Position numbers and translations under genes: made by a program
Notes under the pieces: generated by a model
What the model was told of the DNA's origin: nothing
The model's database searches: none
Seen by the model: only the letters and a program-made list of their open reading frames with translations
Part shown: positions 1 to 64,000 of the stretch, one piece after another
How positions within the stretch are numbered: position 1 is the first letter of the stretch
Layout of the letters: each line of letters starts with the position of its first letter
From: a virus
Lineage: Duplodnaviria; Heunggongvirae; Uroviricota; Caudoviricetes
Direction: 5' to 3' (one strand)
Length of the DNA stretch: 64,000 nt
IMG/VR virus record: IMGVR_UViG_3300014208_000030
Coordinates: 40,076-104,075 of that record

Positions 1-1069
1 TATTATCCTGTAGATAAGTGTGAAATCCTAATAATCCAAGACCTAATGCTCTACTTGCTGTAGCAAATTTAATAATTTTTTCCATTCCTTTGATTTTAGA
101 ACCAATTTCGATTAAATCTTGATTCACACAATCCAAGAATACCGTTGCATTAAATACAGCATCAGTATTTTTCCACTCATGATAAAGACTAGCATTCATA
201 GAAGATAGAACACAAGAATATGTGTAGTCTTCATCTGAAAATAAAGTAATTTCGGTACAGAGCTGAGATGCAAGGACATTTAGTCCTCTATCTTTATACA
301 TCTGAGGATTAAGTCTGTTTGTTTTATCAACGAAAAAGAAATAACCCTTACCAGTAATCATTTTTAACTTTAACGCCTTATGGAAGCGTTGTATGGCGTC
401 GTTATCTTGATGCTCTAAGCGTTCAACAAAGGAATCTTTAATAATCCAACCAATATTAGCATCATCTGGGTTTTTTCCAATATAATTTACTAATTCAAAA
501 AAGTCAGGATGATCAATTTCAATATAACCAGCCCATGCTCCTCTTCTAGCTCCTTGTGTAATATCTTTTGAAACCTGAACAAAATCTTTAAATACGGGAA
601 GGACACCAGAAGCAGTTCCTTTCATTCCAGTAATTTTTGAGCCTCGAGGTCTAATATTACCCAAATAGCTTGATGTACCGAATCCATTTTTAGATAATAT
701 AGCAACTTCTAATTGAGCCGAATAAAACCCATAAACAGAATCATCGATAGAGTTTCCGCTGCATGAAACAGGACACCCATGACCAGTTCCCATATTAGAC
801 AATACTGGAGTAGAAGCAGCTAACCAACCATTCCAGAACAATTCAAAAAACTTGTCTTCCCATTCAACAGGATTTGTTGTGTATTTTGAAGCGTGTTTAG
901 ATATTCTTCTGTAAATTGATGCTAAATCAGGATAGTCTTGAGAAAGATTTTTTTCTTTAATCATTTGCCAAGAATTAGTTGTTACCCATTTTGGTAATTT
1001 TCCTTCTTCCTGAAGTCTTTTACGTTCAATACCCAATTCATCATAAAGTGATACTTCATTTTTTTTCAT
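1..1069 (-). CDS. nrdA: Ribonucleotide reductase class Ia alpha subunit (runs off the window edge)
   Basis: Manual translation from ATG 1069: MKKNEVSLYDELG...STPVLSNMG...PVSC...RRGAWAGY...SQLCTEI...CVLSSMN...RALGLGLLGFH, carrying the RNR Cys motifs; lies next to nrdB. Confidence 0.93.
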   Translation of the reverse strand, partial: MKKNEVSLYDELGIERKRLQEEGKLPKWVTTNSWQMIKEKNLSQDYPDLASIYRRISKHASKYTTNPVEWEDKFFELFWNGWLAASTPVLSNMGTGHGCPVSCSGNSIDDSVYGFYSAQLEVAILSKNGFGTSSYLGNIRPRGSKITGMKGTASGVLPVFKDFVQVSKDITQGARRGAWAGYIEIDHPDFFELVNYIGKNPDDANIGWIIKDSFVERLEHQDNDAIQRFHKALKLKMITGKGYFFFVDKTNRLNPQMYKDRGLNVLASQLCTEITLFSDEDYTYSCVLSSMNASLYHEWKNTDAVFNATVFLDCVNQDLIEIGSKIKGMEKIIKFATASRALGLGLLGFHTYLQDN

Positions 1070-1084
1070 ATATTTCCTTAAATT

Positions 1085-1204
1085 TTATTTTTCTTCAATC
1101 ATTTGCCAAGAATTAGTTGTCACCAATTTTGGTAATTTGCCTTCTTCTTGAAGTTTCTTTCTTTCGTTACTTAATTCATCATATATTGATAATTCTTTTA
1201 CCAT
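1085..1204 (-). CDS. 39-aa mini-ORF duplicating the NrdA N-terminus
   Basis: MVKELSIYDELSNERKKLQEEGKLPKLVTTNSWQMIEEK*, with its own AAGGA RBS; near-copy of NrdA residues 1-40. Confidence 0.65.
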   Translation of the reverse strand: MVKELSIYDELSNERKKLQEEGKLPKLVTTNSWQMIEEK

Positions 1205-1216
1205 TATTATTCCTTT

Positions 1217-1224
1217 TATAAATA
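1217..1224 (+). promoter_or_regulatory. T4-type late promoter for the endonuclease gene
   Basis: Exact TATAAATA about 70 nt upstream of ORF 1297. Confidence 0.7.
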
Positions 1225-1296
1225 AGTGTAGATCGCGAGACTCTCACCTCTCCATCTACTCTAAACATATTTCATACACAATTACAAGAAACTGTT

Positions 1297-2139
1297 ATGC
1301 TCAGCACAAATACTTATACTTCACAGGATAGAACCCCATATACATATTTCATTCGTTGGAACGAATTAGATTTAAATTATTACGGAAGACGAACTGCTAA
1401 AGGTTGTCGCCCAGAAGAATTTTTTATTACATATTTTACATCATCTAAATTAGTTGACGATATTATAGCTGAATATGGCATGCCTGATATTATAAAAATC
1501 CATAAAATATTTTCAGATATACATTCTTGTTGTTTACAGGAAGAAAAATTTTTAACTAGAGTTAATGCTGCTAGATCGTTATCATGGTTGAATCAAACTA
1601 ATGGCGATAAAAATTGGAATAATATTGGAGGTTATTCATTGTCAGCATCCACAATATTAAAAATGAGAAAACCAAAATCTGAAAATCATAAACAAAATAT
1701 GCGCCAATCAAGACCAGAATCCAGAAAAGAATCTGAACGTCAAAAAAGATTTGAGCGTACCGGATATTACGATAATTTTTCAAATCCAGAATTGCGAAAT
1801 AAAGCAAGAAATACTTATTTTGAAAAAACTGGATATATACACAATTCATATAACCCTGATGTTATTACTAAACGCGAACGTACATATTTTGAAAAAACTG
1901 GATACACAAACCCATCAAAAAATCCAGATGTGATTGCACATCAATATGATTCTTATTTTGAACAAACTGGTTATAAGCATCCAAACCATAATCCAAAAGT
2001 TAAATTAAAACAAATACAATCATACAAAGAAACATGTAAAACTAGACCGCCAATAACATGTCCTCATTGCGGAGCGATTGGTAAGGGCGGCATAATGAAA
2101 CGCTGGCATTTTGACAAGTGTAAAAATATTACCAAATAA
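1297..2139 (+). CDS. Free-standing GIY-YIG/Seg-like homing endonuclease
   Basis: N-terminal YTYFIR-x8-YYGRR...YFTSS, NUMOD3-like KSENHKQNMR, four 23-aa YFEKTGY repeats, C-terminal CPHC..HFDKC; inserted between nrdB and nrdA. Confidence 0.72.
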   Translation: MLSTNTYTSQDRTPYTYFIRWNELDLNYYGRRTAKGCRPEEFFITYFTSSKLVDDIIAEYGMPDIIKIHKIFSDIHSCCLQEEKFLTRVNAARSLSWLNQTNGDKNWNNIGGYSLSASTILKMRKPKSENHKQNMRQSRPESRKESERQKRFERTGYYDNFSNPELRNKARNTYFEKTGYIHNSYNPDVITKRERTYFEKTGYTNPSKNPDVIAHQYDSYFEQTGYKHPNHNPKVKLKQIQSYKETCKTRPPITCPHCGAIGKGGIMKRWHFDKCKNITK

Positions 2140-3121
2140 ATTTTTCTTCTTTCCATGCCCTATTATAATCATTCCCCGTACTTGAAAAAAAATCATGTAA
2201 TGTTGAACTTTCCAAATCTTTATAAAACCAAGTTTTAATTGGATTCCAGGTTGGTTTGAAAATTGATTTATAGCTCAAATTAATCAAACATTCATCCAAT
2301 CTTGATTCAACAAAATGAATTAATTGTTTAGAAGAAGTTCCTGGAATTGAACCCTTTTCGAATATTTTACCGATAATCACAGTTTCATGTTCAAGAATAA
2401 CCTTTGCAGTATCTTCTAATTCTTGCCTCAATAAGATTAATTCAGCTTCAGTTATTGCTCCATCTGCAATAGCTTCGGCTAATAATGTTCTGAATAACCA
2501 AGCTCCAGCTTTTGAATGTAAAGTTTCATCGATAGCTGAGAAATTAATTCCGGCATTAACATTAATAAGTTTATTTTTACCAACATTATTGAAATGCTTC
2601 AAAAAAGCGAAGCTTGAATAAAGAATAGCTCCTTCAATCATCGAAAAAATGCCAACAGATTTTAAAATATCATAAACTGTATCGCGTTTTGTTACTCGTT
2701 TAGCAATCCAAGCCATACGATTTTTTAATACTTCATCATCCATATAACTGCTATAGAATTCATCAGTATCTAAACCCAATACCTCATTAATTTTATTATA
2801 GAATGGAGCATGAACTCCAATTTCCATGAAACTAAATGTGGTTGCCATCCGTTGAATATCTGGTCTTGGAAATACCTGCGCAACGTAATTTTGCCAATAA
2901 TCATTCCCAACCGATAATTCATAAATTGTGAATAGTTTCAAAGTAGATATTACTCCATGATATTCAGCTTCGCTGAAATTAGTTTTCATATCATGGAGGT
3001 CCTTTTGCGCATCAATTTCATCCGGGAACCATATTATTTCAGCTTGCTGTTTTGCAAATTCAATTGCCGTCTTATAATCGGTAGTATATGTACTTTTAGG
3101 TGTTAATATGCGTATAGCCAT
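2129..3121 (-). CDS. nrdB: Ribonucleotide reductase class Ia beta subunit
   Basis: W.PDEID...EIGVHAPFY...EGAILYSSF...DETLH diiron-centre motifs. Confidence 0.93.
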   Translation of the reverse strand: MAIRILTPKSTYTTDYKTAIEFAKQQAEIIWFPDEIDAQKDLHDMKTNFSEAEYHGVISTLKLFTIYELSVGNDYWQNYVAQVFPRPDIQRMATTFSFMEIGVHAPFYNKINEVLGLDTDEFYSSYMDDEVLKNRMAWIAKRVTKRDTVYDILKSVGIFSMIEGAILYSSFAFLKHFNNVGKNKLINVNAGINFSAIDETLHSKAGAWLFRTLLAEAIADGAITEAELILLRQELEDTAKVILEHETVIIGKIFEKGSIPGTSSKQLIHFVESRLDECLINLSYKSIFKPTWNPIKTWFYKDLESSTLHDFFSSTGNDYNRAWKEEKFIW

Positions 3122-3160
3122 TAGGTTCCTTATCGTGCTGGGTTAATAAAATGGTTGGTA

Positions 3161-3340
3161 TTACGAGAGCAGCCCGATAAGAACGAGGACAAATGCAATG
3201 ATTCCAACAATAGTTATTACATTACTGATATTCTGTACTTCAGTTGGCACAGTATCTTCGGTACAATCTCGCACCATGCTTTCTGCTTGTAATTTATGTA
3301 GTGCTGCTTGTGCTTTTCTGTTCTTGTTTGATAATTTCAT
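3161..3340 (-). CDS. 59-aa protein with C-terminal transmembrane helix
   Basis: Manual translation MKLSNKNRK...VITIVGIIAFVLVLIGLLS*; fills the gap between thyX and nrdB. Confidence 0.55.
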   Translation of the reverse strand: MKLSNKNRKAQAALHKLQAESMVRDCTEDTVPTEVQNISNVITIVGIIAFVLVLIGLLS

Positions 3341-3355
3341 TATATAGTCCTGTAA

Positions 3356-4174
3356 TTAAATTTTGGTTACTTCGTTATGTTCAATATAAAATCGATATGA
3401 CTTCCATGCACGAACGTTAAAAAAGAATGCATCAGTTCTTGCCGGTACTAATTGGTGTTCACTAGGACTGGCATGCTTAGGATCACTACCGACAAGAATG
3501 TCGTGCAGCTTCATATCATTCTCAAGTGATGGTGCCTTTTTATCGTGGGTCAGATAAGAAACTCTGGCACATCTGGCGGTAGAAAACTTGATGCAGTCCA
3601 ATAAGCTAAACTCTTTGCGCTCATCTTCGGTCACATAGGGTAGATGCCACTCGCCATTAGCAAGGTATTTAGGCACACTTTCATCGATCGCATCGCCCAT
3701 GATTTCTGCCAGTTTTTTAAATTCTGGCTGAGCCATTTCATGATTGCGCAAGGCAAAGAAATTATCCCACTCGGTGCTGGTGATCACAGTGTGTGCCCAG
3801 CACCAAGGTTCGAGCAGCCGATTCCCAATCTGCTTATGCAGCCCAAGGCCGTATAATGCCAGAGCAAAGCCACAGGCAAATTTTGATGCCAGTACCCAAG
3901 TCTGTGTTGCTAACCACTTGCCCATGCCGGTTAGTTCCTCGGCTGCTTGCATGCCGGATTTATTTTTACCCCAGTATACCGGAATGACCGGTCGATTCCA
4001 TACTTGCTCGATCATCTTCATGATCGGAATTGCCCGTGAGCTCGATGTGGACCTGCTGAACATCCGGTGCGTATTTGTTTCGGCCAGAATGAATCTAGGA
4101 TAGCAAATAGCAATGGTTATTGCCCTGATCCCAAACTTGTTTACACTATCTTCAATTACTTTCGCGCTATACAT
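3356..4174 (-). CDS. thyX: Flavin-dependent thymidylate synthase
   Basis: ETNTHRMFSRSTSSSRAIP (ThyX motif variant), FFALR...AQPE, HASPSEH. Confidence 0.85.
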   Translation of the reverse strand: MYSAKVIEDSVNKFGIRAITIAICYPRFILAETNTHRMFSRSTSSSRAIPIMKMIEQVWNRPVIPVYWGKNKSGMQAAEELTGMGKWLATQTWVLASKFACGFALALYGLGLHKQIGNRLLEPWCWAHTVITSTEWDNFFALRNHEMAQPEFKKLAEIMGDAIDESVPKYLANGEWHLPYVTEDERKEFSLLDCIKFSTARCARVSYLTHDKKAPSLENDMKLHDILVGSDPKHASPSEHQLVPARTDAFFFNVRAWKSYRFYIEHNEVTKI

Positions 4175-4191
4175 AATTTCCTTTGGTTGAT

Positions 4192-5172
4192 TTAAAAAGT
4201 TGTTGGCATTTTACTGGTATGTTGCCTCGCGCTGATCAGCCTATCGGCAAACATCGAATTCGAAGACATTGGTCGGGCTGTCTTCAAAGCATCCTTACCG
4301 GAATGCTCAATGACCAGATTGACCAGATACCCAAACCCAATTTTCTTGCGCCGACTGCAGCGCCACTGCATTCGGCAGTTGTTTTTTCTGTGGCTCCGAA
4401 TAACACTGCTAAGTTCAGTGAATTCTGCTTCGCTGTATCCAGAATCCTGCATTGCTGAGCCGATTTTCCACCATTCTGAGTATTCTATCTCCCGAAGACT
4501 ATGCAGCTCAGATAATACTTTGGCCTTGAACTCCACTGAGGGTGGCTCTCGTGCTGTGTCCGGTGTGTAAATTTCTTCGATCTCAGCCTCAAACGCCATC
4601 AGGTCGATAGATTGGCCTTTGTTATGGTAAAACTCCGCCCTAGTGAGCCCAGCTTGGCTACAAGAGGGAACATAGAAGCCTCTGCTCTGCGATAATGTTG
4701 TCTGATCATGGCACCCAATGAATTCTCTAATGGCTGCTCTGCGTTCGAGAAAATCTTCATTGGATACCGCCTCGACCAACTTAAAGAAAATCCTGAAGCA
4801 ATCGTATGGCTTTTCTTCTGATTGATGATTAAATGTCGTATACAGAACGTATTCATAATCAGCGAAGCGCACTTTTGCATCGGCAATAGTCATCTGCCCG
4901 TCAATATCAACAGGAATAGCATGCCACGCTTTTACGTTGTCACTACACCGGCGAACCTTACCGGAATCAGTGAATTCTGCCGCCTCATCTTCGCTAACAT
5001 ATTCTACCGGAGATATCAGCAAGGCTGAATTCTTGTCTGGCACTATTTGTACTTTGGATAATCGTTTGCAGAAATTTTCCCAACTGTAGGTCTTCCTGTT
5101 TCTTGGAAGAATTTCATTATTGAATATGCTTTCTAGCAGTGTAACTTGCATCGAATGCAACCTCCTATTCAC
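4192..5172 (-). CDS. AEP-superfamily primase-like protein with PriCT-2-like C-terminus
   Basis: PVDID, YTTFNH, FRIFF, D..LSQSRGFYVP and YSEWWKIGSAM motifs. Confidence 0.6.
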   Translation of the reverse strand: MNRRLHSMQVTLLESIFNNEILPRNRKTYSWENFCKRLSKVQIVPDKNSALLISPVEYVSEDEAAEFTDSGKVRRCSDNVKAWHAIPVDIDGQMTIADAKVRFADYEYVLYTTFNHQSEEKPYDCFRIFFKLVEAVSNEDFLERRAAIREFIGCHDQTTLSQSRGFYVPSCSQAGLTRAEFYHNKGQSIDLMAFEAEIEEIYTPDTAREPPSVEFKAKVLSELHSLREIEYSEWWKIGSAMQDSGYSEAEFTELSSVIRSHRKNNCRMQWRCSRRKKIGFGYLVNLVIEHSGKDALKTARPMSSNSMFADRLISARQHTSKMPTTF

Positions 5173-5395
5173 AGTCTACGGGTACGCATCTCCAGCACTC
5201 TACTACTGAATCATCATCTTCGAATTTGAAGCCAAACAGACCACTTTGTTCGTGTATTACGATGGACTTGACTCTGTTGACTTTGGTTGTTGATTTGAAT
5301 GGTTTGTTACTTCGCTTGCGAACACGAGAACCAATCATTCTGTAGCACTCTTCGAATGCCTCTTTTGAAGTGTTGCTGTCCATGATATTTTGCAC
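5165..5395 (-). CDS. Hypothetical protein
   Basis: ORF downstream of a TTGACA-type promoter (about 5422-5450), overlapping the next gene. Confidence 0.55.
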   Translation of the reverse strand: MQNIMDSNTSKEAFEECYRMIGSRVRKRSNKPFKSTTKVNRVKSIVIHEQSGLFGFKFEDDDSVVECWRCVPVDCE

Positions 5396-5454
5396 CCATC
5401 TATTAAGTTAATGTAAGGGTGCAGTATATATCATGTTGTGTGAATTGTCAAGTA

Positions 5455-5640
5455 CTACATGAAGTCGCTATCTTGTCTTTCTCTACGCTGATTCTTGGCC
5501 ACTTGTGAGTTTCTGACAAACCGCCTGACGAAGCCAATCCCTTTGCGTTTAATTGGCGCACCGGCCACGGATGTCTTATCGGCAGTGCCGACTGCATTTG
5601 CCGGAGCCTCTTCCTGCATAACTTCTTTGAATGTTTTCAT
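5455..5640 (-). CDS. Small protein with capsid-targeting-like N-terminus (candidate internal head protein)
   Basis: MKTFKEVMQEEAPANAVG resembles the T4 internal-protein leader MKTYQEFIAE; downstream of the late promoter at 6241. Confidence 0.55.
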   Translation of the reverse strand: MKTFKEVMQEEAPANAVGTADKTSVAGAPIKRKGIGFVRRFVRNSQVAKNQRRERQDSDFM

Positions 5641-5987
5641 ATCGTCGATAGTCTCTCTTTAATGTTCTGGTCTATTTTTAAGTCGACCACTTTAATGTTG
5701 GTGTGGGGAATGGTGTCCGGCATTCTGTTGAGGTAGATCAGCACGGTTATCATCATACTCCAGTGATCGACGGGAAGTGCCCTGAAAATCATATGGGTGG
5801 CAAATGGGCCAAAGGTGTTATAGAGAATGATGATATGATTCAGAAATAGTCGCTCGTTCAGTACGCCGGATTTATAGTACTTTTTAGCATGTTTTTTGAT
5901 AATTTGCAAGCGACCAAATTCTTGCTCGAACACGGAGAAGTCAACCGAGTCATAATGCTTGGCGCACTCCAGTCTGAAGTAATCCAT
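5637..5987 (-). CDS. Conserved T4-like hypothetical protein
   Basis: LNERLFLNHIIILYNTFG motif, recalled from T4-like environmental phages. Confidence 0.65.
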   Translation of the reverse strand: MDYFRLECAKHYDSVDFSVFEQEFGRLQIIKKHAKKYYKSGVLNERLFLNHIIILYNTFGPFATHMIFRALPVDHWSMMITVLIYLNRMPDTIPHTNIKVVDLKIDQNIKERLSTI

Positions 5988-5993
5988 TTTGTG

Positions 5994-6212
5994 CTACTTA
6001 TCGGCAGTGTAATCTTTTCTGTGGGTTGAATGGACGTGCAAAATTCCGTTAGCCACATTCCGCCATTTTTCCCCATATTTTTTCTTGAACGCATCGCGCT
6101 GGTCGTTCATTCCGCGCATCATATGATCCCTTTTCGAGTAGGGAATCTCGGGCGAATTAATATCGACGCTAGGTAGCTCTGCTTTTTGTTTTGTTGGTTT
6201 CTTTTCTGCCAT
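5994..6212 (-). CDS. Small basic late protein
   Basis: First ORF after the TATAAATA at 6241-6248; contains DAFKKKYGEKW. Confidence 0.6.
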   Translation of the reverse strand: MAEKKPTKQKAELPSVDINSPEIPYSKRDHMMRGMNDQRDAFKKKYGEKWRNVANGILHVHSTHRKDYTADK

Positions 6213-6217
6213 CAGTG

Positions 6218-6264
6218 TTCTCAGTAGGGTTGGTATCTTGTATTTATACCAACCCTACTGAGAA
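6218..6264 (-). promoter_or_regulatory. 19-bp perfect hairpin enclosing a late promoter and masking the downstream RBS
   Basis: TTCTCAGTAGGGTTGGTAT / ATACCAACCCTACTGAGAA with a 9-nt loop; TATAAATA on the minus strand at 6241-6248. Confidence 0.8.
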
Positions 6265-6268
6265 ATCA

Positions 6269-7663
6269 TTAGTCGAAATTGAATGTACTGACATCCGGAG
6301 CACTTAGAATGTAGTCCGGAAACTCTGGGAGCTCATCATCTTCTGGTGCCGACACCTGTGCGGTTTCTTCGAGATTGAATATTCGCATCTTGGCTCGATC
6401 TACGCCGACCATGAACTTTTTGTAGTAATTGACATCATTAAATCGATTCTTGAGCACTTTCATCATCAACTGATTCAGTGCCGCCAAATCATCATTGGTG
6501 TGCAGACCAATAAACAAATCTGCCGTCATCGCAATACCGAAAGAGTCTGCAGAATCCGTCATATCCAGATCAGAATTGGTTGATCCTGTCCGGTTAGTCT
6601 GAATTGCAGTAACCACCGGCACTTTGTAGTGCTGTGATATTGCTCTTAACTCTTCCGCAACTGACTGGAAGAATGTATTGGTGTTGACATTTGATCCATT
6701 CTTGTACCGAGCTGAGGCGCAAATACCCAGATAGTCAACCAGAATAATGTCTGGCCTAAAATCTTTCTTCAGTTTCAGCTCATCGATCAGTGCCTTAAAG
6801 TGCCCAGCATGTGCCGAGCGCATCGGATACTCTTTGATGATCAGCTCGCCCTGCGTCTTCGCTTCCAGCTTGTTGATCCTCCCCATGAACGCCTCTTTGC
6901 CCAACTTAACAACATCCGCAATCGGGACGTTAAGTAAATTGGCATCAATACGCTCACCAATGCGCTCTTGCTGCATTTCTAGGGTGATGTACAAAACATT
7001 GTATCCCTGCTTAAGATAATCTGCCGCAAAGTGGCACATTAAATTGGTTTTGCCGGTGCCGGTGCCGCCCAAGAACACACCTAAACACACTTCTGGCAGA
7101 CCACCACGAGTGATCTTGTTCAGAATATCGATATCGAACGGTATTCTCGTCTCAATCTTCGTGTAGTAGTCATATCTGGCCTCTGCATCCTTGATGTAGT
7201 TATGCCCGATATTATGATCAAACGATACTGCCAATGCCTTAGACAGCATCTCTGGGATGCCATCCTTTGATATGGTCTTATCGCGACCTTCCATGATGTC
7301 AAGTGCTGCCACAATTCCATTGAAGAGTGCCTTATCTTGGCAAAACTTCTCCGTGATATCACTCGCCCACTGCGTATTAGGCTTTTCGTAGCCCTCATCG
7401 ACAGTCTGTACAAATGAGAATGCTGCTGAGTAATCTGGAGAGTCATTGCGACCGGCAATATTCTTTTCACTTATGCTAATTCCCAACGCCTCTTTCGTTG
7501 GTATCGTGTTGTATTTTGCAACAAAGTCTGAAATCTCATCAAACAGAATCTTGTCCGACGGTTCATGAAAATATTCACCTGTTAAGTGCGGAATACACTG
7601 CCTCATGTATTCCACATTCATGATCAGGTTGGTGAGGATTGTGTCCTCGACTCTTCCTGCCAT
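6269..7663 (-). CDS. 41: DnaB-like replicative helicase gp41
   Basis: GGTGTGKT Walker A, ITLEM, ILVDYL, QTNRTG, LKNRF. Confidence 0.95.
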   Translation of the reverse strand: MAGRVEDTILTNLIMNVEYMRQCIPHLTGEYFHEPSDKILFDEISDFVAKYNTIPTKEALGISISEKNIAGRNDSPDYSAAFSFVQTVDEGYEKPNTQWASDITEKFCQDKALFNGIVAALDIMEGRDKTISKDGIPEMLSKALAVSFDHNIGHNYIKDAEARYDYYTKIETRIPFDIDILNKITRGGLPEVCLGVFLGGTGTGKTNLMCHFAADYLKQGYNVLYITLEMQQERIGERIDANLLNVPIADVVKLGKEAFMGRINKLEAKTQGELIIKEYPMRSAHAGHFKALIDELKLKKDFRPDIILVDYLGICASARYKNGSNVNTNTFFQSVAEELRAISQHYKVPVVTAIQTNRTGSTNSDLDMTDSADSFGIAMTADLFIGLHTNDDLAALNQLMMKVLKNRFNDVNYYKKFMVGVDRAKMRIFNLEETAQVSAPEDDELPEFPDYILSAPDVSTFNFD

Positions 7664-7672
7664 TGTTACCTA

Positions 7673-7993
7673 CTAAGCTTCTACTACTGGGGACTCAACA
7701 TCCATAAGTGAGGCAAATATAGCCCGAACGACAGCGTCTTGACGCTCTTTCGGCACCGGTGGTGTATCTTCTGCCTGAAGGAAGTCGCAATCGATTTGCA
7801 CGCCACCCTCAATACCGGATTGCTCACGCTCTTTTATCGCATAGGAGCATGCGCCATATTGGTGGTCATCGACCAGAACAATAATTTGGTCTTCATCGCT
7901 CAGCCCAATAATTTTAAACTCTAGGTCCGTTACCTGTACTTCGTCTTCCAGTGAGATTGCTGTCGGTACATCATATATTGGATCAATCGTCAT
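7673..7993 (-). CDS. Acidic protein in the gp40 position (possible head vertex assembly chaperone)
   Basis: Synteny only: sits between uvsX and 41 as in T4. Confidence 0.45.
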   Translation of the reverse strand: MTIDPIYDVPTAISLEDEVQVTDLEFKIIGLSDEDQIIVLVDDHQYGACSYAIKEREQSGIEGGVQIDCDFLQAEDTPPVPKERQDAVVRAIFASLMDVESPVVEA

Positions 7994-9047
7994 TTAATTC
8001 GTCCTCGTCTTCATTTTGTGTTTCGTCGGTCTTGCCATAGCAGAATTCTGTTTTGCAGACGACATTAATTTCATCTAAAACACCAGCGGTAAAATACATT
8101 TCCGGTTTTTTGTACACAGCCTTTTCAAATGCTGCCGTCTCGACATGCGCAAACTTGTATTTCTTGCCTACCTTAGTAACAATGCCATATTTAACGGCAA
8201 TATCCAGTAGCCCATAATATCTATCTAGGCCAGTTGTAAATGACAACTTCGTTTCGACAGTAGTCTGCTCCTTTGTCAATCGGCTCTTTTCAAGTTTGAA
8301 TTTCAGAATGTTGCCAACGACAGCTTTGTCGCTATCCCTGTCCTTAGATTTAGATACCATCAAGATTTGATCTGCCGCATACTGTAAACCTGAGCCGCCA
8401 GCAAGAGCTTTTGTTGGCATATACGCACCAATAACAGCATAGATATGGTTGGTAACGATCAGTGGGATATTCAACTTACCCATCTTGAGATCGAGTACCC
8501 TAAATGCCGCCTTAATAAGCTGCGCTTTCGTCATGTCGCGGGTTTCTTTACCGGCTGTACTGTCCTCGATTTCTTTGGTTGTGCTCAGCTGACCTAATGA
8601 GTCTAGCACCATTAACATTGGTGGTCTGTCTTTTGGCTTGACTACCTCATATCGATTAACGATATCCAGAGCCTGTGTCCTAAACTCTTGGATTGTCGAT
8701 ACTGGAATGATCATCATGCGACGAGAATCAATGCCGCGATCCTCAATAGCTGATTTAGACAATGCACTCTCTGATTCGAAGTACATCACACCACCGGTAG
8801 GATTTTGCTCTAGAAAGTACTTACAGATTGATAGTGCAATAAAAGTTTTACCGGCAGATGATTCACCGCCTAGTCCCAGTGCTTTATTTGATGGCATGCC
8901 GCCAAAAATGTCGCCACAGAGCTGCGCATTAAGAATATAGCAGCCTGTATCAATAAATCCAAAAACATCGCCAGACACGCCATTTGAGGCTATACTGGCA
9001 TACTCGTTATTTAGTCCCTTTAGTGCTTCTGCAAAAAATTCACTCAT
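7983..9047 (-). CDS. uvsX: RecA-like recombinase UvsX
   Basis: GESSAGKT, VLDSLG, VTNHIY, GGSGLQY, KSRLTKE. Confidence 0.95.
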   Translation of the reverse strand: MSEFFAEALKGLNNEYASIASNGVSGDVFGFIDTGCYILNAQLCGDIFGGMPSNKALGLGGESSAGKTFIALSICKYFLEQNPTGGVMYFESESALSKSAIEDRGIDSRRMMIIPVSTIQEFRTQALDIVNRYEVVKPKDRPPMLMVLDSLGQLSTTKEIEDSTAGKETRDMTKAQLIKAAFRVLDLKMGKLNIPLIVTNHIYAVIGAYMPTKALAGGSGLQYAADQILMVSKSKDRDSDKAVVGNILKFKLEKSRLTKEQTTVETKLSFTTGLDRYYGLLDIAVKYGIVTKVGKKYKFAHVETAAFEKAVYKKPEMYFTAGVLDEINVVCKTEFCYGKTDETQNEDEDELNDD

Positions 9048-9056
9048 GCAGTCTCC

Positions 9057-9458
9057 TTAAACATCGCTTGCTACACGGACTTCAGACCGGAGGATTTCGA
9101 AACCAGCAGGATAGCGAGCAGACAACTTCTCAACATTCATTTCGAGAATTTCATCGATGTCGGTATCCAGTGCTCTACAGGCAACTGTAAGATACCACAT
9201 AACATCACCCAGCTCGCGTTTCATATGGTGGATGTTTTCTTCATTCAGTGGCTTGCCCTGAAACACCAGCTTCTTGACAATTTCATCAAACTCACCAGCT
9301 TCCGCAGTCAGACCAACCGCTGCAGTCAATAATTCTGGGACAGCTACATCAAGTTCGTTATCTTGTAGCTCACACAGGCGAGAAATCATTGATGGGAAGT
9401 CGCGGGATGCATCTGAAATAGTTGTGCCGACAAATGCCTGATAGTTCTTTAAATTCAT
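9057..9458 (-). CDS. mazG: MazG-like nucleotide pyrophosphohydrolase
   Basis: GLTAEAGEFDEIVKK...RELGDVMWY...NVEKLSARYP. Confidence 0.87.
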   Translation of the reverse strand: MNLKNYQAFVGTTISDASRDFPSMISRLCELQDNELDVAVPELLTAAVGLTAEAGEFDEIVKKLVFQGKPLNEENIHHMKRELGDVMWYLTVACRALDTDIDEILEMNVEKLSARYPAGFEILRSEVRVASDV

Positions 9459-9479
9459 AATTTATATTTCTCTCTTATT

Positions 9480-9731
9480 TTAAAATAACACTGAATGTGT
9501 CTTTGGATAGAGCCTGAGCATCTCTGCCTCCTCTCTAATTTTTTTCTTAAGGTTATCTGTGAGATATTTCGGAATTACGGTGAGCTCAATATCATTTTCT
9601 TTACAGTATTCACACAGAATATCTAAACATGTCGTATCCTCACGGACAGCCCTCATCTCCACATACATCGAAAACTGTACTGGATTGTCATCTAAGTCCA
9701 TACTCCCCCTATTGCTCTTCGTTGTCTCCAA
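9480..9731 (-). CDS. 33: Late promoter transcription co-activator gp33
   Basis: FSMYVE...LDILCEYCKENDIE...LKKKIREEAE.LRL; size and pattern fit gp33. Confidence 0.72.
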   Translation of the reverse strand: METTKSNRGSMDLDDNPVQFSMYVEMRAVREDTTCLDILCEYCKENDIELTVIPKYLTDNLKKKIREEAEMLRLYPKTHSVLF

Positions 9732-10038
9732 TTTTTATCATCTGCCCATGCTCGTGCTTAGCTAGGACATGATCTGGCGTAACTCGATACCCAGCTATCT
9801 GACCATTGTGGGCATCATGATAGAAAAAATATTTGCCGTGCCTTGTCTCTGGCTTATCTTCCTGCTCAGGTATTACTATAATCATACCTGTATTCGGTTC
9901 CAGTAGGATACCAAGCATACAAGTAAAGCAGTTGATGCTCTCTTGTAGTTCTGCGAGTGCATCAACCATCCCAGTCTTTATTTCGTCTTTATTGTCATCA
10001 AACATATCCACTTGCTTATATCCCATAATATAGTCCAT
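9709..10038 (-). CDS. Hypothetical protein
   Basis: ORF after its own promoter at 10059-10087. Confidence 0.55.
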   Translation of the reverse strand: MDYIMGYKQVDMFDDNKDEIKTGMVDALAELQESINCFTCMLGILLEPNTGMIIVIPEQEDKPETRHGKYFFYHDAHNGQIAGYRVTPDHVLAKHEHGQMIKIGDNEEQ

Positions 10039-10053
10039 CTGCGTTAATCAAGG

Positions 10054-10087
10054 TGGGTAGTATACCACTATACTGCCCATATGTCAA
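10054..10087 (-). promoter_or_regulatory. sigma70-like promoter straddled by an inverted repeat
   Basis: TTGACA-17-TATACT; 10/11-bp IR at 10054-10064 / 10069-10079. Confidence 0.65.
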
Positions 10088-10092
10088 GGGCT

Positions 10093-12576
10093 TCAGCCCA
10101 TAATACTGTCTAGTGTCACCACCTCTTCTAGCTCCCACCCAATTGAGTCGAGCATACTATTTAGTGGGTCTAGGAATGCCTTCGCCCACTGTAATTTATA
10201 ATCGACATAATGTCTGGCAACTACATCCTCCGGATAATCTGCCGCAAACCCAATAACATTTTCTCGCAATGGGTTCTGCTTCTTCAGGTAGATGAATTTG
10301 AGCTTATCACCACTGTTGATTCTTGGATATTTCGAGACTAGCTCCATATCCTTTACGTGGTGGTTGTGCAAAATTGCTGCTCTGACTGCAATAGGACACC
10401 CACTCTTATATAACTTCTTGCCATCCATATATTTCTCAATATCGGATACGCCACGAGGGAATGCGATGTTCTCTGGTGATGCTGCGTAGAACTCTCGCTT
10501 CAACCCATTTACATATTTTCGAAGATTTCCAATATCTTCATCGAGAATGATTCGTACACATTCCTCCAGTGATGTTCTGACAATTTCTGGTGTTGATGAC
10601 CGAACAATTTCCAACCCCATGACCTTGAGCTGTGGAGTAGCATAGCGAACATTCTCTGAGTCATGGACTTTGAGTACGTATTTCTTCTTCTCTTTCCAGA
10701 AACCCTTCGAAGAAATGTTTTCTCGCTTGAAGAATATGGTTTTCTTAAATGCGTGGGTATGGTCGGCTAGATCATCGAAAACCTTATCGAGCATCTTGCT
10801 GAACTTGACCTTACATACCTCATCCAAGAAGTCGACAATCTCGCTATCCGTTTTACCGGCACAATATTTGTCAACAAGTGCCTGCACATTCACGTAGCAG
10901 CTGTCCGTATCCTCATAGAGAACAAAATCCTGTGCAGGGAATCCGAATTTGCCCAAGTAGTCATTAAACCCCCTGTCAGCGCACTTCAAAACAGCCTGAC
11001 CAGTCAGCGTAATAGCCTCCGCCAATCGAACATCGAAGAATAGGAAGTGCTTATTAGCAAGGGCTCCATACGCAGCATTGAGCAAAATCTTTAACGCCTG
11101 CTCCGCGTTGCGGTTCTTGGCAACATCTTTTTGTAGCTGTACTATTCGGTCTGCATCCGCGCATACTTCGAGCTCTTTCTTTGCCGCAATCATAGCACCC
11201 TTGAATACATCACGGTCATTCAAGAATTCTTCAAACAATGCTGGCAGAAACCCCTGTGTAGCGCGACGATACTGGGTGCCATTGGCAGTTATGCAATTAG
11301 CCGGATCAAATGTAAGACTATTGTTAAACAGTGTGTCTGGCGTCAATTCTAGCCGCGCATCCACCAATGTCTCTGGACTGATGTTCCACTCAATTGCAAT
11401 AGACGGGTACAGTGCCTTGGCATCGAATGAAGCATTCCAACCTACTAAGCCTTTCGCTGGTGGCTTTACGTAGGCACCTTCATATGGCACCGATTCATTG
11501 CCACTCTTGCCATATGGCGTAATTATCCCACCCTGCTTGAGGCTATGGATACTGATCGATTCCCAACACTTTACCGGCGAGAACACATCACCATAGTTGA
11601 TATGGGCAGAATAGGCTACCGTGAGAGCAATTTCAATCAGTCTGAGCTTGTCCTCTAGCGCAACAACTAACTCGGCATCCCTTATGTTATAGTCTGAAAA
11701 AAGTTCCCAATCATTCTCATAGAACTCTTTAAAAGTATTATATGGGTTCTTGAGCTTGTTCGCCTTGAGCTCACAGTAGGCAATGGTATCCAGTTTGTAG
11801 TTTTCTCGCGGAATCAACCTGAACTTGCGATATAGCGCATAGTAATCCAGCGCCTGAACGCCATAGATATCGACAGTGAGTGCTGGCCTGTTGTTATTAA
11901 CAGTTTCTCTGAGGTTGACGGTCTTCCAAGGTGACAACATCTTAACGTATTTCTCACCGAGTACTATCATGATTCGCCCATAGATGTATGGTAAATCGAA
12001 GTACTCTGTGTTCCATCCGCTTATCACATCTGGCAAGTGATACGACCAATACTCAAGAAACCGCTTCAGAAGTGATGCTTCGCTCTCACAGTACTGATAG
12101 GTATCTTTATATTTTCCCGAATAAGGGCGTGTGCCAAATGTGATCAGGCCATGCTTTTTGCTGATCAGGGTGATTAGCGTTATTTCTTCTGGAGTATTGA
12201 ATACATCAACGTTGCCATGATCGGTTGTGGTCTCGATATCCAAGAAAGAGAAATCGATATGCTCGATATCATAATCAACTTTGGCAGCAGTATACGTATC
12301 TGAGATGTAAGCATTGTCCATTTTGGCATTGCCATACACCTTAAAGTTCGACACGTTGTCGTACTGCTTGATATGCTGCTTGGCTTCATAGGGACTTTCA
12401 AAGTCTAGCTTCGCCAGATTCTGCCCATAGAGTGTTTTGTATTCGGTGTCCGCTTTTGATGGGACATAGATGGATGGGGAGTAGGGTATTTCGTCACGGA
12501 ATTTGATTCCGTCTGCATAGCCGGTTGCGAGTATTTTCGCACCACGTATACGAATATCAGTATAGAATTCAGCCAT
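10093..12576 (-). CDS. 43: Family B DNA polymerase gp43
   Basis: Exonuclease DIET, SFDAKALYPS, KILLNAAYG, YEDTDS, KKKYVL. Confidence 0.97.
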   Translation of the reverse strand: MAEFYTDIRIRGAKILATGYADGIKFRDEIPYSPSIYVPSKADTEYKTLYGQNLAKLDFESPYEAKQHIKQYDNVSNFKVYGNAKMDNAYISDTYTAAKVDYDIEHIDFSFLDIETTTDHGNVDVFNTPEEITLITLISKKHGLITFGTRPYSGKYKDTYQYCESEASLLKRFLEYWSYHLPDVISGWNTEYFDLPYIYGRIMIVLGEKYVKMLSPWKTVNLRETVNNNRPALTVDIYGVQALDYYALYRKFRLIPRENYKLDTIAYCELKANKLKNPYNTFKEFYENDWELFSDYNIRDAELVVALEDKLRLIEIALTVAYSAHINYGDVFSPVKCWESISIHSLKQGGIITPYGKSGNESVPYEGAYVKPPAKGLVGWNASFDAKALYPSIAIEWNISPETLVDARLELTPDTLFNNSLTFDPANCITANGTQYRRATQGFLPALFEEFLNDRDVFKGAMIAAKKELEVCADADRIVQLQKDVAKNRNAEQALKILLNAAYGALANKHFLFFDVRLAEAITLTGQAVLKCADRGFNDYLGKFGFPAQDFVLYEDTDSCYVNVQALVDKYCAGKTDSEIVDFLDEVCKVKFSKMLDKVFDDLADHTHAFKKTIFFKRENISSKGFWKEKKKYVLKVHDSENVRYATPQLKVMGLEIVRSSTPEIVRTSLEECVRIILDEDIGNLRKYVNGLKREFYAASPENIAFPRGVSDIEKYMDGKKLYKSGCPIAVRAAILHNHHVKDMELVSKYPRINSGDKLKFIYLKKQNPLRENVIGFAADYPEDVVARHYVDYKLQWAKAFLDPLNSMLDSIGWELEEVVTLDSIMG

Positions 12577-12628
12577 ATTGACTCACTAGTTATCGACACC
12601 CATAATACTATATGCGACTGCCGAAAAT

Positions 12629-12660
12629 GAAAAAGGCGGACAAGTCCTTATGTCCGCCTG
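12629..12660 (-). terminator. Rho-independent terminator
   Basis: AGGCGGACA / TGTCCGCCT 9-bp stem followed by a T run on the minus strand. Confidence 0.7.
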
Positions 12661-12697
12661 TTATTCTTAATTTTCTGTTCTTATTTAAAAATAAGAA

Positions 12698-12988
12698 CTA
12701 TTGCTTGCCAAACTTTGCCAATTTGGATTGGGCAAGTCTATCGAATGCCGTTGGGTTGTATCGATCGTGCTTCCCCTTCTTTTTGGTAGCTTTTGGCGTA
12801 ATAGCAATATAGTCGGTTGCCATAGGCCACGAATCGAAATCAATCACATCAAATTCGCAGTAGTCCTGAAAGGCACCGAACCTAGTGTGCATGCGTATCT
12901 TTTGTTGGGTGTTCGCTACATTTGCCGGAATGGTTCTATCCCACCGATGCATATATTCATTATATATTGGCATACCATTCATTTTCAT
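12698..12988 (-). CDS. Hypothetical protein
   Basis: ORF coupled by an ATGA overlap to the upstream ORF. Confidence 0.55.
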   Translation of the reverse strand: MKMNGMPIYNEYMHRWDRTIPANVANTQQKIRMHTRFGAFQDYCEFDVIDFDSWPMATDYIAITPKATKKKGKHDRYNPTAFDRLAQSKLAKFGKQ

Positions 12989-13152
12989 AGCCCACTCTGC
13001 CAGAGTGCCTTGGTGCCTTGGTGTCCCAGTGCATACATCCCAGAAATCTCACACGCACCGGTGATGGTAACCACATCAACATCGGGATGCTCATTCAATG
13101 TATCCAGTAGTTCTTGGGATGATGTTCCGGTGATCTTGATCGCAGTAGCCAT
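12985..13152 (-). CDS. 55-aa hypothetical protein
   Basis: Manual translation MATAIKITGTSSQELLDTL...; ATGA overlap with 12698-12988. Confidence 0.5.
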   Translation of the reverse strand: MATAIKITGTSSQELLDTLNEHPDVDVVTITGACEISGMYALGHQGTKALWQSGL

Positions 13153-13226
13153 AATATTCTCGTGGTTTATTTTAAAGTCACATTATCTCATAAAAATGGG
13201 CGAAAGTCAATCTCCGCCCATGCAAA

Positions 13227-13646
13227 TTACTTCGACACAATCGAATTCCCAAGTGTATATTTGGGAACAATCTTCCAATTTGCCTTTTCCCTGAATGGAA
13301 TAATCTTTATCTGGCTAACTGGGCATTGATGCTCGACCTTGCTCGCATCGACAATTGTTAGCATACCCCACTCTTGAAGCAGTGTGGCAATTGTGTTTCT
13401 CCGTTCGATATCGTTCCACGTCAAGTTGGTTGATTTGCCATCTAAGCAAAAGAGTTCCTTGAATGATACGATAAAGTACCGACCTTTCTTGTGTAGGATG
13501 TTGCAACTGGGATAGAGTATTTGCTCTTTTCTGGATGCCACACCGATTCGTGTCAACGTCTCCTTTATTTTCAGAAACGTATCATACTCATCGAATGTGA
13601 CCTCCAACATGTCTCCTATCGACCAGTTAAAAATTTCATCATTCAC
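13227..13646 (-). CDS. regA: Translational repressor RegA
   Basis: FLKIKETLTRIGVAS...SCNILHKKGRYFIVSFKELF.LDG...RRNTIA.LL.EWG. Confidence 0.94.
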   Translation of the reverse strand: MNDEIFNWSIGDMLEVTFDEYDTFLKIKETLTRIGVASRKEQILYPSCNILHKKGRYFIVSFKELFCLDGKSTNLTWNDIERRNTIATLLQEWGMLTIVDASKVEHQCPVSQIKIIPFREKANWKIVPKYTLGNSIVSK

Positions 13647-13708
13647 TTCTATCTCCTAATTTACATAATATCAAACACATATTTATGTAAATTAGGATTG
13701 GTTGGTTG

Positions 13709-14125
13709 TTACTTCTTTTTGCCGCCTACGCTCATCCTTGCGGACAATTCCTTGATTTGTTCGGCACTTAGTAGCTTTGAGTAGTCAATAGCCACTTGCG
13801 GAGAGCAGTTGTAGTATTTCTGGATGCTGCCAATATCTGGCAGGGCATCCTTCTTTATCCACTTGTTGAATCTTTTTCTCTGCGATATCCCATAGTAATA
13901 GAAGTCATACTGCATGATGTTGCTAAGGGTAGGATACATGTTCATGATGTTCGCGAACAGGATGGTATCCTTCCCATGAGACAGTGCCCGATTAATAACA
14001 AACGGAGTGTAGTCCGCAATGGGGAGTTTATCCCCTTTGCTATTAATGTTCTTTACAAAATCAAAGGGCGTGAACTTCACCACCATCAACCTCCTCTCCG
14101 TCCTCGGTGTCGGCATATGGTACAA
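13709..14125 (-). CDS. 62: Clamp loader small subunit gp62
   Basis: PFDFV...YTPFVINRALS...DTILFANIMN...QYDFY...KRFNKW; precedes regA (true start may be slightly downstream). Confidence 0.85.
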   Translation of the reverse strand: MYHMPTPRTERRLMVVKFTPFDFVKNINSKGDKLPIADYTPFVINRALSHGKDTILFANIMNMYPTLSNIMQYDFYYYGISQRKRFNKWIKKDALPDIGSIQKYYNCSPQVAIDYSKLLSAEQIKELSARMSVGGKKK

Positions 14126-14306
14126 CGAAGAAGTTGACTGGATTATCTGCTCGTTTGCCGATGTCTATGTGGACTACACCCATCTCGGTTGATGCTGTCC
14201 ATGCACCAAGTACAGGATATCGATTGTAGCCGACCTGAACATACACTTGACTATCATGCGACACAGCAGCAGCATCGAGTGCTTCGTGCAATTCTAATAC
14301 GTTCAA
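14061..14306 (-). CDS. Hypothetical protein
   Basis: Codirectional ORF inserted between 44 and 62. Confidence 0.5.
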   Translation of the reverse strand: MNVLELHEALDAAAVSHDSQVYVQVGYNRYPVLGAWTASTEMGVVHIDIGKRADNPVNFFVVPYADTEDGEEVDGGEVHAL

Positions 14307-14512
14307 CTTTCGTCTCCCACAGATATATCACCCAGCGGAATGCTATAGGCATCTATTCCATGATCGATTCGAACCTTGTGTGTGCCGTCCTTCATCTTAT
14401 TGAATCCGCTGACGTGACCGTATAACCTCTCCCCATCAAACATAAAATTGACAGCTCTCCCCTTATGCATTCGCATCAGTTTACTGTGGTTTTCATAATG
14501 CTTATCTGCCAT
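14303..14512 (-). CDS. Hypothetical protein
   Basis: GAGG RBS; inserted between 44 and 62. Confidence 0.55.
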   Translation of the reverse strand: MADKHYENHSKLMRMHKGRAVNFMFDGERLYGHVSGFNKMKDGTHKVRIDHGIDAYSIPLGDISVGDES

Positions 14513-14522
14513 AATATTGTCC

Positions 14523-15458
14523 TCACTTAAATTTCATAGATACCATCAGCTCAACAAGACAGGCTGTGGTGTTAATTTCATGATCAGCAATCATTGTACT
14601 CTGATATCCGTACTTTGCAAGGATTATTACCATCTCAGCAATGCTGTTTTCGGTAACGAGTCCGCACATTTTGGTATAGAGCAGTTTGAAGAATGTTGTT
14701 GGCTCACCGTCAACATTATTCGTGACCCACTTGCGGCAATCCTCGAACTTCTTGTTTTGGATATAACCAACCAACTCTGTGATTGCTGCGTCCGTCATTG
14801 CTGATAAGATGCCGACATCTATTTTGCCGGTCATCGAGTAGCCCTGCAGGACGTTTATGATCTTCCTATTATCTGGAAAATGCTGCTGGATCAGGGCAAC
14901 TACCGCACCCTTGGAATACTCTACACCGTTGTCAGTAAGAATAAATTCCAGTTTGCGCAATAACTCAAGAGCCAATTTCTGAACTTCTTCCTTCGGAATC
15001 TTGAATTCTGTCGGTGGGCATCTTGACAGCAACTCAGGTGTGATTTTATTCACATGGTTGCTAGTAAGAATGAACCTACAATTCTGGGAGAAGGTCTCGA
15101 TCAACGCCTTCAGAGCATCCTGAAACTGGCCGCTGCCTCTGTCTACCTCATCCAAGATAACAACCTTCAGGTTATTCTCTAATGAGCCGCTAGAGGCAAA
15201 TTTGAGCACCTTATCGCGAATGATGTCGACGCCGGTTTCTGATGATGCATTAATGAACAGCACATCGGCACCGATCTCATGGCATAGCGCATAGGCACAG
15301 GTAGTTTTACCGGTACCGCGAATGCCATTGAGAGTCATATTGGCAACCTGACCTTTTGCCACGTATGCCTTGAATGTTTCTTTCATCTTGGATGGCAGTA
15401 TGCACTCATCGATAGTTTTTGGGCGATATCGCTCGCTCCATAAAAATTCTTCTGCCAT
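14523..15458 (-). CDS. 44: Clamp loader ATPase gp44
   Basis: WSERYRPKTIDECILP, GTGKT, ILDEVD, LLSRC. Confidence 0.95.
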   Translation of the reverse strand: MAEEFLWSERYRPKTIDECILPSKMKETFKAYVAKGQVANMTLNGIRGTGKTTCAYALCHEIGADVLFINASSETGVDIIRDKVLKFASSGSLENNLKVVILDEVDRGSGQFQDALKALIETFSQNCRFILTSNHVNKITPELLSRCPPTEFKIPKEEVQKLALELLRKLEFILTDNGVEYSKGAVVALIQQHFPDNRKIINVLQGYSMTGKIDVGILSAMTDAAITELVGYIQNKKFEDCRKWVTNNVDGEPTTFFKLLYTKMCGLVTENSIAEMVIILAKYGYQSTMIADHEINTTACLVELMVSMKFK

Positions 15459-15847
15459 TATTGCTCACCCTCTAGGTACTCTTTGATCTGTTCTGCGGTG
15501 ACTGCGTGTTCTGTGCTAGACCCATTGACGTATTGGTGTGCGCGACTCATATCGATATGAGTATTGATCCATGCCGAAAGTATCCCTCGTAGGGTGTCGA
15601 CCGCATGGGCATCGATGTTCTCGAATAGCTCCAGATCATCGCGATTGCATAGGTCATATGCTGTGTCGTCCCATTGCTCGATAATATAGTTCGTATTCAC
15701 TAAATCTTCTGCGGTAAGTTCCTTGAATTCAGCCGAGTAATATACTGAGCCCTCTATGAGCTCACCATCAGCAGCTAATGCCATTAATGCATCACCTTCT
15801 TCGTGGTAGTTGAACTCTTCATTGTCTAACGAATATATTCTAGTCAT
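15458..15847 (-). CDS. Acidic hypothetical protein
   Basis: ORF between 45 and 44 with tight junctions. Confidence 0.6.
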   Translation of the reverse strand: MTRIYSLDNEEFNYHEEGDALMALAADGELIEGSVYYSAEFKELTAEDLVNTNYIIEQWDDTAYDLCNRDDLELFENIDAHAVDTLRGILSAWINTHIDMSRAHQYVNGSSTEHAVTAEQIKEYLEGEQ

Positions 15848-15853
15848 GACCGC

Positions 15854-16528
15854 TTACTCGAAAGTTGAAAAAGTGTCCATTGCAATATAATACACTACAC
15901 CGCTACCCTGTTTTACCCACCGGCTGATGTTGTTGCGGTTGATCGACACATCATATGAGCCACCTAGTAATTTCAGGTCTTCAATTTTCAACAACATGTT
16001 GAATGTATACGGTGTGGCGACATCAGTATCAATCTGGTAGGCATTGCTGTTTGGGTCTTCTTTGTCGTAGGTCTTGATGGCAATGGTGCCTTCATTTGAG
16101 TAGATGCTCAGGAACTGTGACTTCAGAATTGATGATGCTTTTTGGATTGCTGCGAGCATATCGGATGTCAGTTCAAATTCAACTTCGCACTCTGGCATCG
16201 TGATAACTTTTTCGCTGGCTTCAATTGCCATACGCATAATGACTGGATCGGCAAAATTGTATGTCAGTTTGCTCTTCCCCCACTTGATTACCAAATGGTT
16301 GTCTTTGATGGTAATGTCGCCGTCGGCACCGATAGCAATGACTGAAAGAAATTCATTCAGGTCATATAGGCAGACGGGTGATTCGAAGGTCTCTTCGATG
16401 GTTGCTTGCGCAAAGCTGTTTTTCTGGACGCTTCTTACTTTGACTACGTTACCGGCAGCGATATAGATATTGCTGTTGATAGACGCAAAGTTTTTCAGAA
16501 TTGCGATTGTTGCTGGAGATAATTTCAT
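15854..16528 (-). CDS. 45: Sliding clamp gp45
   Basis: MKLS..T..ILKNFASINSNI...LYDLNEFL, ..YYIA C-terminus. Confidence 0.93.
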   Translation of the reverse strand: MKLSPATIAILKNFASINSNIYIAAGNVVKVRSVQKNSFAQATIEETFESPVCLYDLNEFLSVIAIGADGDITIKDNHLVIKWGKSKLTYNFADPVIMRMAIEASEKVITMPECEVEFELTSDMLAAIQKASSILKSQFLSIYSNEGTIAIKTYDKEDPNSNAYQIDTDVATPYTFNMLLKIEDLKLLGGSYDVSINRNNISRWVKQGSGVVYYIAMDTFSTFE

Positions 16529-16571
16529 GCGTTATTTCACCTGTTAATAATATATTTTTGTTAAGGAATAA

Positions 16572-16604
16572 ACAGCATTATACACGAATATACAATGCTG
16601 TCAA
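16572..16604 (-). promoter_or_regulatory. gp45 promoter coincident with a 13-bp TTCG-loop hairpin
   Basis: TTGACA(16604-16599)-16-TATAAT(16582-16577); ACAGCATTGTATA-TTCG-TGTATAATGCTGT on the minus strand. Confidence 0.72.
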
Positions 16605-16608
16605 CCAA

Positions 16609-17064
16609 TTAAATCACTTCAACCATAACCTTTTCTATGCCAGAAATGCCCAGTACTCTCGCAGCACCAAGACTCAGATCAATGATCCTATTGTACTTCT
16701 TGAAGCCGCCTGTGTCGTTGATCCTAAGAATAATGGTTTTTTTGTTCGCTAAGTTAGTTACGCGAACTTTAGTTCCCATCGGAAGTACATTATGTGCCGC
16801 TGATGCCCAGAGAGGATGAAATACTTCACCACTCTTGGTGCGCCGACCTGCATGCTGATACCCATACCAAGATGCTATTCCGATTTGACGAAAGTGCTTA
16901 AAGGATTTCGCCTTAGCAATCTTTTTCTTATTCGGGACAGCAACCTTTTTCTTAATCGGTGCCGAATGCTTCACCGAGTGAGTAGTATGGTGCCGATGTG
17001 TATTGTCTGACGATAATGCATTGCCAGAGATTAGTAATAAAAATGTTAATAATAACATTCTCAT
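16609..17064 (-). CDS. rlpA: RlpA-like septal lytic transglycosylase (DPBB domain) with signal peptide
   Basis: GIASWYG...SGEVF...AAH..LPMGTKVRVTNLAN...RIND...RIIDLS..AA..LG. Confidence 0.88.
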   Translation of the reverse strand: MRMLLLTFLLLISGNALSSDNTHRHHTTHSVKHSAPIKKKVAVPNKKKIAKAKSFKHFRQIGIASWYGYQHAGRRTKSGEVFHPLWASAAHNVLPMGTKVRVTNLANKKTIILRINDTGGFKKYNRIIDLSLGAARVLGISGIEKVMVEVI

Positions 17065-17167
17065 AGTTTTCTCCTATTTTTGGTGCACTAGGTAAAAACG
17101 CATATGCGCCCAGTGCTTGAATGAATCACTATACTTTCATAATGTATCTAATATTTAGATTGATGGA

Positions 17168-17193
17168 AAGAAGCATCGTAACCGATGCTTCTT
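17168..17193 (-). terminator. Putative terminator hairpin
   Basis: AAGAAGCATCG / CGATGCTTCTT 11-bp stem with a 4-nt loop. Confidence 0.55.
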
Positions 17194-17234
17194 ATTTTAA
17201 AACAAGAAAGGGATTACCCTAACTTTGTTTTCTC

Positions 17235-18212
17235 TTATGATAGTGCTAACATGTCGTCGACAACTTCTTGCTTGATCTTGTCGCTTTCATAGAAGGCACT
17301 CCAGAACTTGTTAGATGGGTCTTGCTTGCGGCCATTGCCGTGGGTGTATAGATCAGTTACTGCATTGACCACTCCCCAACGGGTTCCTCGCGATAGGTCG
17401 GAACCGGCACCATTTTTTAGTAAGTCCATGAGATCGTTAACTTTTTTGATGGTGCCCCATGTTTGTTCGTTGGCATCCAGCTTTTTGTCGTAGAACTTCT
17501 TCTGGTAGTACGATTTGGCATCCTGATCGGAAATCTGCACCATTGCCAGCTTCCGCATATCAGTAATGAATTTCTCCCATGCCGAATCAATCAGGCCGAG
17601 GTCAATTTTCACCTTTGTGGCATCCCATTCGGTGCTATGCACTACTCTGACAACATTCTTGGTGCTCTCATTCATAGCGATGGTCAAGGTGTTGTTACAA
17701 ACCACCCGTTCCGAGACAAATTTGGCTGTAGTTGCCAAAGAGCCATCGACTGCAGTTGTTAAGAGCAACTTCCCAAGAATGCGGTCGCCATCGACAATAT
17801 AATCTGACTTGTCCAGCTCTGCCATTGCCCAGAAGCGTCTGCCACCAAACAATACACCAGCAGTTGACATCTTCATGTTGTTGTTTGCCAATAAGTCTCG
17901 GAAGAATTCCAAAACCTCTGTTGGTTGGACAACTTTGAATCCAGTGCCGACGATGGATAATGGTGCGTGATCATCTGAGCGATACAATGCTTTCTTCGCT
18001 GGAAAGATCAGGTTGCGAGGAGGGAGTTCGCCCAAGGCCGGAGCAGCATACGCAACCGGTGATTCGAGTACATCGAAATCCATGCCCGCTTCTGTTTTCC
18101 AAACTTCTAGGGGTGCATCTTCGGTTAGCTGGCTACCCAACCCATGCCACGGGGTCTGTCCAGTGAATGCGATTGCTGCTCTGCCTTTACTCATATCTAG
18201 TTCTGAAGCCAT
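17235..18212 (-). CDS. DUF932 / TIGR03299 phage-plasmid family protein
   Basis: TPWHGLG...WK..AGMDF...VVQPTEV.EFF...AGVLFGGRRFWA...RVVCNNTL...TRWGVVNAVT; start placed at 18212 because the longer ORF start lies in its promoter (18257-18284). Confidence 0.8.
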   Translation of the reverse strand: MASELDMSKGRAAIAFTGQTPWHGLGSQLTEDAPLEVWKTEAGMDFDVLESPVAYAAPALGELPPRNLIFPAKKALYRSDDHAPLSIVGTGFKVVQPTEVLEFFRDLLANNNMKMSTAGVLFGGRRFWAMAELDKSDYIVDGDRILGKLLLTTAVDGSLATTAKFVSERVVCNNTLTIAMNESTKNVVRVVHSTEWDATKVKIDLGLIDSAWEKFITDMRKLAMVQISDQDAKSYYQKKFYDKKLDANEQTWGTIKKVNDLMDLLKNGAGSDLSRGTRWGVVNAVTDLYTHGNGRKQDPSNKFWSAFYESDKIKQEVVDDMLALS

Positions 18213-18328
18213 GATAATTCTCTCTTTTAGTGGTGGTTGGTAGAAAGTATGGTTAAAGTATACAGAGAAATTTTGGATTGTCAATTATTATTTTCGATAA
18301 ATAGAGATACAAATAACTGGAGAACCAA

Positions 18329-18499
18329 ATGAAACTATTTTTGCCAATCATATTGTTACTGGCTATGTTGTCTGGGTGTGCTGAGTACTATGAGCGCCCA
18401 TACCATTTTTATGAGCCAACGCATTCGGATGGGAGATATCATGGGCACCATGACCACGGCAGACACAAAGGTCACCACGGACATCACGGGAGGGATTAA
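18329..18499 (+). CDS. 56-aa His-rich lipoprotein
   Basis: Manual translation MKLFLPIILLLAMLSGCAEYYERPYHFYEPTHSDGRYHGHHDHGRHKGHHGHHGRD*; LSGC lipobox, GGAG RBS. Confidence 0.72.
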   Translation: MKLFLPIILLLAMLSGCAEYYERPYHFYEPTHSDGRYHGHHDHGRHKGHHGHHGRD

Positions 18500-18655
18500 T
18501 ATATGGATTTAGAGCATGCCTGATAATTAGTGCAGCTTACGTTATACTGCGACGGCTTTTAGTACCGACCGAGAACTACTACCCTTGCCGTTTTTATAGT
18601 TGGTGGGTCTCAACTTGGATTTCAGTATATCATAGCCATGATAAAAAGCAAGCCT

Positions 18656-19060
18656 TTATTCTACCTCAACGAAAATAAATTCTACCCCAACACCCTCCAC
18701 CATAATCTTTTTAGTATGGTTGTTTGCGTAGTGCTCCCCAGAAGGGAAAGTGGTCGTATGAACAAAGTGCGATTGCTTATCGTTGGTCGCATATTTGTCT
18801 GGTCGAAAATGAAATGCTATAGACCGATCATATTTCTTTGACCGAACCAAGAAATGCTCATCCTTACCGTATTTTGCACCATGCGCTTTTACATGCTCGA
18901 CTGCCTTCCTGAAAACATGCTTAACCATGTCCTCGTTAGCCTCTCTCTCCTCAGTTCTTTCTTTGGCATGTACTGTGGAAATCAGCTTCTTGCCCATATG
19001 GGTATCCAGCGTATCCCTGTTATTGTTCACCTGTTCTATCAGCGCTTTAAACCCTAGCAT
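18656..19060 (-). CDS. Late hypothetical protein, candidate internal head protein
   Basis: GATAAATA at 19089-19096 (minus); N-terminus MLGFKALIE. Confidence 0.55.
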   Translation of the reverse strand: MLGFKALIEQVNNNRDTLDTHMGKKLISTVHAKERTEEREANEDMVKHVFRKAVEHVKAHGAKYGKDEHFLVRSKKYDRSIAFHFRPDKYATNDKQSHFVHTTTFPSGEHYANNHTKKIMVEGVGVEFIFVEVE

Positions 19061-19096
19061 GCAAAAATCCTTAAAATAGTTTCTGTACTATTTATC

Positions 19097-20083
19097 TCAG
19101 TGGATAATTTTCCTGAACACAAATATAGGCTCATACTTAAACCCACCCTTGGTCATGCTACTGAGGCGAAGGCGTAGGGTATCCTCTAAGACGAATCCCT
19201 CCGATAGTGCTATGGTTACCGTATCGGCCTCTAAAGTCTTGTGAGATTTGACGTTTGCTATGTTGATGAGCATGTAGCCACCATCTTTTAGGCATGCCAT
19301 GCAGTTCTGCATAGTTTTCCGCAAAAATCCTTCATTCCACTCTTCCGGTGTCGCATATCTTACATAGGATTGGCTATCCTCATTCGAATATCTCTCCGTA
19401 TTGAAGTAGGGCGGCGATGTGAAGCATAAATCCACTGGGCAGTCAGGAGTAAACTCTTCTGAGCCGCATTGGTGGAGCTCTACTTCTACCGGCATGTGGG
19501 CAAAGTCTTTGGCAATTTCCTGCAGTCCGGCAAATGTCAGCGATGCTGGCTCGGTGCCAACATATTTCTTCACTGCCTTCGATGCTAAAGCGCCAAGCAG
19601 TCTACCGCCAAATCCACAACTCATATCCCAAACTACGCCAGCACCAGCATACTTATGATAGATGGTTGCCGCTGCCACCGGCCTGAAATTACTCACCGAC
19701 TGCGATCCAGATGCAGTACGTATAGCTTTGCGGAGCTGAGAGTCACTTAGCCACCCATCCATCTTAATATTGTTGTCTCCGCCCCACCGCAGTCGGCCTA
19801 ACAGTGCCTTTGAGAGCAGGGTATCATCATTGAATATATCGAGCGGTGTTTTCATTTTCATGACTGGGACACCCCAATGGTGCGGGAAATATGACCACGC
19901 CAAACCAATACCATGCATCAGCTGGAGAACTTCGCCGCCAACAATACCACTACGGTATTTTGACTGATATATTTTAGAAAACTCGACGTCGCGCTCTTCT
20001 GGTGAGTACTCGTAATATGGGATTCCACGATTTCTGGCATACTCTAGGGCGAGCGCGACCTTCTGCTGCCTCAACTCATCCAT
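19097..20083 (-). CDS. Amino-type DNA methyltransferase (m4C or m6A)
   Basis: Motif I VWDMSCGFGGRL, motif IV FTSPPYF. Confidence 0.8.
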   Translation of the reverse strand: MDELRQQKVALALEYARNRGIPYYEYSPEERDVEFSKIYQSKYRSGIVGGEVLQLMHGIGLAWSYFPHHWGVPVMKMKTPLDIFNDDTLLSKALLGRLRWGGDNNIKMDGWLSDSQLRKAIRTASGSQSVSNFRPVAAATIYHKYAGAGVVWDMSCGFGGRLLGALASKAVKKYVGTEPASLTFAGLQEIAKDFAHMPVEVELHQCGSEEFTPDCPVDLCFTSPPYFNTERYSNEDSQSYVRYATPEEWNEGFLRKTMQNCMACLKDGGYMLINIANVKSHKTLEADTVTIALSEGFVLEDTLRLRLSSMTKGGFKYEPIFVFRKIIH

Positions 20084-20715
20084 ACAAGAGACTTGAAGTA
20101 TTGGTTAGTCAGGGCGATCCGCACATCTAATCCATGTGGTATGCCAGCCGAGTATTGGTTACCCAAGTTTATCGCTTTGCTGAGCCTAGATGTGCATTCG
20201 TTGCTCTGTGCGCCACATATGCGCCACAAATCATTCTCATCAAAGAAAAACTTGGCCGACTTGAAGTAATGTTCTGGTTCAGATATGATGTCAGGATCAC
20301 TGTCTTCTGGTAACCCTACGCTGTCGAAATAGGCCGCATAGTTATCCTTACCGGTCAGCTGCAATCCACCGCCACCGCGATATTTCCAGCCATCACCACT
20401 CCCATCGTCACCATTGCCCATGCGGCATGCATAGATTCTGTTGGCGATCTTTTCTGGATTTCTGGCATATTTTGCAACACCTAGTCCCTTGAAATATTTG
20501 CCGAACATTTTCTTCAATGCAGCGGCACTATAATTCATGTTTTCTCGACCTGCAGTGAAATTTGCCGACTCGTGTTGCACTTGTGCAATAAAATAGGCAA
20601 AATGAGATGTTGAGTCAATATCCAAGTCCTGTATCATCACTGCAGCAGTTTTGTTTCCGATCTTCCCATCTGGGTCTAGTCCGTGTGCTGCCTGATATTT
20701 CTGTAAATAATTCAT
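20071..20715 (-). CDS. GH19 endolysin with N-terminal peptidoglycan-binding domain
   Basis: YQAAHGL.PDGKIG, FIAQ..HES..F....EN.NYS, YRG.G.LQLTGKDNY. Confidence 0.9.
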   Translation of the reverse strand: MNYLQKYQAAHGLDPDGKIGNKTAAVMIQDLDIDSTSHFAYFIAQVQHESANFTAGRENMNYSAAALKKMFGKYFKGLGVAKYARNPEKIANRIYACRMGNGDDGSGDGWKYRGGGGLQLTGKDNYAAYFDSVGLPEDSDPDIISEPEHYFKSAKFFFDENDLWRICGAQSNECTSRLSKAINLGNQYSAGIPHGLDVRIALTNQYFKSLVWMS

Positions 20716-20720
20716 TTTGG

Positions 20721-20945
20721 TTACTTGGCCTTAAAATCGGCTTGGATTTTCTCCAGTGCCATGATGAGGTTTGGGATATAACTTATCCCCACCAACGACA
20801 CGCTACCTGTGCCGTGTATTAGCGTAACAAACGTTCTGTCGCTATGTGTTTCCAATACATCAACGCTGTCATCAAATATGTAATGGGTACTGCCATCGCT
20901 CGGCTCCGCATCCACGAGGTGTCTGCAATCTACTATTTTTGGCAT
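20721..20945 (-). CDS. Hypothetical protein, paralogue of 20951-21187
   Basis: Shares KI.D.R, TH..IFD.S.DVLE and P..I.AL..IQ..F with its neighbour. Confidence 0.7.
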   Translation of the reverse strand: MPKIVDCRHLVDAEPSDGSTHYIFDDSVDVLETHSDRTFVTLIHGTGSVSLVGISYIPNLIMALEKIQADFKAK

Positions 20946-20950
20946 TCGAA

Positions 20951-21187
20951 TTACCTCGCTTTTGGTGTCGCAAATTCATCTTGGATGTACTGTAATGCCT
21001 TGATAAATGTTGGTAGGTGGTCATAGTCGACCAAATTAACCGTATCCTCACCGCCAGCAATAATAAGCTTAACAGTCTGGCTGTATGTGCCGACCTCTAA
21101 GACATCAGTGCTACCATCAAATATGAAGTGATGCGTATCTTCACTATCTTGGGTTGATCCATCTCTAAAATCCATTATCTTTGCCAT
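20951..21187 (-). CDS. Hypothetical protein, paralogue of 20721-20945
   Basis: Same shared motifs; GAGG RBS. Confidence 0.7.
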   Translation of the reverse strand: MAKIMDFRDGSTQDSEDTHHFIFDGSTDVLEVGTYSQTVKLIIAGGEDTVNLVDYDHLPTFIKALQYIQDEFATPKAR

Positions 21188-21214
21188 TCACTTGCCTCAT
21201 GTTATGTCTTATTT

Positions 21215-21508
21215 TTAAATAAGAGTTGATATTTTGCAGTTTCTTATTTCTGCGATGATTTCTTTAAACGGTTTTGCTATATCTTCTTTGATCTTGGTTA
21301 TGACTTGGTTCGTAAACCGCTCGGCATTGAATATTTTGTTGCGCCGGTACACGCCACGTTGCTTTTTCGGCTGGTATATGCCCTTCCTGAGCTTTTCGTT
21401 TTTGTACTGAATCGCTTTTCGGTGGAACTGATAGGTATCCACATTCGGATTGCTAGCATTTACTTTACCGGCGTCATATTCGTGCTTATAGTTTACAAAC
21501 CTTTTCAT
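21215..21508 (-). CDS. Basic hypothetical protein
   Basis: Codirectional ORF with a tight junction. Confidence 0.55.
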   Translation of the reverse strand: MKRFVNYKHEYDAGKVNASNPNVDTYQFHRKAIQYKNEKLRKGIYQPKKQRGVYRRNKIFNAERFTNQVITKIKEDIAKPFKEIIAEIRNCKISTLI

Positions 21509-21762
21509 TACTTGTCGTCCTTGGTTAACTTAATAAAAACAGGTGGCGTTCCGTATTTGCTTAGCAATCTAATTAGCTCTTTCATGTCGTCGTGATATAT
21601 ATTAACTATGTCTTTTACGTGCGGGAGTCCACCAGCATAAGTTTCTTTTCTGGCGGGAACATAGATTTCGCCAGAAAATTTTATCATGGGCAATAATCTA
21701 TGACCAGTTACCACGGTATAAAGAATCTCATTCTTAGGCTGCTTTGCCTCTGTGCCTCCCAT
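21508..21762 (-). CDS. Hypothetical protein
   Basis: Codirectional ORF with a tight junction. Confidence 0.5.
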   Translation of the reverse strand: MGGTEAKQPKNEILYTVVTGHRLLPMIKFSGEIYVPARKETYAGGLPHVKDIVNIYHDDMKELIRLLSKYGTPPVFIKLTKDDK

Positions 21763-21765
21763 ACA

Positions 21766-22233
21766 TTACCTCGATAAAAATGGTGATACTTCAGCTAGTT
21801 TTAATAGCATGCTGAGTATTTTGTCGTTCTGCTCTATTTCGGCAATAGCGGCAGCAGATAATAGCTCCTCATATTGCTCTGCTGTTGCGGTGGGCGGTAA
21901 TTCCCATACGTCTTCGTATTTTGGGAATTCATTCTCCCACCAACTGGCAATCTCTTCTATGGTTGCCCATGCATCTTGGTAGGTAACATCCCAATTCCAG
22001 TCAACATTGCCGCAAATCAGTTCATTGTGATAAAAATCACACAAAATCTGCATAGATGTATGTAGATATACATCATATGTATCGTGATAACCTATTCGCA
22101 ATGTCTTTGGCCTGACAATCCAATATTTCCATCGTCTTGGGGCTAACAGGCACTCTAGAAATTCGGTTGCCCTATTGAATGCGCGACAGCAGCACCAATA
22201 GGCATCTCCCATAACTACAGCACCCGACTTCAT
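21766..22233 (-). CDS. Hypothetical protein
   Basis: ATGA-type overlap with the upstream ORF. Confidence 0.6.
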   Translation of the reverse strand: MKSGAVVMGDAYWCCCRAFNRATEFLECLLAPRRWKYWIVRPKTLRIGYHDTYDVYLHTSMQILCDFYHNELICGNVDWNWDVTYQDAWATIEEIASWWENEFPKYEDVWELPPTATAEQYEELLSAAAIAEIEQNDKILSMLLKLAEVSPFLSR

Positions 22234-22505
22234 AATTTGTACCCAACCATGTCGTTAAGATTACTCCCAGGGGTGCTTTCGTGTACCTTCGACATGACCT
22301 CCTTGAAGCCCATGTCTAGTTTTCTGTCTCGACCCATGAGCTTATGGTTGTCGACATACAGCGGCATGCCAATCACCATCCCAACAGTATTCTCTGCCAG
22401 ACAATCTGGGCAGGGCTCGGCAGCTGGGTTGTGCCTATCGGCAATTCTAGACACCTTTTCAAATACATGTTCACATTTTTTGCACTGGTAATCATACGAT
22501 GGCAT
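22230..22505 (-). CDS. FmdB-family zinc-ribbon protein
   Basis: MPSYDYQCKKCEHVFE...CPDC. Confidence 0.8.
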   Translation of the reverse strand: MPSYDYQCKKCEHVFEKVSRIADRHNPAAEPCPDCLAENTVGMVIGMPLYVDNHKLMGRDRKLDMGFKEVMSKVHESTPGSNLNDMVGYKL

Positions 22506-22544
22506 TATCTACTCCATTGGTGGGTTGTGTTATTGTTATTTAGC

Positions 22545-22808
22545 TCAAATCACTATAGATGATAGCGAATAATACGCCCAGTAGCATAAAGCGCATATGA
22601 TCAATAGTCCTCTTATGGGATACTTTGCAAGCATTACCACGAAAATAAAAGTAAAGATGATTGCTATCACCTTAGTAGCAAAAGCGAGCAATCTAAGTAT
22701 CATAAAAGGCAATGCTACAATAAATATAAGTATAAAGGCTGCAAATGCTGTCGCATTTTCATTAGAGAGAGATTCGCCAGCGGCATGGCCCAAGTCGTAA
22801 GCATTCAT
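22545..22808 (-). CDS. Small multi-pass membrane protein
   Basis: Three hydrophobic segments; promoter TTGACA-16-TATACT at 22850-22877. Confidence 0.6.
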   Translation of the reverse strand: MNAYDLGHAAGESLSNENATAFAAFILIFIVALPFMILRLLAFATKVIAIIFTFIFVVMLAKYPIRGLLIICALCYWAYYSLSSIVI

Positions 22809-22862
22809 TTCAAAAATTCCTTGTTGTGGTTTTTGTTTTGTTGCTAGGAAGTATACAGCAGT

Positions 22863-22994
22863 TTACTTCTTTGTCAATCTTTTTCTGAATGTGGGCGTAC
22901 TCCAAATAAATTTACAGCTGCATGTGTAGTATCGCCTATGCCATCTCATTCGGCAAGGCATGCACGTATGCCCAAGCTCTTTCTTCGCCATCAT
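22863..22994 (-). CDS. 43-aa basic Cys4 peptide
   Basis: Manual translation MMAKKELGHTCMPCRMRWHRRYYTCSCKFIWSTPTFRKRLTKK*; GGAGAG RBS; promoter at 23012-23040. Confidence 0.45.
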   Translation of the reverse strand: MMAKKELGHTCMPCRMRWHRRYYTCSCKFIWSTPTFRKRLTKK

Positions 22995-23011
22995 CTCTCC
23001 AAAAACTATAT

Positions 23012-23057
23012 ATTATACAGGAACTTGAAAATCTTGTCAAGTTAATTTTTATAAATA
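23012..23057. promoter_or_regulatory. Back-to-back early (minus) and late (plus) promoters at the strand switch
   Basis: TTGACA-17-TATAAT on the minus strand at 23012-23040; TATAAATA on the plus strand at 23050-23057. Confidence 0.75.
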
Positions 23058-23090
23058 CTAGAACAATACTAATAACCGGTAATTTATAGA

Positions 23091-23498
23091 ATGGATACTG
23101 AAGAAAATAGAGATTTTATCGAGTACGTAGATGACGGAACCGTATCGACACTCCCAACCCCATATACCGAACCGACAGAAGACTTCGCTGCCGTCCGGAC
23201 TTCGATGCTATCCCTTATTGAGCTGGGCAACCAAGGATTAGAAACGGCACTGAACATTCTCGTTGCCACTGAGCAGCCGCGCTGCATAGATTCATTTTCT
23301 GGTCTGCTAAAAACTGTTGGTGACCTTAACATGAAGGTACTCGAACTCCACAAAACAAAAACAGATATTGAGACTGCCGGTAGCGGTAACAACATCAAAG
23401 CCAAGACCGTTACCCAGACATCGAATAATTTCTTTGCCGGTAGCACAGATGATTTACAGAGAATGATAGCCGAAATGGCATTGAAAGGGCAGGAATAA
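23091..23498 (+). CDS. 16: Terminase small subunit gp16
   Basis: DF..VR..M.SLIE.G...LE...PR...F.G.STDDLQ pattern; precedes gp17. Confidence 0.8.
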   Translation: MDTEENRDFIEYVDDGTVSTLPTPYTEPTEDFAAVRTSMLSLIELGNQGLETALNILVATEQPRCIDSFSGLLKTVGDLNMKVLELHKTKTDIETAGSGNNIKAKTVTQTSNNFFAGSTDDLQRMIAEMALKGQE

Positions 23499-26434
23499 TG
23501 GCCGACCCACAAAAATATTACAAAGGCAGAAAAGGACTAAAAGCTGCTGGCGTAAAGCTTACGTTTTCGGCAGATCAGGTGTCCGAGTACATTAAGTGCC
23601 AGAATGACCCGATCTATTTCATCAAAAACTATTGCAAAATTGTGCATTTGGATAAGGGGGTTATTCCTTTTGATCTCTATGATTATCAGGAAGACTTCAT
23701 CAATGCCATGTGGAAGAATAGCAAGACTGTTCTTTGTACCGCACGTCAGGTCGGCAAGACTATCGTAACGGCATCTTTTTTCCTGTGGTTTGTTATCTTC
23801 AATCCTAGCAAAGATGTCGCGATTCTCGCCAACAAAGGTGCAACAGCAAAAGAAATTATGGATAAGGTGCAGAAGATTTATGCGCTTATACCATACTGGT
23901 TGCAACCAGGATTAGTAGAGTGGAACAAGAGCTCAATGGTTCTTGAAAACAAGTCAAGAATCATCTGCGAAACTACATCTGCTAACTCAATTCGCGGATT
24001 CTCTATCAGCTATATCCTGCTGGATGAGTTTGCGTTCGTTGATTCAAACAAGGCCACTGAGTTTTTTACATCAGTCTATCCGACACTATCTTCCGGTAAA
24101 TCGACCAAGATAGTGATCGCGTCATGCGTAGTAAAAGATACCTATATCTATTCTACCGATGGTATTAAGCAAATATCGGACTTCATCGATGACGATATAG
24201 AGCACACCTATGAAATACCTACCTACTCTATTCAGGGCAAGGATGGTATAAAAACTGGTGTGCTCATGCACAATAACGGTAAGGTGCCAACTAAAAAGGT
24301 AATATCTAGATACTCTACGCTAGAAGGATCACATAATCACAAATTATATGCATATAAAGATGGTGTATATGATTGGTATAGATTAGATGAGTTATCTGTT
24401 GGAGACTATATTGGCATTAAATATGGTATGAATCTATGGGGAAGTAATAATGCCATAGATTTTACCTACCACACGAACAAATATGAAGCAAACAGATTCG
24501 ACATAAATTCGTTCACTCCGGAGTTTTCATATTTTCTTGGCCTATATATTGCCGAGGGGAATGGGGCACACGGCAATATCGATATAACATGCGGTGATGA
24601 TGTGAGCCATGTGTTTGGTAATTTAGGGTTACGATATAGCAATACAAGAGATGGTGGATTCCACTATAGGTGCGCATCTAGATCGTTGGTTGAGACTATG
24701 CGCCATATTGGATTTGATCTAACTAAAACGGCAAAGTATAAAGAAATTCCCACTAGACTATTTAGTATCTCAAAAGAAAATATAATTGCGTTACTGCAAG
24801 GTATGTTCGATGGCGATGGGTGTGCTGATAAAAATAGAGCTAGGGTGTCATATGCATCGACATCACTAAAATTAATAGAGCAGCTAAGAATAATTCTCAT
24901 TAACTTTGGGATACTCTCAACCATTGCCAAAAAAATAACACCACCAACAGAAAAGGTTAAGGTGTATTCGACAGTTTATGTCCTAACGATGGCGAATACT
25001 CACGCAGCAACATTTTTTGACGAAGTTGGATTTAAATTTGAAAGAAAACAATCTAGAAGCTCTACATGCAAAGCAACATATAGAGGTAACTGGCTAGACG
25101 TAGTGCCAAACTCAAAAAATATATTTAAATCTATTAAACAGGATCATAGCAGCAATTTAAATATTTTTTCTGGCATCGCTAAAGATAATATAGGACTATC
25201 TAGAACAACTTGCCTAGATATAAAAGCCAAACTTAATGCGGCCGGTATTTTTGATACCAGAATGGATGATGTTATACAGCCAGACATTTGCTGGGTACCT
25301 ATTCTTGAGGTACAAGAAAGCGAAAATTATACATATGATTTTTCTCTACCGGATAATGAGGGTGATAAGTGGTGCCACTCTGTTATATATAATGGAATCT
25401 TAGGGCACCAAACACCGAACGGACTCAACCATTTCTACAAACTGTACACCGATGCAGTCGAGGGGAGGAATGGATTTACTCCGGTCATGGTTACATGGCA
25501 GAAAGTACCTGGGCGCGATCAGGCGTGGGCTGACGACATGCGGAAGGTACTCGGTGATGCCAAGTTTATGCAAGAAATGGAGGCGGATTTCCAAGGAAGT
25601 TCGAACACACTCATTTCCTCATACTACATTAAGAAGATGGTCTATCTTAATGCCCTGCACTCATCAGATGGATTTGACATGCTCATCAAACCAATACCTG
25701 AGCATATCTACTTCATTACGGTGGATGTCTCGGAAGGTGGTGGGCAGGATTATTCGGCATTCACTGTCTTTGATGCCACTAGCATGCCCTATCAGGTCTG
25801 TGCAAAGTACAGAAGTGATCACATTCAGCCGATTCTGTACCCAAGTATTATATATAAGGTAGGCCATGAGTATAACGAGGCAATGGTCTTAATTGAAAAC
25901 AACAGCATCGGTTCTCAGGTTGTTGCGATTCTTCACGATGATCTTGAGTATGAGAATGTCATATATACCGACAAGGATGTGATAACTCAGTGGGGGAATT
26001 CTGGAACACTTGGCGTTAAGACCACAGTGAAAACAAAACGGATTGGTTGTGCTGCACTAAAGACTTTAGTAGAAGGCGACCAGTTGCTCATAAATGATTT
26101 CGACACTGTGGTTGAGATATCTACCTTTGTACATTGGCGCAACAGCTATGCTGCGGACTCAGACTGTAATGATGACCTTGTCATGACTCTGGTGATGTTT
26201 GCGTGGCTGACGACACAACAGTGGTTTCGCGATTATACCGATGTCGATATCCGGAAGTTGATGTTTGCTGCCGAAGAGCGTCGGCTAAATGATGAACTAT
26301 GCCCATTTGGGTTCGTTAACACTGGAATTGAGCAGGATCACTCCGAAGATATGATCCTAGATGTCTCGGACATCTGGGTAGATTCTAAATATAACTACTC
26401 CACCTACATTCGAGACACATACGGCGCGATATAA
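23498..26434 (+). CDS. 17: Terminase large subunit gp17, intein-containing
   Basis: ARQVGKT, LLDEFAF, IAS/TPNG interrupted by an intein, DVSEG..QDYS, DDLVM; exteins total 549 aa. Confidence 0.96.
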   Translation: MADPQKYYKGRKGLKAAGVKLTFSADQVSEYIKCQNDPIYFIKNYCKIVHLDKGVIPFDLYDYQEDFINAMWKNSKTVLCTARQVGKTIVTASFFLWFVIFNPSKDVAILANKGATAKEIMDKVQKIYALIPYWLQPGLVEWNKSSMVLENKSRIICETTSANSIRGFSISYILLDEFAFVDSNKATEFFTSVYPTLSSGKSTKIVIASCVVKDTYIYSTDGIKQISDFIDDDIEHTYEIPTYSIQGKDGIKTGVLMHNNGKVPTKKVISRYSTLEGSHNHKLYAYKDGVYDWYRLDELSVGDYIGIKYGMNLWGSNNAIDFTYHTNKYEANRFDINSFTPEFSYFLGLYIAEGNGAHGNIDITCGDDVSHVFGNLGLRYSNTRDGGFHYRCASRSLVETMRHIGFDLTKTAKYKEIPTRLFSISKENIIALLQGMFDGDGCADKNRARVSYASTSLKLIEQLRIILINFGILSTIAKKITPPTEKVKVYSTVYVLTMANTHAATFFDEVGFKFERKQSRSSTCKATYRGNWLDVVPNSKNIFKSIKQDHSSNLNIFSGIAKDNIGLSRTTCLDIKAKLNAAGIFDTRMDDVIQPDICWVPILEVQESENYTYDFSLPDNEGDKWCHSVIYNGILGHQTPNGLNHFYKLYTDAVEGRNGFTPVMVTWQKVPGRDQAWADDMRKVLGDAKFMQEMEADFQGSSNTLISSYYIKKMVYLNALHSSDGFDMLIKPIPEHIYFITVDVSEGGGQDYSAFTVFDATSMPYQVCAKYRSDHIQPILYPSIIYKVGHEYNEAMVLIENNSIGSQVVAILHDDLEYENVIYTDKDVITQWGNSGTLGVKTTVKTKRIGCAALKTLVEGDQLLINDFDTVVEISTFVHWRNSYAADSDCNDDLVMTLVMFAWLTTQQWFRDYTDVDIRKLMFAAEERRLNDELCPFGFVNTGIEQDHSEDMILDVSDIWVDSKYNYSTYIRDTYGAI
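24125..25411 (+). mobile_element. LAGLIDADG intein (429 aa) in gp17
   Basis: Starts CVVKDT (aa 210), ends GHQ (aa 638) before Thr+1; internal FLGLYIAEG and LLQGMFDGDG motifs. Confidence 0.92.
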
Positions 26435-26548
26435 ATATCCAATTGCCTCTAAAAAAATATAAATGGCTATGGGAACTTAGCTAGAAAGTGATGTGGCTAA
26501 ATATGCTTAAGACAAAAATTTCATAAACAAACACAAAGAGGTATTACT

Positions 26549-28891
26549 ATGAGTGGAGGTTCTTTCCAGCTTTCTCCAGGGATTCGGATAACCGAAAAAG
26601 ATTTAACAAACATTGTACCGGCAGTGGCAACAAGCCCTGCAGCAACTGCTGGTTATGCGGAATGGGGCCCGATGATGTACCCCTCTCAGTTTTCATCTGA
26701 GAATCAATTTGTTGCACAATTTGGCGAACCAAATGACAATACATTCACGCCATTCTTTACCGTGGCGAACTTTTTGTCGTATGCATCAAATATGTTGTTT
26801 ACTCGTGCAGACTCACGAGCAGCATTCAACGCATCTGCAAATGCTACGGCTGATGTTGCTGGCACCGGAACAATAACAACTGTTGCTGGCTCAAAGGCAG
26901 TTGTTGGTGTAACATCAAACTTTGGCACAAATGCTATCGTTGGCGATTGGATCATCAGTGCCACTGGCGCTATAATCGGTCAGATTGCGTCTATTGCTAG
27001 CACAACTGCTGCTACACTGGTTGATGTTGCTGCTGTTTCTGTAGCTGCCGCAACGTATACAGTCGGTAAGCGCTTTGTTGTAAAAAACCAAACAGAATAT
27101 GCGACAGGCAATATCAGCCTGACTGCTGCTGGTGAGTTTGTTGCAAAATACCCAGGTGCCAAGGGTAACAGCTTGGCTGTGTCTATGGCTGACTCAGCAA
27201 CATTCTCAAAAAGTGCAACCGGTACTATTGCGGCAACATTAGATGTTTGGGTTGTGTCGTTGACAAGATTGACCTCTCTCGGCACAGCCATAACTGCATC
27301 ACCTCACAATCTGATTGTTGGGCAGTCGTTCATTCTGAGTGGTGCTACCAATGGCTTTGCCGGTACATTTGTCGTTACTGCTGTTACTAACACAACAACA
27401 ATTACATTTGCTTCCGTCGGAGCAGACCAAACAATTACACCAGTAACTGGTGTTCGCATGAACTCTATGCAGCTGGGTGGTACAGGTACAGCATTTACAA
27501 CAGAGGCTCCAGTTGGATCATATGTTGTTAGTGGAAGCGGTATCGTCATTGGTCAAGTAGCATCAATAGAATCTGCAGTGCTATTGACACTAACAGGTCT
27601 GCCAGCAATTTCTCAGGCAGCATCGGCTGGTACTATTAGATGGAAATTTTACAAAGAATTCAACTCTGCTCCATCTACATCACCATTTGCGGCAAACGTT
27701 AGTGGCTCTAATGATGAGTTACATGTTGTCGTTTGGGACGAAGATGGTGGCTTCACTGGTGTTGCCGGAACTATTCTTGAAAAATATGCTTATCTGTCTA
27801 AAGCAGTAAATGCTTCTAAGCCAGATGGCGGTACAAACTACTATGCCAATGCCATCAACACCGCATCTAAGTATGTGTGGTTTGCTAATGCGCCAACTGG
27901 AATGTCAAATTGGGGTACTGCTGCAGCCGGTGTTACTTATACATCATTGACTGCTGCCATTAATGTCTCATTGGCAAATGGTACAAACGGCGACATCTCT
28001 ACTGAAGGCGATTTGATGTCTGCATTCATTTTGTATGCGAATACAGAATTGTATGACGTGTCTCTGATTGCTGTTGGTAAAGCAACATACACTCTGGCTA
28101 ACTATGTTATTCAGAACATTGCCGAAGTCAGAAAAGACTGCGTGGCGTTTATTTCACCACAGAACATCAATACCAATGCTTATATTGTTGGCGCTACATC
28201 ACAACAAACACTTGACTTGAAAGCATATGCCGATCTGATCACATCATCTTCATATGGCTTCATCGACAGTGGCGTTAAGTACCAGTATGACCGGTACAAC
28301 GATGTAAACAGATGGGTTCCGCTGAATGGCGATATGGCTGGCTTAACTGCTCGTACCGATTATACCAATGATCCTTGGTGGTCACCAGCTGGTTACAACC
28401 GCGGCCAGATCAAGAATGTTATTAAATTGGGCTTCAACCCATCAGACAGAACTGATCGTGACGTATTGTATCAGGCACGTATCAACCCAGTTGTTTCTGA
28501 ACGAGGACAAGGTGTGTTGTTGATGGGCGATAAGACTACATTGGCAAAACCATCTGCCTTTGACAGAATTAACGTTCGCCGTCTGTTCATCGTGTTAGAG
28601 AAAAGTATTGCGATTGCCGCCAAGTATTTGTTGTTTGAATTCAACGATCCAAATACACGCAACCTGTTCATTGGTATGGTCACGCCCTTTTTGCGCGACG
28701 TGCAGGGAAGACAAGGTATCCAAAGCTTTGCGGTAGTTTGCGATGAGAGTAACAACACAAATGAAGTTGTATCTAGCAATAATTTTGTTGGTGATATCTA
28801 TATCCAACCAAACTATTCAATCAATTTCATCACATTGAACTTTGTTGCGACTAGAACCGGTGCCGTTAACTTTAAAGAGAGCGGTATTTAA
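26549..28891 (+). CDS. 18: Contractile tail sheath gp18 with inserted domains
   Basis: SPGI...EKDLT, WGP, FLSY, R.DC.AFISP, PWWSPAG, FDRINVRRLF, SINFI.LNF. Confidence 0.96.
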   Translation: MSGGSFQLSPGIRITEKDLTNIVPAVATSPAATAGYAEWGPMMYPSQFSSENQFVAQFGEPNDNTFTPFFTVANFLSYASNMLFTRADSRAAFNASANATADVAGTGTITTVAGSKAVVGVTSNFGTNAIVGDWIISATGAIIGQIASIASTTAATLVDVAAVSVAAATYTVGKRFVVKNQTEYATGNISLTAAGEFVAKYPGAKGNSLAVSMADSATFSKSATGTIAATLDVWVVSLTRLTSLGTAITASPHNLIVGQSFILSGATNGFAGTFVVTAVTNTTTITFASVGADQTITPVTGVRMNSMQLGGTGTAFTTEAPVGSYVVSGSGIVIGQVASIESAVLLTLTGLPAISQAASAGTIRWKFYKEFNSAPSTSPFAANVSGSNDELHVVVWDEDGGFTGVAGTILEKYAYLSKAVNASKPDGGTNYYANAINTASKYVWFANAPTGMSNWGTAAAGVTYTSLTAAINVSLANGTNGDISTEGDLMSAFILYANTELYDVSLIAVGKATYTLANYVIQNIAEVRKDCVAFISPQNINTNAYIVGATSQQTLDLKAYADLITSSSYGFIDSGVKYQYDRYNDVNRWVPLNGDMAGLTARTDYTNDPWWSPAGYNRGQIKNVIKLGFNPSDRTDRDVLYQARINPVVSERGQGVLLMGDKTTLAKPSAFDRINVRRLFIVLEKSIAIAAKYLLFEFNDPNTRNLFIGMVTPFLRDVQGRQGIQSFAVVCDESNNTNEVVSSNNFVGDIYIQPNYSINFITLNFVATRTGAVNFKESGI

Positions 28892-28901
28892 TTAGATAGT
28901 A

Positions 28902-28928
28902 GGGTTGGGAGTTTGCCGCTCCCAACCC
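28902..28928 (+). other. GC-rich hairpin between 18 and 19
   Basis: GGGTTGGGAG / CTCCCAACCC 10-bp stem with no U tract. Confidence 0.55.
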
Positions 28929-28969
28929 AGATACTAAATAATCATATAACATATTAAAGGAAATATAAC

Positions 28970-29563
28970 ATGGCATCAGTCGCATCAATCAGTTCATTCA
29001 AATCAGTTTTACAGGGTGGCGCACGGCCAAATCAGTTCTCCCTGGAGGTGTCTTTCCCATCTGGAGTAGCTAACGCATGGACAGCAGTGGCACCTTTACA
29101 GGCATCGTTTCTATGCCACGCTGCTAGCATACCAGCATCCATCATTGCTCCAGCCAACGCACCCTATCGCGGTCGTGATGTGTATCTTGCTGGGGAGCGC
29201 ACATTCCCACCCTGGACAATCAGTTGCTACAACACAGAGTCATTTGCATTGAGAGATGCATTTGAATCGTGGATGGAGATGATGAACGCTAACTCCAGCA
29301 ATACCGGCCAAACATCACCATCTAAATATCAGGCCGACTTGGCTGTTATTCAATATGACCGCAATAACCAAGCCCTAAAGAGTTATAAGTTTGTTGATGC
29401 GTTCCCAATTGATATATCGCCTATTGAATTAGAGTATTCAAAGAATAACGTAATTGAGCAATTTTCGGTAACTTTCAGTTATCAGTTTTGGGTAGCTAAT
29501 ACTACTGGGTCATCTGGTCTAGGTATTGGATTAACTACCCCAATTGGCGTAGTAACCATATAA
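28970..29563 (+). CDS. 19: Tail tube gp19
   Basis: GGARPNQF...FLC.AASIPAS...GR.V..AGERTF.PWTI...AFP..I..IEL. Confidence 0.93.
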   Translation: MASVASISSFKSVLQGGARPNQFSLEVSFPSGVANAWTAVAPLQASFLCHAASIPASIIAPANAPYRGRDVYLAGERTFPPWTISCYNTESFALRDAFESWMEMMNANSSNTGQTSPSKYQADLAVIQYDRNNQALKSYKFVDAFPIDISPIELEYSKNNVIEQFSVTFSYQFWVANTTGSSGLGIGLTTPIGVVTI

Positions 29564-29583
29564 TATAATAGGGCTCTATAATA

Positions 29584-31314
29584 TTATAGAGCCCTATTCA
29601 TCACAAAAGCGGCCTGTCCGCAGTCATACAGCTTTCTATACCCATTATCAAACATATTCTGTGTAGACGATTTCGATTCATCGAAGTGCTTGATTTTATC
29701 CTGCAACTTATGGCGCTGAAATTGCATTCTATTATATTCAACGCCATTCTTAACCCAGCGGTATCCGATATCACTGTTGTGTGAAAATTCAAACCCAAGT
29801 ACCTCATATATTTTCCCTGTAGAATATCTTCGGTCGGCATAGGTAATTATCGATATTGGATTGTTATCTCTAATAAACTTAGAAAATAGTCTAGATGCAC
29901 CACCAACCACATTAGTATTCATTTTTGTGGCAATCCTAATAATTTCGTAACTGTATGCTTGATTATATCTGGGGCGACCAAAGCTAATCATACACACATA
30001 TTCACCGCCATATAATAGACCATAGCATATAGTACTGTTTGCATACCCTTGTATATGGTTGTCACCAAAAAATATTTTTTGTTCTTCTTTTGTGACCACA
30101 GCAATAGTGCATTTTCTAGCAAATATTTTTTCTGCTGTGATTCCGAGCTTGTTTAATATCATAGATTTCACTATAGGCTGCTTACTATTCCATTCTAGAC
30201 AGGTAAAATGTAATAGCGTAATATCGCGCTTTGCGCATTCTTCTGTTTTATATAGGTGCTTCTTCCTGTTTTCTACAGTATCCCTAGATTCCTCGACCGA
30301 ATGCCAATATACTCCATTCAACTCAATAGCAATTTTCTTATCCGGTATATATACATCTAGTTCCAATGGAGTAAGTATGCTCCTACATGAATTAATATAG
30401 GATATTCCTACCCCGCTAAGGAACTCCCCGATCTCATATTCTGGTGTAGACATTTTATAGTCATGAACTATTGGTATATTGTGATCATGCAAATACCGTA
30501 ATACGGTTTTGTGGGTACATAATAATTCATTAGCAATAGATGTACTCGATCTATTTTTATCACTGTACTGCTCACGCATCCATACGCCATCTTCCAGATA
30601 TTGTATGGCGTCTATATTATTAATCTGGGCTACTGCATTAGTTTTTAATTTAATGTTATTTTTGGTTAGCTCAGCTCTTACGGGTCCCCCATCGCAGAAT
30701 CCAAGTTCGTTTGCAATGGATATTGCCGATCTATTTTTTGTTACATATTGATCACTCAACCATGCTATATCATATAGCAAATCCCTATTAACATTTTGCG
30801 CCTTAGCTTCCGATGGGTTTCTTGCATCTATCTTGTGTGTGCGGAGCCAGTTAGATATAGTAACTGGCGTGCAGCCTATTTCCTTGCCTATGGTTGTGGT
30901 ACTTTTGCCTAGGGTGATATACTGCTCATATAGCCAATCTCGATCTTCCACATATGCTGCCCCAATATTATTGGCCTCGCTAAGTGATCTGATTTCAATC
31001 TCATGTTGCGTCAGATATGACGCAACCATAGTGGACGAGCAGTCTAATTCCTTGCCTATAGTCGGGGTACTTTTTCGTAGGGTAATATATTGCTCATGTA
31101 GCCACTCTTTGTTCTCCAGATACTCCAGAGCATTAGTGTGCATTGACTTAGCTTCCTTTGCACTGCGAACCGCTATCCCATATCTCTTTAGTACATTGCC
31201 AACATAGGAGTGACTGCATCCTACCTCTTTTGCTATGTCTGGTGTAGTTCTTTTGTTTGTAATGTACTGCTCTTCTAACCAATCTTTATCAATTGCTATT
31301 CCTACTCGTGCCAT
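29584..31314 (-). CDS. Hef-like homing endonuclease (HTH repeats + PD-(D/E)xK-like nuclease + GNAT-like domain)
   Basis: Five WLxEQY...IAxELGCS repeats; ELDVYIPDKKIAIELNGVYWH; IFARKC...NHIQG...VGGASRLF...YADRRYS.G. Confidence 0.75.
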   Translation of the reverse strand: MARVGIAIDKDWLEEQYITNKRTTPDIAKEVGCSHSYVGNVLKRYGIAVRSAKEAKSMHTNALEYLENKEWLHEQYITLRKSTPTIGKELDCSSTMVASYLTQHEIEIRSLSEANNIGAAYVEDRDWLYEQYITLGKSTTTIGKEIGCTPVTISNWLRTHKIDARNPSEAKAQNVNRDLLYDIAWLSDQYVTKNRSAISIANELGFCDGGPVRAELTKNNIKLKTNAVAQINNIDAIQYLEDGVWMREQYSDKNRSSTSIANELLCTHKTVLRYLHDHNIPIVHDYKMSTPEYEIGEFLSGVGISYINSCRSILTPLELDVYIPDKKIAIELNGVYWHSVEESRDTVENRKKHLYKTEECAKRDITLLHFTCLEWNSKQPIVKSMILNKLGITAEKIFARKCTIAVVTKEEQKIFFGDNHIQGYANSTICYGLLYGGEYVCMISFGRPRYNQAYSYEIIRIATKMNTNVVGGASRLFSKFIRDNNPISIITYADRRYSTGKIYEVLGFEFSHNSDIGYRWVKNGVEYNRMQFQRHKLQDKIKHFDESKSSTQNMFDNGYRKLYDCGQAAFVMNRAL

Positions 31315-31407
31315 TTATTTGCCCATATCCATCTGTTAATTATTATTGTTGCCATTATACCATATCCATAAGAAAACACAAGGATAAATACTCATATACT
31401 AACAAAG

Positions 31408-33309
31408 ATGCGAGTTTACTATCTAATGACACGAAAATCATCAAAACAGCGCAAAGGGAATTATGGCGTTGACATTGGTAGCAATATCAAGATCGAGGCT
31501 CCGTCTCCGGTCACCCCGATGTCAGACGATGGCGCTGCACACATAACTGGCGTCAACTCCTATTTTGGCTCAACCTACCTGAGCATGGATGGCTCAAGCA
31601 GCGGCGATCAAGAACTGATCAAGCGCTACCGAACATTATCCCAATATACTGAAGTCGATTTAGCCATCGATAACATCGTAAACGAATCTATTGTCTACGA
31701 TACCGGCACTTTTCCAGTCTCCTTAAATTTAGACAAACTCCCATTAGCAAAGGCAGTCAAGCTGGCAATCATGGATGAGTTTGCAGAAATTCTAAAACTG
31801 CTCAAATTTGACGAAAAATCATATGCTATCTTCAGACGCTGGTACGTTGATGGTCGTATATATTTCAATGCTATTGTCGATGAAAAGAACCCACAGTCTG
31901 GCATTCTTGAGCTACGCCCAGTCGATGCCCTGAAAATTAAGAAGGTCAAAGAATTTACCAAGGCAAAGGATGCTAATGGTATCGAATATGTGCAATCGGT
32001 ACAGGAATATTTTCTCTATTCCGAAAGTGCTTTCGTGGCATCGACTGCCCAGAGCAATAGTGCGACCAATAATACGGTAAATGGCATCAAGTTTAATGTC
32101 GACGCTATTATCGAAGCAAGTTCTGGCGTCATCGATGAGACAACAAAAAGTGTCCTATCCCACCTGCATAAAGCGATTCGCCCAGCAAACCAATTAAGGA
32201 TGCTGGAAGATGCTGTCGTCATCTATAAGATTGCACGGGCACCAGAGAGGCGCATATTCTATATCGATGTTGGGAACCTGCCAAAAATGAAGGCCGAGGA
32301 GCATCTCCGCGATGTAATGAACCGGTACCGGAACAAGATTGTCTATGATGGTGTCAATGGCGAAATCAAGGACGACAAAAAGTTCATGAGCATGCTAGAA
32401 GATTTCTGGATGCCAAGACGAGAAGGCGGCAAAGGTACTGAAATCACTACATTACCAGGTGCTAACCCATCATTCACCGACATGGTTGATGTTGACTACT
32501 TCAAAACCAAGCTCTACTACGCACTGAACGTCCCATTGTCTAGATTGATGTCTCAGTCTGGCTTTAACATGGGTAGAAGCAGCGAAATCACCCGAGATGA
32601 AGTGAACTTCATGAAGTTTGTGTTCAGGTTGCAGAAGCGATTCTCCTTCCTATTCCTAGATGCCCTGAAGCTGCAATTGACGCTGAAGGGCATCATCAAT
32701 GGTGATGAGTGGGAGTTCATCAAAGAGCGAATCGTCGTGCAATTTGAGAAGGATAACTACTTCGAAGAGTTGAAATACAACGAAATTCTCACGAACCGTA
32801 TTCAAACTGCCGAAGCACTTGAGCCTTATGTCGGCAAATACTTCTCGCATGATTTTGTTAGAAAACAAATATTCAAACAGACCGATGAAATAGTTGATGA
32901 GATGGATGCAACAATCATAGCCGAGTTCGATAACCCAATTTACTACCCACCAATGGCCGGTGCCGATGATATGCAAGATGGCGGTACTGATGCTGGCGAT
33001 GGCGAGGATACCGGTGGTGGCAGTGCATCACCAACCGGCGAAACCGGCAAAATGACTCTGGCCGATGTCGAGCACAAGATGTCAAAGGTCATGAACACAG
33101 TTATTGCCGGTAAGATTATCCAGATCACTAAGAAGGGTAAGGTCATTGCTAAGATCACCCCAGCCAATGAGAGCCTGAACGAATCTTATGATGAGGTCAG
33201 GATCAGCAGCATCGATGGGCTAGATAACTTGATTGAGTGCATGGCTGTCGGCGAAACGCTGACTTTGTCAGAAAACGGCAACACTTTCGTCAACATCCAG
33301 AAAGTCTAA
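31408..33309 (+). CDS. 20: Portal protein gp20 with C-terminal extension
   Basis: FRRWYVDGRIY, LHKAIRPANQLRMLEDAVVIY..ARAPERRIFYIDVGNLPK.KAE, EDFWMPRREGGKGTEITTLPG; GATAAATA upstream. Confidence 0.97.
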   Translation: MRVYYLMTRKSSKQRKGNYGVDIGSNIKIEAPSPVTPMSDDGAAHITGVNSYFGSTYLSMDGSSSGDQELIKRYRTLSQYTEVDLAIDNIVNESIVYDTGTFPVSLNLDKLPLAKAVKLAIMDEFAEILKLLKFDEKSYAIFRRWYVDGRIYFNAIVDEKNPQSGILELRPVDALKIKKVKEFTKAKDANGIEYVQSVQEYFLYSESAFVASTAQSNSATNNTVNGIKFNVDAIIEASSGVIDETTKSVLSHLHKAIRPANQLRMLEDAVVIYKIARAPERRIFYIDVGNLPKMKAEEHLRDVMNRYRNKIVYDGVNGEIKDDKKFMSMLEDFWMPRREGGKGTEITTLPGANPSFTDMVDVDYFKTKLYYALNVPLSRLMSQSGFNMGRSSEITRDEVNFMKFVFRLQKRFSFLFLDALKLQLTLKGIINGDEWEFIKERIVVQFEKDNYFEELKYNEILTNRIQTAEALEPYVGKYFSHDFVRKQIFKQTDEIVDEMDATIIAEFDNPIYYPPMAGADDMQDGGTDAGDGEDTGGGSASPTGETGKMTLADVEHKMSKVMNTVIAGKIIQITKKGKVIAKITPANESLNESYDEVRISSIDGLDNLIECMAVGETLTLSENGNTFVNIQKV

Positions 33310-33333
33310 CAACATAACATTTTAGGAAAACAC

Positions 33334-34203
33334 ATGGAAACAGAAATCATAGATGCGCCAGAACAGTTACTCGAATCACTGCGCTCACAGAAATCATATG
33401 CCCAGATGCAGGCGCATATCTCTACAGCACCGGATAATCATTTCGAGCACAATGCCAGATCAATTTTGAAGCATGGGCTGGGCAACGATGACCACGCACA
33501 GAATGATTATGCCAGACACGCGGTGCTGTTTGATCATCGACTCACCGACAAGCATCTTGACGACATTAGCCAACATGTTGCTTCCGCTGGGAAGACTACA
33601 AACACGGTGGATAAAAATTTCCACAAGAATGTTAATTCAGTTGGTGTGCTCCGCGCAGCACTGAAAAATGATTCACCTGACGTTATTGCCGATGCAAAGA
33701 AAAGCATCACGGCAGATCACAAGAATGCCATCTTTGCGCATGGGTCACACGAAGAGAAAGCATTCGTCATCCATCACGGAATGGCAAACAAAACACAGTT
33801 GAGAACAGCACTGACCAGCGGCAACGATGCATTGGCAGCGGTGGCTAAATCCCATCTCCAGTCGCTGAGAGATTCTGGTAGCACTAAACACGGCGACCTA
33901 CAAGATGAGCATTTACCAAAACTAAAGGCTGCATCTTCTACCGGTTCGTTTTTCTCTAGGCTTAAGGACAAGTTTAAAGAAAATCTCGGCAAGCGTATGG
34001 CAGCGGCTGCAGCTGCTCCGAAAGAACGCAAAGACCCAACTTTCGAAGAAGTTCTCGATGGTATTTTGGGTACCATTGCCACCAGAAATTTGCATGAAGC
34101 AACCCAACTGTTGCGCGTTGCCTTGTCGGAAAAAGCCGCAGAAAAGACTACATTGATGAAGCAAGAACTCATTGACGCTAAATATAACAACGTAAACAAA
34201 TAA
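33334..34203 (+). CDS. Prohead core/internal protein with C-terminal gp67-like helix
   Basis: Between 20 and 21; C-terminal ILGTIATRNLHEATQLLRVALSEKAAEK...KQEL; His-rich N-terminal domain. Confidence 0.55.
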   Translation: METEIIDAPEQLLESLRSQKSYAQMQAHISTAPDNHFEHNARSILKHGLGNDDHAQNDYARHAVLFDHRLTDKHLDDISQHVASAGKTTNTVDKNFHKNVNSVGVLRAALKNDSPDVIADAKKSITADHKNAIFAHGSHEEKAFVIHHGMANKTQLRTALTSGNDALAAVAKSHLQSLRDSGSTKHGDLQDEHLPKLKAASSTGSFFSRLKDKFKENLGKRMAAAAAAPKERKDPTFEEVLDGILGTIATRNLHEATQLLRVALSEKAAEKTTLMKQELIDAKYNNVNK

Positions 34204-34216
34204 CTGGGCTATTAAC

Positions 34217-34816
34217 ATGGAAAAAATATTTTTCGACATCGAGAGCGGCAACCTTGCGGATGCCAAAGAAGGTGTTGCTGCTGCCTTGGCAGAAAAGATC
34301 GCAGACAGGATGAAATCGATGAAGCAAGAGATTGCTGGCTCAATTTATAGAGAATCTGTTGATGAGCCCATTGCGGAGATAGGCACTACGTCTATTACCG
34401 AAGGTTGTATTCCGGAAGAAGACAAACTTAAAGCAGTACAGCGCAAAGCAAAATCCGTACCGGTAAAAGCACCACAACTCAAAGATGGTGACGATAAGCT
34501 CATTGATGCTGCAGTTGCGGCACCTAAAGTTAAAGAAGGTCTGGATGAAGCCGATGGCATCTACCACGAAACTTATCGCGGTGCCTTAGAGCATGCCTAT
34601 ACCCACGCCAAGAGCAGAGGTTACGACATCCATGACGAAGACCATCACAAAGATACTTCATTTGTCGATCCAAAGCCAGCGAATGGCAGCACAAAAAGAC
34701 TGAGCTTCCCATTATCGAAAGATGGGGTATTGCAGAAAAAACAGATGCATGTTCAGGTCTACAACCGCGGTGCCGATGTAAAAAATAGGTACGAAGTTAA
34801 TAAATACATTTCATAA
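34217..34816 (+). CDS. gp67-like prohead core protein with C-terminal extra domain
   Basis: IESGNLADAKE.VAAALAEKIADRM..MKQEIA resembles gp67; LxE sites precede the C-terminal domain. Confidence 0.6.
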   Translation: MEKIFFDIESGNLADAKEGVAAALAEKIADRMKSMKQEIAGSIYRESVDEPIAEIGTTSITEGCIPEEDKLKAVQRKAKSVPVKAPQLKDGDDKLIDAAVAAPKVKEGLDEADGIYHETYRGALEHAYTHAKSRGYDIHDEDHHKDTSFVDPKPANGSTKRLSFPLSKDGVLQKKQMHVQVYNRGADVKNRYEVNKYIS

Positions 34817-34831
34817 GCCGAGGAAAATCTA

Positions 34832-35488
34832 ATGGCAGTAATGTTAGCAGAAATAAACGAATCGGTAGAGACACTTACCGAAAAGATTGAAGGTGGTGCC
34901 AAGAAATATACTATTGCCGGTATTTTTATGCAATCCGAGGCTGTGAACCATAATGGCAGAATATACCCGAAGCATTTGATGGAGCGGGAAGTTGCGCTCT
35001 ACACTGCCGAAAAGGTACTCAAAAATCAAGCTCTCGGAGAATTAAACCACCCAGCCAATCGAGTAAGTGTCGACCCAAGAGAGGCATCTCACCTGATCAC
35101 GGAACTGAGTTGGGATGGGAATGATGTACGTGGTGTAGCCAAAATTCTGGATACCCCATGCGGCAAGATTGTTAAAGCCTTAATGGATGAACAAGTAAGT
35201 TTTGGTGTATCTAGCCGAGCACTAGGGAGCCTCAGAAAGAGACAAGATGGTATCAACGAAGTGCAGAATGATTTTTCTCTGAAGTGTGTTGACATCGTAT
35301 CATCGCCGAGCGCTCATGGTGCATGGATGCAATCTATCATGGAAGGTAAGGAGTGGACTTGCGTAGATGGTATCTGGTCGGAACAAAACATCGACGAAGC
35401 AAAGTCTGCCATTCGCAGAGCGCCTAAAGCCCAAATTGAAATCAGGCTAGAAGAAGAATTCACCAAGTTTATGAATTCGTTCAAATAA
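34832..35488 (+). CDS. 21: Prohead protease gp21
   Basis: GIFMQSE..N.NGRIYP, ALGELNHP, GVSSRALGSL, DIVSSPSA. Confidence 0.95.
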   Translation: MAVMLAEINESVETLTEKIEGGAKKYTIAGIFMQSEAVNHNGRIYPKHLMEREVALYTAEKVLKNQALGELNHPANRVSVDPREASHLITELSWDGNDVRGVAKILDTPCGKIVKALMDEQVSFGVSSRALGSLRKRQDGINEVQNDFSLKCVDIVSSPSAHGAWMQSIMEGKEWTCVDGIWSEQNIDEAKSAIRRAPKAQIEIRLEEEFTKFMNSFK

Positions 35489-35494
35489 CTTTTA

Positions 35495-35502
35495 TATAAA
35501 TA
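35495..35502 (+). promoter_or_regulatory. Late promoter for gene 22
   Basis: Exact TATAAATA. Confidence 0.75.
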
Positions 35503-35535
35503 CTAGTATTAACCGATTAGTCACATAAGGAACAC

Positions 35536-36279
35536 ATGATGGAAAACGAAGAAATTATCGCCGAAGCTACCAAGGTAGATTGGGGCACTCTATTCGAAGG
35601 TCAGGAATTATCCACCGACATTAAAGACAAAGTAACTTTGATCTTTGAATCTGCATTGGCTGCTAAATTAGCTGATGAAGTAACTCTTATTCAAGAAGAA
35701 TACGAAGCAAAGTTCGATGCTCAACTGGACGAAGTCAAGAAAGAATTAGTCGAACAAATCGACACATTCTTGAATTATGCGGCTGCTGAGTGGATTGCCG
35801 AAAACAAAGTTGCTATCGAATCCGGTCTTCGTACAGAAATCACTGAAGACTTCATCACAGGTTTAAAAGCCCTGTTTGTCGAAAGCTACATCGAAGTCCC
35901 AGAAGAAAAATTTGAATTGGTTTCTGAAATGGAAGCTGAAGTAGTTACTTTGAAAACTGGTCTCGATGAGCAGATTGCCAAGAACATCGCTCTGGCAGCT
36001 ACTGTCTCGACTCTGATCAAAGAATCTGTTGTTAGTGAAGTTAGCAAAGGTCTGACTGTAACTGATGTAGAAAAATTCAAAGGCTTGATTGAGGCAGTAG
36101 AGTTTGAATCCGAGCAGTCTTACAAAGAAAAGATTGTCACGATCAAAGAAAACTATTTCCCAAAGGCACAAGCACCAAAAGAACAAAGTTTAGATGAAGG
36201 TGTTATTGGTGATGCCAATACAGTTATCGTCGATGCTAATGTTGCGGCATATGCTGCGGCAATGTCGCGCCAGCGATAA
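35536..36279 (+). CDS. 22: Prohead scaffold gp22
   Basis: Acidic and helical; IFESAL, YAAAEW..ENKVAIE.G...E..E.F..GLK.LF.E.Y. Confidence 0.92.
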   Translation: MMENEEIIAEATKVDWGTLFEGQELSTDIKDKVTLIFESALAAKLADEVTLIQEEYEAKFDAQLDEVKKELVEQIDTFLNYAAAEWIAENKVAIESGLRTEITEDFITGLKALFVESYIEVPEEKFELVSEMEAEVVTLKTGLDEQIAKNIALAATVSTLIKESVVSEVSKGLTVTDVEKFKGLIEAVEFESEQSYKEKIVTIKENYFPKAQAPKEQSLDEGVIGDANTVIVDANVAAYAAAMSRQR

Positions 36280-36290
36280 CTCGTCTTTTA

Positions 36291-36326
36291 TATAAATAAC
36301 TAGATAAAAGTCATTTTATATAAATA
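36291..36326 (+). promoter_or_regulatory. Two tandem late promoters for gene 23
   Basis: TATAAATA at 36291-36298 and 36319-36326. Confidence 0.8.
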
Positions 36327-36371
36327 ACTGTAACAATTAAAAATTAATTAATTATTTAAAGGAAGAAAAGT

Positions 36372-37871
36372 ATGATGCTTACCGAAGAGAGCGGCTTAGA
36401 AAAAAAATGGGGCGCAATCCTTGATCACCCAAATATGCCCAAGATCAAAGATGCCTACCGCAGAAGTGTAACTGCTATCGTTCTTGAAAACCAAGAACAA
36501 GCAAACATCACAGAACGTGCAGAATTGTTTGAAACAGCTCCAGCCAACAGCGCGGGTAGTATGCCCAATACTGGTGGTGTTGCTAAATGGGACCCCGTAC
36601 TGATCTCATTGGTTCGTCGCTCATTACCACAACTGTTGGCCTATGACATCTGTGGCGTTCAGCCTATGACGATGCCTACTGGCCTGATCTTTGCCATGAA
36701 GTCGAAATATACGACTCAGGGTGGAACTGAAGCGATGTTTGATGAAGTGAATTCAGCATTCACTGGTACTGGCGCACAGTTCGGCACAAACCCATCTGCA
36801 CCATCAGCTATCACAGGTACTATTACTGTCGGTACTGGCGCAACTACTGTTGTCGGTGTGGGCACTGCGTTCTTAACTCAATTAAGCAAAGGTGCTGCGC
36901 TTTATTCAGCAGTTGGCGCATTCTTGGGTACAATCGCATCTGTTACCGATAACACAAACGCTGTACTGACTGCAAATGGTCTGTCTGCTGTTTCTGGTGC
37001 CGGTGCTCTTGCATACTCATACGGTGGTGCTGTTACTACAGCGGTTGGTGAAGATTTTGGTGGGGCGACAACTTTCCCACAAATGGCGTTCTCAATCGAA
37101 AAGACTACTGTCACTGCACAGACTCGTGCATTGAAAGCTGAGTACTCGCTCGAATTAGCACAAGATTTGAAAGCGGTTCATGGTTTGGATGCTGAATCTG
37201 AATTGACCAACATTCTGTCACAAGAAATTTTGGCTGAAATTAACCGTGAAGTTTTACGCTCAATCTACACAACTGCAGTACCTGGTGCTCGCGCTGGTGT
37301 GGTAACAACTGCCGGTCAATTCGACTTGGACTTGGACTCAAATGGTCGCTGGTCTGTTGAAAAGTTCAAAGGCTTGTTGTTCCAGATTGAACGTGACTGT
37401 AACGACATTGCTCAGACAACTCGTCGCGGTAAAGGTAACTTCATTATCTGTTCTTCTGACGTAGCATCTGCTCTGTCATTGGCCGGTAAATTGGATTATG
37501 CTCCTGCCCTGAATACTGATCTGAATGTTGATGATACTGCATCTACATTTGCCGGTATGCTGAACGGTAAGATCAAAGTTTACATCGATCCTTACTCAGC
37601 AAACTATGGTTCTGCAGTGCAGTTCTATGTTGCTGGTTACCGTGGCTCTTCACCATATGATGCTGGTATTTTCTACAGCCCATATGTGCCATTGCAAATG
37701 GTTCGTGCGGTTGACCCTTCCACATTCCAGCCTAAATTGGGATTTAAGACTCGTTACGGCATTACCGCAAATCCATATGCAGCCGGTAATGGTGCAGTTA
37801 TTCAGAGTGGTTTGGGCGATGCTAACTCAAATGTTTATTTTAGGAAAGTTCAAATTTTAAACCTTTCATAA
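36372..37871 (+). CDS. 23: Major capsid protein gp23
   Basis: DPVLISLVRR..P.L.AYDICGVQPM..PTGLIFAM, FSIEK.TV.A..RALKAEYSLELAQDLKAVHGLDAE, FQPK.GFKTRYG. Confidence 0.98.
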   Translation: MMLTEESGLEKKWGAILDHPNMPKIKDAYRRSVTAIVLENQEQANITERAELFETAPANSAGSMPNTGGVAKWDPVLISLVRRSLPQLLAYDICGVQPMTMPTGLIFAMKSKYTTQGGTEAMFDEVNSAFTGTGAQFGTNPSAPSAITGTITVGTGATTVVGVGTAFLTQLSKGAALYSAVGAFLGTIASVTDNTNAVLTANGLSAVSGAGALAYSYGGAVTTAVGEDFGGATTFPQMAFSIEKTTVTAQTRALKAEYSLELAQDLKAVHGLDAESELTNILSQEILAEINREVLRSIYTTAVPGARAGVVTTAGQFDLDLDSNGRWSVEKFKGLLFQIERDCNDIAQTTRRGKGNFIICSSDVASALSLAGKLDYAPALNTDLNVDDTASTFAGMLNGKIKVYIDPYSANYGSAVQFYVAGYRGSSPYDAGIFYSPYVPLQMVRAVDPSTFQPKLGFKTRYGITANPYAAGNGAVIQSGLGDANSNVYFRKVQILNLS

Positions 37872-37891
37872 TCAAGCACTTAGCGCAACTC

Positions 37892-37916
37892 AAAGGAGCC
37901 TTCGGGCTCCTTTTTT
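37892..37916 (+). terminator. UUCG-loop terminator of the late operon
   Basis: AAAGGAGCC-TTCG-GGCTCCTTT followed by a T run. Confidence 0.9.
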
Positions 37917-37950
37917 GTTTTATTCCTTCTTAATTAAAAATAAGAAGTAG

Positions 37951-39738
37951 TTACTCCGATACCCACCTCAACCTATATTTTCCAGAATCATATATTCTAT
38001 AGATATTGTTCACCAGCGCCAATTCGTGCTCAGTCTTATTCTCATCAAACTTAAGCTGTGGGTCGGTGGCAAATCTACTTTTTCTGTAATTGAATTTATG
38101 GTACCGCTTATCGTTAACAACATATTTGTAGTCTGGTCTTAGGTATGCATCTATAACAAACCCAACCTTAATATATGCATCGCCGGTGAACATATCCAGA
38201 TCAACAAAGGATATAACCTCAGATAATCTAGATGCTTTCAGTAATTTCCCAAACCCGCCAATAACTTTTTTTGTTGTTGCGTATCTAGTGAGTACATTCC
38301 CATGAAACAACATCACCGCCACAGTTTCTCCGCTATACTCCAATGTCATGCGACTGGTGCTACCGGCATTACCCTGTATGTGGTGCGCATCTAATATATC
38401 CTTACACACCTCTTTGTCTGGCCTTCGATTGATAGTACACTTCCTAGCAAATATGCGATCATCGCCAGTTAGTCCCATTGCATTTAATAGGAATCTTTTT
38501 ATTACATCGAACTTATATATGATGTCGTCCTCATATAGGTGTATCAATCGAATACCAACATCAGCGCACTTGAGTCTCTTCATCTCATGATATGCGTTGT
38601 CTTTATATACTTCGCTGTGCCAATAAACCCCATTTACCTCTATTGCCATGTTGAGTGATGGTATGTAGATATCCAACTCATATGGAGTAATTATCGATGT
38701 TACCGAACACTCAAATTCTATGCTATGTTCCTCTAAAAATTCTCTGAGTTTACGTTCATGCGAGGATACAGAATATCTAGTAGAAATATCTATGTTATGA
38801 CTTTTCAGATATCTACCAACTGTTCCGTCGGAGCACCCTAACTCTGCAGCCAGTTCATATGTTGATTTGCCCAGTGTAGTGTATTGCTCTTCTAGCCATG
38901 CGCTGTCTCGCAATAGATTTAGTGCGGCGACATTTTCTCCAAACCTAGCTTCAGTTAGGTTCCTAATCACAATATCGTGCTGTCGAAGATAGCTACGCAC
39001 AGTTCTAGGTGAGCAGTTTAGGTCTGCGCCTATGTCTTCCAGTGATCTCATTTTTATTAGATACTGATCTTCTAACCATTCCTTATTAGTGAGCGCGTCG
39101 GCAGTCGTTGTACTAAGCTGATTATCCGATCCACTCCTAGCAGTAATATTATGTTGCTTTAGGTACCGAGATACTACCCCTTTATTAGAACCTATTTCTG
39201 TGGCAATGTTATCTAATGTCCTTCCATCTTTTATGTATGCGGCATACAGCCAATCATAGTCTTCCAAATACACTAATACATCAATATTGGACTTGTTGTA
39301 TTGTCTGTCGGGTATATCATGGATAGCTAACCACCTATTAACAGGACCTATGCTACACCCAAGCTCTTCGGCAATGGTTTCCTTCGATTTCTTCTGGGCA
39401 ATTCTCTGCGCATACAGCCAATCTTTATCGGAAAGTTTAGCCAATATACCACTATCGACTGTTTTGTTCGACCTTGAGCACGTAGGGGAGCAGAATTGGG
39501 TAAATCCAAGCTTATTATCTTTCTTGTTCGCCATTACCGGCTCACCACAGACGCAGGACGGCAGTTCACCAATATTATTGGTTACGCAATAAAAACGGGT
39601 GGTCAGGGATGGTGCTATGGGATCGAGGAATTTGGTCGCGGATGTAAGACTAGCTACAAAATCTGCATGCTTGTTTCCCTTACAAACTTTCTGTGGTGTT
39701 AATTCGGTGCAGCTATTTTTTAATGCTTGGTCGTACAT
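37951..39738 (-). CDS. Second Hef-like homing endonuclease
   Basis: N-terminal CVCG...FCSPTC Zn motif, four HTH repeats, ELDIYIPS...AIEVNGVYWH, IFARKC, degenerate GNAT-like tail. Confidence 0.75.
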   Translation of the reverse strand: MYDQALKNSCTELTPQKVCKGNKHADFVASLTSATKFLDPIAPSLTTRFYCVTNNIGELPSCVCGEPVMANKKDNKLGFTQFCSPTCSRSNKTVDSGILAKLSDKDWLYAQRIAQKKSKETIAEELGCSIGPVNRWLAIHDIPDRQYNKSNIDVLVYLEDYDWLYAAYIKDGRTLDNIATEIGSNKGVVSRYLKQHNITARSGSDNQLSTTTADALTNKEWLEDQYLIKMRSLEDIGADLNCSPRTVRSYLRQHDIVIRNLTEARFGENVAALNLLRDSAWLEEQYTTLGKSTYELAAELGCSDGTVGRYLKSHNIDISTRYSVSSHERKLREFLEEHSIEFECSVTSIITPYELDIYIPSLNMAIEVNGVYWHSEVYKDNAYHEMKRLKCADVGIRLIHLYEDDIIYKFDVIKRFLLNAMGLTGDDRIFARKCTINRRPDKEVCKDILDAHHIQGNAGSTSRMTLEYSGETVAVMLFHGNVLTRYATTKKVIGGFGKLLKASRLSEVISFVDLDMFTGDAYIKVGFVIDAYLRPDYKYVVNDKRYHKFNYRKSRFATDPQLKFDENKTEHELALVNNIYRIYDSGKYRLRWVSE

Positions 39739-39740
39739 GT

Positions 39741-39790
39741 CAACTCCTGTTTATGTTGGTTACATTATACAGGAGTTGCTGTATTTGTCA
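39741..39790 (-). promoter_or_regulatory. Promoter whose spacer is complementary to its own RBS
   Basis: TTGACA-16-TATAAT; 10-bp IR CAACTCCTGT (39741-39750) / ACAGGAGTTG (39769-39778). Confidence 0.75.
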
Positions 39791-39794
39791 ATAC

Positions 39795-40214
39795 TTAATC
39801 GTTGGTTTTATTGTCCGGAAACCGGTAGAATGTCTGTACGGTTATACTCTTGATCTCTTCGCTGCAGCCAATGTATCGCGCATCACTTAGCCAATCAATT
39901 GACTCCGGTTCGCCATGTTTGCCACCACCATGCCAATAGTCCCATTCGACCCATTTGCCATCAGCAAGTCTTGTTGCTACAGACTCACACTCATAGTGTC
40001 GAGAGTCCGGAGCAGACAATCCAGTCTCTATTCCAGAGCACCGGAAGGCATCCGCATAACCATAGTTATCATCGAAGTCATTCCACGCATCGTCGATATC
40101 GTCTTCGGTTCGTAGCTTAACCCAGTCGTAGTCATCATTCAGTATGGCTTGTAGCAGTATCTCTCGCTTGATTGCTAACTCTGCCGATATAATCACTTCT
40201 TCTTCCATTCTCAT
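39795..40214 (-). CDS. Acidic hypothetical protein
   Basis: GGAG RBS; codirectional run. Confidence 0.6.
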   Translation of the reverse strand: MRMEEEVIISAELAIKREILLQAILNDDYDWVKLRTEDDIDDAWNDFDDNYGYADAFRCSGIETGLSAPDSRHYECESVATRLADGKWVEWDYWHGGGKHGEPESIDWLSDARYIGCSEEIKSITVQTFYRFPDNKTND

Positions 40215-40224
40215 CTCCTGTTGG

Positions 40225-40383
40225 TTAAAATCTTTCTAATTCAATATCAGCCAATTCGCGCTCTAAATCTCGTAGCTCCATCTCTAAATCTAGTATTTTG
40301 CTGTATGGGATATCTATGGCTGCAAGTGCATATTCAATATCGCCGATGCGCATATGTATCGATAGTTCTCTGTTGCTTGCCAT
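40225..40383 (-). CDS. 52-aa coiled-coil protein
   Basis: Manual translation MASNRELSIH...LEMELRDLERELADIELERF*; AGGAG RBS. Confidence 0.55.
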   Translation of the reverse strand: MASNRELSIHMRIGDIEYALAAIDIPYSKILDLEMELRDLERELADIELERF

Positions 40384-40550
40384 TATCTACTTCTCCTTTC
40401 TTTTGGGTATACATAGACGCCACATTTATTAGTGGTTGCTAGATTCCATGCGGCTACTCGGTACGTGTGATCAGCATCCACGGCAAAATTACGCAACTCA
40501 ACGTGCGTAAGCCAGATTAGCTTACATTGTTCTGGTGTTTCGAAGGTCAT
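40383..40550 (-). CDS. 55-aa hypothetical protein
   Basis: Manual translation MTFETPEQCKLIW...; overlapping stop/start on both sides. Confidence 0.5.
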   Translation of the reverse strand: MTFETPEQCKLIWLTHVELRNFAVDADHTYRVAAWNLATTNKCGVYVYPKERRSR

Positions 40551-40858
40551 CGTGGCTTCACCATAATTGCATTGCGCATGTTGTGTTTCTCTGTCGACCC
40601 AATGCCATATATGCCTCGTATTGTTCGGTATGATCCGCAGAATATCAATGATGTTCGTGAGTTTCTCTCGGCAAGGATATTCCTAAACTCATAGAATCCC
40701 ATCGATAGTGGGCGCTTATATGGCAATTTCATAGCTATTGGGTATTTGTCAGATTTCCAGCCACCATCATAGGTCGGAATACTAAAAACATCTACGATGA
40801 TTGCGTAGCGCGGCCTCAATAAATCCTTCCAAACTATGCTCTTTAATTTCTTGATCAT
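40547..40858 (-). CDS. Hypothetical protein
   Basis: ATGA overlaps. Confidence 0.5.
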   Translation of the reverse strand: MIKKLKSIVWKDLLRPRYAIIVDVFSIPTYDGGWKSDKYPIAMKLPYKRPLSMGFYEFRNILAERNSRTSLIFCGSYRTIRGIYGIGSTEKHNMRNAIMVKPR

Positions 40859-41259
40859 TTGAGTAGGACTCCAGATTTTATTAGTGCCAACTTGATGATT
40901 TCTTCCAGTTCTTCTAAATAATCAGGAATCATGTCAAAGTTATCCTCGTGGCTCCTGACGTATTCGAAAGCCTTGTCAAATATACCGATACTACTAAGTA
41001 ACTGGCACTCTAGGCGCAAATCTTCTTTCCATCGCACATGATATGCCTGTCGCCATGCGCTGACTTCTCGCGCCTGTTCCCTTATATCATCAGCATTTAA
41101 TATAACACGTTCAACATTCTTGGAGATTGCTTTTGCTGCGGCATGGCTACTACACTCATGCGCCACCCCACCAATATATGCATAGAATACTTCCTTCCTG
41201 TCATCTACTTGCGGCTTTGGGTATCTCTGATCATTCTCGTACGATGAATACATTAACAT
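40855..41259 (-). CDS. Hypothetical protein
   Basis: Codirectional ORF. Confidence 0.55.
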   Translation of the reverse strand: MLMYSSYENDQRYPKPQVDDRKEVFYAYIGGVAHECSSHAAAKAISKNVERVILNADDIREQAREVSAWRQAYHVRWKEDLRLECQLLSSIGIFDKAFEYVRSHEDNFDMIPDYLEELEEIIKLALIKSGVLLK

Positions 41260-41276
41260 AAATTTCTCGGTTTAAT

Positions 41277-41747
41277 TTAAAGGTTTATATTTCTGGCAAA
41301 TGCCAGTACGTCAGCGAAGAATACTTCCTTTGTATGATACATCGGTGCGCCGTAGTGTTCGCAAACAATCTCAACATTACCTTTGCGCCAAAAGCCATCT
41401 GGGCAGCATACGGTTAGCTTGCCACTACCAGCATATATACCCAGCTCAAGCAGAGACACTGGTGACAATGTGTTTGGCTGTAGATACATTAAGATCATTG
41501 TTGCATCGTGCATCGACTGAAGCTCCCATTCCACCTGTTCTCTGAAGTTATCGGCGTCCGCCGATTGCTCCCAGCTACTATCCCAATCATCTCGGCGTGG
41601 GTTCAGGAATGTTATGTTGGTATGGGCTAGCATATTTGCAAGTTCATCCTGCCAAGGTTCGGCCTTGCCCATCTCAATGGAACCGGCAAGAAATATACTC
41701 ACCGTGCCGTCTTTAGTAAATGGTTCTGGTGCTTTTATCATCTTCAT
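41277..41747 (-). CDS. Nucleoside 2-deoxyribosyltransferase-like domain protein
   Basis: IFLAGSI...WQ...FLNPRRDDWD...QVEWE...SPVSLLELG. Confidence 0.8.
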   Translation of the reverse strand: MKMIKAPEPFTKDGTVSIFLAGSIEMGKAEPWQDELANMLAHTNITFLNPRRDDWDSSWEQSADADNFREQVEWELQSMHDATMILMYLQPNTLSPVSLLELGIYAGSGKLTVCCPDGFWRKGNVEIVCEHYGAPMYHTKEVFFADVLAFARNINL

Positions 41748-42184
41748 CCGATTATCTCCGTCTGGTAAAGTTTGCAGTTGCGCACTAGGCGCTCATATTC
41801 CACGTAATCTCTATGGTACACCCCAACATCACTAAACACCCGCGCAATGTGCTTACCTAGCCAGTCACGGTCGCCTATGATATAGGGTGTAGAAAATATA
41901 AATAGCTGGCCATTAGATAGTGCGATATGTCCGCGAGTGTGGCGCACTACAAAGATGTCACTATGCATCTCTATCAGCCTGATGAATGCATCTTCAAGGT
42001 CTCTGTGTTGCTTTGGGAATGGGCTGACGTATGCATACACATTACCAGCATCACCACCCCAAACTTCACCAAGCATCAGGTATAGGTGTGCTGTTGTTAT
42101 GCCACGCCCACGATAAAATACTCTGGGATCACATACCTGCAAGACATTTTCATCCAGTCTGTCTTTGTCTAAATCATCTATCAA
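41744..42184 (-). CDS. Hypothetical protein
   Basis: First gene after the promoter TTGACA-16-TATAAT (42220-42247), GAGGAG RBS. Confidence 0.55.
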   Translation of the reverse strand: MIDDLDKDRLDENVLQVCDPRVFYRGRGITTAHLYLMLGEVWGGDAGNVYAYVSPFPKQHRDLEDAFIRLIEMHSDIFVVRHTRGHIALSNGQLFIFSTPYIIGDRDWLGKHIARVFSDVGVYHRDYVEYERLVRNCKLYQTEIIG

Positions 42185-42291
42185 TTAATTCTCCTCGCTC
42201 CGTGTTGTAATTTTCAAGAATTATACCACGTAACCCGTAATTGTCAAGGCATAAATAGTAGATAGCAACTTTTTAACAGGGAACAAACAAC

Positions 42292-43623
42292 ATGTCAATG
42301 ATTGGAAATCCTCTCATATACTCACGGGCACCATCATATATCGATTCTGGGAATGGTACATCGACCGCATTCACATTAAGCTGGATACCTGGGTCTGCCT
42401 CTGCAATCATAGTTGCTGTGTCTGGGCTTATCAAGAAGCCATCTGTAGATTACACAGTTAACTCAAACGTAGTGACATTCACATCACCACCGGCGATGTC
42501 GGCTCCGATAACCATGTTTGGTATTGGCGTACTGGGCACGGTGAATGTTCCTGCCGATGCATCCGTCACCTCAGAGAAGTTAGCTACCAATTTAGTAATG
42601 GGCGGAACGCTGGCGATGGGATCACAGTTTTCTAACAGAAACAGGTTCATAAATGGTGATTTATCCGTATGGCAGCGCGGCACTTCATTTACGGCATCCG
42701 GATACACTGCCGATCGTTGGAATGCCAGCATAGCAACATCCTCGGCTACAATAACAAGAGAGGCATTTGCATTAGGTCAGGTAGACGTGCCAAATGAGCC
42801 AGAATTCTATTTGCAGTCTGCGGTAACTACAACGTCAGCTGCCGGTGCCAATGTTGCGATCAGGCAGCGAATCGAATCTGTTAGATCATTTGCCGGACAA
42901 GAAGTTACGCTGAGTTTCTATATGGCATCACTGAGCACAACACCAGTCGCAATTTCATATTCGCAGAATTTTGGTACAGGTGGCACACCAACGGCGACTG
43001 TACAAGCCTATGCCGGTACAGTTACGCCAGTGGATGCCAACTGGCATCGATACTCGGTTACGTTCACATTGCCATCGATCATCGGGGCAACACTTGGTAC
43101 TGCTGGTGATGACTATCTCATGATAGAGATTTGGATGGATGCCGGTAGCACATTCAATACGGTCACGAATTCATTAGGGCAGAGAAGCGGTACTTACAAA
43201 TTCTCAAGCCTACAGATAGAAAGTGGCGCAATACCGACACCCTTTGAGGTTGTTCATAGGCACATTACCCTAGAGATGTGCCAGCGGTATTACCAAAAGT
43301 CATTCCCATATGCCACTGTACCGGCACAAAATGCTGGCGTAACCGGTGTAAGTAAATGGGTAAGTTCGGTTGGTGCGAGCACATCTACCGGCACACATGA
43401 TTTTGCGTTTCCTGTGCTGATGCGGGACACCCCAACCGTAACCCTATACTCTCCACTGGCAGCATCTGCACAGGCATATAACCACACAACATCGCTATCT
43501 GGATCGTCAACATCGGCGGCAGTGAACAGTCCAAGGACGTTTTCGCTAATCTATACGACAGATACGACATCAACCAATGGTAGTCGCTGGGTTATTCACT
43601 GGACAGCTAATGCCGAACTTTAA
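42292..43623 (+). CDS. Virion structural / tail-fibre-like protein
   Basis: RNRFINGDLSVWQRG...YTADRW...QIESG..PTPFE...LEMCQRYYQ; Thr/Ser/Gly-rich; CATAAATA upstream. Confidence 0.7.
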   Translation: MSMIGNPLIYSRAPSYIDSGNGTSTAFTLSWIPGSASAIIVAVSGLIKKPSVDYTVNSNVVTFTSPPAMSAPITMFGIGVLGTVNVPADASVTSEKLATNLVMGGTLAMGSQFSNRNRFINGDLSVWQRGTSFTASGYTADRWNASIATSSATITREAFALGQVDVPNEPEFYLQSAVTTTSAAGANVAIRQRIESVRSFAGQEVTLSFYMASLSTTPVAISYSQNFGTGGTPTATVQAYAGTVTPVDANWHRYSVTFTLPSIIGATLGTAGDDYLMIEIWMDAGSTFNTVTNSLGQRSGTYKFSSLQIESGAIPTPFEVVHRHITLEMCQRYYQKSFPYATVPAQNAGVTGVSKWVSSVGASTSTGTHDFAFPVLMRDTPTVTLYSPLAASAQAYNHTTSLSGSSTSAAVNSPRTFSLIYTTDTTSTNGSRWVIHWTANAEL

Positions 43624-43644
43624 TGTTCTTATTTTAAAATAAGA

Positions 43645-43938
43645 TTATGGGTGGTATTGCTTGAACAGCATCTCTGCTTTCAGGCTGGCATAGCTCACAC
43701 AATCTTCGACAGAATCTTTATGGTATTTGTCCTGCGACCATTGGCGAACATCTTTTAAATCCTGAAGCAGCAGAGCCACCTCTGCTGCTGTTATGTCTTT
43801 GCCAGTTTTAGCGTTAAAGATTATCGCCAGCTTTTCAAAACTGCGTTCGCCGGTGTCCTGCTCATATTCTGCGCCACGTTCTTTTTGTATGTCGATGGCT
43901 CGCTCCAAAAAGTTTACACTCTTCATTACTTTTTTCAA
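43645..43938 (-). CDS. DUF6378-like protein
   Basis: A.DI..ERGA.Y...ERSF..LA..FN...T..EV...L..LK..R...DS..D...Y. Confidence 0.6.
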   Translation of the reverse strand: MKKVMKSVNFLERAIDIQKERGAEYEQDTGERSFEKLAIIFNAKTGKDITAAEVALLLQDLKDVRQWSQDKYHKDSVEDCVSYASLKAEMLFKQYHP

Positions 43939-44384
43939 TCTATCTCCTCAATATCAAAATTGTCTTTGTTAATCACTAGCTTTACTATTTTTCTATGTAG
44001 TGGTGCCTTTAGGTAATCTCGCCCACCATCAATAAACACACTGCCATCTACCGATGTTACGTAGTCATGGCGGAATCTGCTGTAAATGACCTCACCGTCA
44101 TCAGCAACAACACCCATAATGCCATCTGTGAATGCAGATTCGCCATTACTGAGAACCCACTGCGGCAATGCTTCTTGAGTGCGATGTATGCCTAGGTAGT
44201 TGCTATGGCCTAGTTCTCTGTTTGGGTTTGCCTGATAGAATACCGCAACTGGGAAGTCCGACCATGCACCGTTAGCTAACTTCACACAAAAGTCACCAAT
44301 AAACTTAACGCCATAGGAATCTTCAATTCTGCTGATCTTAAATGGATATTGTGTTTTGGTCTGTGGCCTTACATATAGTTTCAT
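43935..44384 (-). CDS. Conserved phage hypothetical protein
   Basis: YSRFRHDYV..DG.VFIDGGRDY; start moved to the ATGA overlap at 44384. Confidence 0.6.
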   Translation of the reverse strand: MKLYVRPQTKTQYPFKISRIEDSYGVKFIGDFCVKLANGAWSDFPVAVFYQANPNRELGHSNYLGIHRTQEALPQWVLSNGESAFTDGIMGVVADDGEVIYSRFRHDYVTSVDGSVFIDGGRDYLKAPLHRKIVKLVINKDNFDIEEID

Positions 44385-44731
44385 TGGGCTTTCCATATGA
44401 TTCCAGTTTTGTATGCTCTCTCCTGTATCGAGCAAGGTGGTCGAGCAATATCCCAGCACAGGGTGTCGACGAATGCACATCCATTACACGAATTGTACGA
44501 GTCACCATCACTTGGGGATGGTTCTGGTACTGCAAGATATTGCACGCCATTGAGATAAAATGAGTCTTCAGACTCAATATATGAATCTTCGCGATTGTAT
44601 TGCGCTTCCATCTCGGCGAGAATGGTGCGCATATCGGCAATAGAAACGCCTATGTATGCCGTATCATCAGTAATACGGTTCTGCTCCTCAAATTCGACTT
44701 CAGTGCCGTCACTACTTATACTGTATTTCAT
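44381..44731 (-). CDS. Hypothetical protein
   Basis: Codirectional; C-terminal C.GCAF...C motif. Confidence 0.55.
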   Translation of the reverse strand: MKYSISSDGTEVEFEEQNRITDDTAYIGVSIADMRTILAEMEAQYNREDSYIESEDSFYLNGVQYLAVPEPSPSDGDSYNSCNGCAFVDTLCWDIARPPCSIQERAYKTGIIWKAQ

Positions 44732-44733
44732 AA

Positions 44734-45351
44734 TTATAATCCTTGGTTTCGTTGATATTGAGTCAATGCGACTGCTTTATATGCTGTGTCTTTCTCTTTA
44801 CGCTGAACTAAGAATGACTCAATCATCGCATAAACAAAGTCCGGTGATAGAAATTCTTCGGCACCGATGCTGGTCAGCTTAGGCTCTTTGCACAGTATTA
44901 ATTTGTCTTCATTATACCACATAAGGAAGTTAACGCAATCGAATTGCGCAAAACAATATGACGGGCATGCTCCGCTATTTGCCATGTCAAAACTGCGCTT
45001 TAGTAGGTCATTTTTAAATACCCGCGACAGGTTATCATATGTATGATAGTACCGAGTCATATTCAGCACACTGTTCTCATACTTGGCAATAAGGTAGAGT
45101 TTACCAGCAATACCGAGCACCATAGGTGTTACCTTGATGTATTCATTACTGGACTGATAGTTGACAAATGGCTCGATGTGTATATCGGCTGTCATTGCAG
45201 TACCAGTACCAATTTTTGCATCGAGTAAGCCTCGGCGATATCGCTTGAAGCAGTCTATATCGGTACGCATATGGCGCTTGTATACTGGTCTCTTTGCTGA
45301 GCCTTCAGCTAGATGGTCATAAAAGTCTGTATATTCGCTATCTATTTTCAT
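44734..45351 (-). CDS. Hypothetical protein
   Basis: Start placed at the ATGA overlap (MKIDSEY). Confidence 0.55.
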   Translation of the reverse strand: MKIDSEYTDFYDHLAEGSAKRPVYKRHMRTDIDCFKRYRRGLLDAKIGTGTAMTADIHIEPFVNYQSSNEYIKVTPMVLGIAGKLYLIAKYENSVLNMTRYYHTYDNLSRVFKNDLLKRSFDMANSGACPSYCFAQFDCVNFLMWYNEDKLILCKEPKLTSIGAEEFLSPDFVYAMIESFLVQRKEKDTAYKAVALTQYQRNQGL

Positions 45352-45842
45352 AATGTTCTCTTTGTAGGTAAATGCATCCATCCAATGACCGATGAAGTGA
45401 CACACCAGCCCTCGGCACAATCGGTAATCCAGTTTACTTCGCCATTTTCACTCGAATCAGCCTCATCAATATATTGGCGAGTGTATGCGACAGCAACCCC
45501 ACCATCATTATATAGGACAAGAACAGGCGGTGAGCACTGATCAGGATATCCATCATTTGGTATGGTTTGAGGTAATGCGGTATCTACCGGTGTCCATTCA
45601 GGATATGTGCCACCAAGAGCCTTGCTACCCACATCACATGGTACGACAGCATACTCGACTATTCTCGCGACCATATTGGGACTCCAGCCGAAATCATCTG
45701 GGAATCCGGTGAATGCGTAGCTACCATGACTAAATTTCATTATCACTACTTCATCTGCTCTACATTCTGGCACAACACCGGTATTAGGTGTCCACTCGGT
45801 TATGTTGCCAGCAATCTGGTCTAGGTTATCTGTGGTTATCAT
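45348..45842 (-). CDS. Protein with C-terminal DUF551-like domain
   Basis: WTPVDTALP...VLVLY...V.GWMHLP. Confidence 0.6.
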   Translation of the reverse strand: MITTDNLDQIAGNITEWTPNTGVVPECRADEVVIMKFSHGSYAFTGFPDDFGWSPNMVARIVEYAVVPCDVGSKALGGTYPEWTPVDTALPQTIPNDGYPDQCSPPVLVLYNDGGVAVAYTRQYIDEADSSENGEVNWITDCAEGWCVTSSVIGWMHLPTKRTL

Positions 45843-45859
45843 GATTATGTTTCATATTA

Positions 45860-46081
45860 TTATGGTTTGGTATTATACGGGACGAGGGCATATTCGACAA
45901 CATTACCTTCAAATATGCACTGGGTGTACTCATGCTGGAATTTACTGTATCCGAGCGATTGGTCACGAAACTTGAGCAATACCCAGTTAGCACCAACGTC
46001 TACTGTATGCGCAAAATCAACCGGCATGGTGATCCAATGGGCAGTTTTTGCATATTCTCTATAATTCTTAAAATTCAACAT
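45860..46081 (-). CDS. Hypothetical protein, weak paralogue of the N-terminus of 45348-45842
   Basis: V..KF..S...F...VEYA.VP is shared; promoter TTTACT-16-TATACT with an IR at 46089-46120. Confidence 0.55.
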   Translation of the reverse strand: MLNFKNYREYAKTAHWITMPVDFAHTVDVGANWVLLKFRDQSLGYSKFQHEYTQCIFEGNVVEYALVPYNTKP

Positions 46082-46149
46082 GGTTATGTTCCTGTTTTAA
46101 TGATCACCAGTATACAGGAATAACCGGAAAAGTAAAGCATTTATGCTGT

Positions 46150-46634
46150 TCATGTATCTAGTCCCAAGATGTCTATTGAATATAGCTCAGTATTACCATC
46201 TAGGAGTACTGCTGGGCCGACATACGATGATGCTTTATATTTTTTATGCAAAGCAAGTTCTATGCCATACGCTGACTGAGCATCTTTCTGTTTTTCTGAC
46301 TTGAGGATGGTAATAATACAATTTTTAGTGCGCTTAGATTCTTTTATGCCTAACAGTCCGACTACCCTATTGTTGATGTTAGTTGTGACGCCAAGTTTAT
46401 ATAGTGGTGTTGGATGCTTTGGTGATTCTATTTTCAGATAATATATCCATACCTCATTACCTGCTGATCGTGCAGCATTGATCTTGCTGAGGTTATTCGC
46501 GCCGTGTGCATATGACGCACCTACTATATATTTTAGTTTTATTCCGATATTATACAGTTTCTATTTTGTAACTTTAATACGGCTAATGATGGGTATGCAT
46601 TTATTGCTTTCACGATATCGGTATAGTATGACAT
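46150..46634 (-). pseudogene. Frameshifted T5orf172/GIY-YIG-like nuclease gene
   Basis: RBS+ATG frame stops at codon 32; the -1 frame continues IYYLKIES...LYKLGVTT...E.ALHKKY...DGNTE.Y with no start codon; span 485 nt = 3n+2. Confidence 0.7.
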
Positions 46635-46674
46635 TGGTATCCTTTAATTATATATTATACTGTGTATTCTTACA

Positions 46675-46927
46675 GCGCTTCGCGCAGTTCATGTATTATT
46701 TTAAATAACAACATATTATGACTGGTGCGTAGCACCGCCGGAGGCTTTCTATAACCACTGTTATAACAGTTACTATAAAAGCTTTTATAAAAATATTTAT
46801 TGACCCTTTCGCCTTCGGCTTCATGGGTGTACGGGCGACAAGCTGAAGCTTGCTGCCCTTATGGTTCATGAATTGTTTTTAAATAAGAAAAGCCATTAAT
46901 GTACTGGTGCGTAGCACCGCCGAAGGC
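46675..46927. repeat. Cluster of GNA-triloop mini-hairpins and a 20-bp direct repeat in AT-rich DNA (candidate origin)
   Basis: ACTGGTGCGTAGCACCGCCG at 46721 and 46903; GCGC-TTC-GCGC at 46675, GCC-TTC-GGC at 46811, GCC-GGA-GGC at 46737, GCC-GAA-GGC at 46919. Confidence 0.75.
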
Positions 46928-47049
46928 CATAAAGATATTTTTTAAAAAAGCTTTTTATAAAAGATTTTAAAAAAGACAAGAGAAAGATTTTGCCTTGCAG
47001 ACAAAATCTTATTACAGAAAAGACTGTCGCAAGATTATCCTAGAAAACC

Positions 47050-47455
47050 ATTACTGGTAGGTCGGGTTATGCTGTGACCTTTACATCTGTTTGCTGAATT
47101 CATAACGGCACCATATACAAAAAGGATACATTCACTGTATATGGTTGTACTAACAAGAGTACATCCTGAAGAGTTTGTTCATGGGAATTAACAAATGCTG
47201 CTCTACTCAGCATTGAATCAAAAGATTCCGCGGGGTGCATGCTCAACACTACAGGAGGTATACCTCCATCGTTGGTGACTCTAACCGCCATACTAGGCTT
47301 CGTTAAAGGTGCGTTCTTGCCACCGAATTATAGACTTGACAGTCTCATACTCAAATTAATATAATGAGCTTCAGCAGACGTTTTTGCGTACATCCTGTAC
47401 ACTGATACGATTTGACTAACCGATTATGCTAACACATAATATTGATCTTGTCTAC
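47050..47455 (-). ncRNA. Candidate large structured RNA downstream of a late promoter
   Basis: TATAAATA (minus) at 47459-47466; at least 8 local stems plus a long-range closing helix; no long ORF; family not identified. Confidence 0.45.
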
Positions 47456-47522
47456 GGGTATTTATAGTTATAAGTTTCATAGAAAATATTCTCCTCAACT
47501 CTAAACGCTTCATCACAAGTTG

Positions 47523-48665
47523 CTAGGCCGCTAACAGCGACTCAGTCTTACATTTGCTCTGCGTTCGTATAGCACTATTAACTCGTAGTGCTTCTTCTAA
47601 AATATTAATGCTAGCATTCAGGTCGCGATCCATCTCATGTCCGCAGTCCTCGCATATAAACACTCGGTATTCTTTGGGTGGCTCTATATTTTTATGCTCA
47701 CAACAAGGACATATCTTGCTTGATGCAAACCACCTATCAACCTTGACGACTTCTTTTCCATACCATGCCGCCTTATAGCGCAATACCCTATAAAATTCAC
47801 CGAATGCAGCATCGCCGATTGATTTTGCCAGCTTGTGGTTCTTCACCATACCGGCAACATTTAAATCCTCAATTCCTATAAAATCATACCCATCGACTAT
47901 ATTAGTCGTTACGTTATGGATAAAATCTTTTCGTCTGTTTGCAATGCCTAAGTGTATTCGTGCTACTTTTAACTTTGCTTTCTTACGCCTAACACTGCCT
48001 TTCTTCTTACGTGACAAATTTCTTTGTGCTTTTTTTAATTTCGCTTGGCTCTCACGAAAATATTTTGGATTTTCTACAGTAGTTCCATCACTGCCAGTTA
48101 AAAATACATTAACACCAACATCAATGCCTAGGGTTAATCCGGTTTTGGGTTTTTGCGCAACTTCACATTCGACTAAAACCGACGCAAAGAACTGGTTGCA
48201 GCAATTTTTGGAGACTGTTACTGACATGAACTTACACCCAGTTGGTGGCTCTCGATCCATAACTAGCTTTACGTTGCCGATCTTTTCGAGTCTAATTGAG
48301 CCACTATTCAATCTAAATTTTTGGTTTGGTAATCTATAACTTTGCCGCCCATCCCGTTTTTTGAATGCTGGTCTACCAATCTTCTTTTTGCGGCTCTTAG
48401 AAAAGTAGTTCTTTTTGAATGCCTTAAAATCTATTTCTTTCTGCTGAACTGCGGCAGCACTAACTTCACCCATCCAAGGTAATTGTTTTCTTAACTCAGT
48501 AGATGTGAGTGCTTTAATCTGTTCGGTTGAATCCTTATCAAACTTATTGAAGACTTCTACGTTGTGATTCCAAAGTACGCGCACACACCCGAACGTCTTA
48601 TTCAGCAAGGTTTCCTGCTGATCCGTTGGGCATAGTCTGTATTTGAACGCTCTAAGTATTGTCAT
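47523..48665 (-). CDS. tnpB: TnpB RNA-guided endonuclease
   Basis: AFKYRL.P, GIDVG, IEDL.V, SSKICPCC..C..CG..MDRD.NA; RuvC D/E/D residues intact. Confidence 0.95.
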   Translation of the reverse strand: MTILRAFKYRLCPTDQQETLLNKTFGCVRVLWNHNVEVFNKFDKDSTEQIKALTSTELRKQLPWMGEVSAAAVQQKEIDFKAFKKNYFSKSRKKKIGRPAFKKRDGRQSYRLPNQKFRLNSGSIRLEKIGNVKLVMDREPPTGCKFMSVTVSKNCCNQFFASVLVECEVAQKPKTGLTLGIDVGVNVFLTGSDGTTVENPKYFRESQAKLKKAQRNLSRKKKGSVRRKKAKLKVARIHLGIANRRKDFIHNVTTNIVDGYDFIGIEDLNVAGMVKNHKLAKSIGDAAFGEFYRVLRYKAAWYGKEVVKVDRWFASSKICPCCEHKNIEPPKEYRVFICEDCGHEMDRDLNASINILEEALRVNSAIRTQSKCKTESLLAA

Positions 48666-48910
48666 CGTATTTTAGTTGTTTGATTAATTGTTCGGTTCTT
48701 CTTTTACTTCTACGCCTACCGTAAAGTCTTGTTCTCTGATGATGAAACTCTCGTGTAAACAGCTATTTCTTCATTAGTCAACTACTGCGCATCAATTATG
48801 GCGGTACCATCCGGTAACTTTCTGGCATTAGGAATAAGGCCATCATTGTAGTGGTTCCATGCTGTGCTATAAGTAACACCAATCTTATTTGCATATTTAG
48901 ATAATTTCAT
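48652..48910 (-). pseudogene. tnpA: IS607 TnpA serine transposase remnant
   Basis: MerR-like MKLSKYA..IGVTY.TAW, in-frame TAG at codon 43, VYTRVSS, then a frameshifted jump to RLYGRRRSKRRTEQLI (internal deletion). Confidence 0.85.
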
Positions 48911-49034
48911 GAGTAATAGTTGTTATCGAAGAATATTATACTAACTGACATGGGGTCTGTTTTGCAGAGTTCAATACCACTTGACAAAATAAATAATTTC
49001 TGTATACTGAACATCCCAACCACAGGAGAAGATC

Positions 49035-49343
49035 ATGGAAGCAACAACAGAAAGAATAGTCCGGTATGTCGAGTCGGCAGCACATGTCGGTGTGTCTACT
49101 ATTGCCAGAATATACGGCAACGATACCGATGCATTTCACCATGCCGATATTGAGCAGTGGCGTCGAGGCCAACCACATCATATATTGGTGATGCTATTCA
49201 ATGAGGATGGCATCATAGTCGATGAGCCGCTTATGGCAAAACATTTCAAAGACACCTATGTACTGGTGCCGGTCGATAACGAAAATACTGAAACACCAAT
49301 ACATCTGGACAATTTAACCAGAAAATTCGTAATAGGCGATTGA
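49035..49343 (+). CDS. Early hypothetical protein
   Basis: TTGACA-16-TATACT promoter near 48982-49009; GGAG RBS. Confidence 0.6.
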   Translation: MEATTERIVRYVESAAHVGVSTIARIYGNDTDAFHHADIEQWRRGQPHHILVMLFNEDGIIVDEPLMAKHFKDTYVLVPVDNENTETPIHLDNLTRKFVIGD

Positions 49344-49370
49344 TCAACAGCTTAACAACAGGAGATAATT

Positions 49371-49958
49371 ATGAAACAAAGTGAATACCTAAGAGAACAA
49401 GCACGAATACTCGATATGATAGAGGGCACCTCGGCCTCAACATCGGCTTGCGTCAAGTATAGGGGGAGCATATTCCCACACTTAGCACTGCACACTACAC
49501 CGGATAATGTAGAATTTGCTGTATGTTTGGTGGAGGGGAAGCCAGCATTTGCCGGTGATACTGTGTGGGATATAGTAGGCGAGAAGTATGTTACCATAAA
49601 AGGGCTCTTGGGTGACTCACTCTATGTGAGTGTACACGGTGGCCTCGATGTATTGATAGCTGCGCTACGGTGGAAGGAGCCAGAAGCCGTCGATCCATAT
49701 GCTGAGGTACGTGCCGCACAGTCTGCTGGGAAGGTAGTGCTATTTGATTCGTTTTATGATGATACAAGATGGATAGATGCGAATGCCAACGGAGCACCAT
49801 TTGAGTTTGCGCAGAAGCCTGACAGATATAAGATAATGGAAGAAGATGTTATCGAGGAGTTTACTCTTTCAAGTAAGATAAACTACTCATTCAAGATTGA
49901 GGTAACTACATCTCATCTCACCGGTGAGAAATCTGTGAAACTCATTGACAAAAACTAG
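49371..49958 (+). CDS. Hypothetical protein
   Basis: GGAG RBS; VEGKPAFAGDTV motif. Confidence 0.6.
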   Translation: MKQSEYLREQARILDMIEGTSASTSACVKYRGSIFPHLALHTTPDNVEFAVCLVEGKPAFAGDTVWDIVGEKYVTIKGLLGDSLYVSVHGGLDVLIAALRWKEPEAVDPYAEVRAAQSAGKVVLFDSFYDDTRWIDANANGAPFEFAQKPDRYKIMEEDVIEEFTLSSKINYSFKIEVTTSHLTGEKSVKLIDKN

Positions 49959-50091
49959 CAAATAGGCTACAATTCTTATTACGCAAAGCATATGCAAAAC
50001 AACTAACCGCTATATTAGGAGGCTATATGTAACCGATATCGATGTACTCATAAACTTGACAAGAAATGACAATTAATAGTGAGAATTTTAG

Positions 50092-50370
50092 ATGAACCCG
50101 TATGAAATCATAGTTTTGCTCGTTGGATTTACCGCTATCCTCGCAATTTGGTTGCGTGAGCATATCAAAGACAATGTCAATCCGACCAAACACCAGCCAT
50201 ACACACCATATAAGGAAGATGTTGCGCCAACATCACATGTCTCTGGTGTGAGCTGGGATAAACAAAAGATGCTGTGGCGTGTGCGCTTTCGTGTTGATGG
50301 TGTTCGTAAACATTTCGGGTATTTTGAAGATCGTGAGGCTGCAGAGAAATATTGTCTGCTCGTTAGATAA
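50092..50370 (+). CDS. Membrane-anchored AP2-domain protein
   Basis: N-terminal hydrophobic helix; SGVSWDK..MLWRV...DG...HFGYF.DRE.A. Confidence 0.7.
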   Translation: MNPYEIIVLLVGFTAILAIWLREHIKDNVNPTKHQPYTPYKEDVAPTSHVSGVSWDKQKMLWRVRFRVDGVRKHFGYFEDREAAEKYCLLVR

Positions 50371-50407
50371 ATACGAAGTTGTTATTAATAATTAAGAAGG
50401 AGTTTTG

Positions 50408-50578
50408 ATGGCACATTTACCAGGAGCCAACGGTGGGAAGGGCTCAAATCCTCGGCGACAGGCCGATCAAAAAGCATATGCAGATAATTGGGATCGTATC
50501 TTCGGCAAAAAGAAAGAAGATGTGAGTGGCACTAAGAAATCTGGAGAAATATTTGAGGCGGACGATTCGGAGTTATAG
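50408..50578 (+). CDS. 56-aa small phage protein
   Basis: Manual translation ...GGKGSNPR...YADNWDRIFGKK...; AGGAG RBS. Confidence 0.65.
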   Translation: MAHLPGANGGKGSNPRRQADQKAYADNWDRIFGKKKEDVSGTKKSGEIFEADDSEL

Positions 50579-50715
50579 ATTAGGCGTGTTTGTCGTTCAG
50601 GAATATGAAGAACTACACACTGTTTATTACAACGGACGCCGCATGGGAAAGTTCACGGGGAGTGAGCTAGCAGCCGGTATCAAGAAAATATCCAGCGGGA
50701 TATTGGTTTAAATCC

Positions 50716-50748
50716 AAACCGGAATGGTGTGTGCTATTCCGGTTTTTT
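50716..50748 (+). terminator. Rho-independent terminator
   Basis: AAACCGGAAT / ATTCCGGTTT followed by a T run. Confidence 0.75.
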
Positions 50749-50759
50749 ATTATTAGAGG

Positions 50760-51191
50760 GTGAGTATGACAGTAGCAGCAGCAATTAAGGGTGGCGCACC
50801 GGCGACCACAAAAGATGGGGATAGAATTGAGATTATCGATTTTTCCGCCACATCAGGCACAGACCGATATATGCTCGGTAAAACATATTATGGTACCAGC
50901 AATACTATTATACGTATTGGGTTTTTCTGCAGGCAGAGCGGGGTTGCACTGAATCTATATGGTGGACAAGAGGAACCGAAGCACCATATTGTTATCGCGC
51001 CTGTCGAGAAAGAGGGCTGGTTTGTTCGAATGAATTGCATCGGCGAAGATATGCCGAGGCTATATGGGTTCTATGCGGACAAGAGCATGGCAGAATCCAA
51101 CCTTAAATTGATTAAGATGCAGTTGGGAGACGGTAGCACAGGCACGGTCGCCAAAATGGAATGGACTGAAGACTTTGGGTGGTCACGATGA
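50760..51191 (+). CDS. Hypothetical protein
   Basis: ORF overlapping the gp47 start. Confidence 0.55.
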   Translation: MSMTVAAAIKGGAPATTKDGDRIEIIDFSATSGTDRYMLGKTYYGTSNTIIRIGFFCRQSGVALNLYGGQEEPKHHIVIAPVEKEGWFVRMNCIGEDMPRLYGFYADKSMAESNLKLIKMQLGDGSTGTVAKMEWTEDFGWSR

Positions 51192-52207
51192 GTAATCTTG
51201 TAGCCATACTGGGAGATTGCCATATCGGTGCCAGAAACAACAGCCAGATATTTGATGACCAGTCCAAGGAATTTTTTACTGAAGTATTTTTCCCAGAATT
51301 AAAGAGCAGGGGAGTAAGGACCATCATTCAGGTCGGTGATCTGTTCGACAACAGAAAAGCCATGAATCTGGGAATTCTTGACAGTGCCCAGCAATACCTG
51401 TTCAACCAACTTCGGGCGTATGACTTTACCACACTGGTTGGAAACCATGATTCTTATTTCAAGAACACATTGGTAGTTAATTCGCAGGAGCTGTTTCTCG
51501 ATCCTTCGTCGAATTGGGATTTTGTTGCGCGACCGAAGGCAACCGACAAGTATACGCTGGTGCCGTGGATTTGCGAGGCGAACTATGAAGACACTATGCG
51601 ACTGCTGGCGCAGAGCACCGGAGAATATTGTTTCGGGCATCTGGAGCTATCTGGTTTCAAAAATAATTCGCATGTGATGAAAGATGGCTTATCTGCCGAT
51701 GTATTCAAACAGTTCAAAAGAGTCTTTACCGGGCATTACCATTCAAAGCAATGCATTGGTAACATAATGTACGTAGGTACGCCCTACGAGCTCTCATGGA
51801 GCGATTTTGGGGAAGATAAAGGCTTTCACATACTGGATTTGGATACCGGTGAGCTTGAGTTCATAAAAAACCCAAATGTCATGCATCACAAGATTCATTA
51901 TTCTGCTGGTCAGGCAATTAATTTGCCAAATATTACCGGAAAGATTGTTCGGGTGCTCGTTGGCGAAAAGGGTGATCAGAAATTGTTCGATGAGTTCATC
52001 AAGTACCTAAGTGAGCAGAACCCACATGAGCTGAAGATCAGCGACAATATAGTGGAATATGATGATACGCAGGATGATATTGATCTTGATATTGACAGCA
52101 CACCTGTCATCATTGAGAAATACATTGCGAACTGTGAAGTGTCACTTGATAAACCACGTCTGAACGGTATGTTTGCCGAATTATATTCCGAGGCATTGCT
52201 GGTATGA
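51188..52207 (+). CDS. 47: Recombination nuclease gp47 (Mre11-like)
   Basis: GDCHIG, VGDLFD, GNHD, GHLE, GHYH, YVGTPY. Confidence 0.94.
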   Translation: MSNLVAILGDCHIGARNNSQIFDDQSKEFFTEVFFPELKSRGVRTIIQVGDLFDNRKAMNLGILDSAQQYLFNQLRAYDFTTLVGNHDSYFKNTLVVNSQELFLDPSSNWDFVARPKATDKYTLVPWICEANYEDTMRLLAQSTGEYCFGHLELSGFKNNSHVMKDGLSADVFKQFKRVFTGHYHSKQCIGNIMYVGTPYELSWSDFGEDKGFHILDLDTGELEFIKNPNVMHHKIHYSAGQAINLPNITGKIVRVLVGEKGDQKLFDEFIKYLSEQNPHELKISDNIVEYDDTQDDIDLDIDSTPVIIEKYIANCEVSLDKPRLNGMFAELYSEALLV

Positions 52208-53913
52208 TTGAATTTTTATTGGTTGGGATGCAGAACTTTCTATCGTATGGAAATGCACCAACTGTGTTTCAACTGAACGATACCAAGGCCACATTAATTT
52301 TTGGCAGCAACGGCACCGGAAAGTCAAGTGTCATCGACGGTATTTGTTTCGCCCTATTCGGCAGTGCGTTCCGAAAAGTAAATAAGGGCTCGGTGGTAAA
52401 CACAATCAACGCTAAGAGATGTCTTGTATTCTGTGAGTTTCGGAAAGGTACAAACCATTTCCGAGTTGAGCGTGGTATCAAACCAAACGTGTTCAACATC
52501 TATAAAGATGGTGAACTGATTGAGCAGACTGCTGCAAGCAAGGACTACCAAAAAATCTTGGAGGAAGACATTCTTGCATTGAATTACAAGACATTTACTC
52601 AGATTTCGATCCTGTCGAGCGCATCTTTTGTACCATTTTTGCAGTTACCGGCTGGCGATCGTCGCAATGTGGTAGAGGATTTGCTTGATATAAAAATTTT
52701 TAGCGGTATGGCTCAGTTGGCAAAAAGCAAACTTAATAGTGTGGTGCAGGATATCAATGCCATTACTTTTGAGATTGACAATATTAAGGGCAGAATAGAT
52801 ACTCTTAACCGATTCATTGTTAATTTAAAACAACAGGAAAAGACCAAAGATGCCGAGATCGATGTAAAGATTGCGGAGGCTCAGGTCGAGATCGATGAAT
52901 ATACAATTAAGGCTAGGGAATTTCAGGAACAGAAGACGGTGCTATATGCAACCATTACCGACGCACCGGAGGTGAGCACCAAAAAAGAACAGATAGTAAA
53001 TGCCGTACGAAAGCTAGAGAATGCTAAAAATGGTTTCTGTACCGAGCATAAATTCCTGACCAATAATGATTCCTGTCCAACATGTAATCAGGATATTGAT
53101 GCGGTGTTTAAGAGCGAGAAAATAGCATTGCTTAGCAGTAATATCGATAAGCGAGATGCTGCACTGGCATCGGCCAAGGCTACCATACAGGGATATATCG
53201 ATCGACAAGCTGAAATAACTGCTGTTTTGGATCAGCTCAAGGTGCTTGATGGCAAAATCACGACATGCAACTACGAATCTGACATGCGGAGGCGAGATAT
53301 CAAAGGATTTATGGATACCAAAGAAAAGGTTTTGGTGTCATATGATCAAGAAGAGCGTGATGTCATAGCATTAGGCGAGAAATTAGCCGAAAAAGATGCG
53401 CAAAAGGATGTTTTGGTCGAGAATCGTGGCTACTGGGATGTGATAAATTTATTGCTAAAGGACACGGGTGTCAAGTCAAGTATTATCCGACAATATACAC
53501 CTATCCTTAACCATTTCATAAACCACTATTTGGAGATCATGGAGTTTTTCGTTAAGTTTACTTTCGATGAAAACTTTAACGATACCATCCAAGTGCGGCA
53601 CCGAGACACACTGACCTACTATAGTCTGTCGGAAGGGCAGAAAAAGCGGGTTGATTTGGCGATTTTGTTCGCTTTTAGGGCAATCTCGGAAGCAAAAAAC
53701 GTATGCAACACAAACATTTTATTCCTGGATGAGATTTTAGACTCAGCTCTGGATGCCGAGGGCATTGAAGCAGCCATCTCTATTCTTGATTCGTTCAGTG
53801 GGAAGAATATATTTGTGATTTCACCGAGACCACCGGCAATTGATTTCTTCAGTCGAGAAATCAAGGTGAGCAGTGTGAATAACTACTCAAGTATTGATAT
53901 TATTGACAATTAG
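52204..53913 (+). CDS. 46: Recombination ATPase gp46 (Rad50-like)
   Basis: NFLSYG, G.NGTGKS, CPTC hook, LSEGQK, LFLDE. Confidence 0.95.
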   Translation: MIEFLLVGMQNFLSYGNAPTVFQLNDTKATLIFGSNGTGKSSVIDGICFALFGSAFRKVNKGSVVNTINAKRCLVFCEFRKGTNHFRVERGIKPNVFNIYKDGELIEQTAASKDYQKILEEDILALNYKTFTQISILSSASFVPFLQLPAGDRRNVVEDLLDIKIFSGMAQLAKSKLNSVVQDINAITFEIDNIKGRIDTLNRFIVNLKQQEKTKDAEIDVKIAEAQVEIDEYTIKAREFQEQKTVLYATITDAPEVSTKKEQIVNAVRKLENAKNGFCTEHKFLTNNDSCPTCNQDIDAVFKSEKIALLSSNIDKRDAALASAKATIQGYIDRQAEITAVLDQLKVLDGKITTCNYESDMRRRDIKGFMDTKEKVLVSYDQEERDVIALGEKLAEKDAQKDVLVENRGYWDVINLLLKDTGVKSSIIRQYTPILNHFINHYLEIMEFFVKFTFDENFNDTIQVRHRDTLTYYSLSEGQKKRVDLAILFAFRAISEAKNVCNTNILFLDEILDSALDAEGIEAAISILDSFSGKNIFVISPRPPAIDFFSREIKVSSVNNYSSIDIIDN

Positions 53914-54012
53914 GTGGTGTGACGGGGTTTAGATGAAAATAAAATTTGACAATCCAAAATTTTTCTATATACTCTAAACCCTACCAACCACAAACAATAG
54001 AGAGAATTTATT

Positions 54013-54261
54013 ATGGCAACACAATACCGAGTGAAAAAATTCAAACTTAGCGATGGCAGAATCGTGTTTACCCCACAAGTACGCATCCTGTTCTTTTGGC
54101 GCAACGTAATGCGATATGCCGATCAAGCAAATCCAGACCTTAGACGCCTTGAGCCAGTGGATTTTCCAAGAGAGGCGCTTGCGCAACATTGGATAACACT
54201 AAAACTGGCAAAATCAACTAAAGACCAACCACAAAAAATTACGCGCAAATCTATTGCGTAA
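54013..54261 (+). CDS. Early hypothetical protein
   Basis: After TTGACA-16-TATACT near 53947; F.PQVR.LFFW motif. Confidence 0.6.
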   Translation: MATQYRVKKFKLSDGRIVFTPQVRILFFWRNVMRYADQANPDLRRLEPVDFPREALAQHWITLKLAKSTKDQPQKITRKSIA

Positions 54262-54276
54262 TAAGGACACTATATT

Positions 54277-54648
54277 ATGAAAAAATTATTATTAGCGGCA
54301 CTGTTACTAACATCGGCCAACGCGTTCGCTGCCGGTGAATCGAGACTACAAACTTTTTGCGCACCAGACGAAGGCGGCAGTCAGTGTTATGGTGTTATCA
54401 AGAACAGCATTGTTGAAGTGCAGCCCCATATTGTCGAAGTAGATTGGTTAGTGTACTTCGATGATGGTGAACACGTCGCAGACTCATATACACCAAATGA
54501 GGTGCGCGTGAATTGCGCAACCAACCAAGCCATGCTGTTATCGGTAGATAGCGTGCCAATGACAGATGGCACAAAATATGAGTCAACGAATTCAGTGACT
54601 GAGGCTGATATGTTGCGCTGGATTTGCGAACATGCGGCAGGGGAATGA
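54277..54648 (+). CDS. Secreted/periplasmic protein
   Basis: Signal peptide MKKLLLAALLLTSANAFA; four Cys. Confidence 0.65.
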   Translation: MKKLLLAALLLTSANAFAAGESRLQTFCAPDEGGSQCYGVIKNSIVEVQPHIVEVDWLVYFDDGEHVADSYTPNEVRVNCATNQAMLLSVDSVPMTDGTKYESTNSVTEADMLRWICEHAAGE

Positions 54649-54965
54649 TCATGAAACAACAATTTATAGATTCATCTATCGAAGCAGTCCGCTGGATTGT
54701 AGTAGGTGTCACCGCAATGGCATCATTTCAGTTGTTTGCCACTGGTTTACCATTTAGCGCTATCGTTGGCCTACTTGCAGTCGCATCAGTATTTGTAGCA
54801 ATACCGGCACCAGTAGCACAGACCAAAATAGCCAGAATAGCAATCTTTCTAACACTGTTCTTAATAATGGCGGTGACATCGGTAGACCCAGCAGAATTAG
54901 CAGCAGAGCAGATGGCCGCACCAGATTCACACATGATCGCTGTGAAGAATATAACGAGCCTATAA
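54645..54965 (+). CDS. Three-helix membrane protein
   Basis: Three hydrophobic segments; ATGA overlap. Confidence 0.6.
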   Translation: MIMKQQFIDSSIEAVRWIVVGVTAMASFQLFATGLPFSAIVGLLAVASVFVAIPAPVAQTKIARIAIFLTLFLIMAVTSVDPAELAAEQMAAPDSHMIAVKNITSL

Positions 54966-54967
54966 CA

Positions 54968-55270
54968 ATGAAACTACAGAAAAAACCTAATAGATTCCCA
55001 AAGCAATGGCTTCACTGGGCAAAGTCAGCCGGACTCGAGCCAGAGAACTCAGCCAAGTGGTACAAGCATTGCAGGAACCCATACTTTGTCGGGCATAATA
55101 GAGTCTGGCGAGTGAATATGTTTGGTGTATTTGAATGCAGCTGTCCACTGGAATATTTTGACCGGTGGGCAAACAGCCGCGGCGCAGATAATAACTCGTT
55201 GCCGAGATCGGAAGCAGAGTTTCTAGCCACGGTGGCTAGCCTGATATATAGATCGAGGGACGTAAAATAA
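54968..55270 (+). CDS. Hypothetical protein
   Basis: Codirectional, tight junctions. Confidence 0.55.
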   Translation: MKLQKKPNRFPKQWLHWAKSAGLEPENSAKWYKHCRNPYFVGHNRVWRVNMFGVFECSCPLEYFDRWANSRGADNNSLPRSEAEFLATVASLIYRSRDVK

Positions 55271-55473
55271 TGTCACGCAGAACAGGGAACAAATGGTTCG
55301 TTGGTGTGTGTGGCCTCTGCGGCAAAAAGCACACAAGCCACTCCGGTAAGCTTGATGCCGCAGACGTAGAATATGTAGTGTGCCGAAACACTAATAAGAG
55401 AATGAATGTATCTGGCACTGGTCGGGAAGGTCTCGCCATTGCGTATCCAACCATATGGACACTAGAGGAGTAA
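55270..55473 (+). CDS. Small Zn-binding-like protein
   Basis: C..CGKKH...VVC. Confidence 0.55.
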   Translation: MSRRTGNKWFVGVCGLCGKKHTSHSGKLDAADVEYVVCRNTNKRMNVSGTGREGLAIAYPTIWTLEE

Positions 55474-55477
55474 TATC

Positions 55478-55753
55478 ATGGAATTACCAAGTAACTTTAC
55501 ATTAGAAGAATTATTGGCCTATGGCGATCTATCACCAGCAGTAGAGCGAATAATTAACAACGCAATCGATGAGCGCAGAGACTTCGAGGCAACACAACGA
55601 GACCTCAGCAAGACGCTAGCAGAAATTGAGGAAGTGGTCGATGAGCTGCGTGCTGAGGTAGAATCACTTAAGAGTGATATCGATCGGCTAAAGGCCGAGA
55701 TTGCCGCCAATAAAGACAGATTTGATCCAGATTGGATATATCCAGACGAATAA
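55478..55753 (+). CDS. Acidic coiled-coil protein
   Basis: Heptad pattern; GAGGAG RBS. Confidence 0.6.
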   Translation: MELPSNFTLEELLAYGDLSPAVERIINNAIDERRDFEATQRDLSKTLAEIEEVVDELRAEVESLKSDIDRLKAEIAANKDRFDPDWIYPDE

Positions 55754-55828
55754 AAATTTGACAATACATTAAAATAGTAGTAACCTTTAACTGAACTTAA
55801 ATTTCACCAACCATAGCGAGAGTATATC

Positions 55829-56134
55829 ATGAGCAACGAACAGCAACCAACTACAGTGGTCATTCCTTCTTCACCGGCAGATAGAGCAGAAATCCTGCAA
55901 TTTCTGAACAGTGCATCGGATTCAATGGTCCGCATTGAGGCAGAGCGTGAGCACATCAAAGGCATCTGCGCAGACCTGAAAGAGAAATTTGCAATACCGC
56001 TAACATTTAGCCGCAAAATGATCAAGCTGCACCACGAAAGCAACATGGCAGAAGTTGAGCACCAACACAATGACCTGATTGATTTGTATTCGGCAGTATC
56101 TGGCAACTCAGTAGACGAACCAGCAGCCGAATAA
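55829..56134 (+). CDS. dsbA: dsDNA-binding protein DsbA-like
   Basis: IL..L..ASDSMVRIEAERE.IK.I..DLKEKF...KMIKLHH...LY. Confidence 0.7.
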   Translation: MSNEQQPTTVVIPSSPADRAEILQFLNSASDSMVRIEAEREHIKGICADLKEKFAIPLTFSRKMIKLHHESNMAEVEHQHNDLIDLYSAVSGNSVDEPAAE

Positions 56135-56155
56135 ACATATACAAAAAGGGGATCG

Positions 56156-56416
56156 ATGATCCCCTTTTTCGAGGCAAATGACATGAGATATTGGAAACGG
56201 CACGAACAATTTACCAAGGGATCACCATACACCATTTGGAATTCCGCTACCGGCAACAAGGTAGAGGATTGTGATACAGCAATTGGTGCAGTCATTGTAC
56301 TGAATACGATGAACGATTGGGCAGTTAATCGCTGCAACAAACCGCCAAGATATTATGTCATTGACAATGCAACTGGCGAAAAGGTAATTTTGGAAGGAGA
56401 CAAATATAAGATATGA
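56156..56416 (+). CDS. Hypothetical protein
   Basis: Internal repeat TIWNSATGNKV / VIDNATGEKV. Confidence 0.55.
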   Translation: MIPFFEANDMRYWKRHEQFTKGSPYTIWNSATGNKVEDCDTAIGAVIVLNTMNDWAVNRCNKPPRYYVIDNATGEKVILEGDKYKI

Positions 56417-56537
56417 AAAATGACACAAAGATGACATCTGTAATGACATTAGACCAGCTGACATCTACAGAAACTATCGGCGCAAGAATAATGGCATGCA
56501 TTGTTTGCGTGTTTATTCTGTTACTGGTGGTGCTTTG

Positions 56538-57083
56538 ATGAAAGAGCAATTGAAATTATCTGTGGTGCGGGCACAGCTGAAGTTTCGCATCACTCATGGT
56601 CTGTCTGCATTCAGAATTAAATCGATACTCACCGGAGAGGCTGAGCTTGATTTTGATGTGTTTCTACCATCACTTGGTAAAAACCTTCAACGAGAATTTT
56701 GTTGGACGCTGCTACAAAAGCAGGAACTGATTCTATCGGTGCTCAAAGGCATTCGCCTACAACCAATGGCCGTCATATATCGCGACCACAAGGTATTTGA
56801 GATCATCGATGGTAAACAGCGTTTAGGCGCATGGTTAGAATTTGCCAAAGGCGAATTTCCAATTCGATTTAATGACAATGAATATTATTTTGATGATTTG
56901 GATGCTGAAGCACAGCGTGAATTGCTGCACCATTACATTGTCGCCGATACTGCGTACACATACACCGAACAGCCAGCTGAAATCATCCCAGATTCGGCCA
57001 AAATTGCGTGGTTTTGCACAATAAACTTCGCTGGCACTGTCGTCGATAGAGACCACATGAGAATGCTACAGGGTGGTGTATAG
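56538..57083 (+). CDS. Stand-alone DUF262 (ParB-like, GmrSD N-terminal type) protein
   Basis: LQREFCWT..QKQELI.SVL...EIIDGKQRL; start placed at ATG 56538. Confidence 0.75.
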   Translation: MKEQLKLSVVRAQLKFRITHGLSAFRIKSILTGEAELDFDVFLPSLGKNLQREFCWTLLQKQELILSVLKGIRLQPMAVIYRDHKVFEIIDGKQRLGAWLEFAKGEFPIRFNDNEYYFDDLDAEAQRELLHHYIVADTAYTYTEQPAEIIPDSAKIAWFCTINFAGTVVDRDHMRMLQGGV

Positions 57084-57313
57084 TGGATATAATGACTATT
57101 GTATTTTATGTTGTTCTACTGGAAATCGTTGTCTATACCGTGGTAGTGCCGTGCTGTATTGCTCTGCACTTTACGCCAGACGAGGCACAATTAGCACTCA
57201 ACAGCGATCGAGACCTAGATACATACGCTAAAAAGTATTTGGCTCACGCTATTAATGAGGCACACATACTATGCGTTGGTATGTTTTGTCTGTTCTGGTT
57301 AATTTGCTCTTAA
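57083..57313 (+). CDS. Small membrane protein
   Basis: Hydrophobic N- and C-terminal segments. Confidence 0.5.
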   Translation: MDIMTIVFYVVLLEIVVYTVVVPCCIALHFTPDEAQLALNSDRDLDTYAKKYLAHAINEAHILCVGMFCLFWLICS

Positions 57314-57493
57314 TTAAAAATAAGAAATACGGCAGCATAGGTTTTATTTTTAAATAAGAAATCTGGCTTATATAAGAGTAGAATTTTTTGAGTGGTTTTT
57401 GAGAATGAAAAGGCTTGACTCGAAGATAATATCGAGTAGAATTGATTCCACGGTTTCGATAACCGAACCCAAAAAACCACACCGGAGATTACC

Positions 57494-58108
57494 ATGTCAA
57501 TTTATGATTCTATAGAAACTGAAGGCACAGACCGCGTTTTAATGTTAACGGCAGCATCCGTAAAGCGTGATCCATATGCATTTAAAGATAATACCCACAG
57601 AGCAGATGTAAAATTCAAAATTGCTGGCATCTCGAACGACGACCAGAAACCTAGATGGGTAAATTTAACATCACAGAAACGCCAGCTGTATATTCAGAAC
57701 CTGACTATCAATTTTTGGGAGTCTTCAGAATTCGGCACTGCCGGAAAATTGCTGGGTGGTGATGCATCATTCTATGATGTATATAAAGTAGAATTGTGCG
57801 AGGCCGAGGCAATGACCAAAACGCTCAAAACGATTCAGAGCAAATTAAGAACCGCAGAATTATTACGTGGACACCCACAGACCACAGCAGACTTGATTGC
57901 TCGTTTGTGTTCGGTGTTCGGCATAAAGAGCGTATATATTCCGACAGGCAACACAGGCAATTTAGCATACGATAGCTATAGGATCATGCCCATCGCCGAA
58001 TTCACAAAATGGTGGACAGTGTCTGAACAGTTATTGCTTGCGTCAATGCATGACAAAACAGCATTGACTTTAGATGAATTAGTCGAGCCTTTATTTGAAA
58101 CAAAATAA
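57494..58108 (+). CDS. Early hypothetical protein
   Basis: TTGACT-16-TAGAAT promoter; GGAG RBS. Confidence 0.65.
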   Translation: MSIYDSIETEGTDRVLMLTAASVKRDPYAFKDNTHRADVKFKIAGISNDDQKPRWVNLTSQKRQLYIQNLTINFWESSEFGTAGKLLGGDASFYDVYKVELCEAEAMTKTLKTIQSKLRTAELLRGHPQTTADLIARLCSVFGIKSVYIPTGNTGNLAYDSYRIMPIAEFTKWWTVSEQLLLASMHDKTALTLDELVEPLFETK

Positions 58109-58178
58109 AACTTGACAATGCATTGAGTGCCTGTATGATAAGGCACTCAAACCACAAACCACAACCGGACACGCAACC

Positions 58179-58838
58179 ATGCCAGCATTCAAATTTTCAA
58201 AAGACGGCCACGAAATCCAAGCCTACCCAGAAGAGTTCGATTTTGTGATAGCTCAGGGATTTACATCAACCGAATTGCCACACGATAAGTTAATTGAATT
58301 ATTCGATGCCCATTACGATTCAGATGTTGCAGCAGAATTGCTTCAGCGCGGCATCACATTAGACAAAATACCTTCATTTATCACACCAGCAACATCACTC
58401 AGTGAACTTGATAGTTTGCTGTCTGTCGATTTCGGCGATGTCGAAAAGATGCTAGATGGTGGATTTTCACTGGCTGATGCAATAGATTTAGTTAGCAACA
58501 ATATTATTACATATTCGGAGATTCCGAATTGGCTAAAGAGTCAACCGGCGTGGAAAATTATTGCGTGGGATAAAGTTATCAATGATGATTGCATAGATGA
58601 GCAAATTGCTGAAGCAGCATATGCACTCGATATCGATCCAGAAAAAGTAAAGCAGCAATACATTGGATATTGGCCTGTTCTAGCTCAATTTGCCATATAT
58701 CGAGCCAAGACGCTATATAGTGAAGGCACAGTTAATGCAATGGGAGACTTTGTTAATTGGGAAGCCTATGGCGAAGAGTTAATGCAAGGCACTGGCATAG
58801 AAGAACGGGATGGCTACTACTTCAACACCCGCGCATAG
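58179..58838 (+). CDS. Acidic protein with ArdA-like C-terminal domain
   Basis: QYIGYW....FA...DFVNWEAYGEELM....EE.DGYYF matches the ArdA C-terminal pattern. Confidence 0.6.
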   Translation: MPAFKFSKDGHEIQAYPEEFDFVIAQGFTSTELPHDKLIELFDAHYDSDVAAELLQRGITLDKIPSFITPATSLSELDSLLSVDFGDVEKMLDGGFSLADAIDLVSNNIITYSEIPNWLKSQPAWKIIAWDKVINDDCIDEQIAEAAYALDIDPEKVKQQYIGYWPVLAQFAIYRAKTLYSEGTVNAMGDFVNWEAYGEELMQGTGIEERDGYYFNTRA

Positions 58839-58895
58839 TAATTGCGCGGTATTTTCAACCACGATAGTAAAATAACAACAAAAAGGTACTAAAAT

Positions 58896-59027
58896 ATGAA
58901 CACATGGAATACAAGCGAAACCGATTTTGATGATAATTTCAATTTTGACAGTTTTTCTGAGGATATTAACCGCGGCAGGATACCAGAAGACAACACTAAT
59001 GAAGACTTTGATAACGATGTCTACTAG
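58896..59027 (+). CDS. 43-aa highly acidic peptide
   Basis: MNTWNTSETDFDDNFNFDSFSEDINRGRIPEDNTNEDFDNDVY*; 13 D/E versus 2 R; AAGG RBS. Confidence 0.6.
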   Translation: MNTWNTSETDFDDNFNFDSFSEDINRGRIPEDNTNEDFDNDVY

Positions 59028-59238
59028 CACCGGTCAGTAGTTTTTATTTTGCAGGGTTCTTAAATAAAAATAAGAACTCTGTGAGAAATAAAAGCTTGTA
59101 ATTCACAAAATGCTACTGTAGAATAGTTTCATCGAATAAGGTTACTAGATTTTCTAGAGACCAGATAAAATAAAACTTGCAATACACACAAAGATGCTAT
59201 AACCTAGTATCTAGTTATTTGAATACTGAGGCAGAAAA

Positions 59239-60180
59239 ATGAACACTCTAATTGAAACAGGACGCGGCAAACCCGTAAACGGATTTCGAATGACCAAAGG
59301 TCGTAGGGAGTTGTTAGCTCAGGGATTCAGCATCGAACAGATTTTAGAAAATCAGATGAATGCGAAAGCGATCCCGACCAGCATTGTTGCACCGGCACCA
59401 ATTGCAGAAGATGAAAACTTGACAGATGAAGAAATTCTTGCAAACCAGAATTCATTCTTCAGCATGCTAGAATCAACAGCACTAGGTGTGGCCGCTGGCG
59501 AAGCGAAAGCGATGGTAGTCAGTGGCGGTGCTGGTATCGGTAAGAGCGTGGGCATTGAGCGTGCGGTCGGCGATAACGAAAACACTTGCCACATTAGCGG
59601 CCATGTTACACCGGTCGGTTTGTATCAGGCACTATATGAGTATCGCTGGGCTGGGTGCACAATCGTATTTGACGACACTGACCATGTATTGCACGATGAA
59701 AAAAGCTTAGGCTTACTGAAGCATGCATTGGACATGAAACCAAAGCGTAGAATTGACTGGCGGTCGCATAATGACGTTAAGGACGAAAACGGCGATAACA
59801 TTCCGAAGAGCTTTATCTTTGAAGCATCAGTTATCTTTATCACCAATAAGAACCTGACGGCAGAAATTGCACGGAAAACGAAGCTGAGTCCTCACCTAGA
59901 GGCATTAGTATCGAGGTCGCTATACATGGATGGTTATGCACTTTTCAAGACGCCACGCGATTATTTGATTCGCGTAGACTACTTGAAAGAGGCCATCTTT
60001 AAGGCCGAAGGCATGAATGAAGAAGGTAGACGATTAATCAGCACATTCATTACCGAAAACTTTGCAGAAATGCGAGAATTATCGCTGAGAATGGTAGCAA
60101 AATTATGTTCAGTCTACCGGATTCATGGCGCAGACGAATTCGAAGATGCTGCGAAATTCACGGTAACAAAAAATAAATGA
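59239..60180 (+). CDS. AAA-type P-loop ATPase
   Basis: SGGAGIGKS, IVFDDTD, GLLKHALD, FITN, ALVSR. Confidence 0.8.
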   Translation: MNTLIETGRGKPVNGFRMTKGRRELLAQGFSIEQILENQMNAKAIPTSIVAPAPIAEDENLTDEEILANQNSFFSMLESTALGVAAGEAKAMVVSGGAGIGKSVGIERAVGDNENTCHISGHVTPVGLYQALYEYRWAGCTIVFDDTDHVLHDEKSLGLLKHALDMKPKRRIDWRSHNDVKDENGDNIPKSFIFEASVIFITNKNLTAEIARKTKLSPHLEALVSRSLYMDGYALFKTPRDYLIRVDYLKEAIFKAEGMNEEGRRLISTFITENFAEMRELSLRMVAKLCSVYRIHGADEFEDAAKFTVTKNK

Positions 60181-60247
60181 TTGACGAGCTGAACAGAGTC
60201 TGTATAATTGCAGGCTCTAAACCAAAAACCACAGATCGGAGATAGTA

Positions 60248-60571
60248 ATGGGATTATATGTTAGCTTGACACTAGTAAAAGAAACTGAGATTTATAGCGA
60301 TAATATTACGCATAATCTCACTGAAATGGCGGAAGAGGCTGGTATTTATATGCACCTATGGAGGCCGGAAGAAATCGGTATTGAAAAGGCTTGGGAGTTG
60401 ATCGAGCCGCTTAAAGCTGGTATTGCGCGCCTTAAGTCAGACCCAGAGAGATTTAGAGCGTTTGACTCACCTAATGGCTGGGGACTATATATTCATTTTT
60501 TGCCATTTGTAGAGAGATACCTTGAGCAATGCGAGTATAATCCAGATGCTACGATTAGTGTAAGCAGATAG
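60248..60571 (+). CDS. Hypothetical protein
   Basis: NITHNL..MA..AG...F.SPNGWG motif; own promoter. Confidence 0.7.
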   Translation: MGLYVSLTLVKETEIYSDNITHNLTEMAEEAGIYMHLWRPEEIGIEKAWELIEPLKAGIARLKSDPERFRAFDSPNGWGLYIHFLPFVERYLEQCEYNPDATISVSR

Positions 60572-60606
60572 CAATACAATAAAACCACATCCATAATAAG
60601 AAGAAA

Positions 60607-60813
60607 ATGATAATAATAAACCATATAATTGATGATATGATTAATAGTACGGTCGCAACCAATAGGGCGGATGCCTTATTTTTAATTAAGAAGGAGATCG
60701 AAGAAACCAGCTTATACCAGTTTTCTTGCACTCATGGCTTAATTATCAAGAATTCTGATGAAGATTTTGGCAAAGAGTACAAAAAGACTTGTGAAAGCGA
60801 ATTAATAGCTTGA
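60607..60813 (+). CDS. Hypothetical protein
   Basis: Codirectional ORF. Confidence 0.45.
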   Translation: MIIINHIIDDMINSTVATNRADALFLIKKEIEETSLYQFSCTHGLIIKNSDEDFGKEYKKTCESELIA

Positions 60814-60874
60814 CCACACAATCATTGTCTGTATAATAAGAACCCTACCAACCACAACCACATAGGACAAGAAC

Positions 60875-61162
60875 ATGGAAATTTATCACGGTATTCGAGT
60901 TTCCGCTACAGCATCTCAGGATGAATTTGCAGCTGGAGAATGCATAATCTGTATTCAATCTTTGCGAAATCATTCCGATAAAGTACTTAGCATATATAAT
61001 GCTAAGAGTTGCGAGTCTATAACAAAAACAGCATTAGAATATTTGCATTCTAATGGCTTCAACATCGTTGCGCAATGCGAAGACGGCGACGACCTGATAT
61101 TTATGTCTACCACATTCAAAATAATTGATAGAAGTAGCTTGACAAACTGTGAGCAAGGCTGA
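60875..61162 (+). CDS. Hypothetical protein
   Basis: Own promoter with AACCAC leader. Confidence 0.6.
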   Translation: MEIYHGIRVSATASQDEFAAGECIICIQSLRNHSDKVLSIYNAKSCESITKTALEYLHSNGFNIVAQCEDGDDLIFMSTTFKIIDRSSLTNCEQG

Positions 61163-61219
61163 TATACTTAAACCGTATCAAAAACTACAATCAACCACAC
61201 GTTAAAAGGAACCGCAATC

Positions 61220-61474
61220 ATGAGTAAATGTTGCCCACAAGCCGATCCAAAATTCTTGGCATACATGGAAGCCATGCATAATAATCCGCCAGCACTATTT
61301 AACAAGCATTATGATGAGGCAGCAGACAATAAAAGAAAGGCAATTGCCGCAAAGATTAAAGATGCCTTGGATGCATACCACAAAGAATTAAAGCACGTAC
61401 CAAACGATGAATATTATGATTTAATGGATATTCGCGAGGCAGAATTAAAGAAACAATTCAGTGATACACAATAA
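61220..61474 (+). CDS. Hypothetical protein flanked by direct repeats
   Basis: Leader repeats at 61193-61224 and 61473-61503. Confidence 0.6.
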   Translation: MSKCCPQADPKFLAYMEAMHNNPPALFNKHYDEAADNKRKAIAAKIKDALDAYHKELKHVPNDEYYDLMDIREAELKKQFSDTQ

Positions 61475-61498
61475 CCACACGTTAAAGGAACCGCAATC

Positions 61499-61930
61499 AT
61501 GAGCTTACCAAAAACAATCGAAAAGCTAAACAAGAAAAGAATTTTTGATCTTGTTAATCACGGCACTAGCTGGTTGGTTAATCGTGGGAGATACATAGAA
61601 GACGGTACTTGCATCTGGCAGACTGGTAAGGCAACTATTCGATTTACTGTGTATTATGCTGAATCTGGTGACAAGGTTTTTGATTATACCCAACCCGCTA
61701 ACAGCTTTGATAGAAAGCTTGAAAATTCAGACATTATATACAAGTTGCTGGAAGACTGCTCAGTATTGCACTACGCGGACAGCACAGCATATTACAAAGA
61801 TTTTCCAATAGAAGTGACCACAGAAATGGTGCAGTATTATACGCGATTGGTAGATCAGTCTAAACTATTCTTGGCAATGTTCACGCCAGAAGAAATAGAA
61901 AATTTCAAATCATTAGTACATTTTTCTTAA
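61499..61930 (+). CDS. Hypothetical protein
   Basis: Same leader/RBS as the previous gene. Confidence 0.6.
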   Translation: MSLPKTIEKLNKKRIFDLVNHGTSWLVNRGRYIEDGTCIWQTGKATIRFTVYYAESGDKVFDYTQPANSFDRKLENSDIIYKLLEDCSVLHYADSTAYYKDFPIEVTTEMVQYYTRLVDQSKLFLAMFTPEEIENFKSLVHFS

Positions 61931-61956
61931 TTTTAAATAAAACAGGGAATAATAAG

Positions 61957-62082
61957 ATGAAAGACTTCAGAGCATGCACAAAAAAAGAATTGAGCAAATT
62001 TATTGCCGATTGCAAAAAAACAAGATCGTTTGGTATGTTGTACGATGAAGCAGTCCTTGAAATGAAAACCAGATTCAAATAA
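61957..62082 (+). CDS. 41-aa hypothetical protein
   Basis: Manual translation MKDFRACTKKELSKF... Confidence 0.45.
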   Translation: MKDFRACTKKELSKFIADCKKTRSFGMLYDEAVLEMKTRFK

Positions 62083-62177
62083 AATAAAGCTTGACTGGTT
62101 GGTAGGTATCCGTATAATAACACGCCTACCAACCACAAACAGACCCAGCGTTATTTTCGTAAAATAAGGAATTAAAA

Positions 62178-62735
62178 ATGAAAGCAGTAACTTTAACAAA
62201 TAACAATAATGGGCAGCGCAGAGAATTGGATTTTTACCCAACACCTCCAGAAGTAACTCATTCGCTTATGGGATTTTTAGGGTTATCAAAGGACATTATC
62301 ATATACGAACCTGCATGCGGTGACGGCGCAATGGTAGATGTTCTTGAGTATTAAGGGCATAGAGTTATAGCGACAGACGTTAGACAAACAAGCCGCTGCA
62401 TGAACAGTGTTGATTTCCTTGCTTCCAATATTACCGCTGGGGCAATCATCACAAACCCACCTTTCAACATTTCCGAGGAATTCATCCGTCATGCGCTGAC
62501 GAAAGCGCCGATTGTTGCAATGCTTCTTAAGTCTCAATACTGGCATGCAAAAAAGAGGGTTAAGTTATTTGAAGAATGCCCGCCTGCTTATGTTTTGCCA
62601 CTGTCATGGCGACCAGATTTTTTATTCGACCAACGTAAAGAAGGTGACAAGAAAGCCGCGCCGACAATGGAGGTTGCTTGGACCGTCTGGATTAAAGGCG
62701 ACACTGACACAAAGTACAGGATATTGAGTAAATAA
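62178..62735 (+). pseudogene. N6-adenine DNA methyltransferase with in-frame TAA
   Basis: DFYPTP, EPACGDG (motif I), TAA at 62352-62354, then NPPF (motif IV) in the same frame. Confidence 0.8.
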
Positions 62736-62804
62736 AAGCTTGACTGTCCGATTTAGTTCTATATAATAAGAACCCTACCAGCCACAAACACCGAGGATAC
62801 TAAA

Positions 62805-63131
62805 ATGTTTGCAAACCTTAAAAACGGCATAATCACAGTTAGCAGTTATCGTTTGGTCGAGGCATCCGCAACAACACTAGATGACCTTATTATGTCATAT
62901 AGATTAGAATCGGGCGAGTGCCTGACAGCATCAATCGAAAATACACTCGAAATTTTCAATACAGCAGATGGGTGGATTGCCACATACACTGGAATAACTG
63001 GATCGAATGAATTGGTAATCGGCGAGGAGGCACATAATATTCAATTCGGCGAATCTAAAGACGATTTGATTAACGCTGCTAATGTTTGGGGTGCCGATCT
63101 AGATGACACCAAAGTAATCATAACAGAATAA
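62805..63131 (+). CDS. Acidic hypothetical protein
   Basis: TTGACT-16-TATAAT promoter; GAGG RBS. Confidence 0.6.
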   Translation: MFANLKNGIITVSSYRLVEASATTLDDLIMSYRLESGECLTASIENTLEIFNTADGWIATYTGITGSNELVIGEEAHNIQFGESKDDLINAANVWGADLDDTKVIITE

Positions 63132-63146
63132 AACAAAAATGGGGAT

Positions 63147-63638
63147 GTGACACCACATCCCCATTTTCACATAGGCAAAATTATGTCACGTAAAAAAATT
63201 TATAGTATTTGGAATGCTAGCAGCAACCCGCAAATCAACACACAATACAAAACCCGTGCAGAAAATATTGCGGCATGCAAGAAGATGTCATTAGTGAATA
63301 ATGACACGTACGAAGTAAGGTGTCATGACACTGCAAGTGACACCACTAAAGTTATTATGACATGTCACGCTGGGAGCATCATCCAGAATCGTGCCACATT
63401 GACCTATATGGTGGATGGTGTACTAGCCCAGCAATTTGTTGCTATATCAGAAGAAGACTTGAATACACTGAAGGCCGCACGCAAGCTTATTAATATGGTT
63501 AGCGTATCAATTAATTCGATTGATGTTGCAGTCAAGGTCAATAAGAGTGTGGTATCTATTGTTTCCGTAAATCATAGGGGAATCTACTTTATTAAGTCTG
63601 GCGAATCCGAGTCACTATGGAAAGAGCTGATAATCTAA
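63147..63638 (+). CDS. Hypothetical protein
   Basis: ORF; start may be ATG 63183. Confidence 0.55.
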   Translation: MTPHPHFHIGKIMSRKKIYSIWNASSNPQINTQYKTRAENIAACKKMSLVNNDTYEVRCHDTASDTTKVIMTCHAGSIIQNRATLTYMVDGVLAQQFVAISEEDLNTLKAARKLINMVSVSINSIDVAVKVNKSVVSIVSVNHRGIYFIKSGESESLWKELII

Positions 63639-63718
63639 ACCAAGTCAGTCTAGCAATCATATTGACTGCTTCAGTCAATATGCTAATGCTTCAGGTGCTT
63701 GGTAGAACCCAGCACGGT

Positions 63719-63758
63719 AAATCTCTAAATCTCTAAATCTCAAAATCTCAAAATCTCA
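63719..63758 (+). repeat. Five tandem AAATCTCW octamers
   Basis: AAATCTCT x2 then AAATCTCA x3. Confidence 0.9.
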
Positions 63759-63777
63759 AATTTCCCGCGAATATCCC

Positions 63778-63988
63778 TAAGTATTTGATTTTAGGAACAA
63801 TCTAGCAAAAGTCCAGCAAAATCAAATACTTAGCCACAATCTGGCAAAATCCTTTTAAAATCAATAGCTTAGGCTCAGCGCAACAAAGGCCTATATAAAT
63901 CAGCTACTTATACGCAAGGCGCAACTATCCCTATAAAATCAATAACTTAGAAGCAAGGCACAAAAATGCCTTGAGAATCAATAGGTTA
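63778..63988. repeat. 39-bp-phased array of IHF-consensus sites
   Basis: WATCAANNNNTTR at 63820, 63859, 63898 (1 mismatch), 63937 and 63976, plus an inverted copy at 63778-63790; may continue past the window edge. Confidence 0.8.
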
Positions 63989-64000
63989 TAGCTATCCCTA

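What the first reader, a model, noticed from the sequence alone, without database searches (positions are those of the whole stretch)
33052..33309. Portal protein gp20 carries two tandem Phd/YefM-antitoxin-like modules at its C-terminus
Seen: after the normal portal end and a D/G-rich linker, gp20 continues for about 85 aa. The first part is MTLADVEHKMSKVMNTVIAGKIIQITKKGKVIAKITPA (33052-33165), then NESLNES, then YDEVRISSIDGLDNLIECMAVGETLTLSENGNTFVNIQKV. Established: the first part fits the Phd/YefM DNA-binding pattern (EAK..LS.LL..V..GE.I.IT+.GKPVA.L.P), and the second looks like a degenerate copy. T4 gp20 C-terminal fusions end up inside the head, and gp21 cleaves after L/I-x-E. Inference: this may be a single-chain pseudo-dimeric DNA-binding or antitoxin-mimic unit on the portal crown. 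It could grip packaged DNA, or be released at LNE and ejected to neutralise host TA/Abi toxins. I know of no described example.
Basis: partly seen in the sequence, partly recalled or inferred. Interest (0 to 1): 0.82.

Follow-up and report, generated by a model that had tools for sequence, protein, structure and literature searches.

The report
Portal protein with antitoxin-fold tail
A clade of uncultured T4-like phages has added to the inner end of its portal protein a small doubled domain with the fold of the DNA-binding half of Phd/YefM antitoxins; the addition is real and conserved, but it lacks what an antitoxin needs and is most likely a structural part of the head interior.

Summary
The portal ORF (31408..33309, 633 aa) runs without a stop from a full T4-type portal, through a 33-residue acidic Gly/Asp/Ser tether, into about 85 further residues.

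- **Distribution:** the same tail is found on 22 portal clusters. They form one clade (SH-aLRT 100). None of 99 nearest tail-less portals has it, and no deposited phage genome does.
- **Module 1 (549-586):** a remote Phd/YefM N-domain homologue under strong purifying selection (pN 0.03-0.06, pS 0.57-0.68). The window's copy scores 16.8 bits against a Pfam cut-off of 29.8, while a clade member reaches 30.8. The top PDB, Foldseek, AFDB and Atlas matches are all Phd, YefM or VapB46.
- **Module 2 (597-633):** a diverged, acidic copy. The profile-profile score exceeds all 200 shuffled controls.
- **Pairing:** a controlled complex prediction pairs the two modules like a YefM dimer (0.62, best control 0.01). 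AlphaFold2 single-chain models do not confirm this (pTM 0.33).
- **Not an antitoxin:** there is no toxin-binding segment and no toxin gene, the DNA-reading Arg is Glu, and the tether has no conserved protease motif, so module 1 probably stays on the portal.
- **Cleavage:** a [LI]xE motif between the modules (17 of 19 tails) may be a gp21 site or a remnant of helix α3.

Best reading: a tethered accessory domain at the portal crown.

The parts
31408..33309 (+). Portal gene (gp20 homologue) with C-terminal extension. The longest ORF is 633 aa. The likely start is 31426 (627 aa).
   Evidence: Pfam Portal_T4 545 bits and PHROG 213 portal. The database form P0002 starts at Met7.
31609..32916 (+). 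T4-type portal core (residues 68-503).
   Evidence: PF07230, E 1.1e-163.
32953..33051 (+). Acidic Gly/Asp/Ser/Thr tether after the conserved IYYPP (residues 516-548).
   Evidence: In 19 relatives the stretch from IYYPP to the start of module 1 is 31-45 residues, with 4-9 Asp+Glu and 0-4 Lys+Arg. Its sequence is poorly conserved (25-55% identity) and no conserved [LI]xE motif was seen when the printed tethers were read by eye.
33052..33165 (+). Module 1 (residues 549-586): Phd/YefM N-domain-like, Lys-rich, net charge +2 to +6 across the clade.
   Evidence: PF02604 scores 16.8 bits here and 30.8 bits in P0027. PDB profile hits are VapB46 (E 0.0067) and Phd (E 0.0096). AF2 gives H551-566, E571-575, E578-583. 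Top Foldseek hit is 6jqy. pN is 0.03-0.06 against pS 0.57-0.68.
33166..33195 (+). Inter-module linker NESLNESYDE (residues 587-596), with LNE|S at 33175..33183.
   Evidence: pLDDT is below 50 in both AF2 models. [LI]xE is present in 17 of 19 tails against 5.2 expected from shuffles. Glu588 is invariant.
33196..33306 (+). Module 2 (residues 597-633): a diverged copy, neutral to acidic (net charge -5 to +1).
   Evidence: AF2 gives H605-611, E617-622, E625/626-631. hhalign against module 1 scores 15.7-16.2, and 0 of 200 column-shuffled controls reach that.
34832..35488 (+). Prohead protease (gp21 homologue), the enzyme that would cut any [LI]xE site.
   Evidence: PF03420 Peptidase_S77, E 2.6e-41.

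Best explanation
**Architecture (shown or predicted).** The last ~85 residues are a genuine, translated and selectively maintained domain. The ancestor of one clade of uncultured T4-like phages gained it once. It consists of two ~38-residue helix-hairpin modules.
- Module 1 is a remote homologue of the dimerisation and DNA-binding N-domain of Phd/YefM antitoxins.
- Module 2 is a diverged, acidic copy.
- The two are predicted to pair through their last strands and helices, as two YefM protomers do. That would give a pseudo-dimer within one chain, or between neighbouring subunits.

**Location (from established knowledge).** The domain hangs on a flexible acidic tether from the crown. Twelve copies should therefore sit inside the head at the inner mouth of the portal channel.

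**Function (inference).** It is not an antitoxin. It most likely acts as an accessory of the portal crown. The conserved Lys-rich face of module 1 (the TKKGK hairpin and the helix start) would contact a polyanion there. In the filled head that would be packaged DNA, and in the prohead possibly the acidic scaffold core. The effect would be on genome anchoring or retention, or on core nucleation.
For: **Real and conserved.**
- The reading frame is continuous in the window and in at least 21 other portal clusters.
- Tail-bearing portals lie on one side of a branch with SH-aLRT 100, and 0 of 99 tail-less relatives match the tail HMM.
- Module 1 has pN 0.03-0.06 against pS 0.57-0.68, and is as conserved as the portal core.

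**Phd/YefM likeness of module 1.**
- PF02604 hits 14 of 19 tails. P0027 reaches 30.8 bits against the cut-off of 29.8.
- The top five PDB profile hits are all VapB46 or Phd.
- The top Foldseek PDB hit is the VapB46 N-domain (probability 0.99, TM by target 0.62, but E 0.23).
- Nearly all named AFDB hits and most of the listed Atlas clusters are Phd-family.

**Module 2 as a copy.** The in-register hhalign score is 15.7, and 0 of 200 shuffled controls reach it.

**Pairing.** Score 0.62, best of 3 controls 0.01. That mark was reached by 58 of 80 solved complexes and 2 of 110 mismatched pairs; these counts hold only roughly, because my own alignments were used. The runs agree in at least 84% of contacts, and the partner's pLDDT is at least 74.
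- The interface is 579-586 antiparallel to 626-633, plus module-1 positions 13, 14, 17, 20, 21, 28 and 30.
- This mirrors the YefM dimer, which uses β3-β3' hydrogen bonds plus Leu13, Leu16, Val20, Val27 and Val29 (PMC7544224).
- YefM and Phd dimers are solved, so the pass may reflect that likeness from memory.

**Location.** The T4 crown is the innermost part of the portal, with a disordered C-terminus (PMC4493910). The crown touches DNA in full heads, and C-terminal GFP fusions are tolerated (PMC9958956).

**Basic hairpin.** It is kept in all 19 tails, with Lys575-Lys576-Gly-Lys578 aligned to Arg30-Arg31-Gly-Arg33 of Phd.
Against: - AlphaFold2 folded the 88 residues twice with pTM 0.32-0.33. 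Its model matches known folds only through module 1. The pseudo-dimer therefore rests on one ESM-family method, ESMFold2.
- All E-values for the window's own copy are weak: Pfam 0.006 and PDB 0.1.
- The residue aligned with the DNA-reading Arg10 of YefM and Phd is Glu555 (Gln in one subclade). R10 is needed for YefM DNA binding (PMC4803016, PMC7544224).
- Module 2 and the tether are acidic, so the pseudo-dimer's would-be DNA face is half acidic.
- Nothing tested here shows binding to DNA or to scaffold. The function is inferred from fold and location only.
Confidence: 0.45

Rival explanations
1. **Protease-processed, assembly-only domain.** The tail works in the prohead, for example by docking the scaffold core or its unusual core proteins on the portal. 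The gp21-type protease then clips it at the [LI]xE motif between the modules during maturation. That would dismantle it or free the acidic stretch that holds module 2.
For: - [LI]xE lies in the inter-module linker in 17 of 19 tails against 5.2 expected. It takes three different forms in different subclades: LNE or LTE, IKE, and INE, IIE or LLE.
- The linker is the only low-confidence stretch of the tail, with pLDDT below 50.
- A Peptidase_S77 protease is encoded 1.5 kb downstream.
- T4 gp21 cuts after L/I-X-E (PMC9026906).
- The major capsid protein has LFE|T near where I recall T4 gp23 being cut (read by eye).
Against: - Two clade members lack the motif: P0019 has VHE and P0021 has FNG.
- The conserved ES[LI]xE aligns with the start of helix α3 of Phd/YefM. 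Pfam matches run to profile positions 50-57, and Phd FEAYKK aligns there. Ancestry alone could therefore explain it.
- In the reviews I read, gp20 is not named among the T4 proteins that gp21 cuts (PMC9026906).
- If the modules share a sheet, a nick need not separate them.
Confidence: 0.2
2. **Neighbour-swapped ring.** Module 1 of one subunit pairs with module 2 of the next. The twelve tails would then form a closed daisy chain that helps to assemble or stabilise the dodecamer, or that extends the channel as the P22 barrel does.
For: - The modules are predicted to bind each other as separate chains (score 0.62, best control 0.01; 58 of 80 solved complexes and 2 of 110 mismatched pairs reached the mark; contact agreement at least 84%; partner pLDDT at least 74). 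The pass may come from memory of solved YefM dimers.
- AF2 does not pack them within one chain.
- The charges are complementary across the clade: module 1 is +2 to +6 and module 2 is -5 to +1.
- The tether is long.
Against: - No oligomer model was run.
- A linker of 10-18 residues also allows pairing within one chain.
- The prediction cannot tell pairing within one chain from pairing between chains.
Confidence: 0.12
3. **The first reader's reading.** The tail is an antitoxin mimic that is released in the head and ejected into the host, where it neutralises toxin-antitoxin or abortive-infection toxins.
For: - The Phd/YefM-type fold.
- A location from which T4 internal proteins are ejected (PMC9026906).
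- A possible protease site in the linker.
Against: - There is no segment after the last strand that could wrap a toxin. In Phd and YefM that job belongs to the C-terminal region after α3 (PMC7544224).
- The tether has no conserved [LI]xE, so module 1 would stay attached to the portal.
- The phage genome has no Fic/Doc, ParE/RelE, PIN or YoeB match.
- There would be only 12 copies per virion.
Confidence: 0.05
4. **Artefact.** Two ORFs were mis-joined, or the extension is a neutral passenger with no function.
For: One short contig (L003) has a TAA in the tether.
Against: - The frame is continuous in every full-length or 5'-truncated relative examined apart from L003.
- The tail was gained once and kept throughout a deep clade.
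- dN is far below dS.
- The Met at the start of module 1 is Ile or Val in several relatives, so there is no conserved internal start.
Confidence: 0.02

Closest known systems
N-terminal domain of Phd/YefM-family antitoxins (P1 Phd: 3HS2, 4ZLX, 4ZM0; YefM; M. tuberculosis VapB46 N-domain: 6JQY; Pfam PF02604)
   Same: Module 1 has the same helix and β-hairpin core and the sequence signature ..S..l..V..G..i.Itk.Gk.vA.i.P. The basic β2-β3 hairpin is kept. The predicted pairing uses the last strands and the same hydrophobic positions as the YefM dimer.
   Different: - Two modules sit in one chain, and helix α3 is reduced to a short linker.
- There is no toxin-binding C-terminal segment, no toxin gene and no operator context.
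- The base-reading Arg10 is Glu.
- The second module is acidic.
- The domain is fused to a virion structural protein.
T4 gp20 portal and its engineered C-terminal fusions (gp20-GFP, gp20-Hoc)
   Same: The portal core is the same family (PF07230, 545 bits). The C-terminus points into the head, and an extra folded domain there is tolerated. GFP at that end alters prohead expansion (PMC9958956, PMC9026906).
   Different: Here the extra domain is natural, sits on all twelve subunits, measures about 10 kDa and is conserved. T4 itself has only eight disordered residues after the crown (PMC4493910).
C-terminal barrel of the P22 portal (gp1)
   Same: It is a lineage-specific C-terminal addition to a portal that projects into the capsid interior (PMC4992974, PMC4493910).
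   Different: The P22 barrel is a long helical coiled coil continuous with the crown. This is a small α/β domain on a flexible acidic tether, with no sequence or fold likeness to the barrel.
Toxin-less and doubled Phd/YefM-fold proteins noted elsewhere in this scan (e1-4416656)
   Same: Two Phd-type N-domains in one chain, with no toxin-binding tail and no toxin.
   Different: Those are free-standing basic proteins read as regulators. This one is appended to a portal and is half acidic. No sequence relationship was found.

Membership tests
Phd/YefM antitoxin family (Pfam PF02604) | Sequence match to the family profile at the curated cut-off (29.8 bits) | tested here: inconclusive
   The window's tail scores 16.8 bits (E 0.006), below the cut-off. 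Homologous tails of the same clade score 30.8 (P0027), 28.5, 28.3, 25.3, 22.2 and 21.0 bits, and 14 of 19 match at E <= 0.1.
Phd/YefM antitoxin family (Pfam PF02604) | N-domain fold (helices followed by the β2-β3 hairpin) | tested here: met
   AF2 gives H6-21, E26-30 and E33-38 with pLDDT about 80. The best Foldseek PDB hits are VapB46 and Phd N-domains (probability 0.99, TM by target 0.62, E 0.23). AFDB and Atlas hits are almost all Phd-family. Strand β1 was not predicted.
Phd/YefM antitoxin family (Pfam PF02604) | Dimer through β3-β3' pairing and a helix/strand hydrophobic core | tested here: inconclusive
   The module 1 to module 2 prediction reproduces this interface (score 0.62, best control 0.01; 58 of 80 solved complexes and 2 of 110 mismatched pairs reached the mark; contact agreement at least 84%; partner pLDDT at least 74). 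The pass may come from memory of solved dimers. AF2 single-chain models give pTM 0.33 and do not place the modules.
Phd/YefM antitoxin family (Pfam PF02604) | C-terminal toxin-neutralising segment after helix α3 | tested here: not met
   The protein ends two residues after the last strand of module 2. α3 is reduced to about 10 residues.
Phd/YefM antitoxin family (Pfam PF02604) | Adjacent cognate toxin gene (Doc/Fic, YoeB, ParE/RelE or PIN) | tested here: not met
   The downstream genes are head-core proteins, protease, scaffold and capsid. The 168-kb genome has no match to PF02661, PF05016, PF01850 or PF06769.
Phd/YefM antitoxin family (Pfam PF02604) | DNA-reading Arg10 in the α1-α2 motif | tested here: not met
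   In the HMMER alignments Phd Gly11 aligns with His556, so Arg10 aligns with Glu555. That column is Glu or Gln in all 19 tails. The role of R10 is described in PMC4803016 and PMC7544224.
T4-type portal protein (Pfam PF07230, PHROG 213) | Full-length match to the portal profile, in the gp19-gp20-gp21-gp22-gp23 gene order | tested here: met
   545 bits over profile positions 2-430 of 433 and PHROG 213 at 625 bits. Protease, scaffold and capsid genes lie downstream, and the same order is seen in L007.
P22-type portal barrel | Long C-terminal helical coiled coil continuous with the crown | tested here: not met
   The tail is predicted as two helix-hairpin modules behind a Gly/Asp/Ser-rich tether. 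No portal-barrel hit appears in the fold searches.

The most novel reading that the evidence does not exclude
**A protease-gated DNA clamp on the portal.** In the prohead the acidic module 2 would cover the Lys-rich module 1, within one chain or between neighbours, which would close a twelve-membered ring. The gp21-type protease would cut the [LI]xE linker at maturation. That would unmask twelve tethered basic modules at the inner mouth of the channel, just before packaging. They would then catch or hold the DNA end, linking maturation to genome anchoring or retention.
Probability: 0.1. Interest if true: 0.75.

Novelty: new variant of a known kind. Interest (0 to 1): 0.55.

Why it matters
Portals are the hub of head assembly, packaging and genome retention. 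Natural additions at their inner end, such as the P22 barrel, have taught much about these steps.

Here a whole clade of T4-like phages carries a folded domain where T4 has only a few disordered residues, and where engineered GFP fusions are known to change prohead expansion. That offers a natural experiment on what the crown does.

It also shows the Phd/YefM N-domain, normally a repressor and dimerisation module of toxin-antitoxin systems, reused in a virion structural protein.

On the practical side, automatic annotation already labels some of these portals as 'antitoxin', which is misleading.

Tried and rejected
- **Deposited phages and viral contigs:** megablast of the gene and tblastn of the tail against 50,697 phage records found nothing. 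Two pattern scans of viral contigs found no relative.
- **P-RSM4 / S-TIM4 match:** the tblastn match appeared to reach query residue 572, but it is read-through of low-complexity sequence into the next gene. That portal ends at 533 aa.
- **P0008:** this 2256-aa repeat adhesin matched residues 56-77 twelve times. It is a chance repeat of a 'LAVGETITLS' strand, not a relative.
- **P0006 and P0007 (75-77 aa):** they looked like stand-alone versions but are fragments at contig ends.
- **Internal start:** rejected. The Met is Ile or Val in several relatives. I saw no ribosome-binding site or TATAAATA ahead of it when reading.
- **Second AlphaFold2 run:** a deeper alignment did not give a compact two-module model, and the Atlas shape search with it matched module 1 only.
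- **Downstream 289-aa protein as partner:** co-occurrence was uninformative. Homologues were seen only in the closest subclade on the short contigs available.
- **Profile search of the own genome:** no second Phd-like domain.
Full report
**What is there.** The window holds the head-gene block of a T4-like phage. It comes from a 168-kb IMG/VR virus record estimated 93% complete. The ORF 31408..33309 (+) gives 633 residues. Relatives and the database form P0002 start at Met7 (31426), which gives 627 aa.
- Pfam Portal_T4 covers residues 68-503 (E 1e-163), and PHROG 213 'portal protein' covers 27-528.
- After the conserved IYYPP comes a 33-residue tether rich in Gly, Asp, Ser and Thr.
The coordinates given are exact.
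- Downstream lie two unassigned proteins, a Peptidase_S77 prohead protease (34832..35488), a T4-type scaffold and the major capsid protein.
- The nearest deposited phages are marine cyanomyoviruses (portal about 50% identical). For the capsid protein they are Methylophilales phage Melnitz at 65% over 82% of the query and cyanomyoviruses at 54-57%.

**Is the fusion real?** Yes.
- A word-indexed search with the C-terminal 114 residues found portals of 621-627 aa with the same tail.
- An exhaustive phmmer of the tail against 1.84 billion representatives found only portal-borne copies, contig-end fragments and one spurious repeat protein.
- A search with the portal core then showed the clade is larger. 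All 22 clusters that are at least 62% identical to residues 300-525 are 620-646 aa or are fragments, and all carry the tail. The next relatives, at 60% identity or less, are 485-569 aa.
- An HMM of the tail hits 22 of 121 portals (E 1e-32 to 1e-41) and none of the other 99.
- I built a maximum-likelihood tree from the portal cores, with tails cut off and fragments P0009, P0010, P0024, the duplicate P0002 and P0008 left out. On it the 20 tail-bearing rows are one side of a branch with SH-aLRT 100. The tree's own warning is that this long branch meets another long branch, so its exact neighbour is unsure.
- Two JGI metagenome contigs add a continuous portal-tail reading (L005) and a 5'-truncated copy (L006).
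- One 1.2-kb contig (L003) has TAA in the tether where P0024 has Gln. This is a single nonsense variant or an error.
- No deposited phage genome has the tail.

**Selection.** I compared the window with L005 and L006.
- Module 1 has pN 0.03-0.06 against pS 0.57-0.68.
- Module 2 has pN 0.21-0.41 with saturated pS.
- In amino-acid identity, module 1 tracks the portal core (52-94% against 57-90%).
- The tether keeps only its composition, and module 2 is the most variable part.

**What fold?**
- *Module 1, sequence evidence.* The window's own tail gives only a sub-threshold PF02604 match (16.8 bits against 29.8). Across the clade 14 of 19 tails match. P0027 passes the cut-off at 30.8 bits, and three more score 25-28.5. 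A profile of the 19 tails finds the VapB46 N-domain (E 0.0067) and four Phd sequences as its top five PDB hits.
- *Module 1, structure evidence.* AlphaFold2 predicts helix 551-566 and strands 571-575 and 578-583 at pLDDT about 80. Foldseek puts the VapB46 and Phd N-domains first in the PDB, with probability 0.99 and TM by target 0.62 but E only 0.23 because the domain is tiny. Nearly all named AFDB cluster hits are 'prevent-host-death' antitoxins. Most of the listed ESM Atlas clusters, by features and by shape, are Phd/YefM clusters, the rest being unnamed or fusion proteins.
- *Weighing it.* These lines are individually weak, but all agree. I take module 1 to be a remote Phd/YefM N-domain homologue.
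- *Module 2.* It has the same predicted helix-hairpin layout. A profile-profile alignment of the two modules is in register and scores 15.7-16.2 (P about 0.002). Two hundred column-shuffled controls average 7.5 and peak at 12.8. A diverged duplicate is the simplest reading.

**Do the modules pair?** I gave them to the controlled complex test as two chains, each with its own alignment.
- The score was 0.62 and the best of 3 controls 0.01. The mark was reached by 58 of 80 solved complexes and 2 of 110 mismatched pairs; these counts hold only roughly, because my own alignments were used.
- The runs agree in at least 84% of contacts, and the partner's pLDDT is at least 74.
- The interface is residues 579-586 antiparallel to 626-633, plus helix and β2 positions 13, 14, 17, 20, 21, 28 and 30 of module 1.
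- That is the published YefM dimer interface: β3-β3' hydrogen bonds plus Leu13, Leu16, Val20, Val27 and Val29 (PMC7544224).
- Because such dimers are solved, the pass shows likeness and may come from memory.
- Against it, AlphaFold2 twice gave pTM 0.32-0.33 for the single chain, and its model matches known folds only through module 1. The ESM Atlas model of the whole protein aligned all 88 residues to a 110-aa Phd/YefM cluster at TM 0.80, but it comes from a related ESM method, so it is not independent.
- The prediction cannot tell pairing within one chain from pairing between neighbouring subunits.

**Why not an antitoxin.** In Phd and YefM the toxin is bound by the C-terminal region after α3 (PMC7544224).
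- Here the chain ends right after the last strand of module 2.
- The genome has no Fic/Doc, ParE/RelE, PIN or YoeB match and no second Phd-like gene.
- None of the 19 tethers has a conserved [LI]xE motif. If the protease has T4-like specificity, module 1 stays on the portal.

**DNA binding?** The basic β2-β3 hairpin is kept in every tail: TKKGK, TKNGK, TKGGK or KRGGK, aligned with Phd Arg30-Arg31-Gly-Arg33. The position aligned with Arg10 is Glu555, or Gln in one subclade. Arg10 reads the operator bases and is essential in YefM (PMC4803016, PMC7544224).
- Module 1 is basic (+2 to +6). Module 2 ranges from -5 to +1, and the tether is acidic.
- Sequence-specific operator binding is therefore unlikely. 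Non-specific contact through the Lys-rich face remains possible.

**The linker motif.** [LI]xE occurs between the modules in 17 of 19 tails against 5.2 expected from shuffling. Its form differs by subclade, and the linker is the low-confidence stretch of both models. T4 gp21 cuts after L/I-X-E (PMC9026906), and the phage encodes that protease. However:
- two members lack the motif;
- the conserved Glu-Ser-[LI] aligns with the start of helix α3 in the Pfam and Phd alignments, so it may be a structural remnant.

**Location and likely role.** In T4 the crown is the innermost portal domain and ends in eight disordered residues (PMC4493910). Crown and wing touch DNA in full heads. C-terminal GFP fusions are incorporated and hold proheads unexpanded until packaging (PMC9958956, PMC9026906).
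- A conserved 10-kDa domain on a tether of 31-45 residues would therefore sit, in twelve copies, at the inner mouth of the channel.
- My best reading is a crown accessory that contacts DNA or the acidic core through module 1.
- The main rivals are protease-processed use in assembly only, and a neighbour-swapped ring.
- None of these functional readings was tested, and they could not be tested with the tools here.

**Novelty.** My searches found no paper describing a Phd/YefM-fold domain on a portal. A jumbo-phage survey mentions Phd domains only in phage transcription factors (PMC7824862). Pipelines have noticed the domain: JGI names some of these portals 'antitoxin', and precomputed PF02604 hits exist on two of them. 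I rate this a new variant of known kinds, namely portals with lineage-specific inner extensions and Phd-fold domains used outside toxin-antitoxin pairs.

Noticed in passing
P0009 (a tail-bearing portal from a metagenome; not in the window): This portal homologue carries an insertion just before the conserved IRPxNQLRMLED block. I read it as an intein: it has LAGLIDADG-like motifs (LIGDGWV, LCDADGC) and ends ...VVHN|C.
   Followed up: no
L003:1-989: An in-frame TAA lies in the portal tether where the near relative P0024 has Gln. The tail frame behind it is intact. A GIY-YIG/NUMOD3 homing-endonuclease gene starts 2 bases after the portal stop.
   Followed up: partly
window 29584-31314 (-) and 37951-39738 (-): Two ORFs of 576 and 595 aa, which I read as paralogues, bracket the gp20-gp23 head module on the opposite strand. 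Each has four or five HTH-like repeats and a shared C-terminal part (ELD[VI]YIP...IAIE[LV]NGVYWHS). Pfam, run on the first only, finds just HTH families. They look like homing-endonuclease-type selfish genes.
   Followed up: partly
window 33334-34816; L007:7870-9582: The two proteins between portal and protease (289 and 199 aa) have no Pfam family. In the most distant tail-bearing subclade the same slot holds a single 570-aa protein with no family either.
   Followed up: partly
P0022, P0023, P0024, P0027: JGI names these whole portal proteins 'antitoxin (DNA-binding transcriptional repressor) of toxin-antitoxin stability system'. The label was carried over from the small tail and is misleading for a 620-aa structural protein.
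   Followed up: yes
L007:409-3147: In a tail-bearing relative the large terminase appears in pieces: a 209-aa Terminase_6N ORF, a 161-aa ORF with no family, then a 546-aa Terminase_6N+6C ORF.
   Followed up: no
window 31383-31426: GATAAATA, one base off the T4 late-promoter consensus as I recall it, lies 18 bases before the first ATG of the portal ORF. Two in-frame ATGs (31408 and 31426) compete as the start, and relatives favour the second.
   Followed up: partly

Follow-up and report, generated by a model that had tools for sequence, protein, structure and literature searches.

The window analysed here is a 64,000-nt stretch of a 168-kb virus record from an uncultured T4-like phage. Beside a tnpB gene it contains an interval, 47050-47480, which an initial annotation made from the sequence had described as a late-promoter-driven, densely structured non-coding element. 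The locus raised the question of which part of this interval is an RNA gene, on which strand and within which limits, and whether such a gene belongs to the adjacent transposon or stands on its own. The dense structure was found to be present: no ORF in it is conserved, and all the stems listed at the time occur in the sequence. The span, on the other hand, had to be redrawn. The flagged interval consists of three things, namely the end of an insertion sequence (IS; 47464-47480), a putative guide segment together with a predicted, degenerate promoter (47419-47463), and an RNA gene whose predicted limits run from 47418 to ~46975. We assign a probability of about 0.7 to the reading that the minus strand of 46975-47418 is one of two paralogous genes for a compactly folded, free-standing non-coding RNA of ~400-440 nt. 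The features on which this reading was built are collected in Table 1.

Table 1 Features of the RNA locus and of the neighboring IS607-type element. Positions refer to the window, except for copy 2, which is given in the coordinates of locus L002 of the same record.
Feature	Position	Strand	Remarks
Structured RNA gene, copy 1	46975-47418	-	~444 nt, counted from the putative start through the U tract
Structured RNA gene, copy 2	L002 1442-1848		~407 nt; paralogue in the same record
Predicted promoter of copy 1	47426-47454	-	Degenerate sigma70-type, TAGACA-17-TAGCAT, TG before the -10; 9/12 consensus match
Hairpin H1	47386-47402	-	Loop AGGAU (AGGAA in copy 2); 2 compensatory pairs
Long-range closing helix	47375-47381 with 47083-47089	-	7 contiguous pairs in both copies; one A-U to G-U
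Expansion, copy 1 only	47319-47374	-	Two hairpins; single small hairpin in copy 2 (alignment A3, columns 55-110)
Predicted antisense promoter	47336-47365	+	Sigma70 consensus TTGACA-18-TATAAT, 12/12; inside the expansion
Conserved core	47193-47318	-	89% identity; four hairpin domains and conserved joining strands (alignment A5, model R1)
Hairpin H267	47146-47163	-	2 compensatory pairs
Hairpin H285	47110-47145	-	11 pairs; 3 compensatory pairs
Pseudoknot PK1, 5′ strand (H285 loop)	47123-47128	-	Pairs with 47036-47041
Pseudoknot PK1, 3′ strand	47036-47041	-	6 pairs, 3 changed on both sides
Pseudoknot PK2	47101-47106 with 47066-47071 (H350 loop)	-	6 pairs, 1 compensatory
Hairpin H350	47059-47080	-	2 compensatory pairs
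Intrinsic-terminator-like hairpin	46970-47010	-	12 pairs with U-rich tail; putative RNA 3′ end
AT-rich mini-hairpin stretch	46640-46974	-	In the duplicated module, downstream of the terminator
IS607-type element	47464-48941	-	Right end by homology stop; left end by homology to L004, L162, L164, L166
tnpB	47523-48665	-	380 aa, apparently intact; Pfam HTH_OrfB_IS605, OrfB_IS605, Cas12f1-like TNB
Decayed IS607 tnpA (serine recombinase) and IS left end	48716-48941	-	Stop codon and internal deletion
Omega-RNA (reRNA) scaffold	47464-47575	-	Overlaps the tnpB 3′ end; 10-sequence alignment A6
Putative TnpB guide segment	47444-47463	-	Flank beyond the IS right end; presumptive length
TATAAATA octamer, IS/flank junction (TAT + AAATA)	47459-47466	-	Exact match at 47466-47459

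The right-hand end of the interval belongs to an IS607-type element. Nucleotide homology between the window and a second viral contig (L004) runs from the tnpB start to 47464 and then ends, and across the 10 IS relatives homology likewise ceases at 47464; the terminal AACTAT of the scaffold is kept in 9 of the 10 sequences, which diverge beyond it. Nested conserved helices were observed in the scaffold alignment (A6), with compensatory changes in 8 of the 21 predicted pairs. The stretch 47464-47575 is assigned, from its sequence features, to the TnpB omega-RNA of the element: it begins within the 3′ end of tnpB, its scaffold is conserved among relatives and includes helices that covary, and its other end coincides with the transposon boundary. 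For ISDra2 it has been established that TnpB binds the omega-RNA, which directs TAM-dependent cleavage of DNA, and that the last ~16 nt of the reRNA are derived from the sequence next to the right end and serve as the guide (PMC8612924). The likeness of the locus to TnpB omega-RNAs (ISDra2: PMC8612924; IS607: bioRxiv 10.1101/2023.11.20.567912) is confined to 47464-47575, whereas the ~400-nt RNA gene lies outside the transposon and is present without it.

The proposed late promoter was not supported. The octamer TATAAATA is formed where the right end of the IS (..AACTAT) meets the flanking DNA (AAATA..), and L004 reads TATGAGTC where the window has TATAAATA. When the two copies of the RNA gene were aligned, the paralogue had no equivalent octamer at this position and carried a consensus early-type promoter instead. 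Octamers of the same type occur 10 times in the window compared with 4.9 expected by chance, that is, about half of them by chance. We infer that the octamer is a by-product of the IS insertion and would at most add late read-in transcription. The 18-codon, RBS-led uORF noted in the same place does exist, but it consists of omega-RNA scaffold sequence, and its ATG is ATT in L004. The 'late promoter' and the 'uORF' would both be by-products of the insertion at this site.

The paralogue (copy 2) was found ~50 kb from copy 1, between two co-directional genes and with no tnpB or IS nearby. Both copies lie in a duplicated non-coding module (window ~46640-47420 and L002 ~1440-2200) with 80% identity, and in copy 2 the homology with the window starts directly downstream of the early promoter. 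For the RNA gene itself, identity ranges from ~77 to 97% by segment, with an overall divergence of ~20%. The copies are alike in fold, conserved core, terminator, and kind of promoter; copy 1 differs from copy 2 in its weaker promoter, in a 55-nt expansion containing an antisense consensus promoter, and in the IS607-type element located 9 nt upstream of its -35. The stretch 46881-47045, which comprises the RNA 3′ end and ~100 nt beyond it, is 97% identical between the copies compared with 77% for the RNA body, a difference that points to either recent gene conversion or very tight constraint. No protein gene common to both RNA loci is present within 9 kb, and the idea of a shared partner protein gene was discarded for this reason.

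Both copies have the same RNA architecture, with nine hairpins (one of them at the 5′ end), a closing helix of 7 pairs that encloses a core of several hairpins, two pseudoknots, and a 3′ hairpin followed by a U tract; the joining strands are also conserved in sequence in both. The covariation described here is pairwise, since it was measured between two sequences only, both from one genome and possibly exchanging sequence. RNAalifold applied to both copies gave 96 pairs, including 15 compensatory ones. In the curated structure, all 93 pairs (100%) are formed in both copies, 16 of them changed on both sides and 4 changed on one side to a wobble pair; every substitution in the curated stems is either compensated or wobble-forming. 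When the 3′ partners were slid by 1-3 columns, 0-2 compensatory pairs were obtained, compared with 16 in register. To avoid circularity, a structure predicted from one copy was scored on the other copy: 12 double compensatory changes were counted where 1.9 were expected, a number reached in none of 5000 permutations, and the reverse test with the structure from the other copy yielded 8 (1 of 5000 permutations). When all helices able to form in both copies were enumerated, the hairpins were found again, together with two additional long-range helices, PK1 and PK2. Helices with at least 3 compensatory pairs numbered two in the real alignment and none in 200 column shuffles, and those with at least 2 numbered 7, with 0.21 expected from the 200 shuffles. 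The folding z-scores (-2.6 and -2.3) were only moderate. These results bear out the earlier suggestion of an unrecognised large structured phage RNA on the minus strand, with covariation between the copies and no codon-type conservation. The minus strand is the RNA strand, because at least 8 G.U pairs and no A.C pairs are interior to helices in that sense and because the promoter and the terminator agree with it.

When the individual stems of the initial annotation were examined in copy 2, four of them were supported, three by covariation and one as invariant. Three compensatory pairs each were found in the CCATATACA/TGTATATGG and AATGCTG/CAGCATT stems and two in the TGTACT/AGTACA stem, and the GAATC/GATTC stem is invariant in both copies. 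The 12-bp long-range helix was reduced to the 7 contiguous pairs of the closing helix (47381-47375 with 47089-47083), its full 12 pairs not being kept, and the GGAGG/CCTCC stem is partly kept but has an A.C mismatch on the RNA strand of copy 2. AGACT/AGTCT falls inside the expansion specific to copy 1 and has no counterpart in copy 2. The palindrome ATTATG/CATAAT (47423-47440) is present but is located in the promoter spacer, outside the RNA. The expansion was also considered as a dispersed promoter cassette and rejected, as no other copy of it exists in the genome.

The two pseudoknots add loop-to-strand contacts to the hairpins. The 3′ strand of PK1 accounts for 3 of only 5 mismatches in the 97%-identical stretch 46881-47045. 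The change in the H1 loop is, moreover, complementary to the change in the H285 loop: despite the AGGAU/AGGAA difference, the H1 loop (47397-47391) is complementary to the H285 loop (47128-47123) in both copies. In the structural model, the H1 loop may represent an alternative partner to PK1 for the H285 loop and may form part of a conformational switch.

At matching positions upstream of the RNA, both copies have a predicted sigma70-type promoter. That of copy 2 (TTGACA-17-TATACT with an upstream TG) agrees with the consensus at 11 of 12 positions and is a typical early promoter of the phage. A terminator scan identified the 12-pair hairpin and its tail in both copies, with the same sequence in each and solely on the RNA strand; the hairpin contains a U.G pair that would be A.C on the other strand. 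In both copies, a promoter and a terminator (each a consensus match only) flank the RNA, as is expected for a bacterial-type sRNA gene. Judging from its weak promoter and from the 55-nt expansion with the antisense promoter, copy 1 may be expressed differently or poorly. The antisense consensus is absent from copy 2 and is not repeated in the genome. Its -35 and -10 are each placed in the loop of a small hairpin, and it faces the omega-RNA and tnpB in the antisense direction; before the arrival of the IS, the rightward genes at 49035 would have had in it a second promoter upstream. Palindromes occur in the spacer/-10 region of both RNA promoters (ATTATG/CATAAT at 47423-47440 and ACCACC/GGTGGT at L002 1419-1432), which fits the hairpin-in-promoter design observed elsewhere in this genome. 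Downstream of the terminator, the AT-rich stretch is homologous in both copies except for an 80-nt block (46801-46880), which is replaced outright in full.

The RNA was then compared with known families and with other genomes. Searching the whole window against Rfam 15 at gathering thresholds gave no match; the families covered include group I and group II introns, RNase P, tmRNA, 6S, GOLLD, ROOL, HEARO, RAGATH-18, and riboswitches, and the description of the RNA as unrecognised was upheld by this check. With the E-value relaxed to 10 (46400-49000 of the window and 1300-2300 of L002), the matches were at noise level, the best reaching 23.5 bits against a threshold of 65.3 bits; none fell within the copy 1 RNA, and a single weak one (S15 leader, E 1.1) fell within copy 2. 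ARAGORN detected no tRNA or tmRNA. Homologues of the RNA were not found by megablast and blastn in GenBank phages, by scans of JGI metagenomes and GTDB genomes, or by nhmmer in 150 fetched loci beyond the two copies. Exact and gapped searches with the core motifs in IMG/VR gave no true homologue either, and the matches returned were dismissed as chance matches in the coding DNA of unrelated phages. A covariance model of the core (R1) detected only the two copies in the phage genome; with the same model, the RNA was found neither in 156 Methylococcales genomes nor in 40 viral records, among them the closest T4-like genomes (capsid proteins only 54-59% identical). The phage is deep-branching, its capsid protein being at most 59% identical to anything in IMG/VR. 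Regarding the neighbors of copy 2, no relative of the esterase upstream was found. The 125-aa ORF downstream (L002 2209-2586) has a conserved C-terminal module (..TLKSSDATRKIEFSTDGG..TSATML..TG..D) that is present in many environmental phage contigs, and no Pfam or PHROG family was assigned to it.

Four other explanations of the structured stretch were weighed against an independent RNA gene. As the RNA follows tnpB immediately and is on the same strand, it could be the RNA part of the IS607/TnpB system, either an extended omega-RNA or an IStron intron, and IS607 elements with group I introns are known (bioRxiv 10.1101/2023.11.20.567912). This membership is contradicted by the data, and we give it next to no weight. 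Homology among the 10 IS relatives ends at 47464 after the conserved AACTAT, copy 2 has no IS although it has the RNA, and tnpB is present in a single copy in the genome; an IStron is further opposed by the lack of any group I intron (RF00028) or RAGATH-18 match at E-values up to 10 and by the position of the IS in an intergenic region with divergent promoters. The RNA gene is independent of the IS607-type TnpB element: the right end of the IS at 47464 stops 9 nt upstream of the -35, and copy 2 lacks the IS. Scarcely more credible is a protein-coding gene in decay, or a structure existing only at the DNA level (a cruciform or single-strand hairpins). Short ORFs of 63-75 codons do occur, and the palindromes would form in DNA too. 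However, no reading frame is common to both copies, the short ORFs differ between them, and the 63-aa ORF has no family match; substitutions between the copies are distributed over the codon positions as 27/29/28, without periodicity, and the indels (6, 3, 10, 29, 1, 1, 3, 1, 5, and 1 nt) are mostly not multiples of three. Since codon periodicity is lacking, indels shift the frame, and the ORFs differ, a decayed protein gene is excluded for 46975-47418 as far as the comparison of the two sequences can tell. Pseudoknots between loops and strands, together with G.U pairs restricted to one strand, fit RNA and not duplex DNA.

The terminator at the end of the fold and the same-strand genes that follow in both copies would also suit a cis-acting leader or attenuator, in which the fold senses a signal and sets the read-through past the terminator, the H285 loop pairing alternately with the H1 loop and with the PK1 3′ strand. 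The complementarity of the H285 loop to two alternative partners, both changed in step, and the extension of the duplicated module to the start codon of the next gene are in line with such a device. We nevertheless regard it as unlikely: between the terminator and the next gene lie ~330-370 nt of AT-rich DNA, in which further promoter-like sites occur, the genes that follow the two copies are unrelated to each other, no match to a riboswitch or leader family was obtained, and in 45 other loci that encode homologues of the 125-aa protein no such RNA precedes the gene (the closest contig includes only 33 nt upstream of it). Somewhat less probable again is a replication-origin transcript, that is, a structured pre-primer that, like ColE1 RNA II or the R-loops at T4 origins, would hybridise within the downstream AT-rich DNA with its hairpins. 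ColE1 RNA II, with its antisense RNA I, is a structured RNA of a few hundred nt located upstream of an AT-rich region, with an antisense promoter near its 5′ end. The present RNA is similar in size and is likewise followed by AT-rich DNA (35% G+C after the promoter), and copy 1, but not copy 2, has an antisense promoter near the RNA 5′ end that is reminiscent of RNA I. In addition, the two copies, 50 kb apart, each lie at a minimum of the cumulative GC skew, one local and one global (G000 ~86-88 kb and ~132-138 kb), but these minima do not show an origin because they coincide with changes in gene orientation and are confounded with them. In contrast to ColE1, a terminator hairpin and U tract stand between the fold and the AT-rich stretch. 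The two conserved pseudoknots argue for a folded free RNA over a hybrid; the R-loops of T4 origins are not known to need a conserved tertiary fold. The preferred reading is still that of a free-standing RNA gene in two copies.

If the RNA is a gene product in its own right, host RNA polymerase would transcribe it early in infection from its own sigma70-type promoter, whose strength, to judge from the consensus matches, would be high in copy 2 and reduced in copy 1. Transcription would stop at the intrinsic terminator, and the RNA would act in trans through its tertiary fold. Tentatively, a protein-binding scaffold or decoy used during host takeover appears to be the most likely functional class, with a ribozyme or a self-assembling RNA as further possibilities. 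A bolder proposal, which we put forward with considerable doubt, is a new class of phage RNA acting via its tertiary fold (ribozyme, self-assembling, or ligand- or protein-sensing), in which the H285 loop would act as a built-in switch, with either the H1 loop or the PK1 3′ strand as its partner, and which would be deployed early, for example, against host defence or to seize a host RNA-binding protein. Two other candidate functions were rejected. An antisense regulator of phage mRNAs was set aside because complementarity to the phage genome extends to ~12 nt at most, which resembles chance, and a CsrA-type sponge because the RNA shows no enrichment of GGA motifs, two of which serve as partners in pseudoknots.

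In kind, the RNA most resembles the large ornate phage-associated RNAs, although it appears as a family of its own. GOLLD and ROOL, both Rfam families, are large ornate RNAs linked to phages and prophages, with cryo-EM work in bioRxiv 10.1101/2024.12.08.627333. Like them, the RNA is long, multi-helical, pseudoknotted, and phage-carried, has expression signals of its own, and lacks a known biochemical role; it matches neither of them in sequence or in structure, is shorter (~400-440 nt), and has so far been encountered in one T4-like phage, as two paralogues. The presence of two diverged, fully compensated copies in a virulent T4-like phage suggests an RNA-based infection function without a described T4 counterpart. 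Large RNAs whose tertiary folds are conserved are rare, and the known ones (the ribosome, RNase P, introns, riboswitches, OLE, GOLLD, and ROOL) have repeatedly revealed new biochemistry.

The genome of this T4-like phage provides, beside copy 1, a clean natural case of an IS607-type TnpB element, with precisely defined ends and inserted in an intergenic region with divergent promoters. Its putative guide would target the allele without the IS, a point of relevance to transposon homing between phages. Among the relatives of this TnpB, the L004 protein is 81% identical and the others in IMG/VR are 51-55% identical; ten elements in GTDB genomes, mostly Methylococcales/Methylococcaceae bins, encode proteins with 68-74% identity, which hints that the phage may infect a Methylococcales methanotroph and may have gained the IS there. 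The omega-RNA scaffold is shared by the GTDB bins L160-L169, nearly all of them Methylococcales or Methylococcaceae. L004 (IMG/VR UViG_3300033121_000387; element at 2963-4203) is a viral contig that carries the same IS at an unrelated insertion site and with tnpA wholly deleted, and this points to a probable TnpB-only derivative circulating among phages.
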